Source: a bacterium
Lineage (GTDB): Bacteria; UBA8248
Assembly: GCA_965204535.1 (NCBI GenBank)
Contig: OZ241996.1
Span: 960,001-1,024,000, forward strand
Direction: 5' to 3'
Length of the DNA: 64,000 bases
Both the position numbers and the translations under genes were made by a program. Of the stretch, positions 1 through 64,000 are shown one piece after another. Within the stretch, counting starts at the first letter, position 1, and each line of letters starts with the position of its first letter. Under the pieces are notes generated by a model. It made no database searches, was not told where the DNA came from, and worked only from the letters and a program-made list of their open reading frames with translations.

Positions 1-2
1 CG

Positions 3-569
3 GCGGCGCACCTCGCTCTGGTGCGCCATGCTGGGGACGGCGTTCTTGATGCAGCAGATGTTCTCGAGCGTGCACAGCCGCTCGATAAGCTCGGGGCTGA
101 GCGTCGTGCCCGACTTGGGCTGGTTGAACAGCGAGAGGCCGATGTCTATCTGATCGCAGATGGTCTTGAAGTAGAGGAAAATCTCGTCGTCATCGTGCGC
201 GCCGTAGACCGGGTTGATCATGATGGCGTAATCGGCCCCCACTTCCTCGGCGTGTTTCGTTAGCTCCACCGCTTCTTTGATGTTGATGTGCGGCGTGTGG
301 GGGATGGTCTGCGCGCCGCCCCGGCTCTCCTCGCAGACGATGTGCTGCACGCGCTTTCGCTCCTCTGGCGACAGCGACCAGAACTCGCCCATCAGCCCGT
401 TGCAGAAAAACCCGTCTATCTTGAGGTCGTCGATGCACGTTCTTACGATCTTGCGAAGGCCCTCCTCGTCCAGTTCGCCATCGGGCGTGAAGGGCGTCGT
501 CAACGCGGCCCAGACCCCCGTCATGTGCTCCCTGCAATACGCTTTCGCTTCCGATTTCGTGTATTCCAT
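3..569 (-). CDS. Dihydrodipicolinate synthase (class I aldolase) family protein, 3' end runs off the window
   Basis: Not in the ORF track. Manual translation from ATG at 569 (AGGGGAG RBS): MEYTKSEAK...TGVWAALTTPF...FCNGLMGEFWSLSPEERK...LFNQP...CIKN. This is the DHDPS-fold pattern with the Schiff-base Lys. Confidence 0.85.
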   Translation of the reverse strand, partial: MEYTKSEAKAYCREHMTGVWAALTTPFTPDGELDEEGLRKIVRTCIDDLKIDGFFCNGLMGEFWSLSPEERKRVQHIVCEESRGGAQTIPHTPHINIKEAVELTKHAEEVGADYAIMINPVYGAHDDDEIFLYFKTICDQIDIGLSLFNQPKSGTTLSPELIERLCTLENICCIKNAVPSMAHQSEVRR

Positions 570-708
570 GATGCGCTCCCCTTTTCAAGGACGATGCGGA
601 ACCAAAGAAAACCCGATGGCCGGTTATCTTGCACCGGCGCTTTATTTTCTCGAATATCTTTCCATCATATACCCGCCAACCCTCACCGCAAAGCGCCGCG
701 CGTGGGTT

Positions 709-1635
709 TCAATTCCTGAAAGAAGGCCGCAACTGCGCGATCCCCCTCCCGTATATGAAGCCCATGATCCCGCGCGGGGCGTAGAGGATGATCAGCACGA
801 TAAAGATTCCCGAAGCCAGCTTGTGGAAATGGGGAAAATGCGCCCAGCTGAACTCAAGTATGAGATAGAGCGCCGTCGCCCCGATCACGGGCCCCCACGC
901 CGTGCCCCGCCCGCCCAGGATGCACATGAGCACCATCTGGACGCTGAACAGGATGTTGAACACCGTCTCGGGGTCGATGTAGGTGATGTAGCGGGCGTAG
1001 ATCCCACCGACGACGCCAGGGAAGAACGCGCTCATGATGAAGGCGATCAGCTTGTAGAGGGTCGTGTTCGTCCCCAGCGTGTCGGCGGCCGTCTCGTCCT
1101 CTCGTATCGAGAGGAGTCTCAGGCCGAAGCGGCTCGATTCGAGCCAACGCATCACGAGAAATACGGATAGTGCCGTCAGCCCCATCGCGAAGTAGAGCGG
1201 GACGATTTGCCGGATGATGGGGAGGGATATCCCCTCCGCACCGCCCGTGATCTCGTCGAACACCGAGGCGATGATGGCCATGAGCTCGTTCAGACCGAGC
1301 ATGAAGATGGCGAAAAAAGGCCCCCGGAGCCTAAGGCAGAGCGCGCCCACGGGAACCGCCAGCAGGGATGCGCCTAAGCCCCCGATCAGGGAAGCGGGCA
1401 GCCAGTGGGTTCCCCAGTTGGTTATCTGCAGCGCCGTCAGGTACGCGCCGACCCCGAAGAAGACCGCGTGCCCCAGCGAGATGTAGCCCGCGAAGCCGGA
1501 GATGATGTTCCAGCCGCTGGCCAGGCTGATGTACATGAAGATCAAAAGCGCCATCGATATGAAATAAGGCCCCATGAACACGGGATACAGGCAAAGCGCG
1601 GCCAGTGCGGCGATGAAGAGAGCGTATTTTTTCAC
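709..1635 (-). CDS. Branched-chain amino acid ABC transporter permease (LivM-like)
   Basis: Hydrophobic; SWNIISGFAGYISLGHA, RLRGPFFAI, GLRLLSIREDETAA motifs. Confidence 0.92.
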   Translation of the reverse strand: MKKYALFIAALAALCLYPVFMGPYFISMALLIFMYISLASGWNIISGFAGYISLGHAVFFGVGAYLTALQITNWGTHWLPASLIGGLGASLLAVPVGALCLRLRGPFFAIFMLGLNELMAIIASVFDEITGGAEGISLPIIRQIVPLYFAMGLTALSVFLVMRWLESSRFGLRLLSIREDETAADTLGTNTTLYKLIAFIMSAFFPGVVGGIYARYITYIDPETVFNILFSVQMVLMCILGGRGTAWGPVIGATALYLILEFSWAHFPHFHKLASGIFIVLIILYAPRGIMGFIYGRGIAQLRPSFRN

Positions 1636-1642
1636 TTGCGCT

Positions 1643-2521
1643 TCATTCCACCCGGCGGCCCATGAGGCCCGTGGGGCGGAAGATGAGGATGAGCAGCAGG
1701 ATGGCGAATGAAATCGCTCCGCCTCCCTCTCCGCTCAGGTAGAGGCTGCCCACGCCCTCCGCCACCCCGAGGATCATCCCGCCGAGCATGGCGCCCACGA
1801 CGTGGCCCATTCCCCCGAGCACGATGACGGTGAACGAGCGCATGAGGAACGACTCGCCCATCTCGGGATAGATGGCGAACATGATGCTCGCCAGCACGCC
1901 CGCGGCCCCGCCCATCGCGCTCGCCAGGCCGAAGGTGATGAAGTAGATGCGCTTCACGTAGATACCGCAGGTGGCCGCGAGGTCGTGGCTGCCTGCGGTG
2001 GCGCGGATGGCTTTCCCCAGCCGGGAGAATTTGAGGAAGAAGTAGACGCCTCCGGTCAGCACGATGGCGAGGACGGCGGCCACCACGCGGGGCTTGGGAA
2101 ACACCAGCGAGCCGTAGAGCCACGAGCCGGAGAGGTAGGGGATGGCCTTGAAGTCGGTGGTCCACAGCCAGATGCCGATGTTCACGATGCAGATGGAGAT
2201 ACCGAAGGTAACGAGGAGGGAGTTCGTCTCGATGTCCTCGACGATCTTGTCGACGATGCCCTTTTCGATGAGGGCGCCCACGGCGAACATGAGCGGGGCG
2301 GCGGCCAGGATGGCCAACAGGGGACTCAGGCCGAACTGGTGAAAGAGCCAGAAGCTCACGTAGGCGCCCAGCATGAGCATCTCGCCGTGAGAGATGTTGA
2401 TGACGTGCATGACGCCGAAGACCATCGTGAGGCCGAGCGCGAGAAGGGCGTACACCGTGCCCATCAGTATGCCGCTGATGACGGCTTGAGATAACATGAT
2501 CGGCATCATTTCCATGCTCAC
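1643..2521 (-). CDS. Branched-chain amino acid ABC transporter permease (LivH-like)
   Basis: YALLALGLTMVFGVMHVINISHGE; LGKAIRA; VLGGMG; FRPTGLMG. Confidence 0.92.
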   Translation of the reverse strand: MSMEMMPIMLSQAVISGILMGTVYALLALGLTMVFGVMHVINISHGEMLMLGAYVSFWLFHQFGLSPLLAILAAAPLMFAVGALIEKGIVDKIVEDIETNSLLVTFGISICIVNIGIWLWTTDFKAIPYLSGSWLYGSLVFPKPRVVAAVLAIVLTGGVYFFLKFSRLGKAIRATAGSHDLAATCGIYVKRIYFITFGLASAMGGAAGVLASIMFAIYPEMGESFLMRSFTVIVLGGMGHVVGAMLGGMILGVAEGVGSLYLSGEGGGAISFAILLLILIFRPTGLMGRRVE

Positions 2522-2674
2522 GGCGTAGAGTCTCCTTGCGGTTCATGAGGTAATGCCTCTTCAATGAGGGCAACCCCTGAGCCGACCCCCTCTCTCCTTG
2601 GGTTTAGGTGTCACATAGATTGTCTATCTTCCGGTCGCAACCTGCGACCTGTTTCATCAATAGGCTACCCGGTA

Positions 2675-2855
2675 GGGCTTGTTGAAAAACCCGGAGAGGG
2701 GAAATTTGTTTGTGTAGGTCGGACATATATGTCCGACATATATGCGTCCCTGGTTTTTCGCCGCCCGTCATGGGCCGCATGTATGCGGCCCCTACAAAAC
2801 CGCTCCTCCCCGGTCGCGTCAAACCCTCGTTCATCAGGGCTTTTTCAACAAGCCC
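2675..2855. mobile_element. MITE-like element with 15-bp terminal inverted repeats, carrying REP palindromes
   Basis: GGGCTTGTTGAAAAA (2675-2689) and TTTTTCAACAAGCCC (2841-2855) are perfect inverted repeats. Internal GTAGGTCGGACATATATGTCCGAC and GGGCCGCATGTATGCGGCCCCTAC. Confidence 0.65.
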
Positions 2856-2952
2856 CGATAGGGGCGGTTCGCGAACCGCCCCTACTCCAACTCTCATCAG
2901 CCTTCGGACAGGTCGCGACCTGTCCTTACGTCCTTTCCGGCGCAGAAAGCAG

Positions 2953-4170
2953 CTAGTTTCTTGCTCTCCACTTGGGTGTGGGGTAGACGAATTCGCCCGT
3001 GGCGACATTCTTCGGCCATACGATCACCTTCTTGCCGTTTTGCCACTGGAAGGCCGCCCACTCGTGGCCGAGCTGCATGCCTGACTTCGGGTCCACCCGG
3101 AACTGTCCCGGCATCAGACTGCTGAACTTCATCGAGGCGATGGCGTCGCGTATCTTGTCGCGGTCGAACGAACCGACCTGGTTCACCGCCCGCTCCATCA
3201 CCTCGCCGACGAGGTAGCCGTAGGCGACGTGCGAGTCCATCAAGCGCTCGTCCTTGTATTGATCGAAATACTTCTTCACGAACTCCTTGTTCCCCGGCGT
3301 TTTCATGAACGGTTCCCAGCCCGTGTAGCCGCTCACGTAGTTCGCGTCCTGGCCCGCGCCCTTCTTGGAGCCGTACTCGTCATAAGAGGCTCCCAGCATG
3401 ACGTTCAAATGGCGGGGGTTCACGTCCAACTCCTTGACCTGTTTGGAGATGGCCAGCCCGTCGGGATAGTAGCCGAACAGGCAGAGCACGTCGGGGTCGA
3501 GGCCCTTCGCCTTGAGGAGAAGCGAGGTGAAGTCCGTCGTTTTCGGGGGATACTTGTCCACCGAGAGCACCTTGAAGCCGAGTTCCTTGCTCAGCTTGAC
3601 GACTCCTTTGGAGAGAGAAGCCGGGTAGATGCTCGCCGAGTGGATGATGGCGATGGTCTTGGCACCCTTCTCCTTTAATAAGGTGAGATTGCCCAGCAGG
3701 GCGTGGTTGTTCACCCGCATCACCTGGAAGAGGTATTTATATCCTCTCGAGAACGGCTTGGAACTGCTCGATCCGCCCGCGATCATCGGAAAACGGTATT
3801 TCTCGGTGACCGTGCTCGTCGCGTAGGTGACCGGACTGCTGAACGGGCCGAAGATCATGTCCACCTTGTCGCGGTTGATGAGGCGTTCGACGAGTTTCGC
3901 CCCGGTGGTGGGGTTGCTCTCATCGTCATAGACCTTGAACGTCACCTTCCGGCCCAGGAGCCCGCCTTTCGCGTTGACGTCGCGCTGCCACATCTCGTAC
4001 CCGCGCAGCGTGAGCTTCCCGGATTTGGAGACCTTGCCGGTCAAGGCGATGGCCACCCCGATCGTGAGCGGCTTTTTCGCTGCATCGGCGGGCGCGGCGG
4101 AGAGAACGATTCCCAAAGCAAACGCCAGCCCGATGAAAATGCAAAACACTCGTTTCACTTGCGCGCTCAT
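2953..4170 (-). CDS. Liv-type ABC transporter substrate-binding protein
   Basis: Signal peptide from MSAQVKRV; NAKGGLLGRKV, YDDESNP, FGPFSS. Start moved to the ATG at 4170 because the longer ORF runs into the IS end. Confidence 0.9.
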   Translation of the reverse strand: MSAQVKRVFCIFIGLAFALGIVLSAAPADAAKKPLTIGVAIALTGKVSKSGKLTLRGYEMWQRDVNAKGGLLGRKVTFKVYDDESNPTTGAKLVERLINRDKVDMIFGPFSSPVTYATSTVTEKYRFPMIAGGSSSSKPFSRGYKYLFQVMRVNNHALLGNLTLLKEKGAKTIAIIHSASIYPASLSKGVVKLSKELGFKVLSVDKYPPKTTDFTSLLLKAKGLDPDVLCLFGYYPDGLAISKQVKELDVNPRHLNVMLGASYDEYGSKKGAGQDANYVSGYTGWEPFMKTPGNKEFVKKYFDQYKDERLMDSHVAYGYLVGEVMERAVNQVGSFDRDKIRDAIASMKFSSLMPGQFRVDPKSGMQLGHEWAAFQWQNGKKVIVWPKNVATGEFVYPTPKWRARN

Positions 4171-4218
4171 GGTTTTTCCTCTCGGTGAAGGGGCCGCGCC
4201 GCCGGACAACGACTTCGG

Positions 4219-6000
4219 GAGACTGTGAGAGTATTGGATTTCACAGTCTCCGGAACAGGGCTCGCTTACGCTTGCAGCCCGATGGCCGGACACTGTCTTC
4301 AACTTCGGGAGCAACAACACCGCAGAGCCGGGAGAGAAACGTCTCGGCGGCCGGTCAGCTCGGGGTCGCGGTCAAGTCCTCGAAGAATCGGCTTCAAGTT
4401 CACACGCCATTCGTCCCCAACCGCTGTTTTTGCAGACAATGCTCCACAAATGCAGCTCCGCCCAGCACACGCATGACCCGCTTGAAGTTGTAACCCAGCG
4501 TCATCAGGCTGAATTCGCCGCGGCATTTGCCGAGTCCGCGCATCACAAAATGATCCATCCCCGCCCAGCGCTTGATCGTACCGAATGGATGTTCGACGAG
4601 TGTGCTTCGCCCGCGCATCAATGGCACACGGGCGTTCATCTTCTTGCGATGCCGGTCCACCACGTCCTCATGCTCCCAGCGTTGTATCCTGCGCGTCGAT
4701 CTCGACTTTGTCAGGCATCGGCCCGACAACGAACAGTCCCGGCAAACCGCCGCCGTCCCGCGATAAAAGTAATACAGCCTGCCCCTGACGGTGGTCGTGC
4801 CGCCTCGAACCAGACGCTCTCCGGCCGGACAGACATACGTGTCATCCTGCGCATCGTAACGGAATTCATCGCTGCCGAATCGTCCGTCCTTGCCCTTGCG
4901 GGCCGTCTGGTTCGGTATCGGAACATACACCTCCATTCCCTTGTCTTCGCAACTCTTCAACTGTGCGCCGTTGAAGTAGCCCGAATCCGCCAGGCCGACC
5001 AGGCGTTCGCTGCCCATGGCTTCGCCGGCTTTCGTCATCATCGGCTCCAACTGAGCGGAGTCATTGCCGTCCTGCACCACATCCTCCGCGACAATCAGCT
5101 TGTGCTTGTCGTCCACCGCGATCTGGCAGTTGTATCCGCCCACCATTATATCGCCGTTCCTCAGAAGTCGAGCATCTGCATCGACCCCCGATACCTGACG
5201 CTCTCCGCTTTCCTGCAAATGCTCTTGCAGTGCCTTCTTCTTTTGTTGCCTCTCGATCAAGGCCTTGAGCTTCACCGGCAGGTCCGGATCCTCCGAACCG
5301 TCCCCACACTCCTCCCCGCGCGCATCCGCCTCGTCCAACTGCCGGTGATACGCCGCAATCCTCTTCTCCAAACGCCTCAGGTCCCTTGCCAGGGACCGCT
5401 TGGTTTGGAAGCTGTCCAGGTTCGCATCGGCCTTCAAAAAAGTCCCGTCGACCGCCACCCGGCTGCCGCCCAGCAGCGAGAGTTCGCGGCACAGCAGCAC
5501 GAACTCCCGGTTGGCCTCCTGCAGCGCAGCCACATTGTTCTTGCGAAAATCCGCAATCGTCTTGTAGCTCGGCGTCGCACCCTGGCACAGCCAGATCACT
5601 TCCAGATTGCGCCGCGTCTCCGCTTCGAGACGGCGCGAACTCCGTACCCGGTGCTGGTAGCCGTACAGATACAGCTTCAGCAGCAGCGCCGGGTCGAAAG
5701 CCGGCTGACCGGCGCCGCAGTTCGCTTCGGCATGCGCGAACCCCAGCGCCTCCAGGTCCAGCGTGCCGACGAACGCATCGATCGCGCGCACCGCATTGTG
5801 CTCGGACACGTAGTCGTCCAGACACGGCGGAAGCAGCATCATCTGGCTTCGGGACTGCACCTCCTGATAACGTCTCTCGGACATGGTGGTGACCCTTTAT
5901 GTGGTTATCTCACTCACCGGTAAAGATAGCATGTACAGACAACCCGGGCATCGCTCGCCAGCGTCACCCACCAGAATCGTGGGAATACTTTCACAGTCTC
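4219..6000 (-). mobile_element. IS1182-family insertion sequence, complete (1782 bp)
   Basis: 17-bp terminal IRs GAGACTGTGAGAGTATT (4219-4235) and AATACTTTCACAGTCTC (5984-6000), 1 mismatch. 16-bp direct repeat CGGACAACGACTTCGG at 4203-4218 and 6001-6016. Confidence 0.93.
4400..5884 (-). CDS. IS1182-family DDE transposase
   Basis: LLKLYLYGY..SSRRLE, PSYKTIADFRK, VAVDGT, LADSGY, CPAG Zn-finger, VEHPFGTIK. Confidence 0.96.
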   Translation of the reverse strand: MSERRYQEVQSRSQMMLLPPCLDDYVSEHNAVRAIDAFVGTLDLEALGFAHAEANCGAGQPAFDPALLLKLYLYGYQHRVRSSRRLEAETRRNLEVIWLCQGATPSYKTIADFRKNNVAALQEANREFVLLCRELSLLGGSRVAVDGTFLKADANLDSFQTKRSLARDLRRLEKRIAAYHRQLDEADARGEECGDGSEDPDLPVKLKALIERQQKKKALQEHLQESGERQVSGVDADARLLRNGDIMVGGYNCQIAVDDKHKLIVAEDVVQDGNDSAQLEPMMTKAGEAMGSERLVGLADSGYFNGAQLKSCEDKGMEVYVPIPNQTARKGKDGRFGSDEFRYDAQDDTYVCPAGERLVRGGTTTVRGRLYYFYRGTAAVCRDCSLSGRCLTKSRSTRRIQRWEHEDVVDRHRKKMNARVPLMRGRSTLVEHPFGTIKRWAGMDHFVMRGLGKCRGEFSLMTLGYNFKRVMRVLGGAAFVEHCLQKQRLGTNGV

Positions 6001-6414
6001 CGGACAACGACTTCGGGCGCTGCGGCCCGGGTAGAAAAGAAAAGCGCCCGAACGGGAACGCGTCGGGGCGCTGCGATATTTCCTGAGACTGGATGTAGAA
6101 GGCGGTTTTCCGCCCGAAGAACTCGCGGAGGGATGCTGCGAGGATGGCTGTCGGGAAAAAAGGGGAGAACCCATCGCAAGCGCCTCCTGGTTTCGTGCAG
6201 GAAGGCCGTCTCGAATCCGGTTCTTTATGAAGGATGATGAATGGAAAGAATCGTATGGCCCGGGTGATTCCGTGTCAAGCTTGGGGACGGGGGGGGAGAG
6301 GGTGGAAGTGAAGGGTATTGCGCAGAGACAGGCCTCCGTGACTGTCTGGTCCGTTGAGGGACGGGGGGACAACCACAGGGGGTTGCCCCTGCGGGATTTC
6401 GGCAAGCCCTCCCG

Positions 6415-7833
6415 CTACCCGGACATCTTCCCGGCCAGAGCTTCGAACGCTTTCTGGAACGGCGCTTCGGGCGCGCGGAGGACGCCTGCGCCTATCTGGC
6501 CGACGCCCGGCTCGCGGTGGGCGATGCCCGTGTTGATGACGGGGTAGATGCCCGTCTCGATCACCTTGCGGATATCGACCCCCGTCGGCGCGCCCGCGAA
6601 ATCGAGGGCGGGCAGGGTGTAGTCGCGGCTCCGCGCCCAGGTGATCCCGTACATCTCGTTCGTCGCCCGAAAGGCCTCCGCCGTCGAGCCGCCCACGAAC
6701 TCGACGATGGCGGGCGCCGCCGCCATCGCGAAGCCGCCGACGCCGAGCGTTTCCATGATCGCCGAATCGCCGATGTCGGGATTGGCGTCTTCCTGCGAGT
6801 AGCCGGGGAAGAAGAGCCCCACGGGATTTTTCGCGGGCGCCGTGAACCACGCATCGCCCAGACCGGCGACCCTGATGCCGAAATCCGTGCCGTTGCGCGA
6901 CATGGCGTAGACCAGGGAGCAGCCCTCGACCCCCGCCATGGCGTCGAGGCTCGCCTTGGCGGCGGGCATCGCGAGGTTCAGGAAGAAGTGGTCGTTGCCC
7001 GCGAGAAATTCCGCCGCGCGGGAGATCACCTTGGTGTCATTCACAGCGTCCGCGAGCCAGGGCATGAGGGTGCGGGCGACCGTCGAGGTGGCCGCGACGT
7101 TCCGGTTGTGCGCCTCATCACCCATCTGCAGGGCGCGCGCGATGACGTTTTTGATGTCCAGCCCCTCCGGCATGGCCCGAAGCGCCGCGCGCAGGGCAGG
7201 GGCGAGTTCGTCCGCCATCCATTTCAGGCGCGCCAGCACGTCCTCTGAATACGCGCCGTAGCGGAGCACCTTGCCCAGGCCCTCGTTCAGCGTGCAGTAA
7301 GCCCTCCCGCCGCCACCGAGTTCCTCAGGCGCCCGGTTTTCGATGATGCTCACCGGCATCGAGGGCGAGACCACGCCCGCCATCGGCCCCACCGCCGAGT
7401 GGTGGTGACAGGGCTCGAAAGCGATATCGCCGCTTGCGCAGAGTTTTTCGGCCGCCTCCGCGTCCTGCGCCCAGCCTTCGAGAAGCGCCGCGCCGATCAT
7501 CGCGCCCTTGAGAGGCCCCGACATTCTACCCCACGCGATGGGAGGGCCCGCGTGCAGGAGGGTGCGCTCGCCCATGCCCGGCACCACGTCTATGGCTGTT
7601 CCGATATCCACCCACACGGGTCTGGCCGCCTGGAGGCGCTCGATGGCGGCGTCGTTGGCCGCATCGCAAGCGGCCAGTCGGTCGAGTCGGTCGATCATGT
7701 CGGGGTCTCCTCCGGCGGGGGGACGCCAGTCCACCTGCACCACGGGGGCATTCTGCGCGGCCAGGCTCTCCGCGAACAGCTCCACGCCGACGTTGGCGAC
7801 GCGGACGCCCTCCAGCAAGTTTTTCGCACTCAT
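6415..7833 (-). CDS. ylbE: DUF1116 / YlbE (AllG)-family protein, oxamate carbamoyltransferase-like subunit
   Basis: LLHAGPP, PCHHHSAVGPMAG, LNEGLGKVLRYGA, MGDEAHNRN, DIGDSAI, INTGIAH; ATGA overlap with fdrA. Confidence 0.9.
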   Translation of the reverse strand: MSAKNLLEGVRVANVGVELFAESLAAQNAPVVQVDWRPPAGGDPDMIDRLDRLAACDAANDAAIERLQAARPVWVDIGTAIDVVPGMGERTLLHAGPPIAWGRMSGPLKGAMIGAALLEGWAQDAEAAEKLCASGDIAFEPCHHHSAVGPMAGVVSPSMPVSIIENRAPEELGGGGRAYCTLNEGLGKVLRYGAYSEDVLARLKWMADELAPALRAALRAMPEGLDIKNVIARALQMGDEAHNRNVAATSTVARTLMPWLADAVNDTKVISRAAEFLAGNDHFFLNLAMPAAKASLDAMAGVEGCSLVYAMSRNGTDFGIRVAGLGDAWFTAPAKNPVGLFFPGYSQEDANPDIGDSAIMETLGVGGFAMAAAPAIVEFVGGSTAEAFRATNEMYGITWARSRDYTLPALDFAGAPTGVDIRKVIETGIYPVINTGIAHREPGVGQIGAGVLRAPEAPFQKAFEALAGKMSG

Positions 7834-9386
7834 CCGCCCGGACCCTCGAGTGCGGCGGCAGCGGCGAGGCACGCCCCTTCGTGCGTATCCGCCACGAGGA
7901 CGCCTGCCTCTTTAAGTTTCACGCGCTGTGCCGTCAAACCCTGCGGGTCGCCCTCTGTGCCCGTCACCGAGCCGACGAACAGGACACCGGGACTCGACTC
8001 CTGGGCCTCCTCAATCGCCTTCGCCGCCTCTCCCGCCGGGTCTTCATGCGCGCCGAGTCCCAGCACCACGTCGAAGAGCACGACCGCCGTTTCGGGGTCT
8101 CCCGCTTCCTGGATGATGCGCTTGCTTCTGGGCGCGGGGTCGATCATGGGATGGGGTTTCCCCCGCGTGAAGAGGTCGTCGCCCATGTCCACGACCGCGT
8201 GGCCTTTCGATTTCAGGGGGTCGGGCATTTGTCCGCTAATTTTATCGAGGGGCGCGTTGGAGGAAATCCCCGGAGTTGATTTGCCGATTATCGCCTGCGC
8301 CTCGGCGCACAGCGTACCGCCCGTATAGACGCCGCGCAGGAAACGGCGGCCTTCCTCGCGCGCGCGGCTCCACCCGGCGATTCTCTCTCTCGTATCGGAG
8401 TCGAGTCCAGGAGCCGCCGCGTCGGCGCGCCCGCCGCTCAGCGAGACGGCGAGCCTCCCCGCTTCGGCCAGCGAGTCCGCGGCGTGAAGACCGGGATGCG
8501 CGAGGATATCCTCGTCCCGGCCCCCGACGAAGTGGATGACGGCGGGCTTTCCACACCGCGCAACCGTCTCCAATACTTTCTCCATCGCCGCGGCTTCGGG
8601 CGGTTTTCCGAGTACGAGGAGGACCTCCGTCGCCGCATCCTCGCTCAAGGTCTCGATAGCCTGGATCATGGCGAGGCCGCCGACGGCGTCGGTGACGTCG
8701 CGCCCCCCTGTTCCCAGGGCGCAGGAGATTCCGCCGCCTGCGGCGTCGATGGCGGCCATCGCCTCCTGAATCCCCGTTCCGGCGGCGCCGACGATTCCGA
8801 TTCCGCCGGCCCTCATGACGTTGCAGAAACCCAAGCCCACGCCTGCGATGTGCGCCGTGCCGCAGTCGGGGCCCATGACGAGCAAGCCCTTGTCGCGTCC
8901 GATCTTCTTGAGCGCCACCTCGTCTTCCACCGATACGTTGTCGCTGAAGATGAGGCAGTGGAGGCCTTTATTGAGCGCGCGTTCGGCCTCGCGGCGCACG
9001 CTCGGGCCGGGAACCGAGAAAAGGGCGAGGTTGATGAGCGGGTCTTCCCCGAGCGCCGCGTCGAGCGTGGGTGCGGAGAGGCTCGCGAGCGCTCCCGCTC
9101 CGCCGCTCGCGCGGGGGGCGGTGAGCGCCGCTTCCATCATGGCGAGCTCTTCCTGCGCCGTCTGCGTGTCTTGCGCCTCGGCGACGAGGACGAGGTCGTT
9201 CGGGCCGGCGCCTTTCGCTTCTTGTGAGAGAAGGCCGCTCGATGCGAGTTGTTCCAGGTTCATCGGCGTGCCCATGAGGGCCGCCGCTTGCCTGATGTGA
9301 GTCTTCTCCGAGGCGGCGGCGCTGATTCGCATGAGCTTCACCGAATCGTGGTACGCGCCGCTTAAGACGCGGACGGCCAGCGCCAT
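7830..9386 (-). CDS. fdrA: FdrA (AllF)-family acyl-CoA-synthetase-like protein
   Basis: YHDSVKLM, IFSDNV, LVMGPDCGTA, GTGIQE, GTGGRD, YTGGTLC, FTRGKPHPMIDP. Confidence 0.92.
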   Translation of the reverse strand: MALAVRVLSGAYHDSVKLMRISAAASEKTHIRQAAALMGTPMNLEQLASSGLLSQEAKGAGPNDLVLVAEAQDTQTAQEELAMMEAALTAPRASGGAGALASLSAPTLDAALGEDPLINLALFSVPGPSVRREAERALNKGLHCLIFSDNVSVEDEVALKKIGRDKGLLVMGPDCGTAHIAGVGLGFCNVMRAGGIGIVGAAGTGIQEAMAAIDAAGGGISCALGTGGRDVTDAVGGLAMIQAIETLSEDAATEVLLVLGKPPEAAAMEKVLETVARCGKPAVIHFVGGRDEDILAHPGLHAADSLAEAGRLAVSLSGGRADAAAPGLDSDTRERIAGWSRAREEGRRFLRGVYTGGTLCAEAQAIIGKSTPGISSNAPLDKISGQMPDPLKSKGHAVVDMGDDLFTRGKPHPMIDPAPRSKRIIQEAGDPETAVVLFDVVLGLGAHEDPAGEAAKAIEEAQESSPGVLFVGSVTGTEGDPQGLTAQRVKLKEAGVLVADTHEGACLAAAAALEGPGG

Positions 9387-9406
9387 ATCAATCGCTCCCC
9401 GGGAGG

Positions 9407-10126
9407 CTAGTCGTCGATGATCGCCACCGCGCGAATGGGGGAGCCCGACATGCCCCGGAACTTGATGGGCAGCACCGAGAGCTTGAACCCGTGGGACTTG
9501 GGAATGAGGTTCAGGTTGATCATGTTCTCGATGTGGCAGTAGTCCTTCTCCAGCATGACCCGGTGGGCCTCCCAGTAGCTGCGCGTCTCGTGCATCTTCC
9601 AGATCGGCACGTCCCAGCCGCTCGCGTCTATCCCCATCACGCGGATGCCGTTGTCGATGAGGTAGTGGGTCGCCTCGGCGCTCATGCCGGGCTGGTTCAT
9701 CGTGTAGTCGGGGTTGGTCTGCCAGTCCACGCTCGCGTCGGTGCGGATGAGCACGATGTCGAGCGGCTTGAGGGTGTAGTCGATCTTGTTAAGCGCGCCT
9801 TCTAAGTCCGCCGCCGTGATGGCGTAGCCCGATTCCCTATCCGTGAAATCGAGGACGACGCCGTCCGAAAGACACCATTCGAGCGGGATGCGCTCGGTCG
9901 TGAAGGCGTCGGGATTGTTGTGCCAGGGGGAATCGATGTGCGTGCCCGTATGGTCGCTCATGAAGATGACGCAGTGGTTCGTCACGATGGGGGCGCCGTA
10001 GTTAATCGAGCCCGTCCGCCTTGCCACGGTGTCCCAGTCTTCATCGACGGTGAGGGAGGGGCCGGGCAGGTCCGGGTAAATCGGCATGTCCCGGTATATT
10101 TCCATGCTCAGATCGATCAATTCCAT
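9407..10126 (-). CDS. Cyclase family metal-dependent amidohydrolase (kynurenine formamidase/isatin hydrolase-like)
   Basis: HTGTHIDSPWH, MGIDA, HIENM, GSPIRAVA. Confidence 0.9.
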   Translation of the reverse strand: MELIDLSMEIYRDMPIYPDLPGPSLTVDEDWDTVARRTGSINYGAPIVTNHCVIFMSDHTGTHIDSPWHNNPDAFTTERIPLEWCLSDGVVLDFTDRESGYAITAADLEGALNKIDYTLKPLDIVLIRTDASVDWQTNPDYTMNQPGMSAEATHYLIDNGIRVMGIDASGWDVPIWKMHETRSYWEAHRVMLEKDYCHIENMINLNLIPKSHGFKLSVLPIKFRGMSGSPIRAVAIIDD

Positions 10127-10274
10127 CTCGGAGGTCTCCTTTTGGACGAAGAAAAGAAACGATCTCCATCTTGGGTGGTCGGTTCATTAGGGGAAGCGTT
10201 TGCAATGCGCGCATTATGTATGAACCCGAAGCGGCGGGCAACGCATCCGGTTTCCTCGCGAACGAGATGCGACG

Positions 10275-10635
10275 GGGGCTGTTGAAAAAGTCCCCCTAAG
10301 GGGTTCTTGCCCCCAATCGAGATTGTTCACCGTCATTCCGGCAATCCCTCCCTCACCGGGTGGAATTGATTGTAGGGGCCGCATATATGCGGCCCGTCGC
10401 TGGAAGGCGAAAAGGTAGGGTCGCGTATACGTCGGACATATATGTCCGACCTACACATCCCCCTCAAGGGTAGCTGTTGAAAAACCTTCATCAATCAAGC
10501 TCGACACGTAGGGGCGGACCTATGTGTCCGCCCAATCGCTCGGACGTAAACACGGAAAACGGGAGCACACACAGTCAGACATATATGTCTGACCCCTACG
10601 CCGAACCACCCAATCCGGGCCTTTTCAACAGCCCC
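10275..10635. mobile_element. MITE-like element with 14-bp TIRs enclosing several GTAG REPs
   Basis: GGGGCTGTTGAAAA at 10275 and TTTTCAACAGCCCC ending at 10635; a third end-like GCTGTTGAAAAA near 10473; REPs inside. Confidence 0.6.
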
Positions 10636-10846
10636 AGAGGGGTCGGATTTGTGGAACCAGGACAAATAACTGGGAAAAGGAATCCACGTTACACGCCGGA
10701 AACATGAAACCTGTATATTTTGAATTTGGGTACGCATGAGGCATACTGGCGGAAAGCGACAAGGATAAATACACCTCGTCTCCCGAGCGGCGGCGCACGG
10801 AGACGGGTTTTCGCATTTTCACACCACACGCGGGGAGTGCGCCTTC

Positions 10847-11788
10847 TTGTCCCTCTTGTTCGACATATCCCTTTTCCAGCTCACGATGCTCATGATGGCC
10901 CCGCTCATCATCGCGTGTCTGGGCGAGACCATCATCGAGCGCTCGGGGATTCTCAACGTCGGCATCGAGGGGGTCGTGACGCTCGGCTCGGTGACGGGCT
11001 TTCTGCTCACCTACTATTCGGGCAGCGCGATCATCGGCTGCATGGTCGCGGCGCTCTCGGGGAGCGTCCTCACGCTGCTCCTGGCGTATTTCTCGATCAC
11101 CCTGCGGGCGAACCAGATCGTCATCGGGCTGGGGATATTCGTCCTGGGGCTGGGGATATCGCCCACCATCTACCGGCTGGCGGTGGGCGTGGTGCAGTCC
11201 ATCCCCCAGGTGCCGACGTTAAAAGAGATACCCATCCCGCTTTTGGGGAGCATCCCCTTTATCGGCGAGATTTTCTTCGCGCAAAACGGACTGGTCTACA
11301 TGTCCTATTTCCTGGTCGCGGCGGTGAGTTTCTTCCTCTTCAAGACGCCGCTGGGTCTGAGGCTGCGCGCCTGCGGGGAGAACCCCCGCGCGGCGGACAC
11401 GGTGGGGATCGACGTCGCCCGCATGCGCTACGGCGCGTGCGCTGTGGGCGGACTCTTCCTGGGCGTCGCGGGCGCATACCTGCCGCTCGTGATCTCGGGC
11501 TCGTTCACGGACAACATCGTGAACGGAAGAGGGTGGCTCGCCCTGATGCTGGTGATATTCGGACGCTGGGTGCCGGTATGGTCGTTCGTCGGCGCGCTGC
11601 TGTTCGCCTACGTGGACGCCTTTCAGTTCAAGGTCAACGCCCTGCCGCAGTTCGCCAAGATCATTCCGCCGCAATTCCTGCTCATGCTGCCGTACGTGTT
11701 CGCCATGATAGTTCTGGTTCAGGTCGCGCGGGGGGCGGAGAGCCCCCGCGCGCTGACGAGGCCATACGACCGTGAAGCCCGGGATTGA
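10847..11788 (+). CDS. Nucleoside/purine-type (CUT2) ABC transporter permease
   Basis: ERSGILNVGIEG, GLRLRACGENPRAADTVGI, GRGWLAL. Confidence 0.9.
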   Translation: MSLLFDISLFQLTMLMMAPLIIACLGETIIERSGILNVGIEGVVTLGSVTGFLLTYYSGSAIIGCMVAALSGSVLTLLLAYFSITLRANQIVIGLGIFVLGLGISPTIYRLAVGVVQSIPQVPTLKEIPIPLLGSIPFIGEIFFAQNGLVYMSYFLVAAVSFFLFKTPLGLRLRACGENPRAADTVGIDVARMRYGACAVGGLFLGVAGAYLPLVISGSFTDNIVNGRGWLALMLVIFGRWVPVWSFVGALLFAYVDAFQFKVNALPQFAKIIPPQFLLMLPYVFAMIVLVQVARGAESPRALTRPYDREARD

Positions 11789-11833
11789 GCCACGTCCGGG
11801 CAACCGTGCTTTCTCATCAAGGAGGAGTGTGAA

Positions 11834-12835
11834 ATGAAAACCAAATGGACACGCCGATTGTTCTTCGCAGCCGCCGCATTCACGGCCCTGGCGCTGGCCG
11901 TACCCGGCCCTGCCCTCGCCGCGAAGGCGCACAAGTTCGCCATCATCCTGCCCGGACCCATCGAGGATGCGGACTACAACTTCCGGGGCTACGAGGTGGC
12001 GCAGGACGTCAAGAAGATGTTCAAGATCGAGACTTCCTACTCCGAGCGCATCTCGCCCGCGGACGCCGAGCGGGTGGCGCGCGAGTACATCTCCTCGGGC
12101 TTCAACATCATCGGCTTCCACGGCGGGCAGTACGTCCGGCTCGTGCAGAAGCTGGCCCCGAAGTTCCCCGAGGTGACGTTCATCATGGAGAGTTCGGCGA
12201 AATTCAAGGTGCCCAAGAACGTCTGGAACATTCACCGCCACTATTTCGAGGCCTTCTATCCCTTCGGCGTGCTGGCCGGCCTCGCCACGAAGACGAACAA
12301 GGTGAGCGTCATCGCGGGAATCCCGCTTCCGGACTTCAAGGCTTCCATCAACACCATCTCGGACGCGCTCAAGGCGACCAACCCCAAGGCGGAGCTCACC
12401 TACTCCTTCACCGGAAACCAGAACGATCCGGTCAAGGCGCGCCAGACCGCCGACGCCATGATCGCGGGCGGCGTCGACTTCATCATCAACATGGTGAACC
12501 TCGGCGTGTACGGCGTGGTCGAGGCCGCCAAGAAGTCGAAGCGCAAGGTGCTGGTCACCACGTTCTACACCGACAAGACGGACAAGGCGCCCAAGCATTT
12601 CGCCGGCACGCTGATCATCGATTTCCGGCCGCCCTACCGCAAGGCCCTGGCGGGAATCCTGAAAGGATCGCCCGGGGGATACGTGCCCATGCGCCCCGGC
12701 GTCGGTTTCGAGATCGAGTCTCTGGGCAACGTGTCGGCCGAGGCCATGAAGCGGACCAAGGAGGCCTATCAAAAGGTGCGTTCCGGGGAGATCAAGCCCC
12801 GGCTGGAGATGAAGAAGGTCATGTTGGCGAAATAA
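11834..12835 (+). CDS. BMP-family ABC transporter substrate-binding protein
   Basis: Signal peptide; LPGPIEDADYN, AGLATKTNKV; AAGGAGG RBS. Confidence 0.88.
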   Translation: MKTKWTRRLFFAAAAFTALALAVPGPALAAKAHKFAIILPGPIEDADYNFRGYEVAQDVKKMFKIETSYSERISPADAERVAREYISSGFNIIGFHGGQYVRLVQKLAPKFPEVTFIMESSAKFKVPKNVWNIHRHYFEAFYPFGVLAGLATKTNKVSVIAGIPLPDFKASINTISDALKATNPKAELTYSFTGNQNDPVKARQTADAMIAGGVDFIINMVNLGVYGVVEAAKKSKRKVLVTTFYTDKTDKAPKHFAGTLIIDFRPPYRKALAGILKGSPGGYVPMRPGVGFEIESLGNVSAEAMKRTKEAYQKVRSGEIKPRLEMKKVMLAK

Positions 12836-12887
12836 CAGCGCGAGCGCCCCGCCCCAATCTTCCGGGCGGGGCGGGGCGTGAGAACGG

Positions 12888-14444
12888 ATGAAAGTGATGA
12901 CGGAAAAAACTGTTTCCTGCGTCGAGATGTACGGCGTCAGCAAGTCCTTCGGGGAAGTCCGCGCCCTAGACGCGGTCGACTTCGAGGCCGCCGAGGGGGA
13001 GATCCACGCCCTCCTGGGCGAGAACGGCGCGGGCAAGACCACGCTCATGAACATCCTGAGCGGCCTCTACCGCATGGACGAGGGCCAGATCGCGATCGAA
13101 GGGCGCGAGGTGGACATCCACTCCCCGCAGGATGCGATCGCGGTCGGCGTCGGGATGGTTCACCAGCACGTGGAGCTGATCGGCAACTTCACCGCGCTCG
13201 AGAACATCCTGCTCGGGCGCGAGGGCTCGCGCTGGCGGCTCGACGTCGAAGCCCGGCGCGGTTCGGTGGAGGAGCTCGCGGCGAATTACGGCCTCTCCAT
13301 TCCGCTCGATGAGGGGGTGAAGAGCCTGCCCGCGGGCATTCAGCAGAAAGTGGAGATTTTGAAAGCCCTCTACCACGGCGCGGACATCCTGATCCTGGAC
13401 GAGCCGACGACCATGCTCACCCCCCACGAGGTGGACGGGCTGTTCTCGATCCTCAAATCCTTCGCCAAGGGCGGGCTGACGGTCGTCTTCATCACGCACA
13501 AGATCCAGGAGGTGCTGGACAACTGCGACAGCATCACCGTGTTCCGGGGCGGGCGGAAGATCGACACCATCCCCCGCGAGGAGGCCACCCGCGAGATACT
13601 CGTCCAGATGATGATGGGCGAGCGCGGGATGCCGCCCGAGGGCGAGCGGCCGGCGGGGCCGTCTGCGGCCATAGAGGGGGGTCCCGCGCTTTCGGTGCGG
13701 GGGGTGCGCACCTCGGCGAAGTGGGGGGTGCCGCTCAGGGACGTCGCCTTCGACGTCCCCCGGGGGCTCATCGTCGGCATGGCGGGCATCTCGGGGAACG
13801 GCCAGAAGGAACTGGCGGAAGCCCTGGCCGGGCTGATCGAAACGGAAGAGGGCGAGGTTCACCTGGACGGTGAGCAAGTATCAAACCTCTCGGTGGCCGG
13901 ACGCATCGCGCGGGGGATGAGCCTCCTGCCGCAGGACAGGATAGAGGAGGGGATTCTGCCGGGCCTGAGCCTGGCCGAGAATTTCGTGCTCGGCCTCCAC
14001 CCCCACATCTTCAGGCGGCGCGGCGTTTTCGAGCGCGAGGCCGCCTTCGAGCTCGGCAGGAACGCCATCGCGGAATTCAACATCCTCGCGCGAAACGAGC
14101 ACGTGCCGGCCGCGCACCTCTCGGGCGGGAACATCCAGAAGACCATCGTGGCGCGCTCGGTCATGCTCGCCCACAAGACGGGCGGGAAGGTGATGATCGC
14201 GAACAACCCCACGCGCGGCCTCGACGTCATGGCCGCCTCGTTCGTGCACGGCCGGCTGCGCGAGCTTCGCGCGGGCGGGGCGGGCGTTTTGCTGATATCG
14301 GAAGACTTGGACGAGCTTTGCCTGATGAGCGACCGCATCGTCGTCATCTATGCGGGGGAGATTCTCGGCGCCTTCGACGGCCCCGAATACGACATCTACC
14401 GGATAGGCGCGCTCATGGCGGGCCAGAGAGATGAGGTGTCCTGA
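12888..14444 (+). CDS. ABC transporter ATP-binding protein, double domain
   Basis: GENGAGKT Walker A, ILDEPT, LSGGNIQK, PTRGLD. Confidence 0.93.
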   Translation: MKVMTEKTVSCVEMYGVSKSFGEVRALDAVDFEAAEGEIHALLGENGAGKTTLMNILSGLYRMDEGQIAIEGREVDIHSPQDAIAVGVGMVHQHVELIGNFTALENILLGREGSRWRLDVEARRGSVEELAANYGLSIPLDEGVKSLPAGIQQKVEILKALYHGADILILDEPTTMLTPHEVDGLFSILKSFAKGGLTVVFITHKIQEVLDNCDSITVFRGGRKIDTIPREEATREILVQMMMGERGMPPEGERPAGPSAAIEGGPALSVRGVRTSAKWGVPLRDVAFDVPRGLIVGMAGISGNGQKELAEALAGLIETEEGEVHLDGEQVSNLSVAGRIARGMSLLPQDRIEEGILPGLSLAENFVLGLHPHIFRRRGVFEREAAFELGRNAIAEFNILARNEHVPAAHLSGGNIQKTIVARSVMLAHKTGGKVMIANNPTRGLDVMAASFVHGRLRELRAGGAGVLLISEDLDELCLMSDRIVVIYAGEILGAFDGPEYDIYRIGALMAGQRDEVS

Positions 14445-15516
14445 GGTGGCGGGCGCGGCAGGCGTGAGCGAGAAGAAAAAGGCGGCGCTTGAGTTCGCCG
14501 TCACCTACGCGGCGGCGGGGGCGCTGGCGCTCGCCTGCGGGGCCGTCTTCATCGTCGCCTTCGGCGGCGACGTGCTCGTGGCGCTCGGCACGGTGCTTCG
14601 CTCCTCGCTCGGCACGTGGGGCGGGTTCGCGCAGACCTTGAACAAGTTCTGCCCGCTCCTGCTCGGCTCGCTCGCGGTCGCCTTCGGGATGCGCGGCGGG
14701 CACTTCAACATCGGCGTGGACGGGCAGATCTACGCGGGCGCCATCGGCATGACGGGCACGGCCTTCGCCCTGGAAGGCATGAACCTCCCCTGGCCGGTCT
14801 TCGTGCCCCTGGGGCTGCTGGGCGGAATCGCCGGCGGGTGGCTGTGGGGCTTCATCCCCGGCATCCTGCGCGTGCGCTTCCAGGTGAGCGAGATTTTCGT
14901 GACGGTCATGCTGAACTTCGTGGCGCTCTACCTCGTGGACTACCTCGCCAACGGCCCCTGGAACGATCCGCTCGCGGGAGAGGCCATCTCGCTCCCGATC
15001 CCCGACGCCTCCGTGCTGCCCCAAGTGATGCCGAGGGCGGGCGCGCACGCGGGCTTCCTCATCGCGCTCGCCGCCGCCGTCGGCATGTACTTCTTCATGA
15101 CGCGCACCATCGCGGGCTACGAGATACGCGCGGTGGGCGACAACCCCCGCGCCGCGCGCTTCGGCGGCATCAACGTCGCGCGCGTCACGCTCATCATCAT
15201 GCCGACCTGCGGCGCGCTCTCGGGCCTCGCGGGCGCCATCGAGGTCTCGGGGTTCCACCAGAGCCTCCTGCTCGGCATCAGCGGGGCGGAGGGCGCGCCC
15301 AACTACGGCGCGATGGCCATCTTGATCGCCGTCATCGGGCGCAACAATCCGCTCGGCGTCACGATAGCCGCCGCCGTGTTCGCCGTGCTCGTCTCGGGCT
15401 CCGACTCCTTACAGCGCAGCATCGGCCTCCCCGGCGCCGCCGTGTTCGTCTTCCAGGCGATCATCGTCCTGACCGTCGTCTTCGTGCAGGCGCGCCGCAG
15501 CGTGCGGGCGGGGTAG
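14431..15516 (+). CDS. Nucleoside/purine-type ABC transporter permease (start may be GTG 14464)
   Basis: FNIGVDGQ, GYEIRAVGDNPRAARFGGI, GRNNPLGV. Confidence 0.9.
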   Translation: MRCPEVAGAAGVSEKKKAALEFAVTYAAAGALALACGAVFIVAFGGDVLVALGTVLRSSLGTWGGFAQTLNKFCPLLLGSLAVAFGMRGGHFNIGVDGQIYAGAIGMTGTAFALEGMNLPWPVFVPLGLLGGIAGGWLWGFIPGILRVRFQVSEIFVTVMLNFVALYLVDYLANGPWNDPLAGEAISLPIPDASVLPQVMPRAGAHAGFLIALAAAVGMYFFMTRTIAGYEIRAVGDNPRAARFGGINVARVTLIIMPTCGALSGLAGAIEVSGFHQSLLLGISGAEGAPNYGAMAILIAVIGRNNPLGVTIAAAVFAVLVSGSDSLQRSIGLPGAAVFVFQAIIVLTVVFVQARRSVRAG

Positions 15517-15544
15517 GGGGGTATTTTTCCGTGGGTTCATGGAT

Positions 15545-16440
15545 TTTGTAGGGGCCGCATATATGCGGCCCTTGTAGAGGGTGAAAAAAACCAGGGTCGC
15601 ATATATGCGACCCCTACACTCCCTTTGGCAAGGTGAAATTGACCGACCGAGGCGCGGGAGTGCGATCGTGATTTTCGTAGGGGTCAGACATATATGTCTG
15701 ACTATGTATCCGCCCGTGCCAAGGCGGGCGTCATGAAACCGGGCGGGCACAGGGGCCCGCCCCTACGGGTGAAACGCGATTGATGCGCGAGGAATTGTAG
15801 GGACAGGGTCGCGACCTGTCCGAGGTCGCTCCCCCCTTGGGGGAATTCCCCACCGACGAAAGAAGGATTCACTCCCCCCTTGAGGGTCGGGCTTCCCGAG
15901 GGGAAAGCCCGACGAGGAAGCCGAGCGGTTTATGCGAAGGCTGAATCGGTGGGGGGACATGCCACAGAAAAAAACTCCCCCCACCGGCGCGACTTCGGGC
16001 TTCGCCCTCGTCTTGCCGTCTGGCTTTCCCCTCGGGAAGCCCGACCCTCAAGGGGGGAGTTTATCCCTCTCTCGTCGGTTGGAAATAACACCGGAATGAC
16101 GAGCAAAACCGCAACGACCGCCCGTAGGGACAGGCCCCCGTGCCTGTCCGAAATCCCATAAAGGCAACCCCCCCTACCCCCCCTTGTCAGGGGGGTAAGA
16201 AAAATCAAAACCCCCTCAGCCCGGTGGTGGGCGACGTCTTTTTATACCCCCTTGGCAGGAAGGCAAGAAAAATCGAAACCCCTCCACCGGCAGGGGCGGA
16301 TCGCCTTTTTATACCCCCCTGACAAGGGGGGGGTAGGGGGGGTTGGTTTTCGTCGAGGGAGGTCGGGGGTTCACGCATCATTGCGGTCTTACGCGGGTCG
16401 CATATATGTCGGACATATATGTCCGACCTACAGAAACCCT
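15545..16440. repeat. Mosaic of palindromic repeats (GTAG REPs, CACTCCCCCCTTGAGG family, CCCCCCTACCCCCCCTTGTCAGGGGGG family)
   Basis: e.g. GTAGGGGCCGCATATATGCGGCCC, GTAGGGGTCAGACATATATGTCTGAC, inverted C-rich pair about 16165-16345. Confidence 0.85.
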
Positions 16441-16494
16441 TCGCGTCACTCCTCCTTGTTATGTATACGCTCGCCAGCCGTATCGAGCGACGCC

Positions 16495-17598
16495 CTACAC
16501 CGCCCTTACGACCGCGGCGACGGGGCCGCCGCCGGGAGGCCCCTGGTGCTCGGCCCCGCCCGAGACGTAGGTCATCGTGTCGCCGACGACCGAAGACACC
16601 ACCGCGTTCACCACCGAGCGCGCGTGGCGCGTGTTGTTGATGTCCGAATCGTCGAGCATCGTGTGCCGCCGCCCGCGCACCAGCCCGTCGGGGGAGGCCT
16701 CGCACTTGGCGAAGACGTTCACGACGCGCCCGCGCTGTGCGGGCGTGAGCGCCCACTCGAACGCGACCCCTGCGTTCACGATGGCCTCGCGCACGGCGTC
16801 GCGGTCGATGGCGTCTTGCATGACGCTGTGGCCGACGACGAGGTCCCCGCCCCAGGCCGCGCTGTTGCCGATGACCATCGCCTCGTTGCACATGAGCTCG
16901 ATTCCCGCCGAAGTCGAGGCGACGCCCGATTGGAGCGACCAGTCCGCACAGATCACCTCATCGCTCAGGGCGCTTTCGGCCACCTCGCCCGCCGCGAGCG
17001 CCACCCCCAGCGCCGACGCCCCGCGCGAGTAGCCCATGGATTTATACGTGTCCTCCGTGCAGACGCTCTCCCCGCGCCTGGCCGCGTCCGCCATGCGCTC
17101 GCCCGTGAGGAGGGGGCACTTCACCTGGACGAAGTGCAGGTCCGCCGCGCTCTCGATCTGCGCCTCATCCATCAGCCTTCGCACGAGGTCCGCCGTCGCG
17201 CGGGCCTGCGCCATGCGGCCCATTTCTTCCGGTAAAAAATCCGCCGTGTGGCCCGAGGCGATGGCGAGGCGCTTGGCGCGCCCGTCGCCCGCGCCGTTCT
17301 CGGACTTCGTGAACACCGAGAAGTGCGGGCACATGACGCCTTCCGTTCCGCCGGACATGATGAGGGCGATCTGCGCCTCCACCTCCTCGCGGCTCTTGCC
17401 CATCAGGCGTGAGAAATAATCGAGCAGGACGAAGTTGCTGAACCCGCGCGAGAAATCGTTCACGCAGCCGTTGCCCTCGGTCTTGCCCATGATGCCGACG
17501 ACGTCCTCCGCCCGGCATTCGCCCCCCTCGATGAGAGCGGCGATCCCTGAGATGTCGTCGGGCGAGTCCATCGCCACGCGGAACAGGTCGGCCTGCAT
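16495..17598 (-). CDS. atzD: Cyclic amide ring-opening hydrolase, cyanuric acid hydrolase (AtzD/TrzD)-type
   Basis: GKTEGNGCVNDFSR, MSGGTEG, VQVKCPLLT, SRGASALG, STSAG, YVSGGAEHQGP. These fit the cyanuric acid hydrolase clade better than barbiturase. True start MQADLF at 17598. Confidence 0.88.
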   Translation of the reverse strand: MQADLFRVAMDSPDDISGIAALIEGGECRAEDVVGIMGKTEGNGCVNDFSRGFSNFVLLDYFSRLMGKSREEVEAQIALIMSGGTEGVMCPHFSVFTKSENGAGDGRAKRLAIASGHTADFLPEEMGRMAQARATADLVRRLMDEAQIESAADLHFVQVKCPLLTGERMADAARRGESVCTEDTYKSMGYSRGASALGVALAAGEVAESALSDEVICADWSLQSGVASTSAGIELMCNEAMVIGNSAAWGGDLVVGHSVMQDAIDRDAVREAIVNAGVAFEWALTPAQRGRVVNVFAKCEASPDGLVRGRRHTMLDDSDINNTRHARSVVNAVVSSVVGDTMTYVSGGAEHQGPPGGGPVAAVVRAV

Positions 17599-17719
17599 CT
17601 TGCGTCCCCCTTTCGCAAAGGCGCGCGCGGGCGCGCTCGCGGATACCGGAATTTTTATGGGGAAAAACGTAGCACCGCAGGGAGCGCCTGTCCAAAGGGC
17701 GTGTATATAAGAGGTGGGG

Positions 17720-18640
17720 TTTTGCGGGGACAGGCCTCCGCCCCTGTCCGGATGAATTCTTTGACGATTGAAACGGGATTCGGGCGGGCACAGGGGCCCG
17801 CCCCTACGGAAACCGACGACGAGCAAAGCCGCAACGACTGCCCGTAGGGACAGGCCCCCGTGCCTGTCCGGGGTCACTCCCCCCTTGAGGGAATTCCCCA
17901 CCGACGAAAGAAGGATTCACTCCCCCCTTGAGGGTTGTTGGCGACTGACGAGAGAGAAAATCACTCCCCCCTTGAGGGGGAGTCGATGAAGCCGAGCGTT
18001 TTATGCGAAGGCTGAATCGGTGGGGGGTAAAATGCGTTTTATCGCCAATCCGAATTTTACCCCCCACCGAATCGCTTTCGGGCTTACGCCCTCAGTTCTT
18101 CGTCTGGCTTCCCCATCGGGAAGCCAGACCCTCAAGGGGGGAGTGAATCCTCTCTGCTGAATTGGGAAAGACCTCAAGGGGGGAGTGATTCATTGTTCTT
18201 CGGGCTTTTTCTTGCCCCCCTGACAAGGGGGGGTAGGGGGGGTTGCCTTTATCCCTGACAAGGGGGTTGGGTTTGTAGGGGCAGGCCTCCGCCCCTGTCC
18301 GGATGAATTCTTTGACGATTGAAACGGGATTCGGGCGGGCACAGGGGCCCGCCCCTACGGAAACCGACGACGAGCAAAGCCGCAACGACTGCCCGTAGGG
18401 ACAGGCCCCCGTGCCTGTCCGGGGTCACTCCCCCCTTGAGGGAATTCCCCACCGACGAAAGAAGGATTCACTCCCCCCTTGAGGGGGAGTCGGTGAGGTA
18501 AGGGCGTAAGCCCGCAAGCGAACCGGTGGGGGGAGATTTTTTCTGTGGCATGTCCCCCCACCGAATCGGCCTTCGCCAAGGCTCGGCCTCTTCGTCTGGC
18601 TTTCCCCTCGGGAAGCCAGACCCTCAAGGGGGGAGTGAAT
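17720..18640. repeat. Repeat mosaic with a ~204-bp direct duplication (17731-17934 = 18282-18485)
   Basis: Same sequence CAGGCCTCCGCCCCTGTCCGGATGAATTC...CTCCCCCCTTGAGGG occurs twice. Confidence 0.88.
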
Positions 18641-18668
18641 GCCTCTCACACGGCCCATCCTTCACCCC

Positions 18669-19628
18669 TCATTTATATATAAACGTCCCCTTCTCCCCGC
18701 GCAGGGCGGGGAGGGCGTCTTCGAGCGCGGCGATGTGCACCCGCTCGCCGCCGCCTTCGAGAAAGCGGATAGCCGCCTCTATCTTGGGGCCCATGCTGCC
18801 GGGCGGGAAATGGCCCTGGGCGTGGTATCCCTTTATCTCGTCGAGCGACACGCGCTCAAGCTCGCGCTGCGCGGGCGTCCCGAAGTGGACGGCCACCCTC
18901 GGCACGGCGGTCAGGATCATCATCGTCTCGATCCCCAGGACGTTCGCCATGAGTGCGGAGGTCAAATCCTTATCGATCACGGCGGCCAGCCCGCGCCGCG
19001 CGCCGTCCGCTTCCCGCACGACGGGGATGCCCCCGCCGCCGCCCGCGATGACCACCGCTCCGCTCCTGGCGATCGTCTCGATGAGCGAGATGTCCACGAT
19101 GTGTTTGGGCTTTGGCGAGGGAACGACGTGCCGCCAGCCGCGTCCGGCGTCCTCGCGGAACGTCCAGCCCATCTCGCGCTCATAGCGCCTCGCTTCTTCT
19201 TCCGTGTAGGTGTAGCCCACGAACTTGGTCGGCGCGTCGAACGCCGGGTCCGCCGGGTCGACCTCCACCTGCGTCAGGAGGCACACCACGTGGCGCGGGT
19301 CGCCCGCGCGTCTTAACGCGTTCTCGAACGCCTGCATCAGGAGGTAGGCGATGCCCCCCTGGCTGTGGGCGACGCAGATGTCGAGCGTCATGGGCGTCAC
19401 CTGCTCGCTCGATACCGCCTGGCGCATGAGTATCTTGCCCACCACGGGGCCGTTGCCGTGCGTGATGACGAGTTCGTTTTCGAGTCGTAAGAGCGGGAGC
19501 AGGGCGCGGCCGGTCGCGGCGGCGATGGCGGCCTGTTCCGCCGCGGTGCCGCGTATCTCGGGCGGGTGGGTCGCGTTGCCGCCGACGGCGACGAGCAGGC
19601 GCCGGGGAAGATCGGGCGGGGGAGCCAT
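18669..19628 (-). CDS. arcC: Carbamate kinase
   Basis: VAVGGNA, THGNGPVVG, SQGGIAY, PTKFVG, VVPSPKP, GGGGIPV, VIDKD, GSMGPK. Confidence 0.93.
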   Translation of the reverse strand: MAPPPDLPRRLLVAVGGNATHPPEIRGTAAEQAAIAAATGRALLPLLRLENELVITHGNGPVVGKILMRQAVSSEQVTPMTLDICVAHSQGGIAYLLMQAFENALRRAGDPRHVVCLLTQVEVDPADPAFDAPTKFVGYTYTEEEARRYEREMGWTFREDAGRGWRHVVPSPKPKHIVDISLIETIARSGAVVIAGGGGGIPVVREADGARRGLAAVIDKDLTSALMANVLGIETMMILTAVPRVAVHFGTPAQRELERVSLDEIKGYHAQGHFPPGSMGPKIEAAIRFLEGGGERVHIAALEDALPALRGEKGTFIYK

Positions 19629-19739
19629 GTCGGATTCTCCCGATGAACCCCCGACGACGGGACGCGGTGGCATACAATCCACGTAAGAGACCCGCGGTCC
19701 GCGCCCCGGGCCGGGAGTGACATCTTACAACATACGGGC

Positions 19740-20405
19740 GGTGAGGGGTCAAACGCCAGCGAGAAGCGAGCGTTTGACGCGATTGAGGAAACCAACCCCT
19801 CTCGCTCTCTCTCGCCTTGAAAAGCAACCCCCCCTCGTCAGGGGACAAAGGCAACCCCCCCTACCCCCCCTTGTCAGGGGGGTAAAAAAGGCCGACGCCC
19901 CGGCAAGTGGAGGATATGAAAAAAGCCGACGCCCGCCGCCGGGCCAGGGGTTTTGATTTTTCTTACCCCCCTGTCAAGGGGGGGTAGGGGGGGTTGCCTT
20001 TATACCTGACAATGGGGGGAGTGAATTCCCGAACGACAAGGCTCCCGTAGGGGCGGCCCCCTGTGGCCGCCCGTATCGAAGATGTCTGCGCCCGCGGCCG
20101 CCCCACATCAGGACAGGCACGGGGGCCACGGACAGGCACGGGGGCCTGTCCCTACGGTGAACAATTCGATGATCGGGATTCCTTCCCCACCGGAGGGTTT
20201 TTCAACAGCCCCCTCAAGGGGGGAGTGATTCCCGAACGACAAGGCTCCCGTAGGGGCGGCCCCCTGTGGCCGCCCGTATCGAAGATGTCTGCGCCCGCGG
20301 CCGCCCCGCATCAGGACAGGCACGGGGGCCTGTCCCTACGGAGCCCCGAAACGCTCCCTCCCCAATCGCGTCAAACGCTCATTCATCAATCGGGTTTGAC
20401 CCGCA
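19740..20405. repeat. Repeat mosaic: C-rich inverted pair, duplicated REP doublets, TCAAACGC..GTTTGAC hairpins
   Basis: Inverted pair about 19851-19996; near-duplicate units starting about 20015 and 20220; hairpins at 19748 and 20371. Confidence 0.8.
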
Positions 20406-20484
20406 ATCCCCGATGCTTCATAATCGAACCATATCCGAACCGCCCGGCGCGCAGCGCAAGTTGCCCGCAAGTTGAAATAAAGGG

Positions 20485-20514
20485 TTGACAAAAGCGGAAA
20501 ACTTGCCGCACTAT
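20485..20514 (+). promoter_or_regulatory. Putative sigma70 promoter for the lipoprotein transcript
   Basis: TTGACA-N18-CACTAT preceded by an A-rich tract. Confidence 0.45.
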
Positions 20515-20690
20515 CATGGAAGTCAAGGAATACGCGAGAGTAGTCGCCTTCAGGGCCGCCCGCTCGAAGCAACGCGGATTTCTCCCGGAAGACGGAGCGG
20601 GCGGAAGCCCACGGGAGGAGCCTGCTCTCACGAATCGCCTGACAGCCCGGAAGACGACGACCCAGAAGGTTCCGGGCGCTTGCAGCAGAC

Positions 20691-21234
20691 ATCACGAGGC
20701 CAGAGGACTCAACCCACGGCGAACCACGCCACCCATCCCCTCCAGTCTCGTGAACGGCAAGGCCCGGCGGCCCGCGCAGCAGGCGGCGCTCAGGCCGGGA
20801 ACGGCAAGCCCGGCGAAAGCCGGAAGACGGAATATCACGAGGCCAGAGGACTCAACTCATGATGCGCCACGCCGCAAATCCCTCTCCAGTCTCGTGAACG
20901 ATTCAGGGCAAGGCCCGGCGCGAGCCTGAAACGAAAAATTCGGCTCGGGGCCAGGAAGTTTTTTATCGCGAGGCTGGAGGACTCAAACATCATGAATCCT
21001 GACCAGAATCCCACACCAGTCTCGTGGATAAGCCGGCCACCGGCCCGGGCGCGTGAGTCCGGGTCGGCGGCCGCGCGCTCCGGCCCCGGTTCGATGAAAC
21101 GATGAAACGATAGAAGCCCGAAAACGAAGGATAAGGAAAGTCGGAAAGTCAAAGAAAGGAGGTCGAATCCGAACACTTCAAAGTTTTGTTGGTTGCAAAG
21201 CTCTTTAATATCACGAGACTAGGAGGACTCAAAA
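20691..21234 (+). repeat. Array of four ATCRCGAG..GAGGACTCAA motifs; the first three are each followed by a complementary CCAGTCTCGTG
   Basis: Copies at 20691, 20834, 20965, 21210; anti-motifs at 20742, 20886, 21016; copy 4 is the RBS of the lipoprotein gene. Confidence 0.85.
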
Positions 21235-21237
21235 GTG

Positions 21238-22848
21238 ATGAAACTCACCAGCAACAAAATCTTTTCATTCATGCTGGCGGCGGCCTTCGCGCTGACGCTG
21301 GCCGGCTGCGGCGGCGGTGGCGGCAGCACTACGCAAACGCCGACCGATATGCCCGACCCGCAAGCGGCATGTGAAGCCGATGGCGGCGAATACAGGGACG
21401 GGACTTGCGTCACGGCCGCAGAACTGACGGCGGAGCGCATGGCTTCGCAGCGCATGGCCATCGACACGGCGATCGATGCGGCCGAAACCGCGGTTGCCGG
21501 GATCGACGACGATTCCACGGATTCGGAAGTCACCGCCGCCAACATGGCGGTCGCGGCTGCCCGGACGGCGATCTCGGATGCGGCCGATCTTCCGCAGGCC
21601 GAGAAGGACGCGAACACCGGAACGGTCGACGCGATTGCCAACCGGCTCTCTGCCGCCCTGGAAAGCCGCATGGCCGCCATGGACGATGAGCAGAAGGCCG
21701 CGGATGCGGCCATGATGGCGACGGCCCTGAAGCTGCACGCGGGCCTCGAGCACGGCCTTGGCGATACCGACAACGTCCGAACCGGCGCAAGTGACGCCGA
21801 CGGCGTCATCAGCGTGACTATCGGCACGGCCAACGCCGTCCCACTGGCGGAAGACAAGGATACGACGGTCGCCGCCAACCACGGCTGGACAGGCAAGAGG
21901 CACACGGCCGAGCCCACGGGTGATGTCGGCACGTACGAGGCGTATGTCTACTCGAACGTCGGCACCGGGACGGAGGGCGACCCGTTCAATGAAGAGTACA
22001 CGCTGAACGCAGACGGCGAAACAGGGGATATCACTGCCCTCGCTGGCTATGTTACGGGCCGCGTCGCCAGCCCGAACTTCGACCAGTCCGCCGGCAGCAA
22101 ACTATTCAAGTTGCCGACCAATGCGGTCCGGGTGCTGGTTGCCGGCAGCTATCACGGGGTGTCGGGCACCTATTACTGCACCCCCACCAGCGGTGAGACG
22201 TGCTCCGCTACCATAGCCGTAAGCGGTTTCACGCTTGCGGGCGGGACCTGGTCGTTCAAGCCCACCACCGCGACGGCCAGGGTCACGACCGTGGCGGACA
22301 CGATTTATGCTTCCTACGGCTGGTGGCTCCACAAGTCCGAGGACGGCAACACCTTCACCGCGAGCGCTTTCGCGACGGCCAGGGGCACCGTCCCGGCCGC
22401 CACGGGCATCGATACCCTGCGTGGAACGGCGACATACATGGGCGGCGCCGCCGGCAAGTACGCGCTCCACAGCGCCACCGGGGGGACGAACGACGCCGGC
22501 CACTTCACCGCGCGGGCGACGCTCGAAGCCGATTTCAACGCCGACATGATCACGGGCACCATCGACCAGTTCATGGGCGCGGACGGTGAGTCTCGGAACT
22601 GGTCCGTCGAGTTGAAGAAGTCCGGCGTCGGCGCTGGCGGGGCCATTACCGGTAGCGACGGCACCGGCGATCCGATGCAGACGGTCTGGACCATCGACGG
22701 GACGGCCGCGGCCGCCGCCGGCCAGTGGTCCGGTACTCTCTACGACAACGGCGACGACGGCGTTCCGAAGGTCGGGACCGGCACGTTCCATTCGACGTAC
22801 AGCACGTCCGGCAGGATGGTCGGCGCGTTCGGCGTGGACAAGCAGTAG
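21238..22848 (+). CDS. Surface lipoprotein with Ala-rich helical stalk and C-terminal TbpB/fHbp-like beta-barrel
   Basis: Lipobox LAGC followed by GGGGG; AGGAGG RBS; GTATYMG, LEADF, ITGTI, GQWSG, MVGAFG at the C-terminus. Confidence 0.78.
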   Translation: MKLTSNKIFSFMLAAAFALTLAGCGGGGGSTTQTPTDMPDPQAACEADGGEYRDGTCVTAAELTAERMASQRMAIDTAIDAAETAVAGIDDDSTDSEVTAANMAVAAARTAISDAADLPQAEKDANTGTVDAIANRLSAALESRMAAMDDEQKAADAAMMATALKLHAGLEHGLGDTDNVRTGASDADGVISVTIGTANAVPLAEDKDTTVAANHGWTGKRHTAEPTGDVGTYEAYVYSNVGTGTEGDPFNEEYTLNADGETGDITALAGYVTGRVASPNFDQSAGSKLFKLPTNAVRVLVAGSYHGVSGTYYCTPTSGETCSATIAVSGFTLAGGTWSFKPTTATARVTTVADTIYASYGWWLHKSEDGNTFTASAFATARGTVPAATGIDTLRGTATYMGGAAGKYALHSATGGTNDAGHFTARATLEADFNADMITGTIDQFMGADGESRNWSVELKKSGVGAGGAITGSDGTGDPMQTVWTIDGTAAAAAGQWSGTLYDNGDDGVPKVGTGTFHSTYSTSGRMVGAFGVDKQ

Positions 22849-22863
22849 CAGCGAAGAGCACGA

Positions 22864-22905
22864 CGCCTCAGGCTTCCGGGGCTTCACGGCCCCGGGGCCG
22901 GGGCG
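22864..22905 (+). terminator. GC-rich hairpin after the lipoprotein gene (no U-tract)
   Basis: CGCCTCAGGCTTCCGGGGC-TTCACG-GCCCCGGGGCCGGGGCG. Confidence 0.45.
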
Positions 22906-23070
22906 TGTGTCTGATAAGCAAGTCGGAAACAGGAAAGGGCAGGTTGCCGGGAAGGAGCGAGTGACCTTTGGGGGTTACTCATTGGTTGCTCTACATCGTC
23001 GGGAGCAAATTGTACCGGCCCATTCTACAGAGTTTGAGTCCTCTCGGTGTGGGACGGGAACAATGAGTAA

Positions 23071-23276
23071 CCCCCAGCCACTGCCGGCTCGTATGGGAGG
23101 GGAACAATTCAAACGCTCGTTCATCAATCGCGTTTGACCCCCAACCACTGCTATCGTATGGGAGGGGAACAAATCAAACGCTCATTCACCAATCGCGTTT
23201 GACCCCCAGCCACTGCTATCGTGTGGGAGGGGACAAATCAAACGCTCATTCACCAATCGCGTTTGACCCCCAGCCA
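23071..23276. repeat. Three tandem 64-67 bp repeats, each with a TCAAACGC/GCGTTTGA hairpin
   Basis: Units 23071-23137, 23138-23202, 23203-23266 plus a partial copy. Confidence 0.9.
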
Positions 23277-23330
23277 TTCCTATAGCTGGTTTCCCGGCGT
23301 TTGGCAACCCCAGGCAGGACGGATTCGAAG

Positions 23331-23362
23331 AGGCGGTCCCGGAAGAGGGGCCGCCTTTTTTT
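23331..23362 (+). terminator. Rho-independent terminator
   Basis: AGGCGGTCCC-GGAAGA-GGGGCCGCCT followed by a T tract. Confidence 0.75.
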
Positions 23363-23502
23363 GTTGGGTGTGGGAAAATCCTCCTCGGCCGGAATTGACC
23401 ACCGCCGTGGTTTCGGCCACCGACCCCGTAGGGGCGGCCCCCCGTGGCCGCCCTGCCCCCTGTGGCCGCCCCGCCCCCCGTGGCCGCCCGTGTTGAAGGT
23501 GT

Positions 23503-24099
23503 CTACGCCCGGTTTGCCGGGTTGTATTCATCGAGCGCCCATTTCAATGGGTTGTTCCGGATGTATTCCCGGATGCGGTTCAGATCGTCATCGCCCCGGA
23601 TGACGCGGTCGTAGAACGATCGTTGCCATAGTTTCTTGTCAAACGGTTTCCATTCACCATCCTTGACGTTCGCCATGTATCTATGGGTCGTCAAGGATTT
23701 GAACCGATGCACAATGTCGGATAACGACATCGTAGGGACAACCCCCCGTGGTTGTCCCACCCCCCGTGGTTGTCCCGCCCCCCGTGGTTGCCCTGCATCA
23801 GGACAGGCACGGGGGCCTGTCCCTACGGTTCCGCGGGGAAATTCGTTTCCCGTAATAACGATGACGCCGTGGACGTGATTGGGCATGACCTGAAATTGAT
23901 CCGTCTCGACACCGCGATAGAATTCCGGCAATTCATTCCAGGTTCTTTCCACCATCCGCCCCGCCTCGCTCAAAACTATCTCACCGCCGATGATTTCACC
24001 GAACAATTCTTCTCTGCTTTGCGCGCAAATCGTCACGAAATAACACCCATCTTCTGAATAATCGCATCCCTCCAACCTGTTCGCCTTCCTGTCTTTCAT
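23503..24099 (-). CDS. REP-associated tyrosine (HUH/Y1) transposase, RAYT
   Basis: DYS..GCYFVTIC, VMPNHVHGV (HUH), FKSLTT, LWQRSFYDRVIR, YIRNNP; flanked by GTAG REPs. Confidence 0.92.
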   Translation of the reverse strand: MKDRKANRLEGCDYSEDGCYFVTICAQSREELFGEIIGGEIVLSEAGRMVERTWNELPEFYRGVETDQFQVMPNHVHGVIVITGNEFPRGTVGTGPRACPDAGQPRGAGQPRGVGQPRGVVPTMSLSDIVHRFKSLTTHRYMANVKDGEWKPFDKKLWQRSFYDRVIRGDDDLNRIREYIRNNPLKWALDEYNPANRA

Positions 24100-24129
24100 T
24101 TCCAGGAACCCCGTTTTTCATTCCGGCCA

Positions 24130-24445
24130 CCGACCCCGTAGGGGCGGCCCCCCGTGGCCGCCCGTCGGTCGTATTCACCTCGATACAGGAAAGACACAAA
24201 GGGCCCCGGACAGGCACAGGGGCCTGTCCCTACGGGCGGTGAGGTTTCCGCTCGATATCGATCCCGTAGGGGCGGCCCCCCCGTGGCCGCCCGTGTTGAA
24301 GATGTCTACGCCCGTGGTCGCCCCACATCAGGACAGGCGCGGGGAGGACAGGCACGGGGGCCTGTCCCTACGGTTACGTCCTGCCGATGTGGAAATATAA
24401 TCCCGTTGCGTGGCGTACAGGCGCAGAGGCCTGTCCCTACGGAGT
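24130..24445. repeat. GTAG-REP cluster upstream of RAYT
   Basis: GTAGGGGCGGCCCCCCGTGGCCGCCC and GGACAGGCAC(A/G)GGGGCCTGTCCCTAC copies in alternating orientation. Confidence 0.85.
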
Positions 24446-24449
24446 TCGA

Positions 24450-24749
24450 CTACCTGGTTCGTTTGATGAGTTCGCGCAGGGAGGCCATGGCCTCCTCGTG
24501 CCTGCGGACGCCGTCTTCCTCCCTTCGGCGGATATCCTCCATCGCCTCCTCGTGCCTGCGCTTGGAATCTTCCTCCCGGCGGCGGGATTCGGCCATCGCC
24601 TCGTCGTGTTTGGCCATCGCCTCAAGGTGCTTGCGTTCCGAATCGACGGTGCGCATGGCGGCGTTCCTGTCCATCGTGCGGATGCCGTGGTAGATGAGGC
24701 CGAGGCCGCCGTAGGAGGCGATGAGGTTGAGGTATTCGTACGTCGTCAT
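24450..24749 (-). CDS. Small protein with N-terminal hydrophobic segment and repeated coiled-coil
   Basis: 99 aa; GC-rich third codon positions; RRREEDxxRRHEEAM repeated. Confidence 0.6.
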   Translation of the reverse strand: MTTYEYLNLIASYGGLGLIYHGIRTMDRNAAMRTVDSERKHLEAMAKHDEAMAESRRREEDSKRRHEEAMEDIRRREEDGVRRHEEAMASLRELIKRTR

Positions 24750-24860
24750 GTTTTTCCCCGGGGTGGGCCGTGCGGAACTCTCGTGGACGCGCAGTATAAA
24801 AAGAGGTTCCGCGCGTCGTCAAACGTCCGCGCGCCCGTCCTTTCGCGCCCGCCCGTGGTC

Positions 24861-25002
24861 CGTCATTCCGGCGAATGCCGGAATCCAGGCGGACATGAGT
24901 GGAAGAAAGTCCATCATTCGGCGATCCGATACGGGCGGCGGGATTTCTTGAACCCCGGGTTCTCTCATCGGCTCTGGATTCCGGCTCAAGGCCGGAATGA
25001 CG
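24861..25002. repeat. CGTCATTCCGGC-family inverted repeat pair
   Basis: CGTCATTCCGGCGAATGCCGGAATCCA ... TGGATTCCGGCTCAAGGCCGGAATGACG; a related pair at 35679-35821. Confidence 0.8.
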
Positions 25003-25029
25003 GCAATGGGATTCCGCCTTGCCCTGAAA

Positions 25030-25735
25030 AGCAACCCCCCCTTGAACAGGACATCCTATAAAGGCAACCCCCCTTGACAGGGGACAAAGGCAACCCCCCC
25101 TACCCCCCCTTATCAGGGGGGTAAGAAAGAGCAAAACCCCCTCGGCCCGGTGGGAGCGCATTGCCTTTTTATACCCCCCTGTCAAGGGGGGGGTAGGGGG
25201 GGTTGGTTTTCGGGGCGGGGGCGCAATTCCCCGCATTTGCCGTGCGTTCCCGAACTGCGGATCCGCTATCGTGCGCGCAAAGCGGGGAAACGGCGATCCC
25301 TGATTGATCGGGATCGATCTTCCCAGGGAGAGGAGGCTTTCTGATGGAATCGGGCGAGCGGGCGGGGGTGAATGCGGCGGTGAACGCGCTTTCGCCCATC
25401 GTTTCGGCCACCGACTTCGTAGGGACAGGCCCCTGTGCCTGTCCTCGCGTTTCGGCCACCGACCCCGTAGGGACAGGTCGCGACCTGTCCCTACCGATGC
25501 GGGAGCATGTTGGTTCCGTAGCGGGACAACCCCCTGTGGTTGTCCCGCCCCCCGTGGCCGCCCGTATCGAAGATGTCTACGCCCGTGGCCGCCCCATATC
25601 AGGACAGGCGCGGGGAGGACAGGCACAGGGGCCTGTCCCTACGGTTACGTCCTGCCGATGTGGAAATATAATCCCGTTGCGTGGCGTACAGGCGCGGGGC
25701 CTCGGACAGGCACGGGGGCCTGTCCCTACGGTTAC
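25030..25735. repeat. Repeat mosaic (C-rich inverted pair, GTAG REPs, ~140-bp copy of 24281-24424)
   Basis: Inverted pair about 25090-25205; shared segment ...GGTTACGTCCTGCCGATGTGGAAATATAATCCCGTTGCGTGGCGTACAGGCGC. Confidence 0.8.
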
Positions 25736-25986
25736 GCCCTGCCGATATGGACGCGGGAGGAGCACGGAAATGAAAATAATGATATTTCCCGTAAAATTCC
25801 ATAAATTCACGGGGTTTTTCCATAAATTCCTGAAATTGTTCGAGGCGGAAACTATCTTGATTATTTGCCGTGATTCAAAGATATGCCGGGATATGTTAAA
25901 GTATCACTTCAGGAAATTACGGAAATTTACGGAATTAAAAAAGTTTTTCCGGATCCTGCATTTGCCCGCAATTGCCCGCGCGGGCC

Positions 25987-26520
25987 TCACGCCCGCTCCA
26001 GCCACACGCCGTCCTCGCCGTCGACCTCGCGGGTCCGCACCCGGATGCGCTCGGCGGGCGCGGTGGGCACGTTCTTGCCGATGAAGTCGGGGCGGAAGGG
26101 GAGCTCGCGGTGGCCCCGGTCGATGAGGGCGGCGAGCCATATCTTGCGCGGGCGGCCCAGCTCCATCAGGGCGTCGATGGCCGCGCGCGCCGTCCGGCCC
26201 GTGAAGAACACGTCGTCGACCAGGAAGACGCCCCGGCCCGTCAGGTCGAAATCGATGAGGGTGCGCTCGAAGCCGCGCCCCTGGGCGGGGTGGCCGCCGT
26301 CGTCGCGGTGGAGCCCGATGTCGAGCGCGCCCAGAGGCGGCGAGACGCCCTCCATCTCCTCGATGTGCCCCGCCAGGCGCCGCGCGAGCGGCTCCCCCCG
26401 GGTGAGCACGCCGATGAGCGCTACGTCCGCCGCCGCCGCGCACGCCTCGGCCATCTCGGAGGCGATCCTCCTGAGCGAGCGTTCGAGTTCCGGCGCCGTC
26501 ATGATGGCGATTCGCGTCAT
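25987..26520 (-). CDS. pyrR: PyrR-family regulator / uracil phosphoribosyltransferase (stand-alone paralog)
   Basis: RRIASE, IGVLTRG, LDIGLHRDD, LVDDVFFTGRT, DRGHRELP..PDFIGKNVPT. Confidence 0.85.
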   Translation of the reverse strand: MTRIAIMTAPELERSLRRIASEMAEACAAAADVALIGVLTRGEPLARRLAGHIEEMEGVSPPLGALDIGLHRDDGGHPAQGRGFERTLIDFDLTGRGVFLVDDVFFTGRTARAAIDALMELGRPRKIWLAALIDRGHRELPFRPDFIGKNVPTAPAERIRVRTREVDGEDGVWLERA

Positions 26521-26644
26521 GGGGGTGTCCAGCGTCGGCGGAAAGCGGGTTCACGCCATCCTAGCGCCGATGGGCGCGCGGATCAATCAACGACCCCCGG
26601 AGGGCGGGTGTTGGAAATCCCTTGAAGCGGTGGGGGCGCGATGG

Positions 26645-26975
26645 TTCTGTAGGGACAGGCCCCTGTGCCTGTCCTCATGATGAAGCGCAACCACGCGGAT
26701 GGACATACCCGATACGGGCGGCCACGGGGGGCCGCCCCTACGGGGCGGTGCCTCTTCGATCAGTTTGGTTGCCCTCTCGACTGGAAAAGTAACCCCCTTG
26801 AAAGGGAAACCCCATAAAACCAACCCCCCCCTACCCCCCCTTGTCAGGGGGGCAAGAAAAAGCAAAGCCCCTCTACCCGGCGGGGGGATATCGCCTTTTT
26901 ATACCCCCCTGACAAGGGGGGGTAGGGGGGGGTTGCCTTTGTCCCCCGGCAAGAGGGGCTTTCTCAACAACCCCC
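26645..26975. repeat. REP doublet and C-rich inverted pair
   Basis: GTAGGGACAGGCCCCTGTGCCTGTCC; pair about 26821-26936. Confidence 0.75.
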
Positions 26976-28292
26976 CGGAAGCGGGAAACGCCGCCGGGCG
27001 AAATCCCGGGCCTCCTCCCCGGTGGAGATGCGGCCTTCGAGCTGCTCGTCCTCTATCGCGGTGAGGATCTCGCCCAGCCCGGGACCCGGCGGGTAGCCCA
27101 TCGCCATGAGTTCGCGGCCGTCGAGCAGGCGCGGCGGGCGCAGGCCTTCTTCTTGAATTTCCCGGAGTTTCCGCGCGCAGAATTCATGGGTCCGCAGATT
27201 CCCGTGGCTCGCGAGGCAGTCGACCCGGTGGAGTTCGAGCAGTTCCTCGAAATACGGCTCGCGCAGGAAGCGCTTGAGGCGGCTCTCGCGCATCTTCTCG
27301 ACGTGCATGAAGCGCATGTGGTTGGCGACCAGGTCGCGGATTCTCGCCGCGCGCGCTTTGGGCATGCGGAGCCTCCCGCAGACCTCTTCGCTCATCGCCG
27401 CGCCGGCCTTGTCGTGCCCGTTGAAGCGGATCCTGTCCGTCTCGGTATACGTCGCCGGTTTCCCCACGTCGTGGAGCAGTATGCCCCAGGCGAGCGCCGG
27501 CGAGGCGGAGCGTTTCTTGATGCGCAGCATGGCGAGCACGTGCGTCCACACGTCGCCCTCGGGGTGGAATTCCGGCGGCTGCGCCACCCCGCGCATGGCG
27601 GCGACTTCGGGCAGGACGTGTTCCAGGAGGCCCGTGGAACCCAAGGCGGCGAAAGCGGCGTCGGCGTTTTCCCCGGTCAGTATCGCCGTCAGCTCGTCGC
27701 GGATTCTCTCCGGGCTGATTTTCCCGATGCGCCCCGCACCCGCTTCGATGGCGGCGGCGGTCGCCGGCTCGATCGCGAAGCCGAACCTCGCCGAGAAGCG
27801 AACCGCCCGCATCATCCGCAGGTGGTCTTCGCCGAATCTCAAGGCCGGCTCGCCGATGGCGCGGATGATCCCCTCGTCCAGGTCGCGCCGGCCGCCCACG
27901 TAATCGAGGAGCTGGTTATGCGACACGTCGTAAAACATCCCGTTGATGGTGAAATCGCGCCGGCTCGCGTCGCCCTTTTCATCGGAGGGGCGAACCGAGT
28001 CGGGGCGCCTCCCGTCGCCGTAGGGGCCGTCTTCGCGGAACTGCGCCACCTCGAACTCCCGGTCGTCCACCCGCACGCGCACCACGCCGAACTGCGCTCC
28101 CACCGCGACGGTTTTCTCGAAGAGGCCCCCCACGGCTTCGGGCGCCGCGTCCGTGGCGATGTCCCAGTCCTTCGGCTCGTGGCCGAGCAGGGCGTCGCGC
28201 ACGCACCCGCCCGCCAGGAGCGCGCGGTGGCCCGCCGCTTCCAGGGTCCGGATAATCCGAATCGCCGCATCGGGCGGCCGTATGTTCAACAT
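26964..28292 (-). CDS. cca: CCA tRNA nucleotidyltransferase with HD domain
   Basis: AGGCVRD, KDWDIAT, RRDFTIN, EDHLRMMRAVRF, HPEGDV, LLHDVGK. Confidence 0.9.
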   Translation of the reverse strand: MLNIRPPDAAIRIIRTLEAAGHRALLAGGCVRDALLGHEPKDWDIATDAAPEAVGGLFEKTVAVGAQFGVVRVRVDDREFEVAQFREDGPYGDGRRPDSVRPSDEKGDASRRDFTINGMFYDVSHNQLLDYVGGRRDLDEGIIRAIGEPALRFGEDHLRMMRAVRFSARFGFAIEPATAAAIEAGAGRIGKISPERIRDELTAILTGENADAAFAALGSTGLLEHVLPEVAAMRGVAQPPEFHPEGDVWTHVLAMLRIKKRSASPALAWGILLHDVGKPATYTETDRIRFNGHDKAGAAMSEEVCGRLRMPKARAARIRDLVANHMRFMHVEKMRESRLKRFLREPYFEELLELHRVDCLASHGNLRTHEFCARKLREIQEEGLRPPRLLDGRELMAMGYPPGPGLGEILTAIEDEQLEGRISTGEEARDFARRRFPLPGGC

Positions 28293-28429
28293 CGTCACCC
28301 CGCCGTGGTTGAAATGCCGGAACCTCGATACTACGATAGGCCCAATTCCGGGCGCGGGCAAACCCTCGTTCGGGGAGCCGCCCGCCCGTTCCAGAGCCGC
28401 CCGCCCGCGCATTGATTGCTGGAGGAGCA

Positions 28430-29446
28430 ATGGCGTCCCGTTTCGCGAGAATACTCGTTTTTTTCGTCGTTTTCCCGGCGTCGGCGAACCTCGCTCATGG
28501 CGCTTCGCTGGATGAGAAATCGATTGACGCAGGGCTCGAACAGGTCGCCGCGGGCGATTATTCCGCGGCGTCTGATGCGTTCGACCGGGTGATAGCGTCC
28601 GCGCCCGGGCGTCCCGAGGGATATTTCTTCAAGGCGTCGGTTTTCCATATCCTGAAAAGCCATATCCGGCGGGAGGACTATCAGGAGACCTGGCGGGAAA
28701 ACGCCGAGAAGGCGCTGGCCCTCTCCGAGGCGTTGCTGGAGAAAAACCCCGAAGACGCGAGAGCGCTCCTCCTCGCCGGTCTGACGGAGGGCATGCGCAT
28801 CGTCGATGCGCTCGATAACAGTAGCTATCTCACCGCGTTCCTGCGGGCGGGCGCGATGCAGAATCATCTCGAAAAAGCGGTCGAACTGGAGCCGAAACTC
28901 TATGACGCCTACTACGGGCTGGGGGTTTACCACATCCGGGGCAGCACCGAGAGCTGGGTCAGGATGTTCCGGTTTTTCATCGGCGATACGAGTGCGAAGG
29001 GCAGAGCCTATCTGCGACGCGCGGTGGACGGGAAAGGCTGGATATCCAACACGGCGCGGCTGGCCCTCATCTGGGCGCAGTTGCGGGCGGAGAAATTCAA
29101 GGAGGCGAGAGGGGACGTCGAGTACCTGCGCGCGCGCTATCCCCAAAACGTCTTGTACGAGGTCGCCCATGCGGAGAGCTTTTTCCTCGCCGAGGATTAC
29201 CCGCGCGCGCGGGCGGAATATGCGAAGTTGACGGCCCGGTTGAAACAGGCGGAAGACGAGATTTCGAGCCTGTACCGCGAATTTTCAAAATGGCGGGTCA
29301 TTCGCTGTGATTACGCCTTGGGCAAACACCAGGACGTGGAGGAGGAAACCAGGGAGTTGCTCACCGAAAAACACATGTACGCCTCCCTGATGGAGCAGAT
29401 TCGTCTGGAACTGGAATCCGCGTCCGGTGTGTTGAAAGAGAAATGA
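28430..29446 (+). CDS. Exported TPR-repeat protein
   Basis: GGAGG RBS, signal peptide, TPR-like helices (LEKAVELEPKLYDAYYGLG). Confidence 0.75.
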   Translation: MASRFARILVFFVVFPASANLAHGASLDEKSIDAGLEQVAAGDYSAASDAFDRVIASAPGRPEGYFFKASVFHILKSHIRREDYQETWRENAEKALALSEALLEKNPEDARALLLAGLTEGMRIVDALDNSSYLTAFLRAGAMQNHLEKAVELEPKLYDAYYGLGVYHIRGSTESWVRMFRFFIGDTSAKGRAYLRRAVDGKGWISNTARLALIWAQLRAEKFKEARGDVEYLRARYPQNVLYEVAHAESFFLAEDYPRARAEYAKLTARLKQAEDEISSLYREFSKWRVIRCDYALGKHQDVEEETRELLTEKHMYASLMEQIRLELESASGVLKEK

Positions 29447-30297
29447 TGCGCTATTCGAAAGTGCGGGGCGGCCTGGCGGCTTTCCTGACCATTGTAGCGA
29501 TTTCCCTGCATGCGGGTTTCGCGTGGTCCGCTCCCGTCAGCGTGGATCTGGAGCTCGTCCTGGCCGTCGACGTTTCCGGCAGCGTGGACGAGGTGGAGGG
29601 GAGGCTCCAGCGGATGGGGTATGTGAACGCCTTCCGCTCCCCTGCTGTCTTGCGCGCCATCCAGTCCGGCAGGCGCAAAAGCATTGCGGTCACCTACGTG
29701 GAGTGGGCCGGCTTCGATTTTCAGCGAGTCGTGGTGGGCTGGAAGCGGATTCACGACGGCGCGAGCGCCGAGGCGTTCGCTTACCTGCTCTCTCAGGCGC
29801 CGATAGGGGTGGGGCCCTACACGTCTATCAGCGGCGCGATAGAATTCGCGCTGCCGCTGTTCGAGAACAACGGGTTCACGAGTGAGCGCCGCACCATCGA
29901 CATATCCGGGGACGGGCCGAACAACAGCGGGGACTACGTGACGAATGCGCGGGACAGGGCCGTACGGGCCGGCGTGACGATAAACGGGCTTCCGATCGTG
30001 AACAACCGGCCGAGTCCCTGGGGAAGAATGCCGATGCCGAACCTGGATCTGTATTACAGAAAATGCGTCATCGGGGGCAGGCGCTCTTTCCTGGTGGTCG
30101 CGAATGACTTCAAGTCTTTCGGTCGCGCCATCCGCAGGAAACTGATTCTGGAGATTGTCGGCCTGCCGGGGAGAGAGGGGCGGCAACAGGCGCATGACCG
30201 GCGCCGGCCGAAGGAAGGCCCGGTTCTGGTGTCGAGGGCGGCCCCGCCGTGTGACGCCGGCGAGAAGCGGCGCAGAAGCTGGACGGATGAGTATTAA
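29443..30297 (+). CDS. DUF1194 (vWA-like) protein
   Basis: VDLELVLAVDVSGS (MIDAS), YVEWAG, IDISGDGPNNSG, RRKLILEI. Confidence 0.88.
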   Translation: MMRYSKVRGGLAAFLTIVAISLHAGFAWSAPVSVDLELVLAVDVSGSVDEVEGRLQRMGYVNAFRSPAVLRAIQSGRRKSIAVTYVEWAGFDFQRVVVGWKRIHDGASAEAFAYLLSQAPIGVGPYTSISGAIEFALPLFENNGFTSERRTIDISGDGPNNSGDYVTNARDRAVRAGVTINGLPIVNNRPSPWGRMPMPNLDLYYRKCVIGGRRSFLVVANDFKSFGRAIRRKLILEIVGLPGREGRQQAHDRRRPKEGPVLVSRAAPPCDAGEKRRRSWTDEY

Positions 30298-30391
30298 ATT
30301 TTCACGTATGCCTGATAAAGTATGAGGCGGGATATTCTAATCGTTCGATAATTTTCGGACTGTTTCTCAAAACCGAGGAGTGAAAATTCTG

Positions 30392-31366
30392 ATGAAAGCG
30401 GTGCGCGTGCATGAATTCAACATGGATGTCCCCATGCGGGTGGACGAGGTGGAAGACGCACGGCCGGCGCCCGGCGAGGTGCTGGTAAAAGCCGGCGCAG
30501 TCGGCGTGAACCCGGTGGACCTGGCGATACGGGCCGCCAAGCACCCTTACGCCAAACTGGTGACGCCCCCTTATGTTCCGGGCGCCGAGGCGGCGGGAGA
30601 GATCATCGCCCTGGGCGAGGGCGTGGAGGGCTGGCGGATCGGGCAGCGGGTGTATGGCCGCGCCATGGGGGGAAGCTACGCCGAGAACGTGCGGCTCGTC
30701 GCCGACGCCACGGCGGAACTGCCCGAAGCCTACTCTTATGAAGAGGGGGCCTGCATCACGGTGGCGTTCTACACGGCCTGGAACGCGCTCGTCATCAAGG
30801 CGCAGGCGGGACCCGGCGAGACGGTGCTGGTGCAAGGCGGCGCCGGTGGCGTCGGGATGGCGGCGATTCAACTCGCCAAGCGGCTGGGCTGCCGCGTTTT
30901 CGCGACGGTGAGTTCCGATGCGAAGGCGCAATTCTGCAAGGAAATGGGCGCGGACGAGACGATCAACTACCGCGAGGAGGATTTCGCCGAGCGCTGCATG
31001 GAGCTCACCGGCGGGCGCGGGGTCGACGTCGTCGTCGAGCTTTGCGCCTGCGATAATTTCGACAAGGACCTGGACGCCATCCGCGTGGACGGGAAAATCA
31101 TCGTTATCGGCACGGGCACGGGCAAGGGGCCGGGCGCGGAATTCCGGGTGCCCGCGGTCATGACGAAAGACGCGGTGGTGCTGGGGCTGGCCGTGGTGAA
31201 CCTGTTTCCGAAAATGCCGGAGCTGGTGCGCCGCTTCACGCCCCTGCTGCGCGAGGGCGCGTTCCGAGTCAACGTCGATAAGGCGTCTAGTTTCGAAGAA
31301 GCGAACGAAGCGCATGATTACGTTCTGGATGGTCAGTTTCTGGGCAAGGTCGTCCTGGTCCCGTAG
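30392..31366 (+). CDS. NADPH:quinone oxidoreductase (zeta-crystallin/MDR family)
   Basis: GVNPVD, PGAEAAG, VLVQGGAGGVG, GKVVL. Confidence 0.9.
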   Translation: MKAVRVHEFNMDVPMRVDEVEDARPAPGEVLVKAGAVGVNPVDLAIRAAKHPYAKLVTPPYVPGAEAAGEIIALGEGVEGWRIGQRVYGRAMGGSYAENVRLVADATAELPEAYSYEEGACITVAFYTAWNALVIKAQAGPGETVLVQGGAGGVGMAAIQLAKRLGCRVFATVSSDAKAQFCKEMGADETINYREEDFAERCMELTGGRGVDVVVELCACDNFDKDLDAIRVDGKIIVIGTGTGKGPGAEFRVPAVMTKDAVVLGLAVVNLFPKMPELVRRFTPLLREGAFRVNVDKASSFEEANEAHDYVLDGQFLGKVVLVP

Positions 31367-31396
31367 CTGCGGGCCAAGGCGTAAAAGGAGAATGCG

Positions 31397-32371
31397 ATGA
31401 AAGCAGTACGAGTAACGCGGTTCGGGCTCGATCATCCCATGGAGTTGGAGGAGGTGCCGGAGCCCGAACCCGGGCCGGGTGAGATGCTGGTGCGGATAGC
31501 GGCGGCCGGGGTGAACCCTCTGGAAGTCGCCATTCGCTCGGGGAATCACCCGCGCGCGGGGGCGATGACGCTGCCTTATACGTGCGGTACGGACGTCGCC
31601 GGCGAAGTGGAAGCGGTGGGCGAGGGCGTCGAGGCGTTCGAGCCGGGCGACCGGGTGTGGGGCCGCGCCTCCACCGGGGCGTACGCCGAGAAAGGATTGC
31701 TGCCCGCTGGCTCTACGGGCAAGCTGCCGGATTCGATGTCTTCTGCGGAGGGGGCCGCGCTGCCCATCCCGCTCCTTACGGCCTGGAACGCCCTGGTCGT
31801 GAAGGGAGAGGCGGCTCCGGGCGATTGCGTGCTCGTGCAGGGGGGAGCCGGCGGCGTGGGCTATCTGGCGATCCAGCTTGCCCGCACGTTAGGCTGCCGG
31901 GTGTTCACGACGGTCAGTTCCAAGGAAAAAGCGGATTTCTGTCTTGGAGGGGGCGCCGAGGCGGCCATCAACTACAGGGAAGAAGACGTGCCCGAGCGTG
32001 TGATGGAACTGACTTCCGGCCGGGGCGTCGAGGTCGTGGTTGAGAATATAGGTTGTGAGAACTTGCCGTCGGATCTCAAGCTCAACGCCGTCAACGGCCG
32101 GATCGTCATCGTCGGAACGGGGACGGGAAAAGGCCCGGAGGTGACAATCCCCCTGCCTGCGGCCATGGGCCGGGACGCCCGGATTCTGGCGCTTTCTTCG
32201 GGCAATCTGAATCCTCTCGTCCCGGGCATATTGAGGCGTCTGGCTCCCTTGCTGGAAAGCGGCGCCATCAAGCCTCATATCGGGCGAGAACTGCCCCTGG
32301 AGCAGGCGAATGAATCGCACGAGGTTCTACTGAGCGGAAAATTCCTGGGCAAAATCAATTTGGCGCCCTAG
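31397..32371 (+). CDS. NADPH:quinone oxidoreductase (MDR family), tandem paralog
   Basis: AAGVNP, GTDVAG, VLVQGGAGGVG; shares TAWNALV and GTGTGKGP with the upstream gene. Confidence 0.9.
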   Translation: MKAVRVTRFGLDHPMELEEVPEPEPGPGEMLVRIAAAGVNPLEVAIRSGNHPRAGAMTLPYTCGTDVAGEVEAVGEGVEAFEPGDRVWGRASTGAYAEKGLLPAGSTGKLPDSMSSAEGAALPIPLLTAWNALVVKGEAAPGDCVLVQGGAGGVGYLAIQLARTLGCRVFTTVSSKEKADFCLGGGAEAAINYREEDVPERVMELTSGRGVEVVVENIGCENLPSDLKLNAVNGRIVIVGTGTGKGPEVTIPLPAAMGRDARILALSSGNLNPLVPGILRRLAPLLESGAIKPHIGRELPLEQANESHEVLLSGKFLGKINLAP

Positions 32372-32407
32372 AGAGGAATCCCCGCATTTTGAGGAGGTGG
32401 ATGAGAG

Positions 32408-33097
32408 ATGCTCCGGCTGGGTGATCATGAAATCGATCTGTGTCTGTTCGACGCCTACGGCACGCTGTTCGACGTAACCGCGGCGGCGGCGGAAAAACAA
32501 TCGGAGCTTGGCGATCAGTGGCAGGCGCTCTCCTCGCTCTGGCGGACCAAGCAGATTGAATACACGTGGCTGAGAAGCCTGATGGGCAATCACGCGGATT
32601 TCTGGCAGGTAACCGGCGATGCGCTCGATTTCGCCATGGATACGCTGGGGATGAGTGATCCACGCCTTCGCGAAGAACTGATGATGCTCTACAAACGATT
32701 GAGTGCGTATCCCGAGGTGAAGGGCGTGCTCGCGAAGTTAAAGGATAATGGGGTGCGGGCCGCGATTCTCTCCAACGGCTCGCCCGAAATGCTTGACAGC
32801 GCAGTGAAAAACGCCGGAATCGAGGAATATCTCGAAGACGTTCTATCCGTGGAGAGTGCCGGGATATTCAAGGTGCACCCGTCGGTCTATCAACTGGCGG
32901 TGGACCGGCTAGGCGTTCCCGCCGAAAGAATCTGCTTTTTCTCATCAAACGGCTGGGATGTCGCGGGTGCCTCTCATTTCGGATACCGCGTCGTCTGGGT
33001 CAATCGTTTCGGGCAGAAAAAAGAGCGCGTCCCGCATGAAATCGACGCGGAAATCACCTCACTCGATGAGCTAGAGAGGGTGCTGGTTCTTAAGTGA
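32408..33097 (+). CDS. Haloacid dehalogenase type II (L-2-haloacid dehalogenase-like)
   Basis: FDAYGTLFDV, WRTKQIEYTW, LSNG, FKVHP, SSNGWD. Confidence 0.9.
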   Translation: MLRLGDHEIDLCLFDAYGTLFDVTAAAAEKQSELGDQWQALSSLWRTKQIEYTWLRSLMGNHADFWQVTGDALDFAMDTLGMSDPRLREELMMLYKRLSAYPEVKGVLAKLKDNGVRAAILSNGSPEMLDSAVKNAGIEEYLEDVLSVESAGIFKVHPSVYQLAVDRLGVPAERICFFSSNGWDVAGASHFGYRVVWVNRFGQKKERVPHEIDAEITSLDELERVLVLK

Positions 33098-33110
33098 GGC
33101 TCTTTGAGGT

Positions 33111-33695
33111 TTACGATGCGTTCAGGGCCTTTCTGAGAGTCTGGATTCTCCCCGCATGGTCCGAATGGTTCACCGGCGGGAGTTTCTCCGTGTTCGTCAC
33201 CGGCAATACGATGAAATGAGGACCCGCCTCGGTGAGTATCCGGGGCAGGGCGTCATGAAACACGTCGAGAGCATCAATGCGCTCCACCTTGCCTTTTCCC
33301 GTCGCGCCGCCGCCCTCGAAGCCCGAGGCGCGCGCCAGTTCGACGAAATCGGCCCGCGGGGGGAGTTCCTGCCCGCCCACCATCTCGTAGCTCCTGTTCT
33401 CGAGCAGGAATACGACCAGGTTTTCGGGCGCATACCTGGCCAGCGTCACCAGCGAGCCCAAGCTCATCAGTATCCCCCCGTCGCCTTTCCAGACGATGGT
33501 TTTTCGCTCGGGCCGGGCGATGGCGAGGCCTAAGCCGAAATCGGCGGCGTGCCCCATGCCGAAGGCCAGAAAATCGAAATCAAGGTCGCTTTCCGAGACC
33601 AGCGGCCACTGCAGGGTGGCCGTCATGGTCATCACCACGATCTCGTTTGTTCTTCGCTCCGCCACCGCCCGGAACAGTTCCATGCGCTCTATCAA
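33111..33695 (-). CDS. ThDP-dependent decarboxylase beta subunit (sulfopyruvate/phosphonopyruvate decarboxylase-like)
   Basis: MGHAADFGLGLA, KGDGG...LLEN ThDP motif. Confidence 0.75.
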   Translation of the reverse strand: MIERMELFRAVAERRTNEIVVMTMTATLQWPLVSESDLDFDFLAFGMGHAADFGLGLAIARPERKTIVWKGDGGILMSLGSLVTLARYAPENLVVFLLENRSYEMVGGQELPPRADFVELARASGFEGGGATGKGKVERIDALDVFHDALPRILTEAGPHFIVLPVTNTEKLPPVNHSDHAGRIQTLRKALNAS

Positions 33696-33708
33696 GGTGA
33701 TCCGCCTC

Positions 33709-34218
33709 TTAGGGTTTGAACCCGTAGCCGGTGATGACGGCCGCCGGGTACGAAGTTTCCGCCGCCGTCTGGTCCATCAGTTCGAGCGTTTCCAGGTCAT
33801 CGTCCGACATCATGCGCCAGGTCGGGATTCTCCAGGCCTGAAGCAGCGGTTCCGTAAAGGTATAGGCCGAATCGATCGGCAACTTTCCGGCCACCGCCCC
33901 ACCGTATCCCCGCCAGCCGACCATCATGCGCAAGGGCACCCTGGGTCCTGCGCCGCAGCCTCTCAGGGAGTCTCCCGCCTCCATCAGCCCCGTGTTCTGA
34001 ATCACGAGCAACGGCTTGAGGCCGCCCGTCCAGAGCCCGGCCGCGATGGCGATGGATTCTCCCTCCCGGCAGGGGGTGATCAGGTCGATTTCCGGGTCGC
34101 TTTCCAGCGCATCGTATAGAAGACGGCTCTCGCTGTCCGGGATCATGAGAGCATGCGTAAAGCCGAGTTCATGAAGTTTCCGGACCGTTTTACTTGCGCT
34201 TGCGCCGTTCTCGCTCAA
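33709..34218 (-). CDS. ThDP-dependent decarboxylase alpha subunit (ComD-like)
   Basis: IPDS, REGESIAIAAG, IQNTGL, VGWRG; TTG start after GAGG. Confidence 0.75.
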   Translation of the reverse strand: MSENGASASKTVRKLHELGFTHALMIPDSESRLLYDALESDPEIDLITPCREGESIAIAAGLWTGGLKPLLVIQNTGLMEAGDSLRGCGAGPRVPLRMMVGWRGYGGAVAGKLPIDSAYTFTEPLLQAWRIPTWRMMSDDDLETLELMDQTAAETSYPAAVITGYGFKP

Positions 34219-34424
34219 GTATTTTCCTCTCGAATTAGAATTGCATATTATTATCTGTCGAGGGGCCATCTTCTGCGCCGCATAACGCTCAAGTCAAGAG
34301 TTCCCGGCGAAATAATCCTGGAATCGCAGAGGACGGGAATATGATAACCTGCCCGAAGTGATATGCTCGGATTCGTTCAATCGGAATGAGATTTTCCCTG
34401 TATGGTGCGGAGAGAAAGTAAGCC

Positions 34425-35450
34425 ATGTCGAAGCGAAGACCCGTAATCGCGATGACCATGGGAGACCCGGCGGGGGTGGGGCCCGAGGTTTGCCTGAAAG
34501 CCGTCCTGGATGCGAGCGTTCGGAAAAAATGCGCCCCCCTCATCGTGGGCGATATGGCCGTGCTCAGGAAACACGCCCGGCGGATGAAGATTCCGGCGCG
34601 TCTGGAACGGGTAGCTGATGAGGCGAAACTGGCGCAACACCAAAGCTCGGCTGCCACGCCCGTGATTGATCTCAAAAACGTCGCGCCCGAGCACCGCGTT
34701 TACGGCGAAGTCCTCCCCGAGTTGGGCAGAGCGGCGGGCGGGTATATCAAAAAGGCCGTATCGATGGCGTGCACAGGCTTCGTGGACGCCGTAGCGACCG
34801 CGCCGATCAACAAGGAATCCCTGCAAGCCGGAGGGTACGACTACCCCGGTCACACCGAGATGCTCGCCGACCTGTGCGGCGGAGGGCGGCCCGTCATGAT
34901 GCTCGCGCACCGCAAGATACGCATCGCGCACCTGTCCACCCATTGTTCTCTGAGAGTCGCGCTCCGCCGCGTCAAGAGAAAGCGAATCGTGTACGTGGCG
35001 CGCGTTCTGGACGACGCCCTGCGCCTGCTCGATCGAAAAACGCCCAGAATCGGCGTCGCGGGTCTCAATCCTCATGCGGGCGAGGGCGGCTTGTTCGGGA
35101 GAGAGGAGGTGGAGGAAATCGCGCCCGCGGTCGCGGATTTAAGGGAGATGGGCGTCGACGCGCACGGCCCCGAGCCGCCGGACACGATTTTCGGCAAGCT
35201 GCGCGGCGGCTACTACAGCGGCGTGGTGGCGATGTATCACGATCAGGGCCACATTCCGGGCAAGCTGATGTGCTTTCGCTTCGACTCCCAGGGGCAGGCG
35301 AGCGTGCGCGGCGTCAACGTGACGCTGGGCCTGCCCATCGTCAGGACCTCGGTCGAGCACGGGACGGGCTACCCCATCGCCGGGCGCGGGCTCGCCGACC
35401 CCTCCAGTATGGTTGATGCACTTATCCTCGCGGCGCGGATGGTTGGGTAA
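34425..35450 (+). CDS. pdxA: 4-hydroxythreonine-4-phosphate dehydrogenase family
   Basis: TMGDPAGVGPE, TAPINK, PGHTE, LNPHAGE, MYHDQG, RTSVEHGT. Confidence 0.92.
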   Translation: MSKRRPVIAMTMGDPAGVGPEVCLKAVLDASVRKKCAPLIVGDMAVLRKHARRMKIPARLERVADEAKLAQHQSSAATPVIDLKNVAPEHRVYGEVLPELGRAAGGYIKKAVSMACTGFVDAVATAPINKESLQAGGYDYPGHTEMLADLCGGGRPVMMLAHRKIRIAHLSTHCSLRVALRRVKRKRIVYVARVLDDALRLLDRKTPRIGVAGLNPHAGEGGLFGREEVEEIAPAVADLREMGVDAHGPEPPDTIFGKLRGGYYSGVVAMYHDQGHIPGKLMCFRFDSQGQASVRGVNVTLGLPIVRTSVEHGTGYPIAGRGLADPSSMVDALILAARMVG

Positions 35451-35576
35451 AGGTGAGGGTATTATTCATACCTCTGACGGGATTCTGATGCCCTAATCTA
35501 TTAAACGCGAATTGCAGTCTGCCTCTACGTTACGTAAACAAAAAACAACCTCAAAGACAACAATATTGTTGACAAC

Positions 35577-35864
35577 GGGGTTGTTGAATAAGTCCTGATT
35601 GCGTGAGTCGGAGCATGGAGCCAGGGAGGGAGGCTATAGGGATAAGTCGCTATCAATCCTCGTGCGATGCGTTTTTTTCGTCATTCCGGCGAAAGCCGGA
35701 ATCCATTAGTTTTGCCTTTGTTTTTTATTCTCAGTTTGATTCGCGACAATGACGATGTGATGAAAAACCGAAATAATATCATTCTGCCTGAAATTGGATT
35801 CCGGCTTTCGCCGGAATGACGTCGGTGGTCAATTCCAATCAAGGAGGAATTTTTCAGCAATCCC
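35577..35864. mobile_element. Degenerate MITE-like element enclosing a CGTCATTCCGGC inverted pair
   Basis: GGGGTTGTTGAATAAGTCC and GGAATTTTTCAGCAATCCC imperfect TIRs; AT-rich interior. Confidence 0.45.
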
Positions 35865-35922
35865 ACAATTTAATTGATTGTAGAGCGCAACTCACGGCCC
35901 GTCCCTGCAAAATCTCTCGCCC

Positions 35923-36678
35923 TCACGACCGACAAATCGTAAGCAGGTGTACCGCTTCGGCGCCCGCTTTTTTGAGTTCGCGGGCGCAGGCCGAGGCGGT
36001 CGAGCCGGTCGTGACGACGTCGTCTACGAGGATGCAGGTGGCCGCCTCGATTTTCGGACTCGCCTTGTTTGCGCGAACCCGGAATACGCCGCGCATGTTC
36101 CGGCGCCGCTCCCGTGCGGAGAGGCCCGTCTGCGAGCGGGTCGCCTTCGCGCGTTCGAGTAAGTCCGCGTGGGGGATGCCCAGGCATTCCGCCGTCATGA
36201 GGGCGAGCAGCATTGCCTGATCGAAGCCTCTCGTCCTCCAGTGGGCGGGGTCGATGGGCACATGCGTTACCACCACGTTGCGCGCGTCTGCATCGATTCT
36301 GAATTCCTCCTTCGCGAGCCCGGCGAGATGCGGCGCGAACTCGCGCGCGAGCTTCGTGAATCCCTGGAACTTGAAGAGGTGGACGGAGTCTCGCAGCAGG
36401 CCCTCATAAGCGCCGATGGCACGGGCCATGTCGTAGTGATGCCCGTTTTCGAGGCAATCCGCGCACACGTGGGCCGGGGAATGGGTGAGGGTGGTCAGGG
36501 AGTGAAAAGGAGTTCCGCACCTGGGGCACCAGGGCGGTTCAAAGCGCTCGTAGGCTTCCGTGCAGGGCGTGCATATCGCATGGGGAACGCCGATTTCCAT
36601 GGGAGCCGAGCACAAGAGGCATTTCGGAGGGATGAGGAAGTCCGTCGCTGCGCCGATGAGTCTGCGGAGATAACCCAT
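35923..36678 (-). CDS. comF: ComF-family protein (double zinc ribbon + PRTase)
   Basis: CxxC motifs, RGFDQA, LVDDVVTTGST. Confidence 0.9.
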   Translation of the reverse strand: MGYLRRLIGAATDFLIPPKCLLCSAPMEIGVPHAICTPCTEAYERFEPPWCPRCGTPFHSLTTLTHSPAHVCADCLENGHHYDMARAIGAYEGLLRDSVHLFKFQGFTKLAREFAPHLAGLAKEEFRIDADARNVVVTHVPIDPAHWRTRGFDQAMLLALMTAECLGIPHADLLERAKATRSQTGLSARERRRNMRGVFRVRANKASPKIEAATCILVDDVVTTGSTASACARELKKAGAEAVHLLTICRS

Positions 36679-36759
36679 GATCCCTGGAAAACACTCGCTT
36701 CGGGTCCTGGGTATGAAAAAATGCGGCCCCCTCGTACGGGCCGGTTGCAGCGAGAAACC

Positions 36760-37905
36760 TTAGGATTTTCTCTTGAGTTGCACCCTTTTGCTGCCTGTCC
36801 CCTCGCTCTGAGCCTCGCCCTTGCGGCGGTGGCGGATGAGTTCGGCGACGATGGCGACCCCGATCTCGCCCGGTGTGTCGGCGCCGATGTCGAGGCCGAT
36901 GGGCGCATGGACGCGCTCGATGAGTTCGCCTCTGGCGTAGCCCTTGTCCTGGAGGTGGCGATAGGTGAGCAGCACCTTGCTTTTCGAGCCAATCATCCCG
37001 ATGTAGCGCGCGTCTGTCTTCATGGCCCATTCGAGGACGACTTCGTCGTTCGAATGGCCTCTGGTGATGATGGCCAGATAGTCGGACTCGTCGACCGGGA
37101 TTTTCTCGAAAATCTCGGGGAATTCCCCCACAAAGAACGATTCCGCCATCGGGAAGCGCTCCTTGTTGGCGAACGAGGGCCGATCCTCGACGATCGAGAC
37201 CCGGAAGCCGGCGAGATAGGCCGCCTGCGCGACGCAGAACGACACGTGCCCTCCGCCGAAAATATAGACGAGCGGCTGGCCGGATATGGGTTCGACGAAA
37301 ATTTCGGTTGCGTCCGTGAGGGTCGAGCGCTTTTCTCCCGCGCGCGCGGCGTCCCTGTTGAACTGCATGAGGGTGGGACTGCCGTTTCGGATGATTTGCG
37401 TGCTCTCCGCCCAGATTTCCGTTGAATAGTCGGGAATCTCGCCCACGGCGCTGCCGTCGCGCCGGAAGAGCATCTTTCTGGCCTCCGGCGCCGGGACGTC
37501 GAGATCGCCCGGCTGAACAATGGTCGCCAGCGCAGCGCTGCCGCCCTGGTTTCTGATGCGGTTGATCTCGTCGAGCAACTCTTCCTGAAACGCCTGGAAG
37601 GGCTCCACGAGTATCTCCACCACGCCGCCGCAGATATGGCCGCTGTCTTCGGCTTCCTGCTGGGTGAGGTCGAACCGGAGCTTTTCTGGTTCGCCTGTCT
37701 CGAGGACGCTCATCGCGGTTTCCCACACCTCAGCTTCGAGGCAGCCGCCCCCGACGGTGCCCTCCGTACTGCCGTCCTCACGCACGAGCATCTTCGCGTC
37801 GCCGCTCATGGGCGCGGACCCCTTGCGGGCCACGACGGTGGCGAGCGCGCCGCTCTGGCCGTCTTCCTTGAGTTTCGCCATTTCCCTGAATACGTCCTTG
37901 CTCAT
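36760..37905 (-). CDS. xdhC: XdhC/CoxI molybdenum hydroxylase maturation factor
   Basis: GSAP, GTVGGGCLE, ICGG, FGGGHV, YIGMIGS, APIGLDIGADTP. Confidence 0.92.
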   Translation of the reverse strand: MSKDVFREMAKLKEDGQSGALATVVARKGSAPMSGDAKMLVREDGSTEGTVGGGCLEAEVWETAMSVLETGEPEKLRFDLTQQEAEDSGHICGGVVEILVEPFQAFQEELLDEINRIRNQGGSAALATIVQPGDLDVPAPEARKMLFRRDGSAVGEIPDYSTEIWAESTQIIRNGSPTLMQFNRDAARAGEKRSTLTDATEIFVEPISGQPLVYIFGGGHVSFCVAQAAYLAGFRVSIVEDRPSFANKERFPMAESFFVGEFPEIFEKIPVDESDYLAIITRGHSNDEVVLEWAMKTDARYIGMIGSKSKVLLTYRHLQDKGYARGELIERVHAPIGLDIGADTPGEIGVAIVAELIRHRRKGEAQSEGTGSKRVQLKRKS

Positions 37906-37936
37906 TCCTTGCTCCGCCTACGTGAAGTGATGATCG

Positions 37937-38764
37937 CTACGCATCCGGTGCGATCCGCATGAATACTTCACATTCGTTGTTCATACAAGACGTGAAGAGG
38001 ATGCCGTCCGCCGGACCATGAGGCTTTCCGGCCAGTTCCCATATAGTATAGGCCGTTTTTTCGAGTTTTTCCAGCGAAGTTTCCATATCCGCCTTGTTGA
38101 TGACGATCCACTTCCGCGCGCCCTCCCCGGCCTTGTGAAAAAGACCGAAAGGGTGTGCGCACAGCTTTCCTACGGCCTCGGCCGTTATCTCCTCGCCGAT
38201 CTGCAGGCTGCAAATGTGCGAAAGCGCCTCGGGACGAAAGACGTGTGTCTGATTCAAGGGCGCGCCCAGCGCGTCCAGCCCCACGACGCCCAGCACGGCG
38301 TCGAGATTTTCGGGCAGTACGGGCTCATCGGGACCCGGGGCCTTGATGGGCAGTCTTCTCGCGCCGTCCGCCTCGATGAGCGTGAGGGAATTGCCCAGCG
38401 TGAAGTGGGCAATTTCCGAAGGCATAAAACCGCTCAGCTTCATGCGTTGCTCGTTCTCCAGACCCGGAACCGGGGCTTTCCCCTCGCGGCGGCGTGCGAA
38501 CCACGAGACGCCGCATGCGTCCATGTAGGGGCGGAGGTTCTTTCCGAGCGTCGCGGCGTCGCCCAGGGCGAGCCCGAGCCCTTCCTCGGGCAGCGGCGCG
38601 AAAATCTTCGTTGTCGTCGTGAGAATCGCAGGTTTTCCGGATTGCGCATGAAACTGCCTGGCGATGGCCGTCAGCAGGCTCGTTTTTCCGCCTCCGCCAA
38701 CCGCCGCGACGCTCTGGCCAGGCCCGACCCCGAGGGAGCGAACGATGTCGTCTTCCGCTACCAA
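37937..38764 (-). CDS. yqeC: Selenium-dependent molybdenum hydroxylase accessory protein YqeC
   Basis: VGGGGKTSL, LTTTTKI, IEADGARRLPIKAP..EPVLP, INKAD. Probable TTG start at 38764; the upstream part of the listed ORF is an out-of-frame overlap with the vWA gene. Confidence 0.85.
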   Translation of the reverse strand: MVAEDDIVRSLGVGPGQSVAAVGGGGKTSLLTAIARQFHAQSGKPAILTTTTKIFAPLPEEGLGLALGDAATLGKNLRPYMDACGVSWFARRREGKAPVPGLENEQRMKLSGFMPSEIAHFTLGNSLTLIEADGARRLPIKAPGPDEPVLPENLDAVLGVVGLDALGAPLNQTHVFRPEALSHICSLQIGEEITAEAVGKLCAHPFGLFHKAGEGARKWIVINKADMETSLEKLEKTAYTIWELAGKPHGPADGILFTSCMNNECEVFMRIAPDA

Positions 38765-40530
38765 GTGCGGCTCTCCATGCCGCCGAGCAGTTCGCGCCTG
38801 AGGATGTTCACGAGTTCGGTGGAAAGCTGGGAGAGGTCCTGCACCACGATGTGGTTGGGGTAGATCTGCTCGACGAATGGGTCCACCACGCCGACGCCGA
38901 TGACGCGGACGCCCAGCTTTTGCAGCCGGTTCACCGTGTTCACGAGGTGGGTCGCATCCCCGTTGGGCTGGCCGTCCGAGGTGATGATGATGATTTTCTC
39001 CTCCTCGGGCCGCTGGATGAGCCTGCGGTAGGCGAAGAGCAGGTGTTCTTCGTCCCAGTTGTTGAAGCGCGGATATATGTTGACGAGCCTGTTCTTGACC
39101 TGGGCGAATTGATCCTCGAAACCCTTGTAGACGCGGTGCTGCAGCGGCGAGTGCCGGATGTGGCGGAACTTGAACGCGGGGATGTGGCCCAGGGCCGCCG
39201 CCATGGCGGCTTCCGAACTCTCGGTGGAATAGCCGATGACCTCGAAGGGCACGTCGAGGCGGTCGAGCGCTTCGGCGAAGAATATGGTCGCCTCTCTGGC
39301 GGCCATGTATTTCGACTCGCGGTTCATGCTGCCGCTCTCGTCCACGAGCAGCGTGAAGCATACGTCGAGCTTCTCGGGCTCTTCTCTTCGGTGGAAGAGG
39401 TGGAATTTCCCCAGGCGCTGTTTCCACAATTTCGGGAGGTTCAGCTTGCCCGAGCGGTGCGAGCCGCTGTAGCGGGTGTAGGTTCTCTCCTGGATAATTT
39501 GCATGAGCTTCCACACCAGCACCTTGATGTGGCTGCCCGCATTGTCGATGACCGCCGCGTATTCCTCTGCCTTGCCCTCGGGCGGCAACACGATAGTGCG
39601 CTCATCAGGATGCTCGGCGGTGGGGTGGATTTCCTTCTTGTTCCCTTCGAGCTCGAACCAGGGGGCGGCCCAGTGCCCGAGCGCCGCGAGTTCCTCGGGA
39701 CTGAGTTCGACCTGCTCGCCCACGTCTTCCTCGTCGATTTCCTCGGCCGCTTCGGGGTGGAGCATCTCGAGCGCTTCGTCGTCGTCGCCCTCCAGGTTCT
39801 GGCTCTCGATCTTCTGCAGAATTTCTTCGGGGATTTCCGATAAATCCTGATCCTCGCTCATCCGGGAGAGTTGTTCTTCGGTGAGATAGCGCTGGATGGC
39901 GTCGTAAATCTCGTTGGCGCAATCGAAGGCGGTTTTGGGGTCATCGGCGGCGCAGGCGCGGTCAATCAGCGGGATGAGCCTGTGGAAAATCTGGACGACG
40001 GCGGAATCGAACCAGGCCGCCGGCAAGTCTCCGGGCCTGGAAGAAGGGACGCCGGGCGTCTGCCCGATCCCGGCGAGGTAGATTCCCCACTGAATCTGGA
40101 GAAACAAGGGGAGTTGTCCGCTCATCTGGTTGCGCTCGGCCGCCTCGATGGCCGGGAGGATGAAGGCCCTGAAATTCTTCTTGGTGCCGGGCAACGATTC
40201 CGCGAGGCGGTTTTCGCACCGCGCATCCTCGAGCGTGTGCCAGATGTGGAAAAGACCCGGCCTCTCGCGGTTGGCGAGCGCGGCGCGCCCCGCCCAGCGG
40301 AACGTGCCGTGGATCTTGTGGGCCACCTCGATGAGCGTCATGCCCTTTTGGAATCTCAAGACATGCTCGTCGTTGAGTCCGCCGCCCAGGCGCGCCAGGG
40401 TTTGTTCGGGGTCTTCGACGTGGATGGCGTCTTCGCCGTTCTTCGCCTTGGGGCCGAAGTTCAGGGCGAGGTCGTAATCGTGCGCGGTTACCTGCGCGAG
40501 CGCTTCGAGACGGGCGCGTCGGCGTTCCAT
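38758..40530 (-). CDS. vWA-domain protein (CobT/NorD/CbbO-like), partner of the MoxR ATPase
   Basis: N-terminal LEDARCE, acidic linker, SGKL, LLVDESGSM (MIDAS), TSDGQP. Confidence 0.85.
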   Translation of the reverse strand: MERRRARLEALAQVTAHDYDLALNFGPKAKNGEDAIHVEDPEQTLARLGGGLNDEHVLRFQKGMTLIEVAHKIHGTFRWAGRAALANRERPGLFHIWHTLEDARCENRLAESLPGTKKNFRAFILPAIEAAERNQMSGQLPLFLQIQWGIYLAGIGQTPGVPSSRPGDLPAAWFDSAVVQIFHRLIPLIDRACAADDPKTAFDCANEIYDAIQRYLTEEQLSRMSEDQDLSEIPEEILQKIESQNLEGDDDEALEMLHPEAAEEIDEEDVGEQVELSPEELAALGHWAAPWFELEGNKKEIHPTAEHPDERTIVLPPEGKAEEYAAVIDNAGSHIKVLVWKLMQIIQERTYTRYSGSHRSGKLNLPKLWKQRLGKFHLFHRREEPEKLDVCFTLLVDESGSMNRESKYMAAREATIFFAEALDRLDVPFEVIGYSTESSEAAMAAALGHIPAFKFRHIRHSPLQHRVYKGFEDQFAQVKNRLVNIYPRFNNWDEEHLLFAYRRLIQRPEEEKIIIITSDGQPNGDATHLVNTVNRLQKLGVRVIGVGVVDPFVEQIYPNHIVVQDLSQLSTELVNILRRELLGGMESRTW

Positions 40531-40544
40531 GCCTCATCTCCCGG

Positions 40545-41429
40545 CTAGAAGTGGTTGTCTACGATGTCCTCGAGCACTTTGGCGTCGAAAGAGTTGACCT
40601 TGCTGAAGATGGTCGAGACGGCGGCTTCCATGGGGTCGAACTGCGCCGCCATGCGCGCCCAGTCGATGAGGCGCCGGGTGCTGAACGTGCAGAACACCTT
40701 TTCGTTCTGCATGGCCTCGCGCACGTCGTGGCCCACGCGCACCATGCGCTTGATGAGCTCCTCATCGTTGTTCCCGCTCTGCTGCATGATGACCTCGACC
40801 TCCGCGTCGAAGGGCAGGTAGTCCATCTTCACGGTAACCGGGAAGCGGTCCAGAAGCGCCTCGTTCAGGGGCTTGGTGCCGCCGTATCTGCGGTCCTCGT
40901 GCGGGTTCATGCTGGCGAAAAGCCTGAAGTTCGGATGGGGTTTGACGATGCGGCCGTCGTATTCCGACAAGACGATCATCCGGTCGTCATCGAGCAGGCT
41001 GTGCAGGCAAAAGGCGATTTCGGGCAGGCACGCGTTGATCTCGTCGATGAGCAGCCAGTCGCCCGATTGCATGGCGTCGACCAGAATGCCGTTCACCCAG
41101 TAGGTGCCCTGTTCGTTGATCATCAGCTTGCCCACGAACTCGTCGACCGTTGTCATGCCGTTCAGGTTCACGCGCCGGAAGCCGTTGTTCGTCATGTGGG
41201 CGAGGTGGCGCACCGAGAGAGTCTTGCCGACGCCGGTCTCCCCGACGAGGAGAGCGGGGAGGTTCCTGCTTACCGCCCATGCGATGCGCTCGAGCGCGTC
41301 TCCCGCCGCCAGATAGAATTGCGCCGGGGGAACGAAGGAGTTCCCGTTGGTCTCGTTGATGGGGATTTCGCTGCGCCCGATCCGGTAGGTTCCGTTTTTC
41401 ACCGTTTCGGTCAAGATTTCGGTAGTCAA
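40545..41429 (-). CDS. MoxR-family AAA+ ATPase (CbbQ/NirQ/NorQ type)
   Basis: GETGVGKT, LLIDEIN, ASMNP, LNEALLDRF, FSTRRL. Confidence 0.9.
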   Translation of the reverse strand: MTTEILTETVKNGTYRIGRSEIPINETNGNSFVPPAQFYLAAGDALERIAWAVSRNLPALLVGETGVGKTLSVRHLAHMTNNGFRRVNLNGMTTVDEFVGKLMINEQGTYWVNGILVDAMQSGDWLLIDEINACLPEIAFCLHSLLDDDRMIVLSEYDGRIVKPHPNFRLFASMNPHEDRRYGGTKPLNEALLDRFPVTVKMDYLPFDAEVEVIMQQSGNNDEELIKRMVRVGHDVREAMQNEKVFCTFSTRRLIDWARMAAQFDPMEAAVSTIFSKVNSFDAKVLEDIVDNHF

Positions 41430-42280
41430 TTCGCATACTCCATGGCAGAAACGCCGAACAGAAACATCATGATGGCCTCGAGCGCGCCGCCTCCGATGGC
41501 GCGCGATTTATCCGATATCGTATGGCAATGGGCGGGCTCGGCCCTCGGGTCGACGTCGCCCACCTTGAAGCCGACAGGCACCTCGATGCCGTCTCTCAGC
41601 AGCCCCCGTAAAACGCCGTCGATGGCGGAGGTCACTTCCGCGCCGTCCACGCGGGCGACGGCCTCTCCCGCCCGCACCATGTCGCCTATCCCGGCGATGG
41701 AGGTGAAGACGCCTGCTTTGGGCGCACGCAGCAGCCGTTCGGTGGTGTAGCCGCCGATGGGGCCCGGAACGCCCGTGTTGGGTTTCGCGCCGCCTTCCAG
41801 TATGACCCTTCCCAGATCGTGTCCCCGGGAGGTCTCGACCACGGCGTGGCAATCGACGCCCGCTGTGAAGCCCGGCCCGAGGCCGACGACGACCTCCGCG
41901 TTGTCGATGCGCGTGCCGAGGTTTCGCTTCGCCAGAATCGCATCGACCACGACGGCGGGCCGGAGGTGATCGATCACCTCGGCTTGAGGGTCCACCATTA
42001 CCGGAATCGAGCCCGCCTCCAGAATGGCGCGCGCGCTCTGTGCTTTCTCCATTGGTGTCTTGCCGTCCGCCCGGGCGGAGCTCACGCCCTCCACTCTCCA
42101 CTCATCCGCATACAGACACTCGGCGAACGAGACGGTGCGCCTCACCATCGTGGGGTTTTCGATTTCGGTGATCGCGACCGGAAAACCCGCGCGGTGCAAG
42201 CGGTGACACACGCCGGTGGCGAGGTCGCCGCCTCCTTTGACGAGTACGAGCGTCTCGGTAATGGACTTGCGGCTGCTCAT
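41426..42280 (-). CDS. yqeB: Selenium-dependent molybdenum hydroxylase system protein YqeB (EF2563 family)
   Basis: KGGGDLATG, VRRTVSF, VDAILAKRNLGT, GLGPGF, ETSRGHDLG, KVGDVDPR, SDKSRAIGG. Confidence 0.92.
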   Translation of the reverse strand: MSSRKSITETLVLVKGGGDLATGVCHRLHRAGFPVAITEIENPTMVRRTVSFAECLYADEWRVEGVSSARADGKTPMEKAQSARAILEAGSIPVMVDPQAEVIDHLRPAVVVDAILAKRNLGTRIDNAEVVVGLGPGFTAGVDCHAVVETSRGHDLGRVILEGGAKPNTGVPGPIGGYTTERLLRAPKAGVFTSIAGIGDMVRAGEAVARVDGAEVTSAIDGVLRGLLRDGIEVPVGFKVGDVDPRAEPAHCHTISDKSRAIGGGALEAIMMFLFGVSAMEYAN

Positions 42281-42285
42281 CGCAT

Positions 42286-42678
42286 CTAGTCTTCCACGAA
42301 GGCGATCGCGTCGATCTCGATGAGCCACTCGGGTTTCGCCAGGCCGCTCACGATCAGGAGCGTGCTCGCCGGGTACGGCTCGTTGAAGTAGGTTTGCCGT
42401 ACCTCCATACATCCCGGGACATTTGCAGAGTCGGTGATATAGACGGTCAGGCGGATGATGTCCGCCATCCCGGCGCCCGCCGCTTCGAGCGCGGCCTTGA
42501 TGTTCTCGTACACCTGCCGGGTCTGGCCTCTGATATCGTCTCCTCCGACGGTGTTCCCATCTACGTCGACCGCCACCTGACCCGCCAGCATGATGAGATG
42601 TCCGTTCGATACCTTCCAGCCCGTTGAATACGCGGCGACCGGTTTCACCTTATCGGAATTGATCTGTTGTTTCGCCAT
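42286..42678 (-). CDS. RidA/YjgF family protein
   Basis: AGQVA, NIKAAL, YPASTL, LIEIDAIA. Confidence 0.88.
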   Translation of the reverse strand: MAKQQINSDKVKPVAAYSTGWKVSNGHLIMLAGQVAVDVDGNTVGGDDIRGQTRQVYENIKAALEAAGAGMADIIRLTVYITDSANVPGCMEVRQTYFNEPYPASTLLIVSGLAKPEWLIEIDAIAFVED

Positions 42679-42771
42679 TGGGTTCTCCCTCTCGCATCTC
42701 ATCAGAAAAGAATGGTCATCTTCCCCGGAAACGGAAATCTAGCACGGGGCCGAACACGAGGCAACGCGAAC

Positions 42772-43150
42772 GGGGTTGTTGAAAAACCCCCCACCGGGGG
42801 AACCGCCTTTGCCTCCCTGAAAAGGGTTTGTTGAAAAACCCGGTTACGGCAGCGGGCTTCGCAGAAGGCCTGACATCCTCATCCTGAGTAGGCGCGTAAG
42901 CGCCGTATCGAAGGATGGGGGTGCATCTCTCCGGCGGGCGCGAACTTCACCCTTCGATACGCGGCTACGCCGCTACTCAGAGTGAGGCGAACGGCGGCAC
43001 TGCTCGGGGCGGAGGGGCTTTTTTAACAACCCTGAGAAGGGGGGACAGGGGGGGTGCCTTTCAAGGCGAGGGGAGCGAGTGAAGCATGATTCACTCCGAA
43101 CTCCACAACCCCCCTCGTCGAACCCCCACCCCCCTTGTCAGGGGGCTTTT
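42772..43150. repeat. MITE-like ends enclosing a CATCCTGAG..CGAAGG inverted pair, plus a C-rich repeat
   Basis: GGGGTTGTTGAAAAA at 42772; TTTTTTAACAACCC ending at 43032; CTGAGTAG..GTATCGAAGG / CCTTCGATAC..CTACTCAG. Confidence 0.65.
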
Positions 43151-43297
43151 TTAGTGGCCCCGAGAGGGTGCGATTTTTCGTGAAATTGGATTTTTCGTGT
43201 GATAGATTCTGACTGAAAATCATGACTGGAATCACCAAACCGCAGTGTGGCATGCGAATGAATTGCATGTTTCACCGAGCGGACGAGGAGAGGACCC

Positions 43298-43897
43298 GTG
43301 GGGAAAATGCCAAAGTACGAGATAAGCGAAGTTTTAGGGAAAATAATGTGGCGATTTTGGCGTCACGGCTATTCTGCGACATCGATCAGAGATCTCGAGG
43401 AAGCGACGGGTCTCTTTCGAGGCAGTTTATACCACGCATTCGGCGATAAGCGTGAGATGTTCGTCCAGGCGCTCCACCATTACGACCAGCTCTATCGCAA
43501 AGCTCCCATCGAGGAACTCGAAAAGCATCCCTCGCCGCGCGAGGCGGTGCTGGCCGTTTTCGAAACCGCCGCCTCCGTCGCGGTGGAGGATGGTTTGCAA
43601 AACGGCTGTCTCGAAGTCAACGCCGCCCTGGAGCTTGGGGCGCACGACGAGGGGGTGGCTTCTTTCATTGCCGACGCTTTCGCCGGCATGTCGAAGTTCT
43701 TTTTCGCTTCTATCGAGCGGGGGCAGGCGCATGGGGAGATTTGCCCCGAAGTTGCTCCGGAGCAAACGGCGAAATCTCTACTCGGTCTGTTCCTCGGTCT
43801 GAGGGTGCTGTCGTGCGTTTCTCCCGACCGGAGCTTTCTGGAATCCGTCGTCGAACAGGCGAAAGCCCTCTTGCCGCCGCCTACCCCTGCTTCGTAG
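43298..43897 (+). CDS. TetR/AcrR-family transcriptional regulator
   Basis: FWRHGYSATSIRDL..ATGL.RGSLYHAFGDK; NGCL. Confidence 0.9.
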   Translation: MGKMPKYEISEVLGKIMWRFWRHGYSATSIRDLEEATGLFRGSLYHAFGDKREMFVQALHHYDQLYRKAPIEELEKHPSPREAVLAVFETAASVAVEDGLQNGCLEVNAALELGAHDEGVASFIADAFAGMSKFFFASIERGQAHGEICPEVAPEQTAKSLLGLFLGLRVLSCVSPDRSFLESVVEQAKALLPPPTPAS

Positions 43898-43944
43898 GCT
43901 TCGGGACAAGAGCAGACATCGGTTTTGCGTATCCAAAACCTCCC

Positions 43945-45021
43945 TCAACCAATATCGATCTTCCGCGTCACGGAGCGCGTGGGGCCGAAGGTGGGCATGT
44001 AGCATGAATGCTTGCCGGCGCCGCCCGCCACGATGAGGAGCAAATCGTCCGGCTCGTCCAGAAGCGGGAGCTCGAAATCATCGTCGTCTTCGTGTTCGGC
44101 TATTTCCTCGCCCCAGGTCTGCATCCCCCACATGGCGCCGCGCTTTAGCTGGCGCACGGGCTTACGGGCGAGTTCGAAAATTCTCCCCTTCACGTCCGCT
44201 TTCGTGAGGCCGTCTCCCGCGATGGTCGCCGCGTGCTCGGGACCTAAGGCGAGAACCGGTTCTCCGCGCAGATAGAAGTTGTTGCACCCCATGATGGACA
44301 TCGTATCGGCGGCGGTGGCGAGAATCCCTTCCGCCGTGTGGCTTACGTGGTCGTTGATGTTGTGGGGTCCCTCGCAGCCCACGAGCGTCACCGCGCTCTC
44401 ATCGGGAGAAAGACCGCGCTCGACGTGCAGCGGCTCCCACGGGGAGGCCGACTCGTTCTCGGCGATGCAGAACGCGTATTTCGCGGGCGAGCCTTGCGTG
44501 GCGCGGTCCAGAACGCCCGGGCTCGCGCCGCCCACGTTCAGGAGCGTCAGGCGCATCGCGCGTCCAATCGTCGCGTTTGCCCGGTTGCCGGGGGCGAAGC
44601 ACCCGTACTCGGCGTTGAGACCGATTTCCTCGACGACGGGGCCGTTCACGATGATGAGGGGCGCCACCGGATGGGTCGTCGCCTGAATCGCATGGAGCGA
44701 GAATTCGGGTTCGAGCACCGCGCGGGCCGCCGCCGCCAGAACGGGCATGTATGCCGGAAGGCAACCGGCCATCACGGCGTTCACGGCGAGAACTTCCACC
44801 GTGATGACGCCCTGGCGAGGCGGCATAAGCCCGATTTCCGCATCGGGCGCGAGTCCTGCGCCCTCCACCATCCGGGCGACGCGCTCGGGCGTGGGGGGAA
44901 CGACGGGCAGGCCGTCGCCCCAGCCTCTCGCTTCGAGCAGGCGTGCCATCGCCTCGGGCGTGTCGCGCACCTTCACGCGCTCGCTCTCGAACATCAGATT
45001 TTCCTGAGAGTGGTCATTCAC
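43945..45021 (-). CDS. Uncharacterised protein typically accompanying UGSC (seleno)proteins
   Basis: GWGDGLPVVPPT, AVNAVMAGC, NRANATIGRA, ENESASPW. Confidence 0.75.
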   Translation of the reverse strand: MNDHSQENLMFESERVKVRDTPEAMARLLEARGWGDGLPVVPPTPERVARMVEGAGLAPDAEIGLMPPRQGVITVEVLAVNAVMAGCLPAYMPVLAAAARAVLEPEFSLHAIQATTHPVAPLIIVNGPVVEEIGLNAEYGCFAPGNRANATIGRAMRLTLLNVGGASPGVLDRATQGSPAKYAFCIAENESASPWEPLHVERGLSPDESAVTLVGCEGPHNINDHVSHTAEGILATAADTMSIMGCNNFYLRGEPVLALGPEHAATIAGDGLTKADVKGRIFELARKPVRQLKRGAMWGMQTWGEEIAEHEDDDDFELPLLDEPDDLLLIVAGGAGKHSCYMPTFGPTRSVTRKIDIG

Positions 45022-45033
45022 ATCGAAGCCCGC

Positions 45034-45642
45034 CTATGCGAAGAGCGCCTTGTGGCGCACGGTCTTGCGTGGCGGGACGTATTCGCGCTCGCGGTATTCT
45101 CGTCTGAGCGACTCCGCATCGCTCGTGAGGATGCGCCGAACCTCTTCCACCGCGCCGTCGCCCAAGGCGCGCGCTTGTTCGGGCGCGATGCCGCCGACCG
45201 GATGCGCCACGACGACTATGGGAAGGCCGGGCATCCCCAGCGCCGTTCTCTCGTTCGCGCCCAGGGCCGAGAATTCACTCGAGCAGAACGTGGCCGTCGG
45301 AACACCCGCTTTTTCCATCTCCACCGAGTCATGGATACTCCATGACGTGCAGCTCCCTCAGTCGCCCACCGCGCAGACGGCGACGTCCACCTGTTCGAGG
45401 AATTCCTCGAGGCGATCCTCAGGCAGGGTGGGGTTCGGCTTTCCCCAGCGGACGAAGCGCAGCGTCTCGTCCTCCTGGGCGAACAGCTCCTCGATCCGCT
45501 CGAGCAGGACGTCGGCGTTGGGCTTGTTGTTGTGGAAAAAGCCTATTTTAAGTCCCCCCAGGTCTTCGGGACGTTCCGCCAAGGGGTGGTCGCCCGCGCG
45601 GACGAAAGAGGTGGGTTGTAAGATTTCAATCGTCTGGCTCAT
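45034..45642 (-). CDS. UGSC-family selenoprotein (in-frame UGA at 45360-45358 read as Sec), 202 aa
   Basis: ORFs 45358-45642 and 45034-45324 share a frame; the junction reads VGD-TGA-GSCTSWSIHDSVEMEK (UxxC); hairpin downstream. Confidence 0.88.
45328..45346 (-). promoter_or_regulatory. Putative bacterial SECIS hairpin
   Basis: GUCAUGGA-GUA-UCCAUGAC starting 11 nt after the UGA. Confidence 0.65.
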
Positions 45643-45670
45643 CTCGAATCTCCGTAATGGGGATGTTGGA

Positions 45671-46837
45671 CTACAAACTCAATAAATTCTGGGCGATGAC
45701 CATGCGCTGTATCTGGTTGGTCCCCTCGATAATCTGCAACTGCTTCGCGTCTCTCATGAACCGCTCGAGCGGATGGTCTTTCATGTAGCCCGCGCCGCCG
45801 AGCACCTGAACCCCGTCCACAGCGGCCTTCATGGCGGCGTCAGTAGCGTAGCATTTCGCGGCGCAGATGAAATGCACGTGTTCTTTCCGGTAGCGGCCAT
45901 TATCCACCATCGAGGCGGCGCGGTAAACGAGCATTCGGGCGGCTTCGGTTTCCATGAACATGTCGGCGAGCATGAACTGCACGGCCTGGTGCTGCGCGAT
46001 GGGCTTTCCGAAGGCCTCGCGCTCCTTGGCATAATTCGAGGCGTAATCGAGACACCCCTGCGCCAGACCCACGCCCCGCGCGCCGATGGCGGGCCGCGCC
46101 TGGTTGAAGCCGAGCATGGCCGTCTTGAAGCCGAGGCCGCGCTCGCCGATCATGTTCTCCAAGGGAACGCGCGAGTCTTCCAGGAACACCTCACAGGTCG
46201 GTATCCCCCGCATCCCCATCTTGCGTTCATGACGCCCCACGCGGAATGCGCCCCTGGGAACGATGAAGAACGATATGCCCTTCGCCCCCATCTCGGGTTC
46301 GGTTTTCGCCGCCACGGTGATGAAATCCGCGACGCTCGAACCCGTGCAGTAGCATTTCTGGCCGTTGATGACCCACGAATCGCCGTCCCGGACCGCCCTT
46401 GTCGATATGTTCGCGGCGTCAGAACCCGCGTGCGGCTCGGTGAGCGAGAAGGCGGGCCGCAAATCGCCTTTGGCGACGCCTCCGAGATAGGTTTTTTTCT
46501 GTTCCTCGCTTCCGCCGATGGCGACGGGCCGTGTGGCGAGCAGGTGGACGGAGAAGAAAAGAGGGGAGTTCGAGCAAAAGCGCGCCATCTGCTCGATGGC
46601 AACGCAGGTTTCGAGTATTCCGAGTCCCGCTCCACCATAGGCTTCGGGAACGTAGAGGCCGAGAAGATCGTGGGATTTTAAGAGCTGAAATATGTCTTCG
46701 GGGTATTCGTCGTTCTCGTCGACCGCAGCGGCGCATGGCGCGACGTGGCGTCGGCTCAGTTCATAAACCGTCTCGGCCAGCATCCGCTGGGCCGGTGTGA
46801 GTTCGAACGCGCCCCCGGTATCCACCTTACCCGTCAC
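45671..46837 (-). CDS. Acyl-CoA dehydrogenase
   Basis: LTEPHAGSD, NGQKCY, KMGMRG, REAFGKPI, GGAGY, IIEGTNQIQR. Confidence 0.93.
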   Translation of the reverse strand: MTGKVDTGGAFELTPAQRMLAETVYELSRRHVAPCAAAVDENDEYPEDIFQLLKSHDLLGLYVPEAYGGAGLGILETCVAIEQMARFCSNSPLFFSVHLLATRPVAIGGSEEQKKTYLGGVAKGDLRPAFSLTEPHAGSDAANISTRAVRDGDSWVINGQKCYCTGSSVADFITVAAKTEPEMGAKGISFFIVPRGAFRVGRHERKMGMRGIPTCEVFLEDSRVPLENMIGERGLGFKTAMLGFNQARPAIGARGVGLAQGCLDYASNYAKEREAFGKPIAQHQAVQFMLADMFMETEAARMLVYRAASMVDNGRYRKEHVHFICAAKCYATDAAMKAAVDGVQVLGGAGYMKDHPLERFMRDAKQLQIIEGTNQIQRMVIAQNLLSL

Positions 46838-46850
46838 CCCCGGATTGCCC

Positions 46851-48023
46851 CTAGAGGCCGAGCAGGTTCCGGGCGATGATCATCCGCTGAATCTGGCTCG
46901 TTCCCTCGACGATCTGGATTTGCTTGGCGTCGCGCATGAACCGCTCGAGCGGGTGGTCCTTCATGTAGCCCGCCCCGCCGAGGACCTGGATGCTGTCTAT
47001 CGCGCACTTCATCGCCATGTCGGCCGCGTAGGTCTTGGCCGTCGAGAAATACCTGGCGTTCTCCTTGCCTATCTGGCCGGCGTCCACCAGGGCCGCCGCG
47101 CGGTAGACGAGCAGCCGCGCCGCCTCGATGTCCATGAACATGTCGGCGAGCATGAACTGCACGGCCTGGTGTTGGGCGATGGGCTTGCCGAACGCCTCGC
47201 GCTCCTTGGCGTAGTTCGCCGCGTAGTCGAGACACCCCTGCGCGAGACCCACCGCGCGCGAGCCGATGGCGGGGCGCATCTGGTTGAAGCCCACCATCGC
47301 GGTCTTGAAGCCCCCGTTCAACTCGCCCACCTGGTTCTCGATCGGGATGGCCACGTTGTCGAGATTGAGCATGCAGGTGGCGACCCCCCGCATCCCCATC
47401 TTGCACTCGTGCTTGGCGATGCTGAAGCCCGGCGCGTCGGTGGGCACGATGTAGTAGGTGATGCCGCGCGTGCCCGCGTGGGGGTCGGTCTTGGCGGCCA
47501 CGGTGATGAAGTCCGCCTTGTCGGGCCCCGTGCAGAAGCACTTCGTGCCGTTGATGACCCACTCATCACCCTCCTTGACGGCGCGCGTGCGGATGTTGCC
47601 GGCGTCGGAACCCGCGTGGGGTTCGGTGAGCGCGTAGGAGCCCCTGAGTTCGCCCTTCGCGAGGCCGGTCATGTAGTGGTCTTTCTGCTCCTGCGTGCCG
47701 CTTAAGTCGATGACGCGGCTCGAGAGCATGTTGAGCACGATGAACAGCGGCGAATTCGAGCAGACGCGCGCGATCTCCTCGATGGCGACGCACCCGCCCA
47801 GAAAGCCCATGCCGCCGCCCCCGTATTCTTCGGGGAAGAAGATGCCGAGCAGGCCGTATTCCTTTTGCAGCTGGTAGATGTCCTCGGGGTATTCCTCGTT
47901 CTCGTCGATGTCGGCGGCCCGCGGAGCGATGTAGCGCTCCGAAAGTTCGCGGACCGTCTGGCGGAGCATCTTCTGGGTTTCGTCGAGGTCGAATTGCAGC
48001 GTGGTTTCCGTTTGCAGGCTCAT
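46851..48023 (-). CDS. Acyl-CoA dehydrogenase (tandem paralog)
   Basis: Same motifs; IVEGTSQIQR; start MSLQTE at 48023. Confidence 0.93.
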   Translation of the reverse strand: MSLQTETTLQFDLDETQKMLRQTVRELSERYIAPRAADIDENEEYPEDIYQLQKEYGLLGIFFPEEYGGGGMGFLGGCVAIEEIARVCSNSPLFIVLNMLSSRVIDLSGTQEQKDHYMTGLAKGELRGSYALTEPHAGSDAGNIRTRAVKEGDEWVINGTKCFCTGPDKADFITVAAKTDPHAGTRGITYYIVPTDAPGFSIAKHECKMGMRGVATCMLNLDNVAIPIENQVGELNGGFKTAMVGFNQMRPAIGSRAVGLAQGCLDYAANYAKEREAFGKPIAQHQAVQFMLADMFMDIEAARLLVYRAAALVDAGQIGKENARYFSTAKTYAADMAMKCAIDSIQVLGGAGYMKDHPLERFMRDAKQIQIVEGTSQIQRMIIARNLLGL

Positions 48024-48146
48024 TTCATGGCTCCAGCGGTTTGATTTTCGATGGGAATGCGATAGGCAAGTTGATGAAAACCTTATAAAATTTTCCAACC
48101 AATAAGTTATGAGGCAAAATTGAAACAATCACATTAAGTATATGCA

Positions 48147-48407
48147 CTAACGGTAGATGTCTTTTCGGTGCCCGATGTCGAGAATGGTGATTATAGAGCG
48201 GCCCTCAAGAGCATACAAAATCCGGTAATCCCCCGATCGTATCCTGTATACATCGCTCGAAATCCCGCGGACTCTCGTTCCTCCATGCGCTTCTGCGTCC
48301 GCCAATCTGTCAATCTTGTTCCTTATCTGTCGCTTCAGTTTTTTGGTCGGGAGTTTTTCAAGAGCATGTATCGCTCTATCCGTATACCGAATTTCGGACG
48401 GATTCAC
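48147..48407 (-). CDS. RelE/ParE-family toxin
   Basis: YTDRAIHALEKL, YRIRSGDYRILY, IGHRKDIYR. Confidence 0.88.
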   Translation of the reverse strand: MNPSEIRYTDRAIHALEKLPTKKLKRQIRNKIDRLADAEAHGGTRVRGISSDVYRIRSGDYRILYALEGRSIITILDIGHRKDIYR

Positions 48408-48586
48408 TACTCGGTGATGCGATCAAGGGTCTCGGTTAATTCTTGTCCCGATACGAGTTTCTCACGCCCTTCTTCGATATCTCTCAGTATTTTCTCGGCC
48501 GTTTCGGCGTCGACGGTGTCTTCGAACTCTCCGGTTCCCTCGTGGTCCGCGACATCTTCAAGATTTTTCGCGACGTTCCGGCCCAT
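48407..48586 (-). CDS. Putative acidic antitoxin
   Basis: 59 aa, acidic, AAGGAG RBS, stop overlaps the toxin start. Confidence 0.65.
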   Translation of the reverse strand: MGRNVAKNLEDVADHEGTGEFEDTVDAETAEKILRDIEEGREKLVSGQELTETLDRITE

Positions 48587-48800
48587 CTCGTTTCTCCTTG
48601 TCCATGGGTATTCGCAATATAAATACATCGCTTTCGCTTTGTCAATTTTGCGTTGATTTGCACGGGAGGCATTTCATCCCTCTCGCAGCGATTGCGCCTC
48701 AACGCTTACGGGGGAATAATGTCCCGGATCCAATTTAGTTCGCTTAGGCGTTCGCCGAACCTCTCGACGTGCGCCCCGTTTCGATGGAGGAGTTTTGCGC

Positions 48801-49967
48801 ATGGACCTCGTCATACGCGGCGGATACGTCATAGACCCCTCACAGGGTCTGGAGGGGACGATGGACGTCGAAATCGCGCGCGGCCGCGTGCGGAGAGTCG
48901 CTCCCCACATCGAGCCGAAGGGCAGGCAGATCCTGAACGCGCGGGGGAAAATCGTCACGCCAGGCCTGGTCGACCTCCACTGCCATTTTTATGAGGGTTT
49001 TACGCACTACGGCGTGAATCTGGAGGCCGCCATGCTCTCGCGCGGGGTGACGACGGCGGTGGACACCGGCAGCGCGGGCGCGCAGACGTACCCGGGTTTT
49101 CAGGAATGGTTTTTGGAAAAAGCGCGCTTCACGGTGCGCGCGTACTTGAACATCTCGGAAGGCGGGCTCCTGATAGACGGCCTGGGCGAGAACATCGACA
49201 TGCGCGCGCTGCGTGTGGACAGGGCGGTGGATTGCTACCGGAAGCACCAAAAATACCTCATCGGCATGAAAGTGCGCTTAAGCAAGAACGTGGTGGAGCG
49301 AAGCGGCACGAAACCCCTGGACGCGGCGCTCGAGGCGGCGGAGTCTCTGAAAGTGCCCCTCATGGTGCACGTGGGCGACACGCCCTCTTCATTGCCGAGC
49401 ATCCTGAAGCGCCTCCGCCCAGGCGACGTGCTCACGCACGCGTTTCACGGCCGCAGCGAGAACATACTCGACAGGCGGGGCCGGGTGCGCCGCGCGGTGT
49501 GGGAGGCGCGGGATTCGGGCGTGCTGCTGGACGTGGCGCACGGGCGCTCGAGCTTCAGTTTCGAGATTATGGAGCGGGCCATGGCCCAGGGTCTGATGCC
49601 CGGAAACCTGAGCACCGACCTCCATACGCACTGCATCCACGGCCCGGTGTATGATTTTCCCAGTCTCATGAGCAAGTTTCTGGCCTTAGGACTCCCTCTC
49701 GCGGAAGTGGTGCGGCTCAGCACGCAGACGGCCGCCGAGTGGATCGGCCTCAAGGGGAAAGTGGGGACGCTCCAAAAGGGCGCGAGAGGCGACGTCGCCG
49801 TGTTCCGGATGAAGGAAGGCCGGTTCGTTTTCGAGGACAGCATGGGGGCGCGGCGCACGGGGAGGCGGATGCTCGAGGCGACGCACGTGGTCCTGGGAGG
49901 CAGGCTGCTCAGGCCGTCCGGGAAGGAGCGGCGTAGACTCACCGAGGTATCGGTAAAACAGAAATAA
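48801..49967 (+). CDS. Amidohydrolase/deacetylase family metallohydrolase (dihydroorotase-like)
   Basis: PGLVDLHCH, GVTTAVDTGSAG, GMKVR, MVH, THAFHG, DVAHG, STDLH. Confidence 0.88.
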   Translation: MDLVIRGGYVIDPSQGLEGTMDVEIARGRVRRVAPHIEPKGRQILNARGKIVTPGLVDLHCHFYEGFTHYGVNLEAAMLSRGVTTAVDTGSAGAQTYPGFQEWFLEKARFTVRAYLNISEGGLLIDGLGENIDMRALRVDRAVDCYRKHQKYLIGMKVRLSKNVVERSGTKPLDAALEAAESLKVPLMVHVGDTPSSLPSILKRLRPGDVLTHAFHGRSENILDRRGRVRRAVWEARDSGVLLDVAHGRSSFSFEIMERAMAQGLMPGNLSTDLHTHCIHGPVYDFPSLMSKFLALGLPLAEVVRLSTQTAAEWIGLKGKVGTLQKGARGDVAVFRMKEGRFVFEDSMGARRTGRRMLEATHVVLGGRLLRPSGKERRRLTEVSVKQK

Positions 49968-50282
49968 TCTAAAATTCCGGCGCCGGGGGTTGACTCCCCG
50001 GCTTGGCAGGATTATTTTACGGCCTTGTTTTTCAGGGGAATAAAACTTTTTTTTGAAAATCCAGAGGCAAGCAGGATGCGGACGACGACAAGATATTGTG
50101 GCGGATATCGCTTTTTCGGCTTTATCCCCGTCCGTCCGCGCGCCGTGATGTAGCAAACAAAACGGCGGCGGGCGGACAGCCCGGCCGCCACGGACAATCG
50201 AGACACATTCGCCGTGGGAAGCCTCACGGCGATTTTTTTTAGGCTTGCGCTGAAAATTTCAAGAGGGAAAAGGAGATTTATC

Positions 50283-51302
50283 TTGATTATCGTGATGAAA
50301 CAAGGCGCGACGGATGAGGAAATCCAAAACGCCATCGGCAGGATCAACGAACTCGGCTACAAGGAGCACGTCATCAAAGGGGTGGAGCGTACGGTGATCG
50401 GGGCCATCGGGGATGAACGGGGGAAATACATGTTGGAATCACTTGTTTCGTTGAATGGAGTGGAAAGCGCGATGCCGATTCTCAAGCCCTTCAAACTGGC
50501 GAGCGCGGAGGGAAGGCCCGAGCGCAGCAAATTGCCGATGGGCGAGGGAGTGGAAATCGGCGGTGAGCAAATCATCATCGTCGGCGGGCCGTGCTCCGTG
50601 GAGAGCAGGGAGCAGATCATGGAATCCGCCGAAGTGGTAAAGAAGGGCGGCGGCCACGTCTTAAGGGGCGGCGCCTACAAGCCGCGCACCTCGCCGTACA
50701 GTTTCCAGGGCATGGCGGAAGAGGGCCTCGCACTCCTCGCCGAGGCGCGCGAAAAGACGGGACTTCCCATCCAGACGGAGGTCATGGACTCCGAAGACAT
50801 CGACGTGTGCTGCGAATATGCGGACGTGCTGCAAATCGGCGCGCGCAACGTGCAGAACTTCTCGTTGCTGAAAAAAGTCGGCAAGACGAACAAGACCATT
50901 TTCCTGAAGCGCGGCATGTCCACGACCATCGAAGAGTTCCTGATGTCGGCGGAATACATCATGAGCCAGGGGAACCCGAACGTCGTGCTGTGCGAGCGGG
51001 GGATACGCACCTTCGAGACGGCCACGCGCAACACGCTGGACATCAGCGCCGTGCCCGTGCTCAAGGAGCAGACGCATTTGCCGGTCGTGGTGGACCCGAG
51101 CCACGCGGCGGGCGCCTGGCGGTTCGTCGCGCCCCTGGCGAAGGCGGCCGTGGCCGTCGGGGCGGACGGCCTGATGCTGGAGATGCACCCCGAACCCGAG
51201 AGGGCGATGAGCGACGGACCGCAGTCGCTCAAACCCGAGAAGTTCGCCGCCCTCGTCGAGGAACTCAAGGTTTTCGCAGAGGCTGCCGGAAGAACGCTAT
51301 AG
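50283..51302 (+). CDS. aroF: DAHP synthase type I-beta with N-terminal ACT-like domain
   Basis: [47 protein letters not shown]. Confidence 0.95.
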
Positions 51303-51303
51303 C

Positions 51304-52173
51304 ATGTCCGTTCTTTTCGTGTTCGTGGACGGCTTGGGAATTGCCCCGCCTTCACCGGGAAATCCACTCTCCCGCGTGAGGGAACCTCCGCTGGGGCTTT
51401 TGTGTGGAAACGCGGCGCCGGGTTTCCGCCTCATCGAGGCGGACGCCTGCCTCGGCGTCGAGGGTATCCCCCAGAGCGCAACGGGCGGCACGGCCTTGTT
51501 CACGGGCGTGAACGCGCCCAAGGCGGTGGGCAGGCACGTCCAGGCCCTTCCGAATACGCAACTACGCCGCATCATCTGCCGAAACGGACTCTTGCGGCGC
51601 GCACGCGAGAGGGGCGCCGGCGTCGGGTTCGCCAACACGTATACGCCTCGTTTTTTCATGCGCCGCAGAAACCGCATCCGCTCGGTGACCACGGTGATGG
51701 CCGAGAGCGCGGGAATGCGGCTGAACCGCCTCGAGGATCTCATCGAGGGAAGGGCCGTTTATCGCGACTACACGAACAAGATAATCGTCGAGCAAGGCCA
51801 TGATGTCGCGACGTTGGACCCCGAGGAGGCGGGCGAACGCCTCGGAAAGCTGGCGCGAACCAAGGATTTACTGGTCTATGAGTTTTTCCAGACCGATCAC
51901 GTCGGACACCGCGGAACCACCGAGGAGGCAGTTGAGGTTCTGGCGAATTTGAACCGTTTCCTGCAGGCTGCGCTCCGGCACATCGACCCGGATAAAGATA
52001 CGTTCGTTCTGAGCAGCGACCACGGCAACGTGGAGGATATGGAAACCTCCGCGCACACCAGAAATCCCGTACCCGTATTGTTCTACGGGAAGGGTGCGGA
52101 CACCTTGCTGTCGGATGCCGTGAATCCGAGCATCTGCCATGTAACGCCCCTGATTCTCAGCATGATTTCGTAA
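51304..52173 (+). CDS. Alkaline-phosphatase-superfamily metalloenzyme (phosphoglycerate mutase/phosphopentomutase-like)
   Basis: FVDGLG, PQSATG, TDHVGH, SSDHGNVED, HTRNPVP. Confidence 0.8.
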   Translation: MSVLFVFVDGLGIAPPSPGNPLSRVREPPLGLLCGNAAPGFRLIEADACLGVEGIPQSATGGTALFTGVNAPKAVGRHVQALPNTQLRRIICRNGLLRRARERGAGVGFANTYTPRFFMRRRNRIRSVTTVMAESAGMRLNRLEDLIEGRAVYRDYTNKIIVEQGHDVATLDPEEAGERLGKLARTKDLLVYEFFQTDHVGHRGTTEEAVEVLANLNRFLQAALRHIDPDKDTFVLSSDHGNVEDMETSAHTRNPVPVLFYGKGADTLLSDAVNPSICHVTPLILSMIS

Positions 52174-52323
52174 ATTTTTCTCAAAGATTGCCTGCTGCGC
52201 CACTCAAGGAGGGTGTCCGCCCCGAAAGAGGCGGCTCCCGCTTTTCAAACATTGACTTTCGACCCGGTTATGAAATAGACTCGATCCGCATAATTCGGGT
52301 CGTTTTTGTAATATTTTGGCGAA

Positions 52324-53562
52324 ATGGGGCGCAGGATGGAGAATCTCGACCCGACACTGATGGCGCGAATCCAAAAAGACGGCGTAGGGCCCTTCTTGCG
52401 ATCTGCGCGTGAGAAAAAAGGCGTACCTCTCCGCGCGATCTCCGAGCACACCCGAATCCGAACATACTATCTGGAAAGTATTGAAAACGGCGATTTCGAT
52501 AAATTGCCGACCGGACCGGTCGGTCTGGGCTTCGTTCGCGCTTTTGCGGATGCGGTGGAGGTGGACTGCCAGGCCGTCGCCGCGAGCTATAAGCGCGAAA
52601 CGGCGGGCGAGGTTCCATTGGAGGGATTTGGGCTGGAGACCGAGACCCGAACCTTCTACAGCCCCGCTTCCCGGGTGAATCGATTCTCATCCGTTGCCAC
52701 CTTTGCTTTCGTGTTGATTTTTCTGCTCGCCGGCGGGGGGCTCCTCTGGTTCATGAAAGGGAGGACGGAGCAGCTTGTTCCGGTTGAATCGATTGTCGGC
52801 AGAATCAAGACCGCTGTTGCGCCCGTGGCGGAGAAGATCCCCGGCCTCAATGAAAAAGCAAAGGATGAAAATGGAACGGGGAAAGAAACCGCCGTTATCG
52901 AGAAGGAGGCTTCCGAGCAGGAGCGCTCTCCCGTCGAGGCCGTGAACTTGAAGGAGCCTCCGGTTTCAGAGGAGGAAAAACCTTCTCCGGCTGTGGAGAA
53001 GCCTCCGGCTCAAGATGGTCTCCCGGTTCAGGAGAATTCTGTGGCTGAACAGACTCCTACCGATCGAGAAGACCCACCGGCCCGGGCGCAGGAAAGTCCC
53101 CCGGTTCAAGCGAGCGTCCAGCTTCAAGAGACTCCCCGGGTTCGTGATAACCCGCCGCCTCCGGAGAATCCGCCGGTTTCGGGAACCCCGCCGGTTCAGG
53201 CGAACCCTCCGGCCGAGAAGGAAGTCGCCCTCAACACGGCGCCGCAGGCTCAAGACACGCCCCAGGAGGAGCAGCCCTCGGCGGCTCCGGCGCCGGCGAC
53301 TCCCGGGGAGCCTCCCCTGACACTCAGGATTTTTGCGGCGGAAGACACGTGGCTTCGAATCGTGGTCGATGCGAAAAATACGGAAGAACTCCTTTTGCTG
53401 GCGGGCAACGAGAAAGATTGGAAGGCGTCGGAAAAATTCGCCCTTACGGTGGGCAACGTGGCGGGAACCCAGGTATCCTTGAACGGTGCGGAGGTCGCGT
53501 TGCCCCAAAATACTTCCAACGTGCTCAGGGATTTCGTCCTTACCAGGAATTCTTTGAATTAA
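52324..53562 (+). CDS. rodZ: RodZ-like protein (HTH, TM, Pro-rich linker, DUF4115)
   Basis: GPFLRSARE..YLESIENG..LP; one TM helix; C-terminal TWLRI..GN..LNG. Confidence 0.8.
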   Translation: MGRRMENLDPTLMARIQKDGVGPFLRSAREKKGVPLRAISEHTRIRTYYLESIENGDFDKLPTGPVGLGFVRAFADAVEVDCQAVAASYKRETAGEVPLEGFGLETETRTFYSPASRVNRFSSVATFAFVLIFLLAGGGLLWFMKGRTEQLVPVESIVGRIKTAVAPVAEKIPGLNEKAKDENGTGKETAVIEKEASEQERSPVEAVNLKEPPVSEEEKPSPAVEKPPAQDGLPVQENSVAEQTPTDREDPPARAQESPPVQASVQLQETPRVRDNPPPPENPPVSGTPPVQANPPAEKEVALNTAPQAQDTPQEEQPSAAPAPATPGEPPLTLRIFAAEDTWLRIVVDAKNTEELLLLAGNEKDWKASEKFALTVGNVAGTQVSLNGAEVALPQNTSNVLRDFVLTRNSLN

Positions 53563-53653
53563 GGGTTTATCTGAAAGTTTACATGCCGTATGTGACGCTC
53601 CGACTCATTGCATCGCCTCATGCGCATCGAGCAGAGACCAGAAATTTCACATC

Positions 53654-56600
53654 ATGAATAAATCCTTTTTATCGCTTCGGGGTCTCGACGGGGTCAGGCG
53701 GGTTCACTTGCGCGGCGCGAACGATGCGTCGGTCGCCTGGTGGCTGGCCAGGATTGCGCGCGAACACCCCGGACCCGTCGTTTACGTCGAGGAGGAGCAG
53801 CGACGCCTCGAAGTGATCAAAGCGAACATGAAGCTGTTCCTCGGCGCCTCGGGGGAGCGGAATGCGCCGGTACTGGGTTTCCCGGCATGGGACGTGTATC
53901 CCTTCTCCCGGTTGTCTCCATCGAGTGAAATCGTCGGCGAGAGGATGTCCGCGCTGCGGTTTTTGCGCGACGGAGGACAAGGCGTCGTACTGACGAGCGT
54001 ATCGGCCATGGGGACGAGGGTGCCTCCGCCCGAGCGTTTGAGCGCCGCCGTGATTCACTTGCGCGAAGGGATGGAGATTGAGCGCGACCCGTTCATCGGC
54101 TCACTCGAATCGCTGATGTACCAAAGGCGGTCGGTGGTCGAATCCCCCGGAGAATATACCGTAAGGGGCGGTATTCTGGACTTTTTCTCCCCCCAGAACG
54201 CATACCCGACGCGTCTGGAGCTTCGCGGGGACGAAATCGATTCCCTGCGAAACTTCAATCCCCAGACGCAGCGAAATCTGAACACCCTGCAGAGTGCGGA
54301 CGTTTTTCCATCGAGAGAGATTGTTCTCTCGCCCGAGGAGGTGGAGAGGGGCCGCCGCGCCCTTTTGGAAGCCGATACGCCGGAAACGAGCGAACGGGTC
54401 GAGCGCCTTCTCGAATACCTGGATGCGGACGGCCATTTTTCGGGGGTGGAGGGTCTCGCGCCCATGTTCTTGTCCGACATGACGACCTTGTTCGACGTGG
54501 CGCCCGGGAGCGCGCTCTGGATTGTGAACGAAGCGGAAAACCTCGACGAAGCGATCGAGAAGCTGTGGGGCGAAGTGAACGAGGAGGCGCGTCTCGCGCC
54601 CGAGAGGGGTCTCGTTTCCTTCGTGCCCGAGCGTTTGTGGCTCGCGCCCGAGGAAATTCGCGAGGAACTCTCCATCTGGCCGCGTCTGGAGTTCCATTCG
54701 CTGGGGCTCGACGCCAAAGATGCCGAAGAGAGTTTCGGGGCCTTGCGCGCGGAAAACATCAACCCTTTCCGGGGGCGGGTGGAGGCGTTCGTCGGTCAAC
54801 TGCGTTCGTGGCGTCGGGGGGATGAAAGCGTCGTCATCGTGGCGGAGGAGAAGACCCTCGCGCTCAGGATACAGGCGCTTTTGCGCGAGCATGAGGTGGG
54901 CGTGGAAATTTTGCCCCGGGGCGCCTCGCTCATGGATGGGCGTCACGACGTCGTGCTGGCGGAGGGGAAACTCGGCGCCGGCTTCCGGCTGCCCGATGAG
55001 CGCAGGGTGTTCTTTCGCGCGCAGGACCTGCTCGTCGGCGCTTTGGGGCGGGATTCGCGCCGTCTCCCCCGGTCGAAGCCCGGCGAGGGGTTCAAGGATT
55101 TGAGCGAAAACGACCTCGTGGTGCACGTGGAGCACGGGGTCGGCCGCTACATGGGCACGCGCGTCATCGAGCACCGCGACGGGGAGAACGAATTTCTCAC
55201 CCTCCAGTATGCGGGGGGCGACAAGCTCTATGTCCCGATGGACGACGTCGAACGGATCCACAAATATCGCGGAGGGGGAGTGGCGCCGCCGCTCGACAGA
55301 TTGGGCGGGAACCGGTGGAACAAGACGAAGAACAACGTCAAGAAATCGCTCCAGGGGATCGCTCGCGATCTGGTGCGGCTGTATTCGGAGCGGAGCGCCG
55401 CCCGGGGGTATGCTTTTTCGGCGGAAGGCGCGTTCGATCATGAAATATCCGCCGGCTTCGGGTTCGAGGAGACGCCCGATCAGGAGCAGGCGATTCGCGC
55501 CGTGCTGGAGGATATGGAGCGCGCCCGACCGATGGATCGCCTCATCTGCGGGGACGTCGGCTACGGAAAGACGGAGGTGGCGCTCAGGGCTGCCGCCCGG
55601 GCGATTTCGGCGGGCAAGCAAGTCGCCGTCATCGTGCCGACGACGCTCCTGGCGCACCAGCATTGGGACACCTTTCGCACGCGCTTCGAATCGCTGCCGG
55701 CCCGCGTGGAGATGCTCTCGCGCTTCAGGAGCAGAAAAGAGCAGACTGAAGTTGTGGAGGGGCTCTCCGCCGGGCGGGTGGACATCGTCATCGGCACCCA
55801 CCGGATGTTGCAAAAAGACGTGTCGTTCCGCGATCTGGGGCTTTTGGTCATCGACGAAGAGCATCGTTTCGGCGTCTCCCACAAGGAGAAGCTCAAGAAA
55901 CTCCGCGTCAACGTGGACGTTCTCACGCTCACCGCCACGCCTATCCCCCGGACCCTGGAGATGGCGCTCTCGGGCACTCGCGATTTGAGCGTCATCGAGA
56001 CGCCTCCGCGCCACCGGGTCGCGCCGCGCACGTATATATCGCGTTTCAGCGAAAAACTCATCAAAGACGCCGTCACCAAGGAAATCGACCGGGGCGGGCA
56101 GGTGTTTTTCGTGCACAACCGGGTGCAGAGCCTCCCCGCCATGCAGCGGCTTCTGCGGAAACTCGCGCCCGACGCGCGCGTCCTGGTGGGTCACGGCCAG
56201 ATGAAAGAGAGAGAACTCGAAGACGTGATGGAGCAGTTCGTGACCCGGCGGGCCGACGTGCTGCTTTGCACCACGATCATCGAAAGCGGACTCGACATTC
56301 CCTCGGTCAACACCATCGTCATCAATCGCGCGGACACGTTCGGCATGGCGCAGCTGTACCAGTTGCGCGGCCGGGTGGGGCGCGACAGGTTCCAGGCGCA
56401 CGCCTACCTTCTGGTCTCGGGCGCAGGCTCCCTGACGAAGCAGGCCAGAGAACGCCTCCAGGCGCTCGAGGAGTTGAGCGAACTGGGGGCCGGCTTCAAG
56501 CTCGCCATGCGCGATCTGGAAATCCGCGGCGCAGGGCACTTGCTCGGGCATCGCCAGTCGGGGCAGATATCGGCCGTGGGGTTCGACATGTACTGCCGCC

Positions 56601-57106
56601 TCTTGGAAGAAGTCGTGCAGGAGGCCAAGGGCGAGACGGTCGAGCGCAGCGAACCCGATATCGCCGCGCCGGTGGCGGGCACGCTGCCTCCTTCCTGGAT
56701 TCCGGCCCAGGCCGAGCGCCTGGACGTATATCGCCGAATCGCATCGGCGCAGGCGCCGGCCGAGTTGAGGGAGTTGGGCGTGGAGCTCCAGGATAAATAC
56801 GGAGCAATGCCGGCGCGGGCCCTCCACCTTCTGCAACTCGGGGAACTCCGCTTGCGCGCCCGCCTTTGCGGCATCAAGTCTCTCCACGTCCGCGGCAAGG
56901 AGGCGCATCTGGAAATTTTCCCGGGCGACTATGAGTTGACGGCCGCCTTTCTCGACATGCCGGGAATGGTGTTTACCGACGCCCACGCTTTTCGCGCCGG
57001 CATCAGCGGGCGCTGGCCGGAGGATTTTGACTTTCTCGTTCAAGTGCTGGATGCTTTGGAAGTGTGCAAGGTACCGGAAGGCGAGTTGGCGGCGAAAGAG
57101 GCATGA
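53654..57106 (+). CDS. mfd: Transcription-repair coupling factor
   Basis: VRGGILD, VVHVEHGVG, CGDVGYGKTEVA, IDEEHRFGV, TATPIPRTL, QLRGRVGR. Confidence 0.97.
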   Translation: MNKSFLSLRGLDGVRRVHLRGANDASVAWWLARIAREHPGPVVYVEEEQRRLEVIKANMKLFLGASGERNAPVLGFPAWDVYPFSRLSPSSEIVGERMSALRFLRDGGQGVVLTSVSAMGTRVPPPERLSAAVIHLREGMEIERDPFIGSLESLMYQRRSVVESPGEYTVRGGILDFFSPQNAYPTRLELRGDEIDSLRNFNPQTQRNLNTLQSADVFPSREIVLSPEEVERGRRALLEADTPETSERVERLLEYLDADGHFSGVEGLAPMFLSDMTTLFDVAPGSALWIVNEAENLDEAIEKLWGEVNEEARLAPERGLVSFVPERLWLAPEEIREELSIWPRLEFHSLGLDAKDAEESFGALRAENINPFRGRVEAFVGQLRSWRRGDESVVIVAEEKTLALRIQALLREHEVGVEILPRGASLMDGRHDVVLAEGKLGAGFRLPDERRVFFRAQDLLVGALGRDSRRLPRSKPGEGFKDLSENDLVVHVEHGVGRYMGTRVIEHRDGENEFLTLQYAGGDKLYVPMDDVERIHKYRGGGVAPPLDRLGGNRWNKTKNNVKKSLQGIARDLVRLYSERSAARGYAFSAEGAFDHEISAGFGFEETPDQEQAIRAVLEDMERARPMDRLICGDVGYGKTEVALRAAARAISAGKQVAVIVPTTLLAHQHWDTFRTRFESLPARVEMLSRFRSRKEQTEVVEGLSAGRVDIVIGTHRMLQKDVSFRDLGLLVIDEEHRFGVSHKEKLKKLRVNVDVLTLTATPIPRTLEMALSGTRDLSVIETPPRHRVAPRTYISRFSEKLIKDAVTKEIDRGGQVFFVHNRVQSLPAMQRLLRKLAPDARVLVGHGQMKERELEDVMEQFVTRRADVLLCTTIIESGLDIPSVNTIVINRADTFGMAQLYQLRGRVGRDRFQAHAYLLVSGAGSLTKQARERLQALEELSELGAGFKLAMRDLEIRGAGHLLGHRQSGQISAVGFDMYCRLLEEVVQEAKGETVERSEPDIAAPVAGTLPPSWIPAQAERLDVYRRIASAQAPAELRELGVELQDKYGAMPARALHLLQLGELRLRARLCGIKSLHVRGKEAHLEIFPGDYELTAAFLDMPGMVFTDAHAFRAGISGRWPEDFDFLVQVLDALEVCKVPEGELAAKEA

Positions 57107-57116
57107 GGCTCTCATC

Positions 57117-58100
57117 ATGGGAAATGTGAGGCGTGCGCGGCGTCTGGTTCGAGGCGGCCTGACCCGGGGGGCGTGGATTTGCGGGGTGGCGCTGCTCGTC
57201 GCGGCGGGTTGTGATTCCGCGTTTCAGACGAAACATGAGAAAAAAGACGTCCTGCTCGCGCAGGTGAACGGCGAGCCGATTACCCGCGAGGACGTGCGCA
57301 CGCATTTCATGGTGGGCGGGCATCACGAAACGCCCCGCAAGGCCGAAAAATCCATACCCAGGGTCCTCCTGGATCAACTCGTGGAAAGGCGTCTCTTGCT
57401 CCAGCGTTTCCGGGAGACGGGCGAATATGTAAGCGAGGGGAAGGTGAGGCGTTTCGTCGAATTCATCCGCCGCCAGTACGGCGATCAGGATTTGAAGACC
57501 ATCATGAAAGAACAGGGGATCGACGAGGAGTTGTGGCTCAAGACGATGCGCGAGACGCTCGAGATTGAGCACCTGCTGGAAAGGGAAGTGTATTCGAAGT
57601 TGAAGGTCTCGGATTCGGAGATTGAAGATTATTACAACCGCAACAAGGGGAAATTCCGGGTTGGAAGACGCTGGCGGGTTCGCCAAATCGTCGTCTCTTC
57701 GACTAAAATAGCTTTGCGGTTGAGGAACCTTATCCTCGAGGGGAAATCGTTCGCGGCGCTTGCGCAGGAACATTCCATTGGTCCCTCGCGCGCCGTGGGC
57801 GGCGATTTGGGTTATTTCCAGCAAGGAGAATTGCCCGAAAACATCGAGAATGTGGTGGAATCGCTGGAGCTGGGCGAGGTGAGCCGGGTCGTCAAGAGTC
57901 CGGCGGGCTTCCACCTCCTGGAGGTATCGGAGCGGAGGTTGCCGTTCCAGAAACCATTGGCGTCCGTGAGGGGCGACATCAGAAAACGCTTGCTGGCCGA
58001 TAAGGGGCGAGCGAAACTCGAGGGCTGGCTCGGAGAACTCAAGCGAAATGCGAAGATCACATACTATCTGGAAAATCTTGAAAATGTCGTATCGGGCTAG
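57117..58100 (+). CDS. Parvulin-type peptidylprolyl isomerase (PrsA/SurA-like, probable lipoprotein)
   Basis: VAAGC lipobox, AQVNGEPIT, FAALAQEHS, GGDLG, GFHL. Confidence 0.85.
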   Translation: MGNVRRARRLVRGGLTRGAWICGVALLVAAGCDSAFQTKHEKKDVLLAQVNGEPITREDVRTHFMVGGHHETPRKAEKSIPRVLLDQLVERRLLLQRFRETGEYVSEGKVRRFVEFIRRQYGDQDLKTIMKEQGIDEELWLKTMRETLEIEHLLEREVYSKLKVSDSEIEDYYNRNKGKFRVGRRWRVRQIVVSSTKIALRLRNLILEGKSFAALAQEHSIGPSRAVGGDLGYFQQGELPENIENVVESLELGEVSRVVKSPAGFHLLEVSERRLPFQKPLASVRGDIRKRLLADKGRAKLEGWLGELKRNAKITYYLENLENVVSG

Positions 58101-59571
58101 ATGTTTTTGCGTTTTGGCGATTGCGTTTTGCGCCCTGGCGGGCGCGGCGGTTCCGGTGACCTCCGCCTCCGTGACGATCGAGAGAATCATCGCGAAGATT
58201 GACGATGACATCATCATGCTCTCGGAGCTTCAGGATTTCGTGAAGCCCAGAATCGAGAAGTTGCGGCAGAATTACAGGGGCGAACAATTGAACCGGCGGA
58301 TCCGCGAGCTCGAACTCGCGGCGCTCGACACCATGATCCAGAGCAAACTCATCGCGAAGCGCGCCTCTGGTCTCGAGTTGAACGTCAGCGAAAAGGAAAT
58401 CGAAAACGCAATTGCGGGCATACTTCGCGAGAACAAGACGACGACGGCCGGGTTGCGCGCTTTCCTGGAGTCGCAGGGAATGACGATGGAGCAATACCGC
58501 GACGAGCTTCGCAAGAAGTTGCTGGCGCGAAGAGTGGAGAACATGGAAGTCGGCGGGCGCGTCTCGGTGTTGGAGCAGGAAATCGCGGATTATTACGACG
58601 CGCATTCCGATGACTACCGCGAGGCCGAGAAGCGGACGGTGCGGCAGATTTTCTTTCCCGTAGACAAGGGCGCCTCCGCCTCTGAAATCGAGGCGCAGCG
58701 CAAAAAGGCGGACCTCGCTTATGCGGAAGCCGCGAAGCCGGGTGCTGATTTCGCCGAAGTGGCGGAGAAGCATTCAGAAGGCCCCGCCCGGAGCCGGGGC
58801 GGCTCGCTGGGTTCGGTGAAGAAAGGCGAGGTCTTTCCCGAACTCGAGCAACTCATTTTCTCGACGGCGAAGGGTGCGACGAGCAAGCCGACGAGAACGA
58901 GGGTGGGCTTTCACGTCATCCACGTCGATGACGTGGAGCCGGGGAAGGTGATTACCCTCGACAGGGTGTCCGGCAAAATCCGCAGCAAACTCTTCCAGGA
59001 GAAATTCACCAAGAGACGCCGCGAATGGATAACGGACCTCAAAAGAGCCGCTTTTCTCGAAATCAGCTACGACCCCGCTCCTTCCCCCGATGGCTTGTCT
59101 TCCGTGTTCCGGGATGTTCGCGAGCAGATCAGCTTCAGGCTGGTCGGCGTCAAGCTCAAACAAAGCGGCGGCAGGTTGTTCGGGCAGGACAGAATTTTGT
59201 GGGCCTACGGCGCGAACAGGGACAAGCCCCGCTGGAAGTCGGACAAGGTGAAGGTGGGCGAGGGCGCGAGTGTGGGGAAAGACGCCATCAACGCCCTGGA
59301 GGCGGGGCATCGGTTGTTCGTGAATCCCGACCCGTCGGCGAACGTCTATTTGTTCCGTTACGTGTATCTGCTGCCCGACTCCTACATCGGCAAAATCAGC
59401 TTTGCGGACATGCTCAAGGCGTTCTCGGAAGGGTCGAAGGGCGAAGGAGGAAAAGCCGGGTCGAGAACGATGTCCATCGAGACGGACAACAAGGCCGCGC
59501 GGCTCGAGTTCGAGGTGGAGGTTCAGAAGACGCGCAGCATCGTGGCGGATCCGAAAGAAATCACCCAATGA
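58084..59571 (+). CDS. SurA-like parvulin PPIase with C-terminal extension
   Basis: ERIIAKIDDDII, FAEVAEKHSE, GGSLG, GFHVI. Confidence 0.82.
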   Translation: MSYRARCFCVLAIAFCALAGAAVPVTSASVTIERIIAKIDDDIIMLSELQDFVKPRIEKLRQNYRGEQLNRRIRELELAALDTMIQSKLIAKRASGLELNVSEKEIENAIAGILRENKTTTAGLRAFLESQGMTMEQYRDELRKKLLARRVENMEVGGRVSVLEQEIADYYDAHSDDYREAEKRTVRQIFFPVDKGASASEIEAQRKKADLAYAEAAKPGADFAEVAEKHSEGPARSRGGSLGSVKKGEVFPELEQLIFSTAKGATSKPTRTRVGFHVIHVDDVEPGKVITLDRVSGKIRSKLFQEKFTKRRREWITDLKRAAFLEISYDPAPSPDGLSSVFRDVREQISFRLVGVKLKQSGGRLFGQDRILWAYGANRDKPRWKSDKVKVGEGASVGKDAINALEAGHRLFVNPDPSANVYLFRYVYLLPDSYIGKISFADMLKAFSEGSKGEGGKAGSRTMSIETDNKAARLEFEVEVQKTRSIVADPKEITQ

Positions 59572-59580
59572 TGACGTAAG

Positions 59581-59895
59581 ATGCGCCTCGACCAGTTTTT
59601 GCGTTATAGCCGTCTGGTCAAGCGCCGTCCCCTGGCCAAGAGCCTGGCGGACGGGGGCGCAGTGGATATCGAGGGGAAAACGGCCAAAGCCTCCTCCCGG
59701 GTGGAAATCGGAGACGTGCTGCGCTTAAGACTCGAGAACAGGACCCTGCGGGTCCGCGTCCTGGGGGAGGCGAGGCGCAATCTGTCGAAAAAAGACGCCT
59801 CCGCCCTGTTCGAGATTCTGGAGGAATCCGCCCCTATCCCCGGTGAAACGGAGGAACGCTCGGGCGCGCCGCTCGATTTTTTGAAGCGCGGCTGA
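59581..59895 (+). CDS. S4 RNA-binding domain protein (RqcP/YabO/Hsp15-like)
   Basis: MRLDQFL..SRLVKRRPLAK..AKASSRVEIGD. Confidence 0.85.
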   Translation: MRLDQFLRYSRLVKRRPLAKSLADGGAVDIEGKTAKASSRVEIGDVLRLRLENRTLRVRVLGEARRNLSKKDASALFEILEESAPIPGETEERSGAPLDFLKRG

Positions 59896-59989
59896 ATTCC
59901 CTCTTGCTCTTTCGCAGAAAGACTGCTAGTTTTATCGAAATTTCCCGGTTGACCTTCGCCGGGCGGAAATGACATGGTGACATAGAAAT

Positions 59990-60026
59990 TCCCCTTTAAT
60001 GTCGTCCCGTGAGGCGGCGAAGGAGG
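59990..60026 (+). promoter_or_regulatory. PyrR-binding RNA loop
   Basis: CCTTTAATGTCGTCCCGTGAGGCGGCGAAGG fits the CUUUAA..GUCCNGNGAGG consensus, upstream of pyrR. Confidence 0.8.
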
Positions 60027-60061
60027 AAACCCGGATGCTTGCCATCTTCTCGCGCGTTCTC

Positions 60062-60096
60062 AAAACTCCATGCCCCTTGGGCATGGAGTTTTTTTT
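60062..60096 (+). terminator. pyr attenuator terminator
   Basis: AAAACTCCATGCCC/GGGCATGGAGTTTT hairpin with T tract. Confidence 0.85.
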
Positions 60097-60135
60097 GTGC
60101 TCCGCTCACGCGCCCGGACACCGGATTCGGGCCAG

Positions 60136-60660
60136 ATGATGCAACAACTCGACGCCGAGCAGCTGAGGCGCACCCTGAGGCGCCTTTCGCATGAGATTAT
60201 CGAGCGCACGGCCGATCTGTCGGATCTGGTGTTCATCGGCATCCGCACGAGGGGCGCGCCGCTCGCGGAAAGGCTGGCCCGGGAGCTTCAGTCTCTCGTG
60301 GGCGTGCATCCGCTCGTGGGCGCGCTCGACGTGACGCTCTACCGCGACGATCTGAATCAGGCCGCAGGCGCGAGGACCGGCCTCAAGAAGACGGACCTGC
60401 CCTTCTCCTGCGAGGGGAAAGACGTGGTTCTCGTCGACGATGTGCTCTACACGGGCCGCACGGCGCGCGCCGCCCTGGCCGCGCTCATGGGCTTCGGCCG
60501 GCCCCGCAGGGTGCGTCTTGCCATCCTGGTGGACAGGGGAGGACGCGAACTGCCTATCCGCGCCGATTTCGTGGGGAAGAACATCGAGGCGATCCATCCC
60601 GAGGAGGTGCGGGTGCATCTGGAGGAGACCGACGGCCAGGACGCCGTTTACAAACGATAA
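60136..60660 (+). CDS. pyrR: Bifunctional pyr operon regulator / UPRTase
   Basis: [51 protein letters not shown]. Confidence 0.93.
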
Positions 60661-60697
60661 TCAAGCCCGCAAACCGGGGCGTTACAGGGGGGATGAT

Positions 60698-61709
<1,012 letters not shown>

Positions 61710-61726
<17 letters not shown>

Positions 61727-63032
61727 GGGAGGACGCCTCATCGACCCCGCAGGCGGCGTCGATGAGAAATGCGACATCCTGATCGAGGAGGGGAAGGTCG
61801 CGCACCGGAAAAAGAACATCCTGCCGCGCGGCGGGGATGAGATCATCGACGCCGAGGGGCTCGTCGTAGCACCCGGGTTCATCGACATGCACGTCCATTT
61901 CCGCGAGCCGGGGCAGGAGTACAAGGAAGACATCGAGAGCGGCACCCGCGCCGCCGCCGCGGGCGGCTTCACCGGCGTGGCCTGCATGGCGAACACCGAC
62001 CCGGTCAACGATACGAGTTCCATCACCGAACGCATCTTGAAGCGCGCGCGCGAGGTGGGCGCCTGCCGCGTGTTCCCGGTCGGCTCGGTTTCGGTGGGCC
62101 TCAAGGGCGAAGAACTGAGCGAGATGGCCGAGCAGATGGAGGCGGGCGCGGTGGCCTTCAGCGACGACGGCGTGCCCGTGAAGACGGCGGCGCTCATGCG
62201 CGCGGCCCTGGAATACGCCGGAATGCTCGGCGTGAGCGTGCTCGATCACGCGGAAGACCTCTCGCTCTCGGGGGGGAAGGTGATGAACGAGGGGGCCGTC
62301 TCCACCCTGCTCGGCCTGGCGGGAAACCCGGCGGCGAGCGAGGACATCTGCGTTTACCGCGACATCCGCTTGGCGGAGCTGACCGGCGGCAGGCTCCACA
62401 TCCTGCACATCTCCTCCGCGGGCGCGGTGGACTTGGTCCGCGCGGCGCGGGCGCGCGGGGTCCGCGTGACGGCCGAGGTGACGCCGCACCATTTCGCACT
62501 TACGGACGAGGTGATACAGGGCTTCGACTCAGCCGCCAAGATGGCGCCGCCGCTGCGCGATGAGGCGAACAGGGGGGCGCTGCTGGAGGGACTCAAGGAC
62601 GGCACGATATCCGCTATCGCATCGGATCACGCGCCGCACTACGAGGCGGAGACCCAAAGGGAGTTCGACGCCGTTCCGTTCGGGATCGTGGGGCTGGAGA
62701 CGGCCGTATCGCTCGCGCTGGACAGGCTCGTGGGCGGGGGGGTGCTCACGCTGCCCGAGATGATAGCGAAGTTCACGGCGGGGCCGAGCGAAGTGCTCGG
62801 CCTGCCCTACGGCACGCTGAAAGAGGGCGCTCCGGGGGACGTGACGATTCTCGACCCCGAACGCGAGATCACGGTCGACCCCGACGCCTTCGAGAGCAAC
62901 GGCAGGAACACGCCCTTCGCGGGCTGGAAGCTCAGGGGCTGCGCCGTGGCCACGGTCGTCGGGGGAGACGTGCGGATGAGCAGGCTTGCGGGTGAAACGG
63001 AAATCCGCGGGCAGGAGGCGCTCACCCCATGA
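61710..63032 (+). CDS. pyrC: Dihydroorotase
   Basis: [36 protein letters not shown]. Confidence 0.95.
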
Positions 63033-64000
63033 GAGGACGAAAAATCAAACCGGCGCTCCTGGCCCTGGAGGACGGCAGAGTCTTCCGGGGCGCGGGTTTC
63101 GGGGCGGACGCGGACGCGGAAGGCGAACTCGTCTTCAACACGGCGATGACGGGCTATCAGGAAGTGCTCACCGACCCCTCCTACCGCGGCCAGATGGTGG
63201 TGATGACGTACCCCCACATCGGGAACTACGGCGTCATCCCCGGCGATGAGGAATCCCGCCGCGCCTGGGTCGAGGCGTTCATCGTGAAGGAAGTCTGCAG
63301 GCGCCACAGCAATTTCCGGGCGAACGAGGACCTGGATTCCTATCTCAAAAGACAGGGGGTTCCCGGTATCGAGGGCGTCGACACCCGCGCGCTCACGCGC
63401 CACATCAGGGAGGCGGGCGCTCTGCGGGCGATACTCTCCTCAAAGGATCTGGACGAAGAGAACCTCATCGCGCGCGCCAAGGCGAGTCCGGGGCTGGACG
63501 GGCGCGACATGGTGCGCGACGTGACTTGCGAGGCCGCGCACGCCTGGGGCGAGCGCAAGGGCCGCCCGCTCTGCGTGGCCTATGACCTGGGGGCCAAGGA
63601 CAACATTTTCCGCGAACTGGGGGCGCGTTTCGATCTCGAAATCGTGCCGGCTTCGGAGACCGCGGAGAGCGTGCTGGCGAGAAAGCCCGCCGCCGTTTTC
63701 CTCTCGAACGGCCCCGGCGACCCGGCGGCGCTCGGCTACGTCGTCGAGAACGTGAAATCGATCATGGGCCGGGTGCCCGTCGTGGGCATCTGCCTGGGGC
63801 ACCAGATTCTGGCGCAGGCCCTGGGCGGGCGGACGTACAAGCTCAAGTTCGGCCACCACGGCGCGAACCACCCCGTGCAGGATTTGAGCACGAAAAAGGT
63901 GGACATCACTTCCCAGAACCACTCGTTCGCCGTCGACCCCGAGAGCCTGCCCGCAGGGGTGGCCGTTACGCATTCGTCTCTCAACGACAAGACTTGCGAG
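63029..64000 (+). CDS. carA: Carbamoyl-phosphate synthase small subunit, 3' end runs off the window
   Basis: Not in the ORF track. From ATG 63029: ALLALEDG, FNTAMTGYQE..TDPSY, LSNGPGDP, GICLGHQ, KFGHHGANHPV, TSQNH. Confidence 0.95.
   Translation, partial: MRGRKIKPALLALEDGRVFRGAGFGADADAEGELVFNTAMTGYQEVLTDPSYRGQMVVMTYPHIGNYGVIPGDEESRRAWVEAFIVKEVCRRHSNFRANEDLDSYLKRQGVPGIEGVDTRALTRHIREAGALRAILSSKDLDEENLIARAKASPGLDGRDMVRDVTCEAAHAWGERKGRPLCVAYDLGAKDNIFRELGARFDLEIVPASETAESVLARKPAAVFLSNGPGDPAALGYVVENVKSIMGRVPVVGICLGHQILAQALGGRTYKLKFGHHGANHPVQDLSTKKVDITSQNHSFAVDPESLPAGVAVTHSSLNDKTCE

Follow-up and report, generated by a model that had tools for sequence, protein, structure and literature searches.

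The ribosome-binding site (RBS) copies that precede a surface lipoprotein gene in this UBA8248 bacterium form a real, conserved RNA leader without prior description, as judged from comparative sequence analysis. The array is probably paired in trans by E3, a structured element found at the ends of paralogous lipoprotein loci. With odds only somewhat better than even, we propose that the array serves as a multi-site RNA antenna, which, upon transcription of a sister locus, would relay repression of a backup lipoprotein that has a fixed promoter. The sign of the regulation is less certain than the pairing.

The window is the whole stretch of DNA that was analyzed, 64,000 nucleotides of contig OZ241996.1. 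The leader contains three units, each consisting of a decoy RBS (A site) followed by an anti-RBS (B site), upstream of the real RBS. The features of the locus, in window coordinates, are as follows.

20485..20514, + strand: fixed (non-invertible) sigma70-type promoter candidate, TTGACA-N18-CACTAT, present in 12/12 orthologous leaders with a mean column identity of 0.90
20553..20604, + strand: 5′ GC hairpin module, which by eye resembles a module in other leaders of the genome
20691..20712, + strand: decoy RBS A1, with no ATG in this genome
20737..20753, + strand: anti-RBS B1, with a predicted duplex of -22.0 kcal/mol with A1 and -27.4 kcal/mol with the real RBS
20834..20855, + strand: decoy RBS A2
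20859..20897, + strand: 12-codon mini-ORF MMRHAANPSPVS, whose stop codon lies within B2
20881..20897, + strand: anti-RBS B2
20965..20986, + strand: decoy RBS A3
20992..21105, + strand: 37-codon mini-ORF beginning MNPDQNPTPVSW, which reads through B3; the last unit of 11 genomes has the same frame
21011..21027, + strand: anti-RBS B3, predicted to be weaker on the real RBS (-19.4 kcal/mol)
21154..21163, + strand: perfect Shine-Dalgarno (SD) sequence without a start codon, GAAAGGAGGT, 82 to 89 nt 5′ of the ATG and found in paralog leaders too
21210..21232, + strand: real RBS, with core TCACGAGACTAGGAGGACTCAAA identical in 12/12 genomes
21235..22848, + strand: surface lipoprotein gene, with lipobox, helical stalk and handle plus barrel, of the TbpB/fHbp/NHBA type
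22872..22898, + strand: GC hairpin after the stop codon, common to paralogs
22970..23075, + strand: E3 of class C, a three-way junction and the predicted outgoing signal, with loop 2 CATCGTCG (22994-23001) and loop 3 GAGTTTGAGTCCTC (23030-23043)

The motifs, spacing, mini-ORFs, promoter candidate and exact complementarity described in the original prediction were all found at the positions that it gave. The A sites are 143 nt (A1 to A2) and 131 nt (A2 to A3) apart, the anti-site core CCAGTCTCGTG occurs at 20742, 20886 and 21016, and TCACGAGACT at 21211, within the real RBS, is the exact complement of B1 and B2. A genome search for the A motif, of the TCACGAG type, with at most one mismatch returned four occurrences in 4.56 Mb on both strands, all in this array, and three of the five exact copies of CCAGTCTCGTG in the genome are also located there. 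The array is thus not a product of chance. The leader folds with a z score of -4.7 relative to 20 shuffles. The promoter candidate was not listed by a consensus promoter scan because that scan requires four of six matches in the -10 box; TTGACA-N18-CA(C/T)TAT is nevertheless present in all 12 orthologous leaders.

These orthologs came from a DNA search of 40 relatives, 11 of which, all members of this genus, gave the leader as a single long match. Together with this genome they make a set of 12 array genomes from a sponge-associated genus, in which the leader is single-copy; the 23 sequencing runs listed for the stretch include sponge metagenomes and no RNA dataset. In one run, contig depth was uneven and of no use for ranking the parts. 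A carbamate-kinase-like gene (PF00696) lies upstream of the leader in 11 of the 12. Altogether the leaders contain 38 units, two to four in each. Mean column identity is 0.84 to 0.96 for the A and B sites, 0.98 for the real RBS, and 0.64 to 0.68 for the first two spacers. No Rfam family was matched at the gathering score by the leader, the E3 classes or related leaders. Both this check and the presence of the leader in 12 genomes bear out the claim that the region is a conserved cis-regulatory RNA that had not been described. A CRISPR-like array was rejected, as its repeats would here be copies of an RBS and its spacers GC hairpins that are conserved, and so was an integron attC site, for which inspection revealed no matching GTTRRRY partner.

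An anti-site is present in every unit (38/38). In 29 of the 38, the duplex that it is predicted to form with the real RBS is more stable than the one with the decoy of its unit, which lends weight, at the level of modeled energies, to the earlier idea that an opened decoy would free an anti-RBS. The earlier suggestion that anti-sites also silence the paralogs found no support, since the paralog RBSs lack TCACGAG. Position 8 is G in 38/38 decoys versus A in 12/12 real RBSs, and the toehold position is A in 28 units, G in 6 and T in 4. The ACUCAA sequence after the SD sits in a hairpin loop, outside the pairing of the decoy hairpin, and yet is conserved; under local folding it is predicted to be open in the first units (0.54-1.0 unpaired).

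An ATG follows the SD at 8 to 14 nt in 31 of the 38 units. The resulting mini-ORFs share a common frame in 29 units (two are out of frame and seven units have no ATG), 18 stop inside B, and 11 last-unit mini-ORFs read through the anti-site in the same frame. Such an overlap with the anti-RBS is characteristic of leader-peptide translational attenuators of the erm/cat type, in which a stalling peptide is translated from the mini-ORF. The conserved residues of the mini-ORFs, P-S/P-P-V-S, are dictated by the anti-SD bases.

The structure model of the downstream lipoprotein (pLDDT 80) shows a helical stalk and a handle-plus-barrel end. Foldseek matched it to proteins of the TbpB, fHbp, NHBA and HpuA type with E values of 5e-6 to 1e-4 and 11 to 20% identity; Pfam gave no match. 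A Slam exporter gene (PF04575) is present in the genome at C2:795287. Lipobox, handle plus barrel and a Slam gene are the features of Slam-dependent surface lipoproteins, so that export is predicted. The protein resembles known Slam/T11SS lipoproteins (TbpB, fHbp, NHBA, HpuA) in its encoded fold and in the Slam gene of its genome, but differs from them by its helical stalk, by its large paralog family, and by control through promoter inversion and, as predicted here, RNA. We found 845 homologs at E <= 0.001. About 20 paralogs are present in this genome.

The locus retains its own N-terminus, and its coding body is exchanged among paralogs. On a tree of C-terminal regions covering 44 of 59 proteins (the other 15, of which 9 were second in their operon and 6 unclassified, were set aside), the 12 proteins with this N-terminus required 11 label changes, compared with a shuffled mean of 10.6. 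Comparison between species thus identifies one fixed locus whose body is replaced from paralogs. The crossovers fall in the shared signal-peptide and post-stop sequences, away from the array motifs, as deduced from the retention by the locus of its own N-terminus and its own E3 class. This position leaves the reading of the units as recombination sites or scars without support, while the alternative of a variable lipoprotein cassette holds for the swapped coding body and not for the array. Expression sites of the vls, vsp or pilS type are served by silent cassettes, and their donors lack a promoter and a start. We rejected this arrangement here because the paralogs are complete genes with promoter, RBS and ATG.

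Thirteen paralog loci are headed by a segment of 188 to 199 bp that lies between inverted repeats and contains TTGACA-N17-TATATT. In the assembly, 12 segments are OFF, pointing away from the gene, and one (C2:567.4k) is ON. Of 12 loci tested, 11 have an identical 6-nt repeat core in the two arms, 10 distinct cores were counted, and eight tyrosine recombinase genes adjoin such elements. Matched cores, an internal promoter, a nearby recombinase and the occurrence of both orientations across paralogous loci give these segments the anatomy of phase-variable promoters. In the reads, one run contained a strand-switch joint (6871/7023) on a contig that differs at 11 letters and may represent a sister cassette. 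At the paralog loci read, the lipoprotein gene directly follows the promoter element.

Each of these 13 loci ends with E3, an element of roughly 105 nt. An alignment of 26 copies supports a three-way junction with 30 pairs, 9 of which change on both sides, a count inflated by kinship since the genomes are close kin and much of the change follows the class split and so amounts to few events. Pairing was present in 98% of cells, versus 34 to 57% in slid controls. Loop 3 (GAGUUUGAGUCCUC) is invariant in this alignment and complements GAGGACUCAA; loop 2 differs by class. In class T, with 14 copies in this genome, loop 2 is CCUCGUGA and complements UCACGAGG, the first half of each decoy. UCACGAGG and GAGGACUCAA together make up the two halves of every decoy, and the two class T loops are also complementary to the real RBS. 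At the sole ON locus, loop 2 of the E3 copy is a wobble variant. Class C, with loop 2 CAUCGUCG, occurs once in this genome, behind the array gene, and it follows that gene in 10/10 relatives read and in one metagenome contig as well. Because class C is constant in this position, the locus never addresses itself.

In class G, loop 2 is CCUCGUGGAG and loop 3 is GAGUUGGGUCCUC, the latter still pairing with GAGGACUCAA via one wobble. In 16/16 genomes examined, this class occupies a single-copy locus that has a promoter of its own but lacks an intact gene, a persistence that is expected of a trans-acting RNA. A dedicated class G target with GGACCCAAC was rejected as the main target, since no more than 3 of 23 genomes have it. 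Class T and class G E3 are both present in all 12 array genomes. In three of them (G013, G020 and G022), the array and class T E3 are present and no match to the invertible segment was obtained.

Among 61 genomes, a covariance model detected E3 in 17 members of this genus and, as a diverged copy, in one genome of another family (18 in all); the same model brought class G to light. That diverged copy (genome G030) follows a lipoprotein gene, and no target for it was found among 12 GAGGACTCAA sites in three genomes. All 14 metagenome matches follow a lipoprotein stop codon. In the six genomes of the genus without E3, the leader and the protein were likewise not found in our searches, and inspection of 450 nt downstream of the lipoprotein loci of three other lineages revealed no E3. 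Two genomes (G004 and G006) retain E3, and our searches found neither intact genes nor the leader there, showing that E3 can linger without a known target. By its 3′ untranslated region (UTR) position and its conserved unpaired seed complementary to the RBS of another mRNA, E3 is a candidate 3′ UTR-derived trans-acting small RNA. Searches for Hfq (PF17209) in this 95.7% complete genome, and for RNase J (PF17770), were negative.

The loops match particular targets. Calculated for isolated loops and not for the double kissing complex, the loop 2 duplexes of class T have energies of -13.3 kcal/mol with decoys, -10.8 with the real RBS, -7.5 with the RBS of a single-copy lipoprotein gene beside the Slam gene, hereafter the tier-4 gene, and -1.0 with paralog RBSs; the corresponding values for class C are -4.2, -3.3, -13.6 and -3.1 kcal/mol. 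Among 9,445 candidate starts, only the two adjacent starts of the array gene combine at least 7 nt of class T loop 2 with at least 9 nt of loop 3. For class C, the tier-4 gene ranks first among the same starts and one other site passes. Class C loop 2 complements CGACGAUG, just 5′ of the SD of the tier-4 gene, and this target site was found at one locus in 13 of 23 genomes of the genus, with none for the reversed control. No E3 was found for the tier-4 gene itself, whose leader has one upstream RBS copy and, by inspection, no anti-site. On decoys A1 and A2, the predicted fit of class G is at least as good, with -13.0 and up to -23.5 kcal/mol.

Loop 3 can form 11 uninterrupted base pairs over the SD of the real RBS, and it matches the RBS of nearly all family members, its own gene included. 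For loop 2, in contrast, the match in classes T and C alike is to another locus, never to the one that carries it. Class T loop 2 (CCUCGUGA) reads the G at position 8 of the decoys, and the anti-site reads the A of the real RBS, an asymmetry that fits a relay.

How the leader would be kept open is less straightforward. At equilibrium, the naked leader is predicted to fold with the real RBS already bound by an anti-site in 12/12 genomes (0.07-0.26 unpaired). Blocking the decoys lowers the unpaired value only to 0.07-0.17, blocking the anti-sites brings it to 0.40-0.51, and span-limited folding yields 0.20-0.51. Because the equilibrium fold already closes the real RBS, an ON state would require a kinetic trap or cover by ribosomes.

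We propose the following sequence of events. On the nascent leader, each decoy would pair with its own anti-site and leave the real RBS open; alternatively, translation of the decoys would have ribosomes cover the anti-sites, with the same outcome. E3 RNA supplied by an ON paralog or by the class G locus, which has no intact gene, would then kiss the exposed ACUCAA loop, for which loop 3 presents a partner, and take over the decoy, and the anti-site so freed would pair with the real RBS. Direct binding of E3 to the real RBS may provide a side route. Any single unit would suffice, so that the array would behave as an OR gate whose sensitivity is raised by extra units. In a further step, the class C E3 of the array gene would silence the lower-ranked tier-4 gene beside the Slam exporter, and surface proteins are thereby predicted to be displayed in ranked order, mostly one at a time. 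An ON paralog as the only input is too simple, as class G has a fixed promoter and fits the decoys; class G would silence constantly unless gated by its own hairpin leader. If silencing also destroyed the array mRNA, the class C tail would be lost and the lower gene would come on, which would break a strict chain.

Other readings of the same parts were considered. E3 might repress only at the real RBS, the upstream units, possibly as processed leader RNA, soaking it up to set a threshold, so that more units would mean less silencing. The upstream RBS copy without an anti-site in the tier-4 leader, the preference of class T loop 2 for decoys over the real RBS by about 2.5 kcal/mol, and the start-less SD as a possible processing point are in line with such titration. 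We nevertheless consider it unlikely: all 38 units have an anti-site, which would be needless for a sponge and would be freed on binding, and RNase J was not found with PF17770. E3 might conversely activate the gene, OFF by default, if its pairing with decoys, by class G for instance, guided cleavage or held a fold that removes the anti-sites. Two matches argue against activation: the 11-pair match of loop 3 lies on the SD of the real RBS, and the address to the tier-4 gene falls right on the SD there. No nuclease signature was found. The closed RBS of the equilibrium fold in all 12 genomes, its predicted opening to 0.20-0.46 upon trimming at the start-less SD, and the better fit of class G to decoys than to the real RBS speak for it, but we regard it as distinctly unlikely.

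It is also improbable that the output is set purely in cis, by attenuator-like translation of the mini-ORFs or by self-pairing of the mRNA 5′ and 3′ ends, with the address match reflecting shared ancestry. The match of loop 3 to nearly all RBSs of the family, its own included, would be accounted for in this way, as would the mini-ORF frame maintained in 29/38 units, and 5′-3′ UTR pairing over an SD is known for icaR (PMC3868564). However, loop 2 in both classes matches another locus and never its own, and E3 survives without a gene. More doubtful still is the notion that the motifs act as DNA, as sites or guides for the recombination that swaps the coding body at the expression locus. Bodies are indeed scattered over the tree to the extent expected of shuffled labels (11 changes for 12 rows), and the number of units ranges from two to four. 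Nevertheless, the N-terminus and E3 class retained at the locus place the crossovers elsewhere, and the paralogs come with an RBS and a promoter of their own. Moreover, the strand to which the two loops are antisense is in both cases that of the mRNA, and most changes are of the kind that wobble pairing tolerates, as at the toehold position.

The proposed logic has counterparts that use proteins. The promoters of the Bacteroides fragilis capsule loci are invertible, with the exception of that of the constitutive PSC locus, and UpxZ acts as an inhibitor of the non-cognate loci (PMC11685472). The two systems share many invertible-promoter loci along with a non-invertible one, and a ranked order in which non-cognate loci are inhibited, by prediction in our case, and the own locus is spared. 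They differ in that UpxZ is a protein signal that binds a NusG paralog during elongation, whereas we predict RNA-RNA pairing over RBSs through loop addresses. No upxY or upxZ counterparts stand as first operon genes at the paralog loci read. In Salmonella, FljA acts on the fliC mRNA leader. In PMC9368917, which places the action of FljA at the promoter, the Hin/fljBA/fliC switch is an invertible promoter that activates a surface protein and, along with it, the repressor of the default protein. Inversion of a surface-protein promoter coupled to a repressor of the default, predicted here, is common to both on that description; FljA, however, is a protein that serves two states, whereas here 13 switchable loci and an RNA tail are involved. 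The lipoprotein system is not a member of the UpxZ or FljA systems, given that no such regulator gene heads the loci read.

RNA-based parallels are partial. 3′ UTR-derived small RNAs, two-site antisense RNAs and synthetic toehold or strand-displacement repressors use RBS pairing in trans, loop-initiated binding and displacement of hairpin arms. Our case differs from them by its array of units and by the negative search for Hfq (PF17209), and no natural array in which paralog tails read decoy-RBS/anti-RBS units is known to us. In Staphylococcus aureus, the icaR 3′ UTR is complementary to the SD region and pairs in cis (PMC3868564); icaR uses one motif, in contrast to the two loops of E3 and their address to another gene. 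STAB-SD of cry3A is a perfect SD without a start codon that needs RNase J (PMC4113751). The start-less SD found here, upstream of the RBS of a presumably abundant protein, is similar to it, but RNase J was not found in this genome. Our literature search, which took in papers available without subscription and their main text, found no description of such a system, and a term search of PMC11868660 gave no mention. The logic of the system is comparable to that of protein-based hierarchies.

Taken further, the parts might compose a protein-free RNA logic network in this sponge symbiont, a proposal that we put forward tentatively and as somewhat less probable than the relay itself. The 3′ tails would broadcast two-loop addresses, and leaders would receive them through decoy-RBS/anti-RBS strand-displacement units. 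Three or four tiers (invertible paralogs, a second fixed locus, the array locus and the Slam-linked locus) plus a gene-less master RNA would then yield a display resembling allelic exclusion.

The display of one variant, with a fallback, under independently flipping promoters has so far been explained by proteins such as UpxZ and FljA. If our model is true, RNA tails with exchangeable address loops fill the role of such protein regulators, and natural leaders use toehold strand-displacement arrays like those of synthetic biology. All parts are short and hence open to reporter assays in Escherichia coli or to compensatory mutations in vitro, without culture of the symbiont. The system would also provide the first regulatory handle on a large, unannotated TbpB-fold family of sponge microbes.

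The second lipoprotein locus with a fixed promoter is present in one copy per genome (n = 12 genomes). It and the other lipoprotein-linked features lie as follows (C1 and C2, contigs of the genome under study, G000):

C2:1231.1-1231.9k, minus strand: second fixed-promoter lipoprotein locus (L135; also L139-L150)
C2:792.3-796.2k: lowest-tier lipoprotein gene (L136)
G030:C3:221865-221980: diverged E3, with loop 3 GAGATTGAGTCCTC, 3′ of a lipoprotein gene in another family (L237)

The leader of the second locus contains two TGCGACAC...AGG sites, a complement of those sites and an anti-RBS, TCCTCCTGAAT, a composition suggestive of another switch of sorts. The complement, GATTGTGTCGCA, was found 3′ of E3, the three-way-junction element that follows paralog genes, at all 13 loci headed by an invertible promoter, whereas it is absent from that position at the second locus itself. 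Because of this distribution, the second locus is likely to represent the second tier. The lowest-tier gene adjoins the sole Slam gene; its start region is doubled, with a frameshifted pseudo N-terminus, an arrangement retained in 12 genomes. A search for a target of the diverged G030 E3 found none.

RBS-related motifs also occur elsewhere. In G013 and G020, same-genus relatives, paralogs lacking an invertible promoter (L177, L174) have an anti-RBS in cis, GAGTCCTC, which lies about 50 nt 5′ of the RBS. A decoy-like site, ATCACGAGGCTATAGGACCCAAC, at C2:1628609 (minus strand; L244) is present in 3 of 23 genomes and precedes genes that we take to resemble zorA/zorB.

Repeats and mobile elements were recorded as well:

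Window 23503-24099: IS200-like Y1 transposase gene (PF01797)
C1:178809, 1182424, 1184320 and 1155757; C2:880515, 1318234, 2778846 and 2894958: long hairpins

Around the transposase gene, REP-like palindromes abound together with short repeats of the form AAACGCTC...GTTTGACCCC; the intergenic repeats lie at window positions 19800-20400 and 23080-23280. The hairpins share a constant, GGGYYGCCCGCTGAATACAA-like core between variable complementary arms, and the members tested had no match in Rfam. The circle closure of C1 falls exactly within one inverted repeat of an invertible promoter, reflecting either a recombination product or a break in assembly.

Class G of E3 is found at a locus without a gene:

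C2:2470.1-2470.7k: gene-less class-G locus (L223; also L224-L236, L241, L242)

In its start region, the carbamate-kinase-like gene (window 19670-19685, minus strand) is perfectly complementary over 16 nt to the 5′ arm in the leader of the class-G locus; a similar sequence recurs in three recombinase cassettes (C2:379460, 1585723 and 2393051). The locus comprises a promoter, a long hairpin leader and one to three E3 domains, and remnants of a lipoprotein gene are present there in G004 and G006. It might encode a master regulatory RNA.
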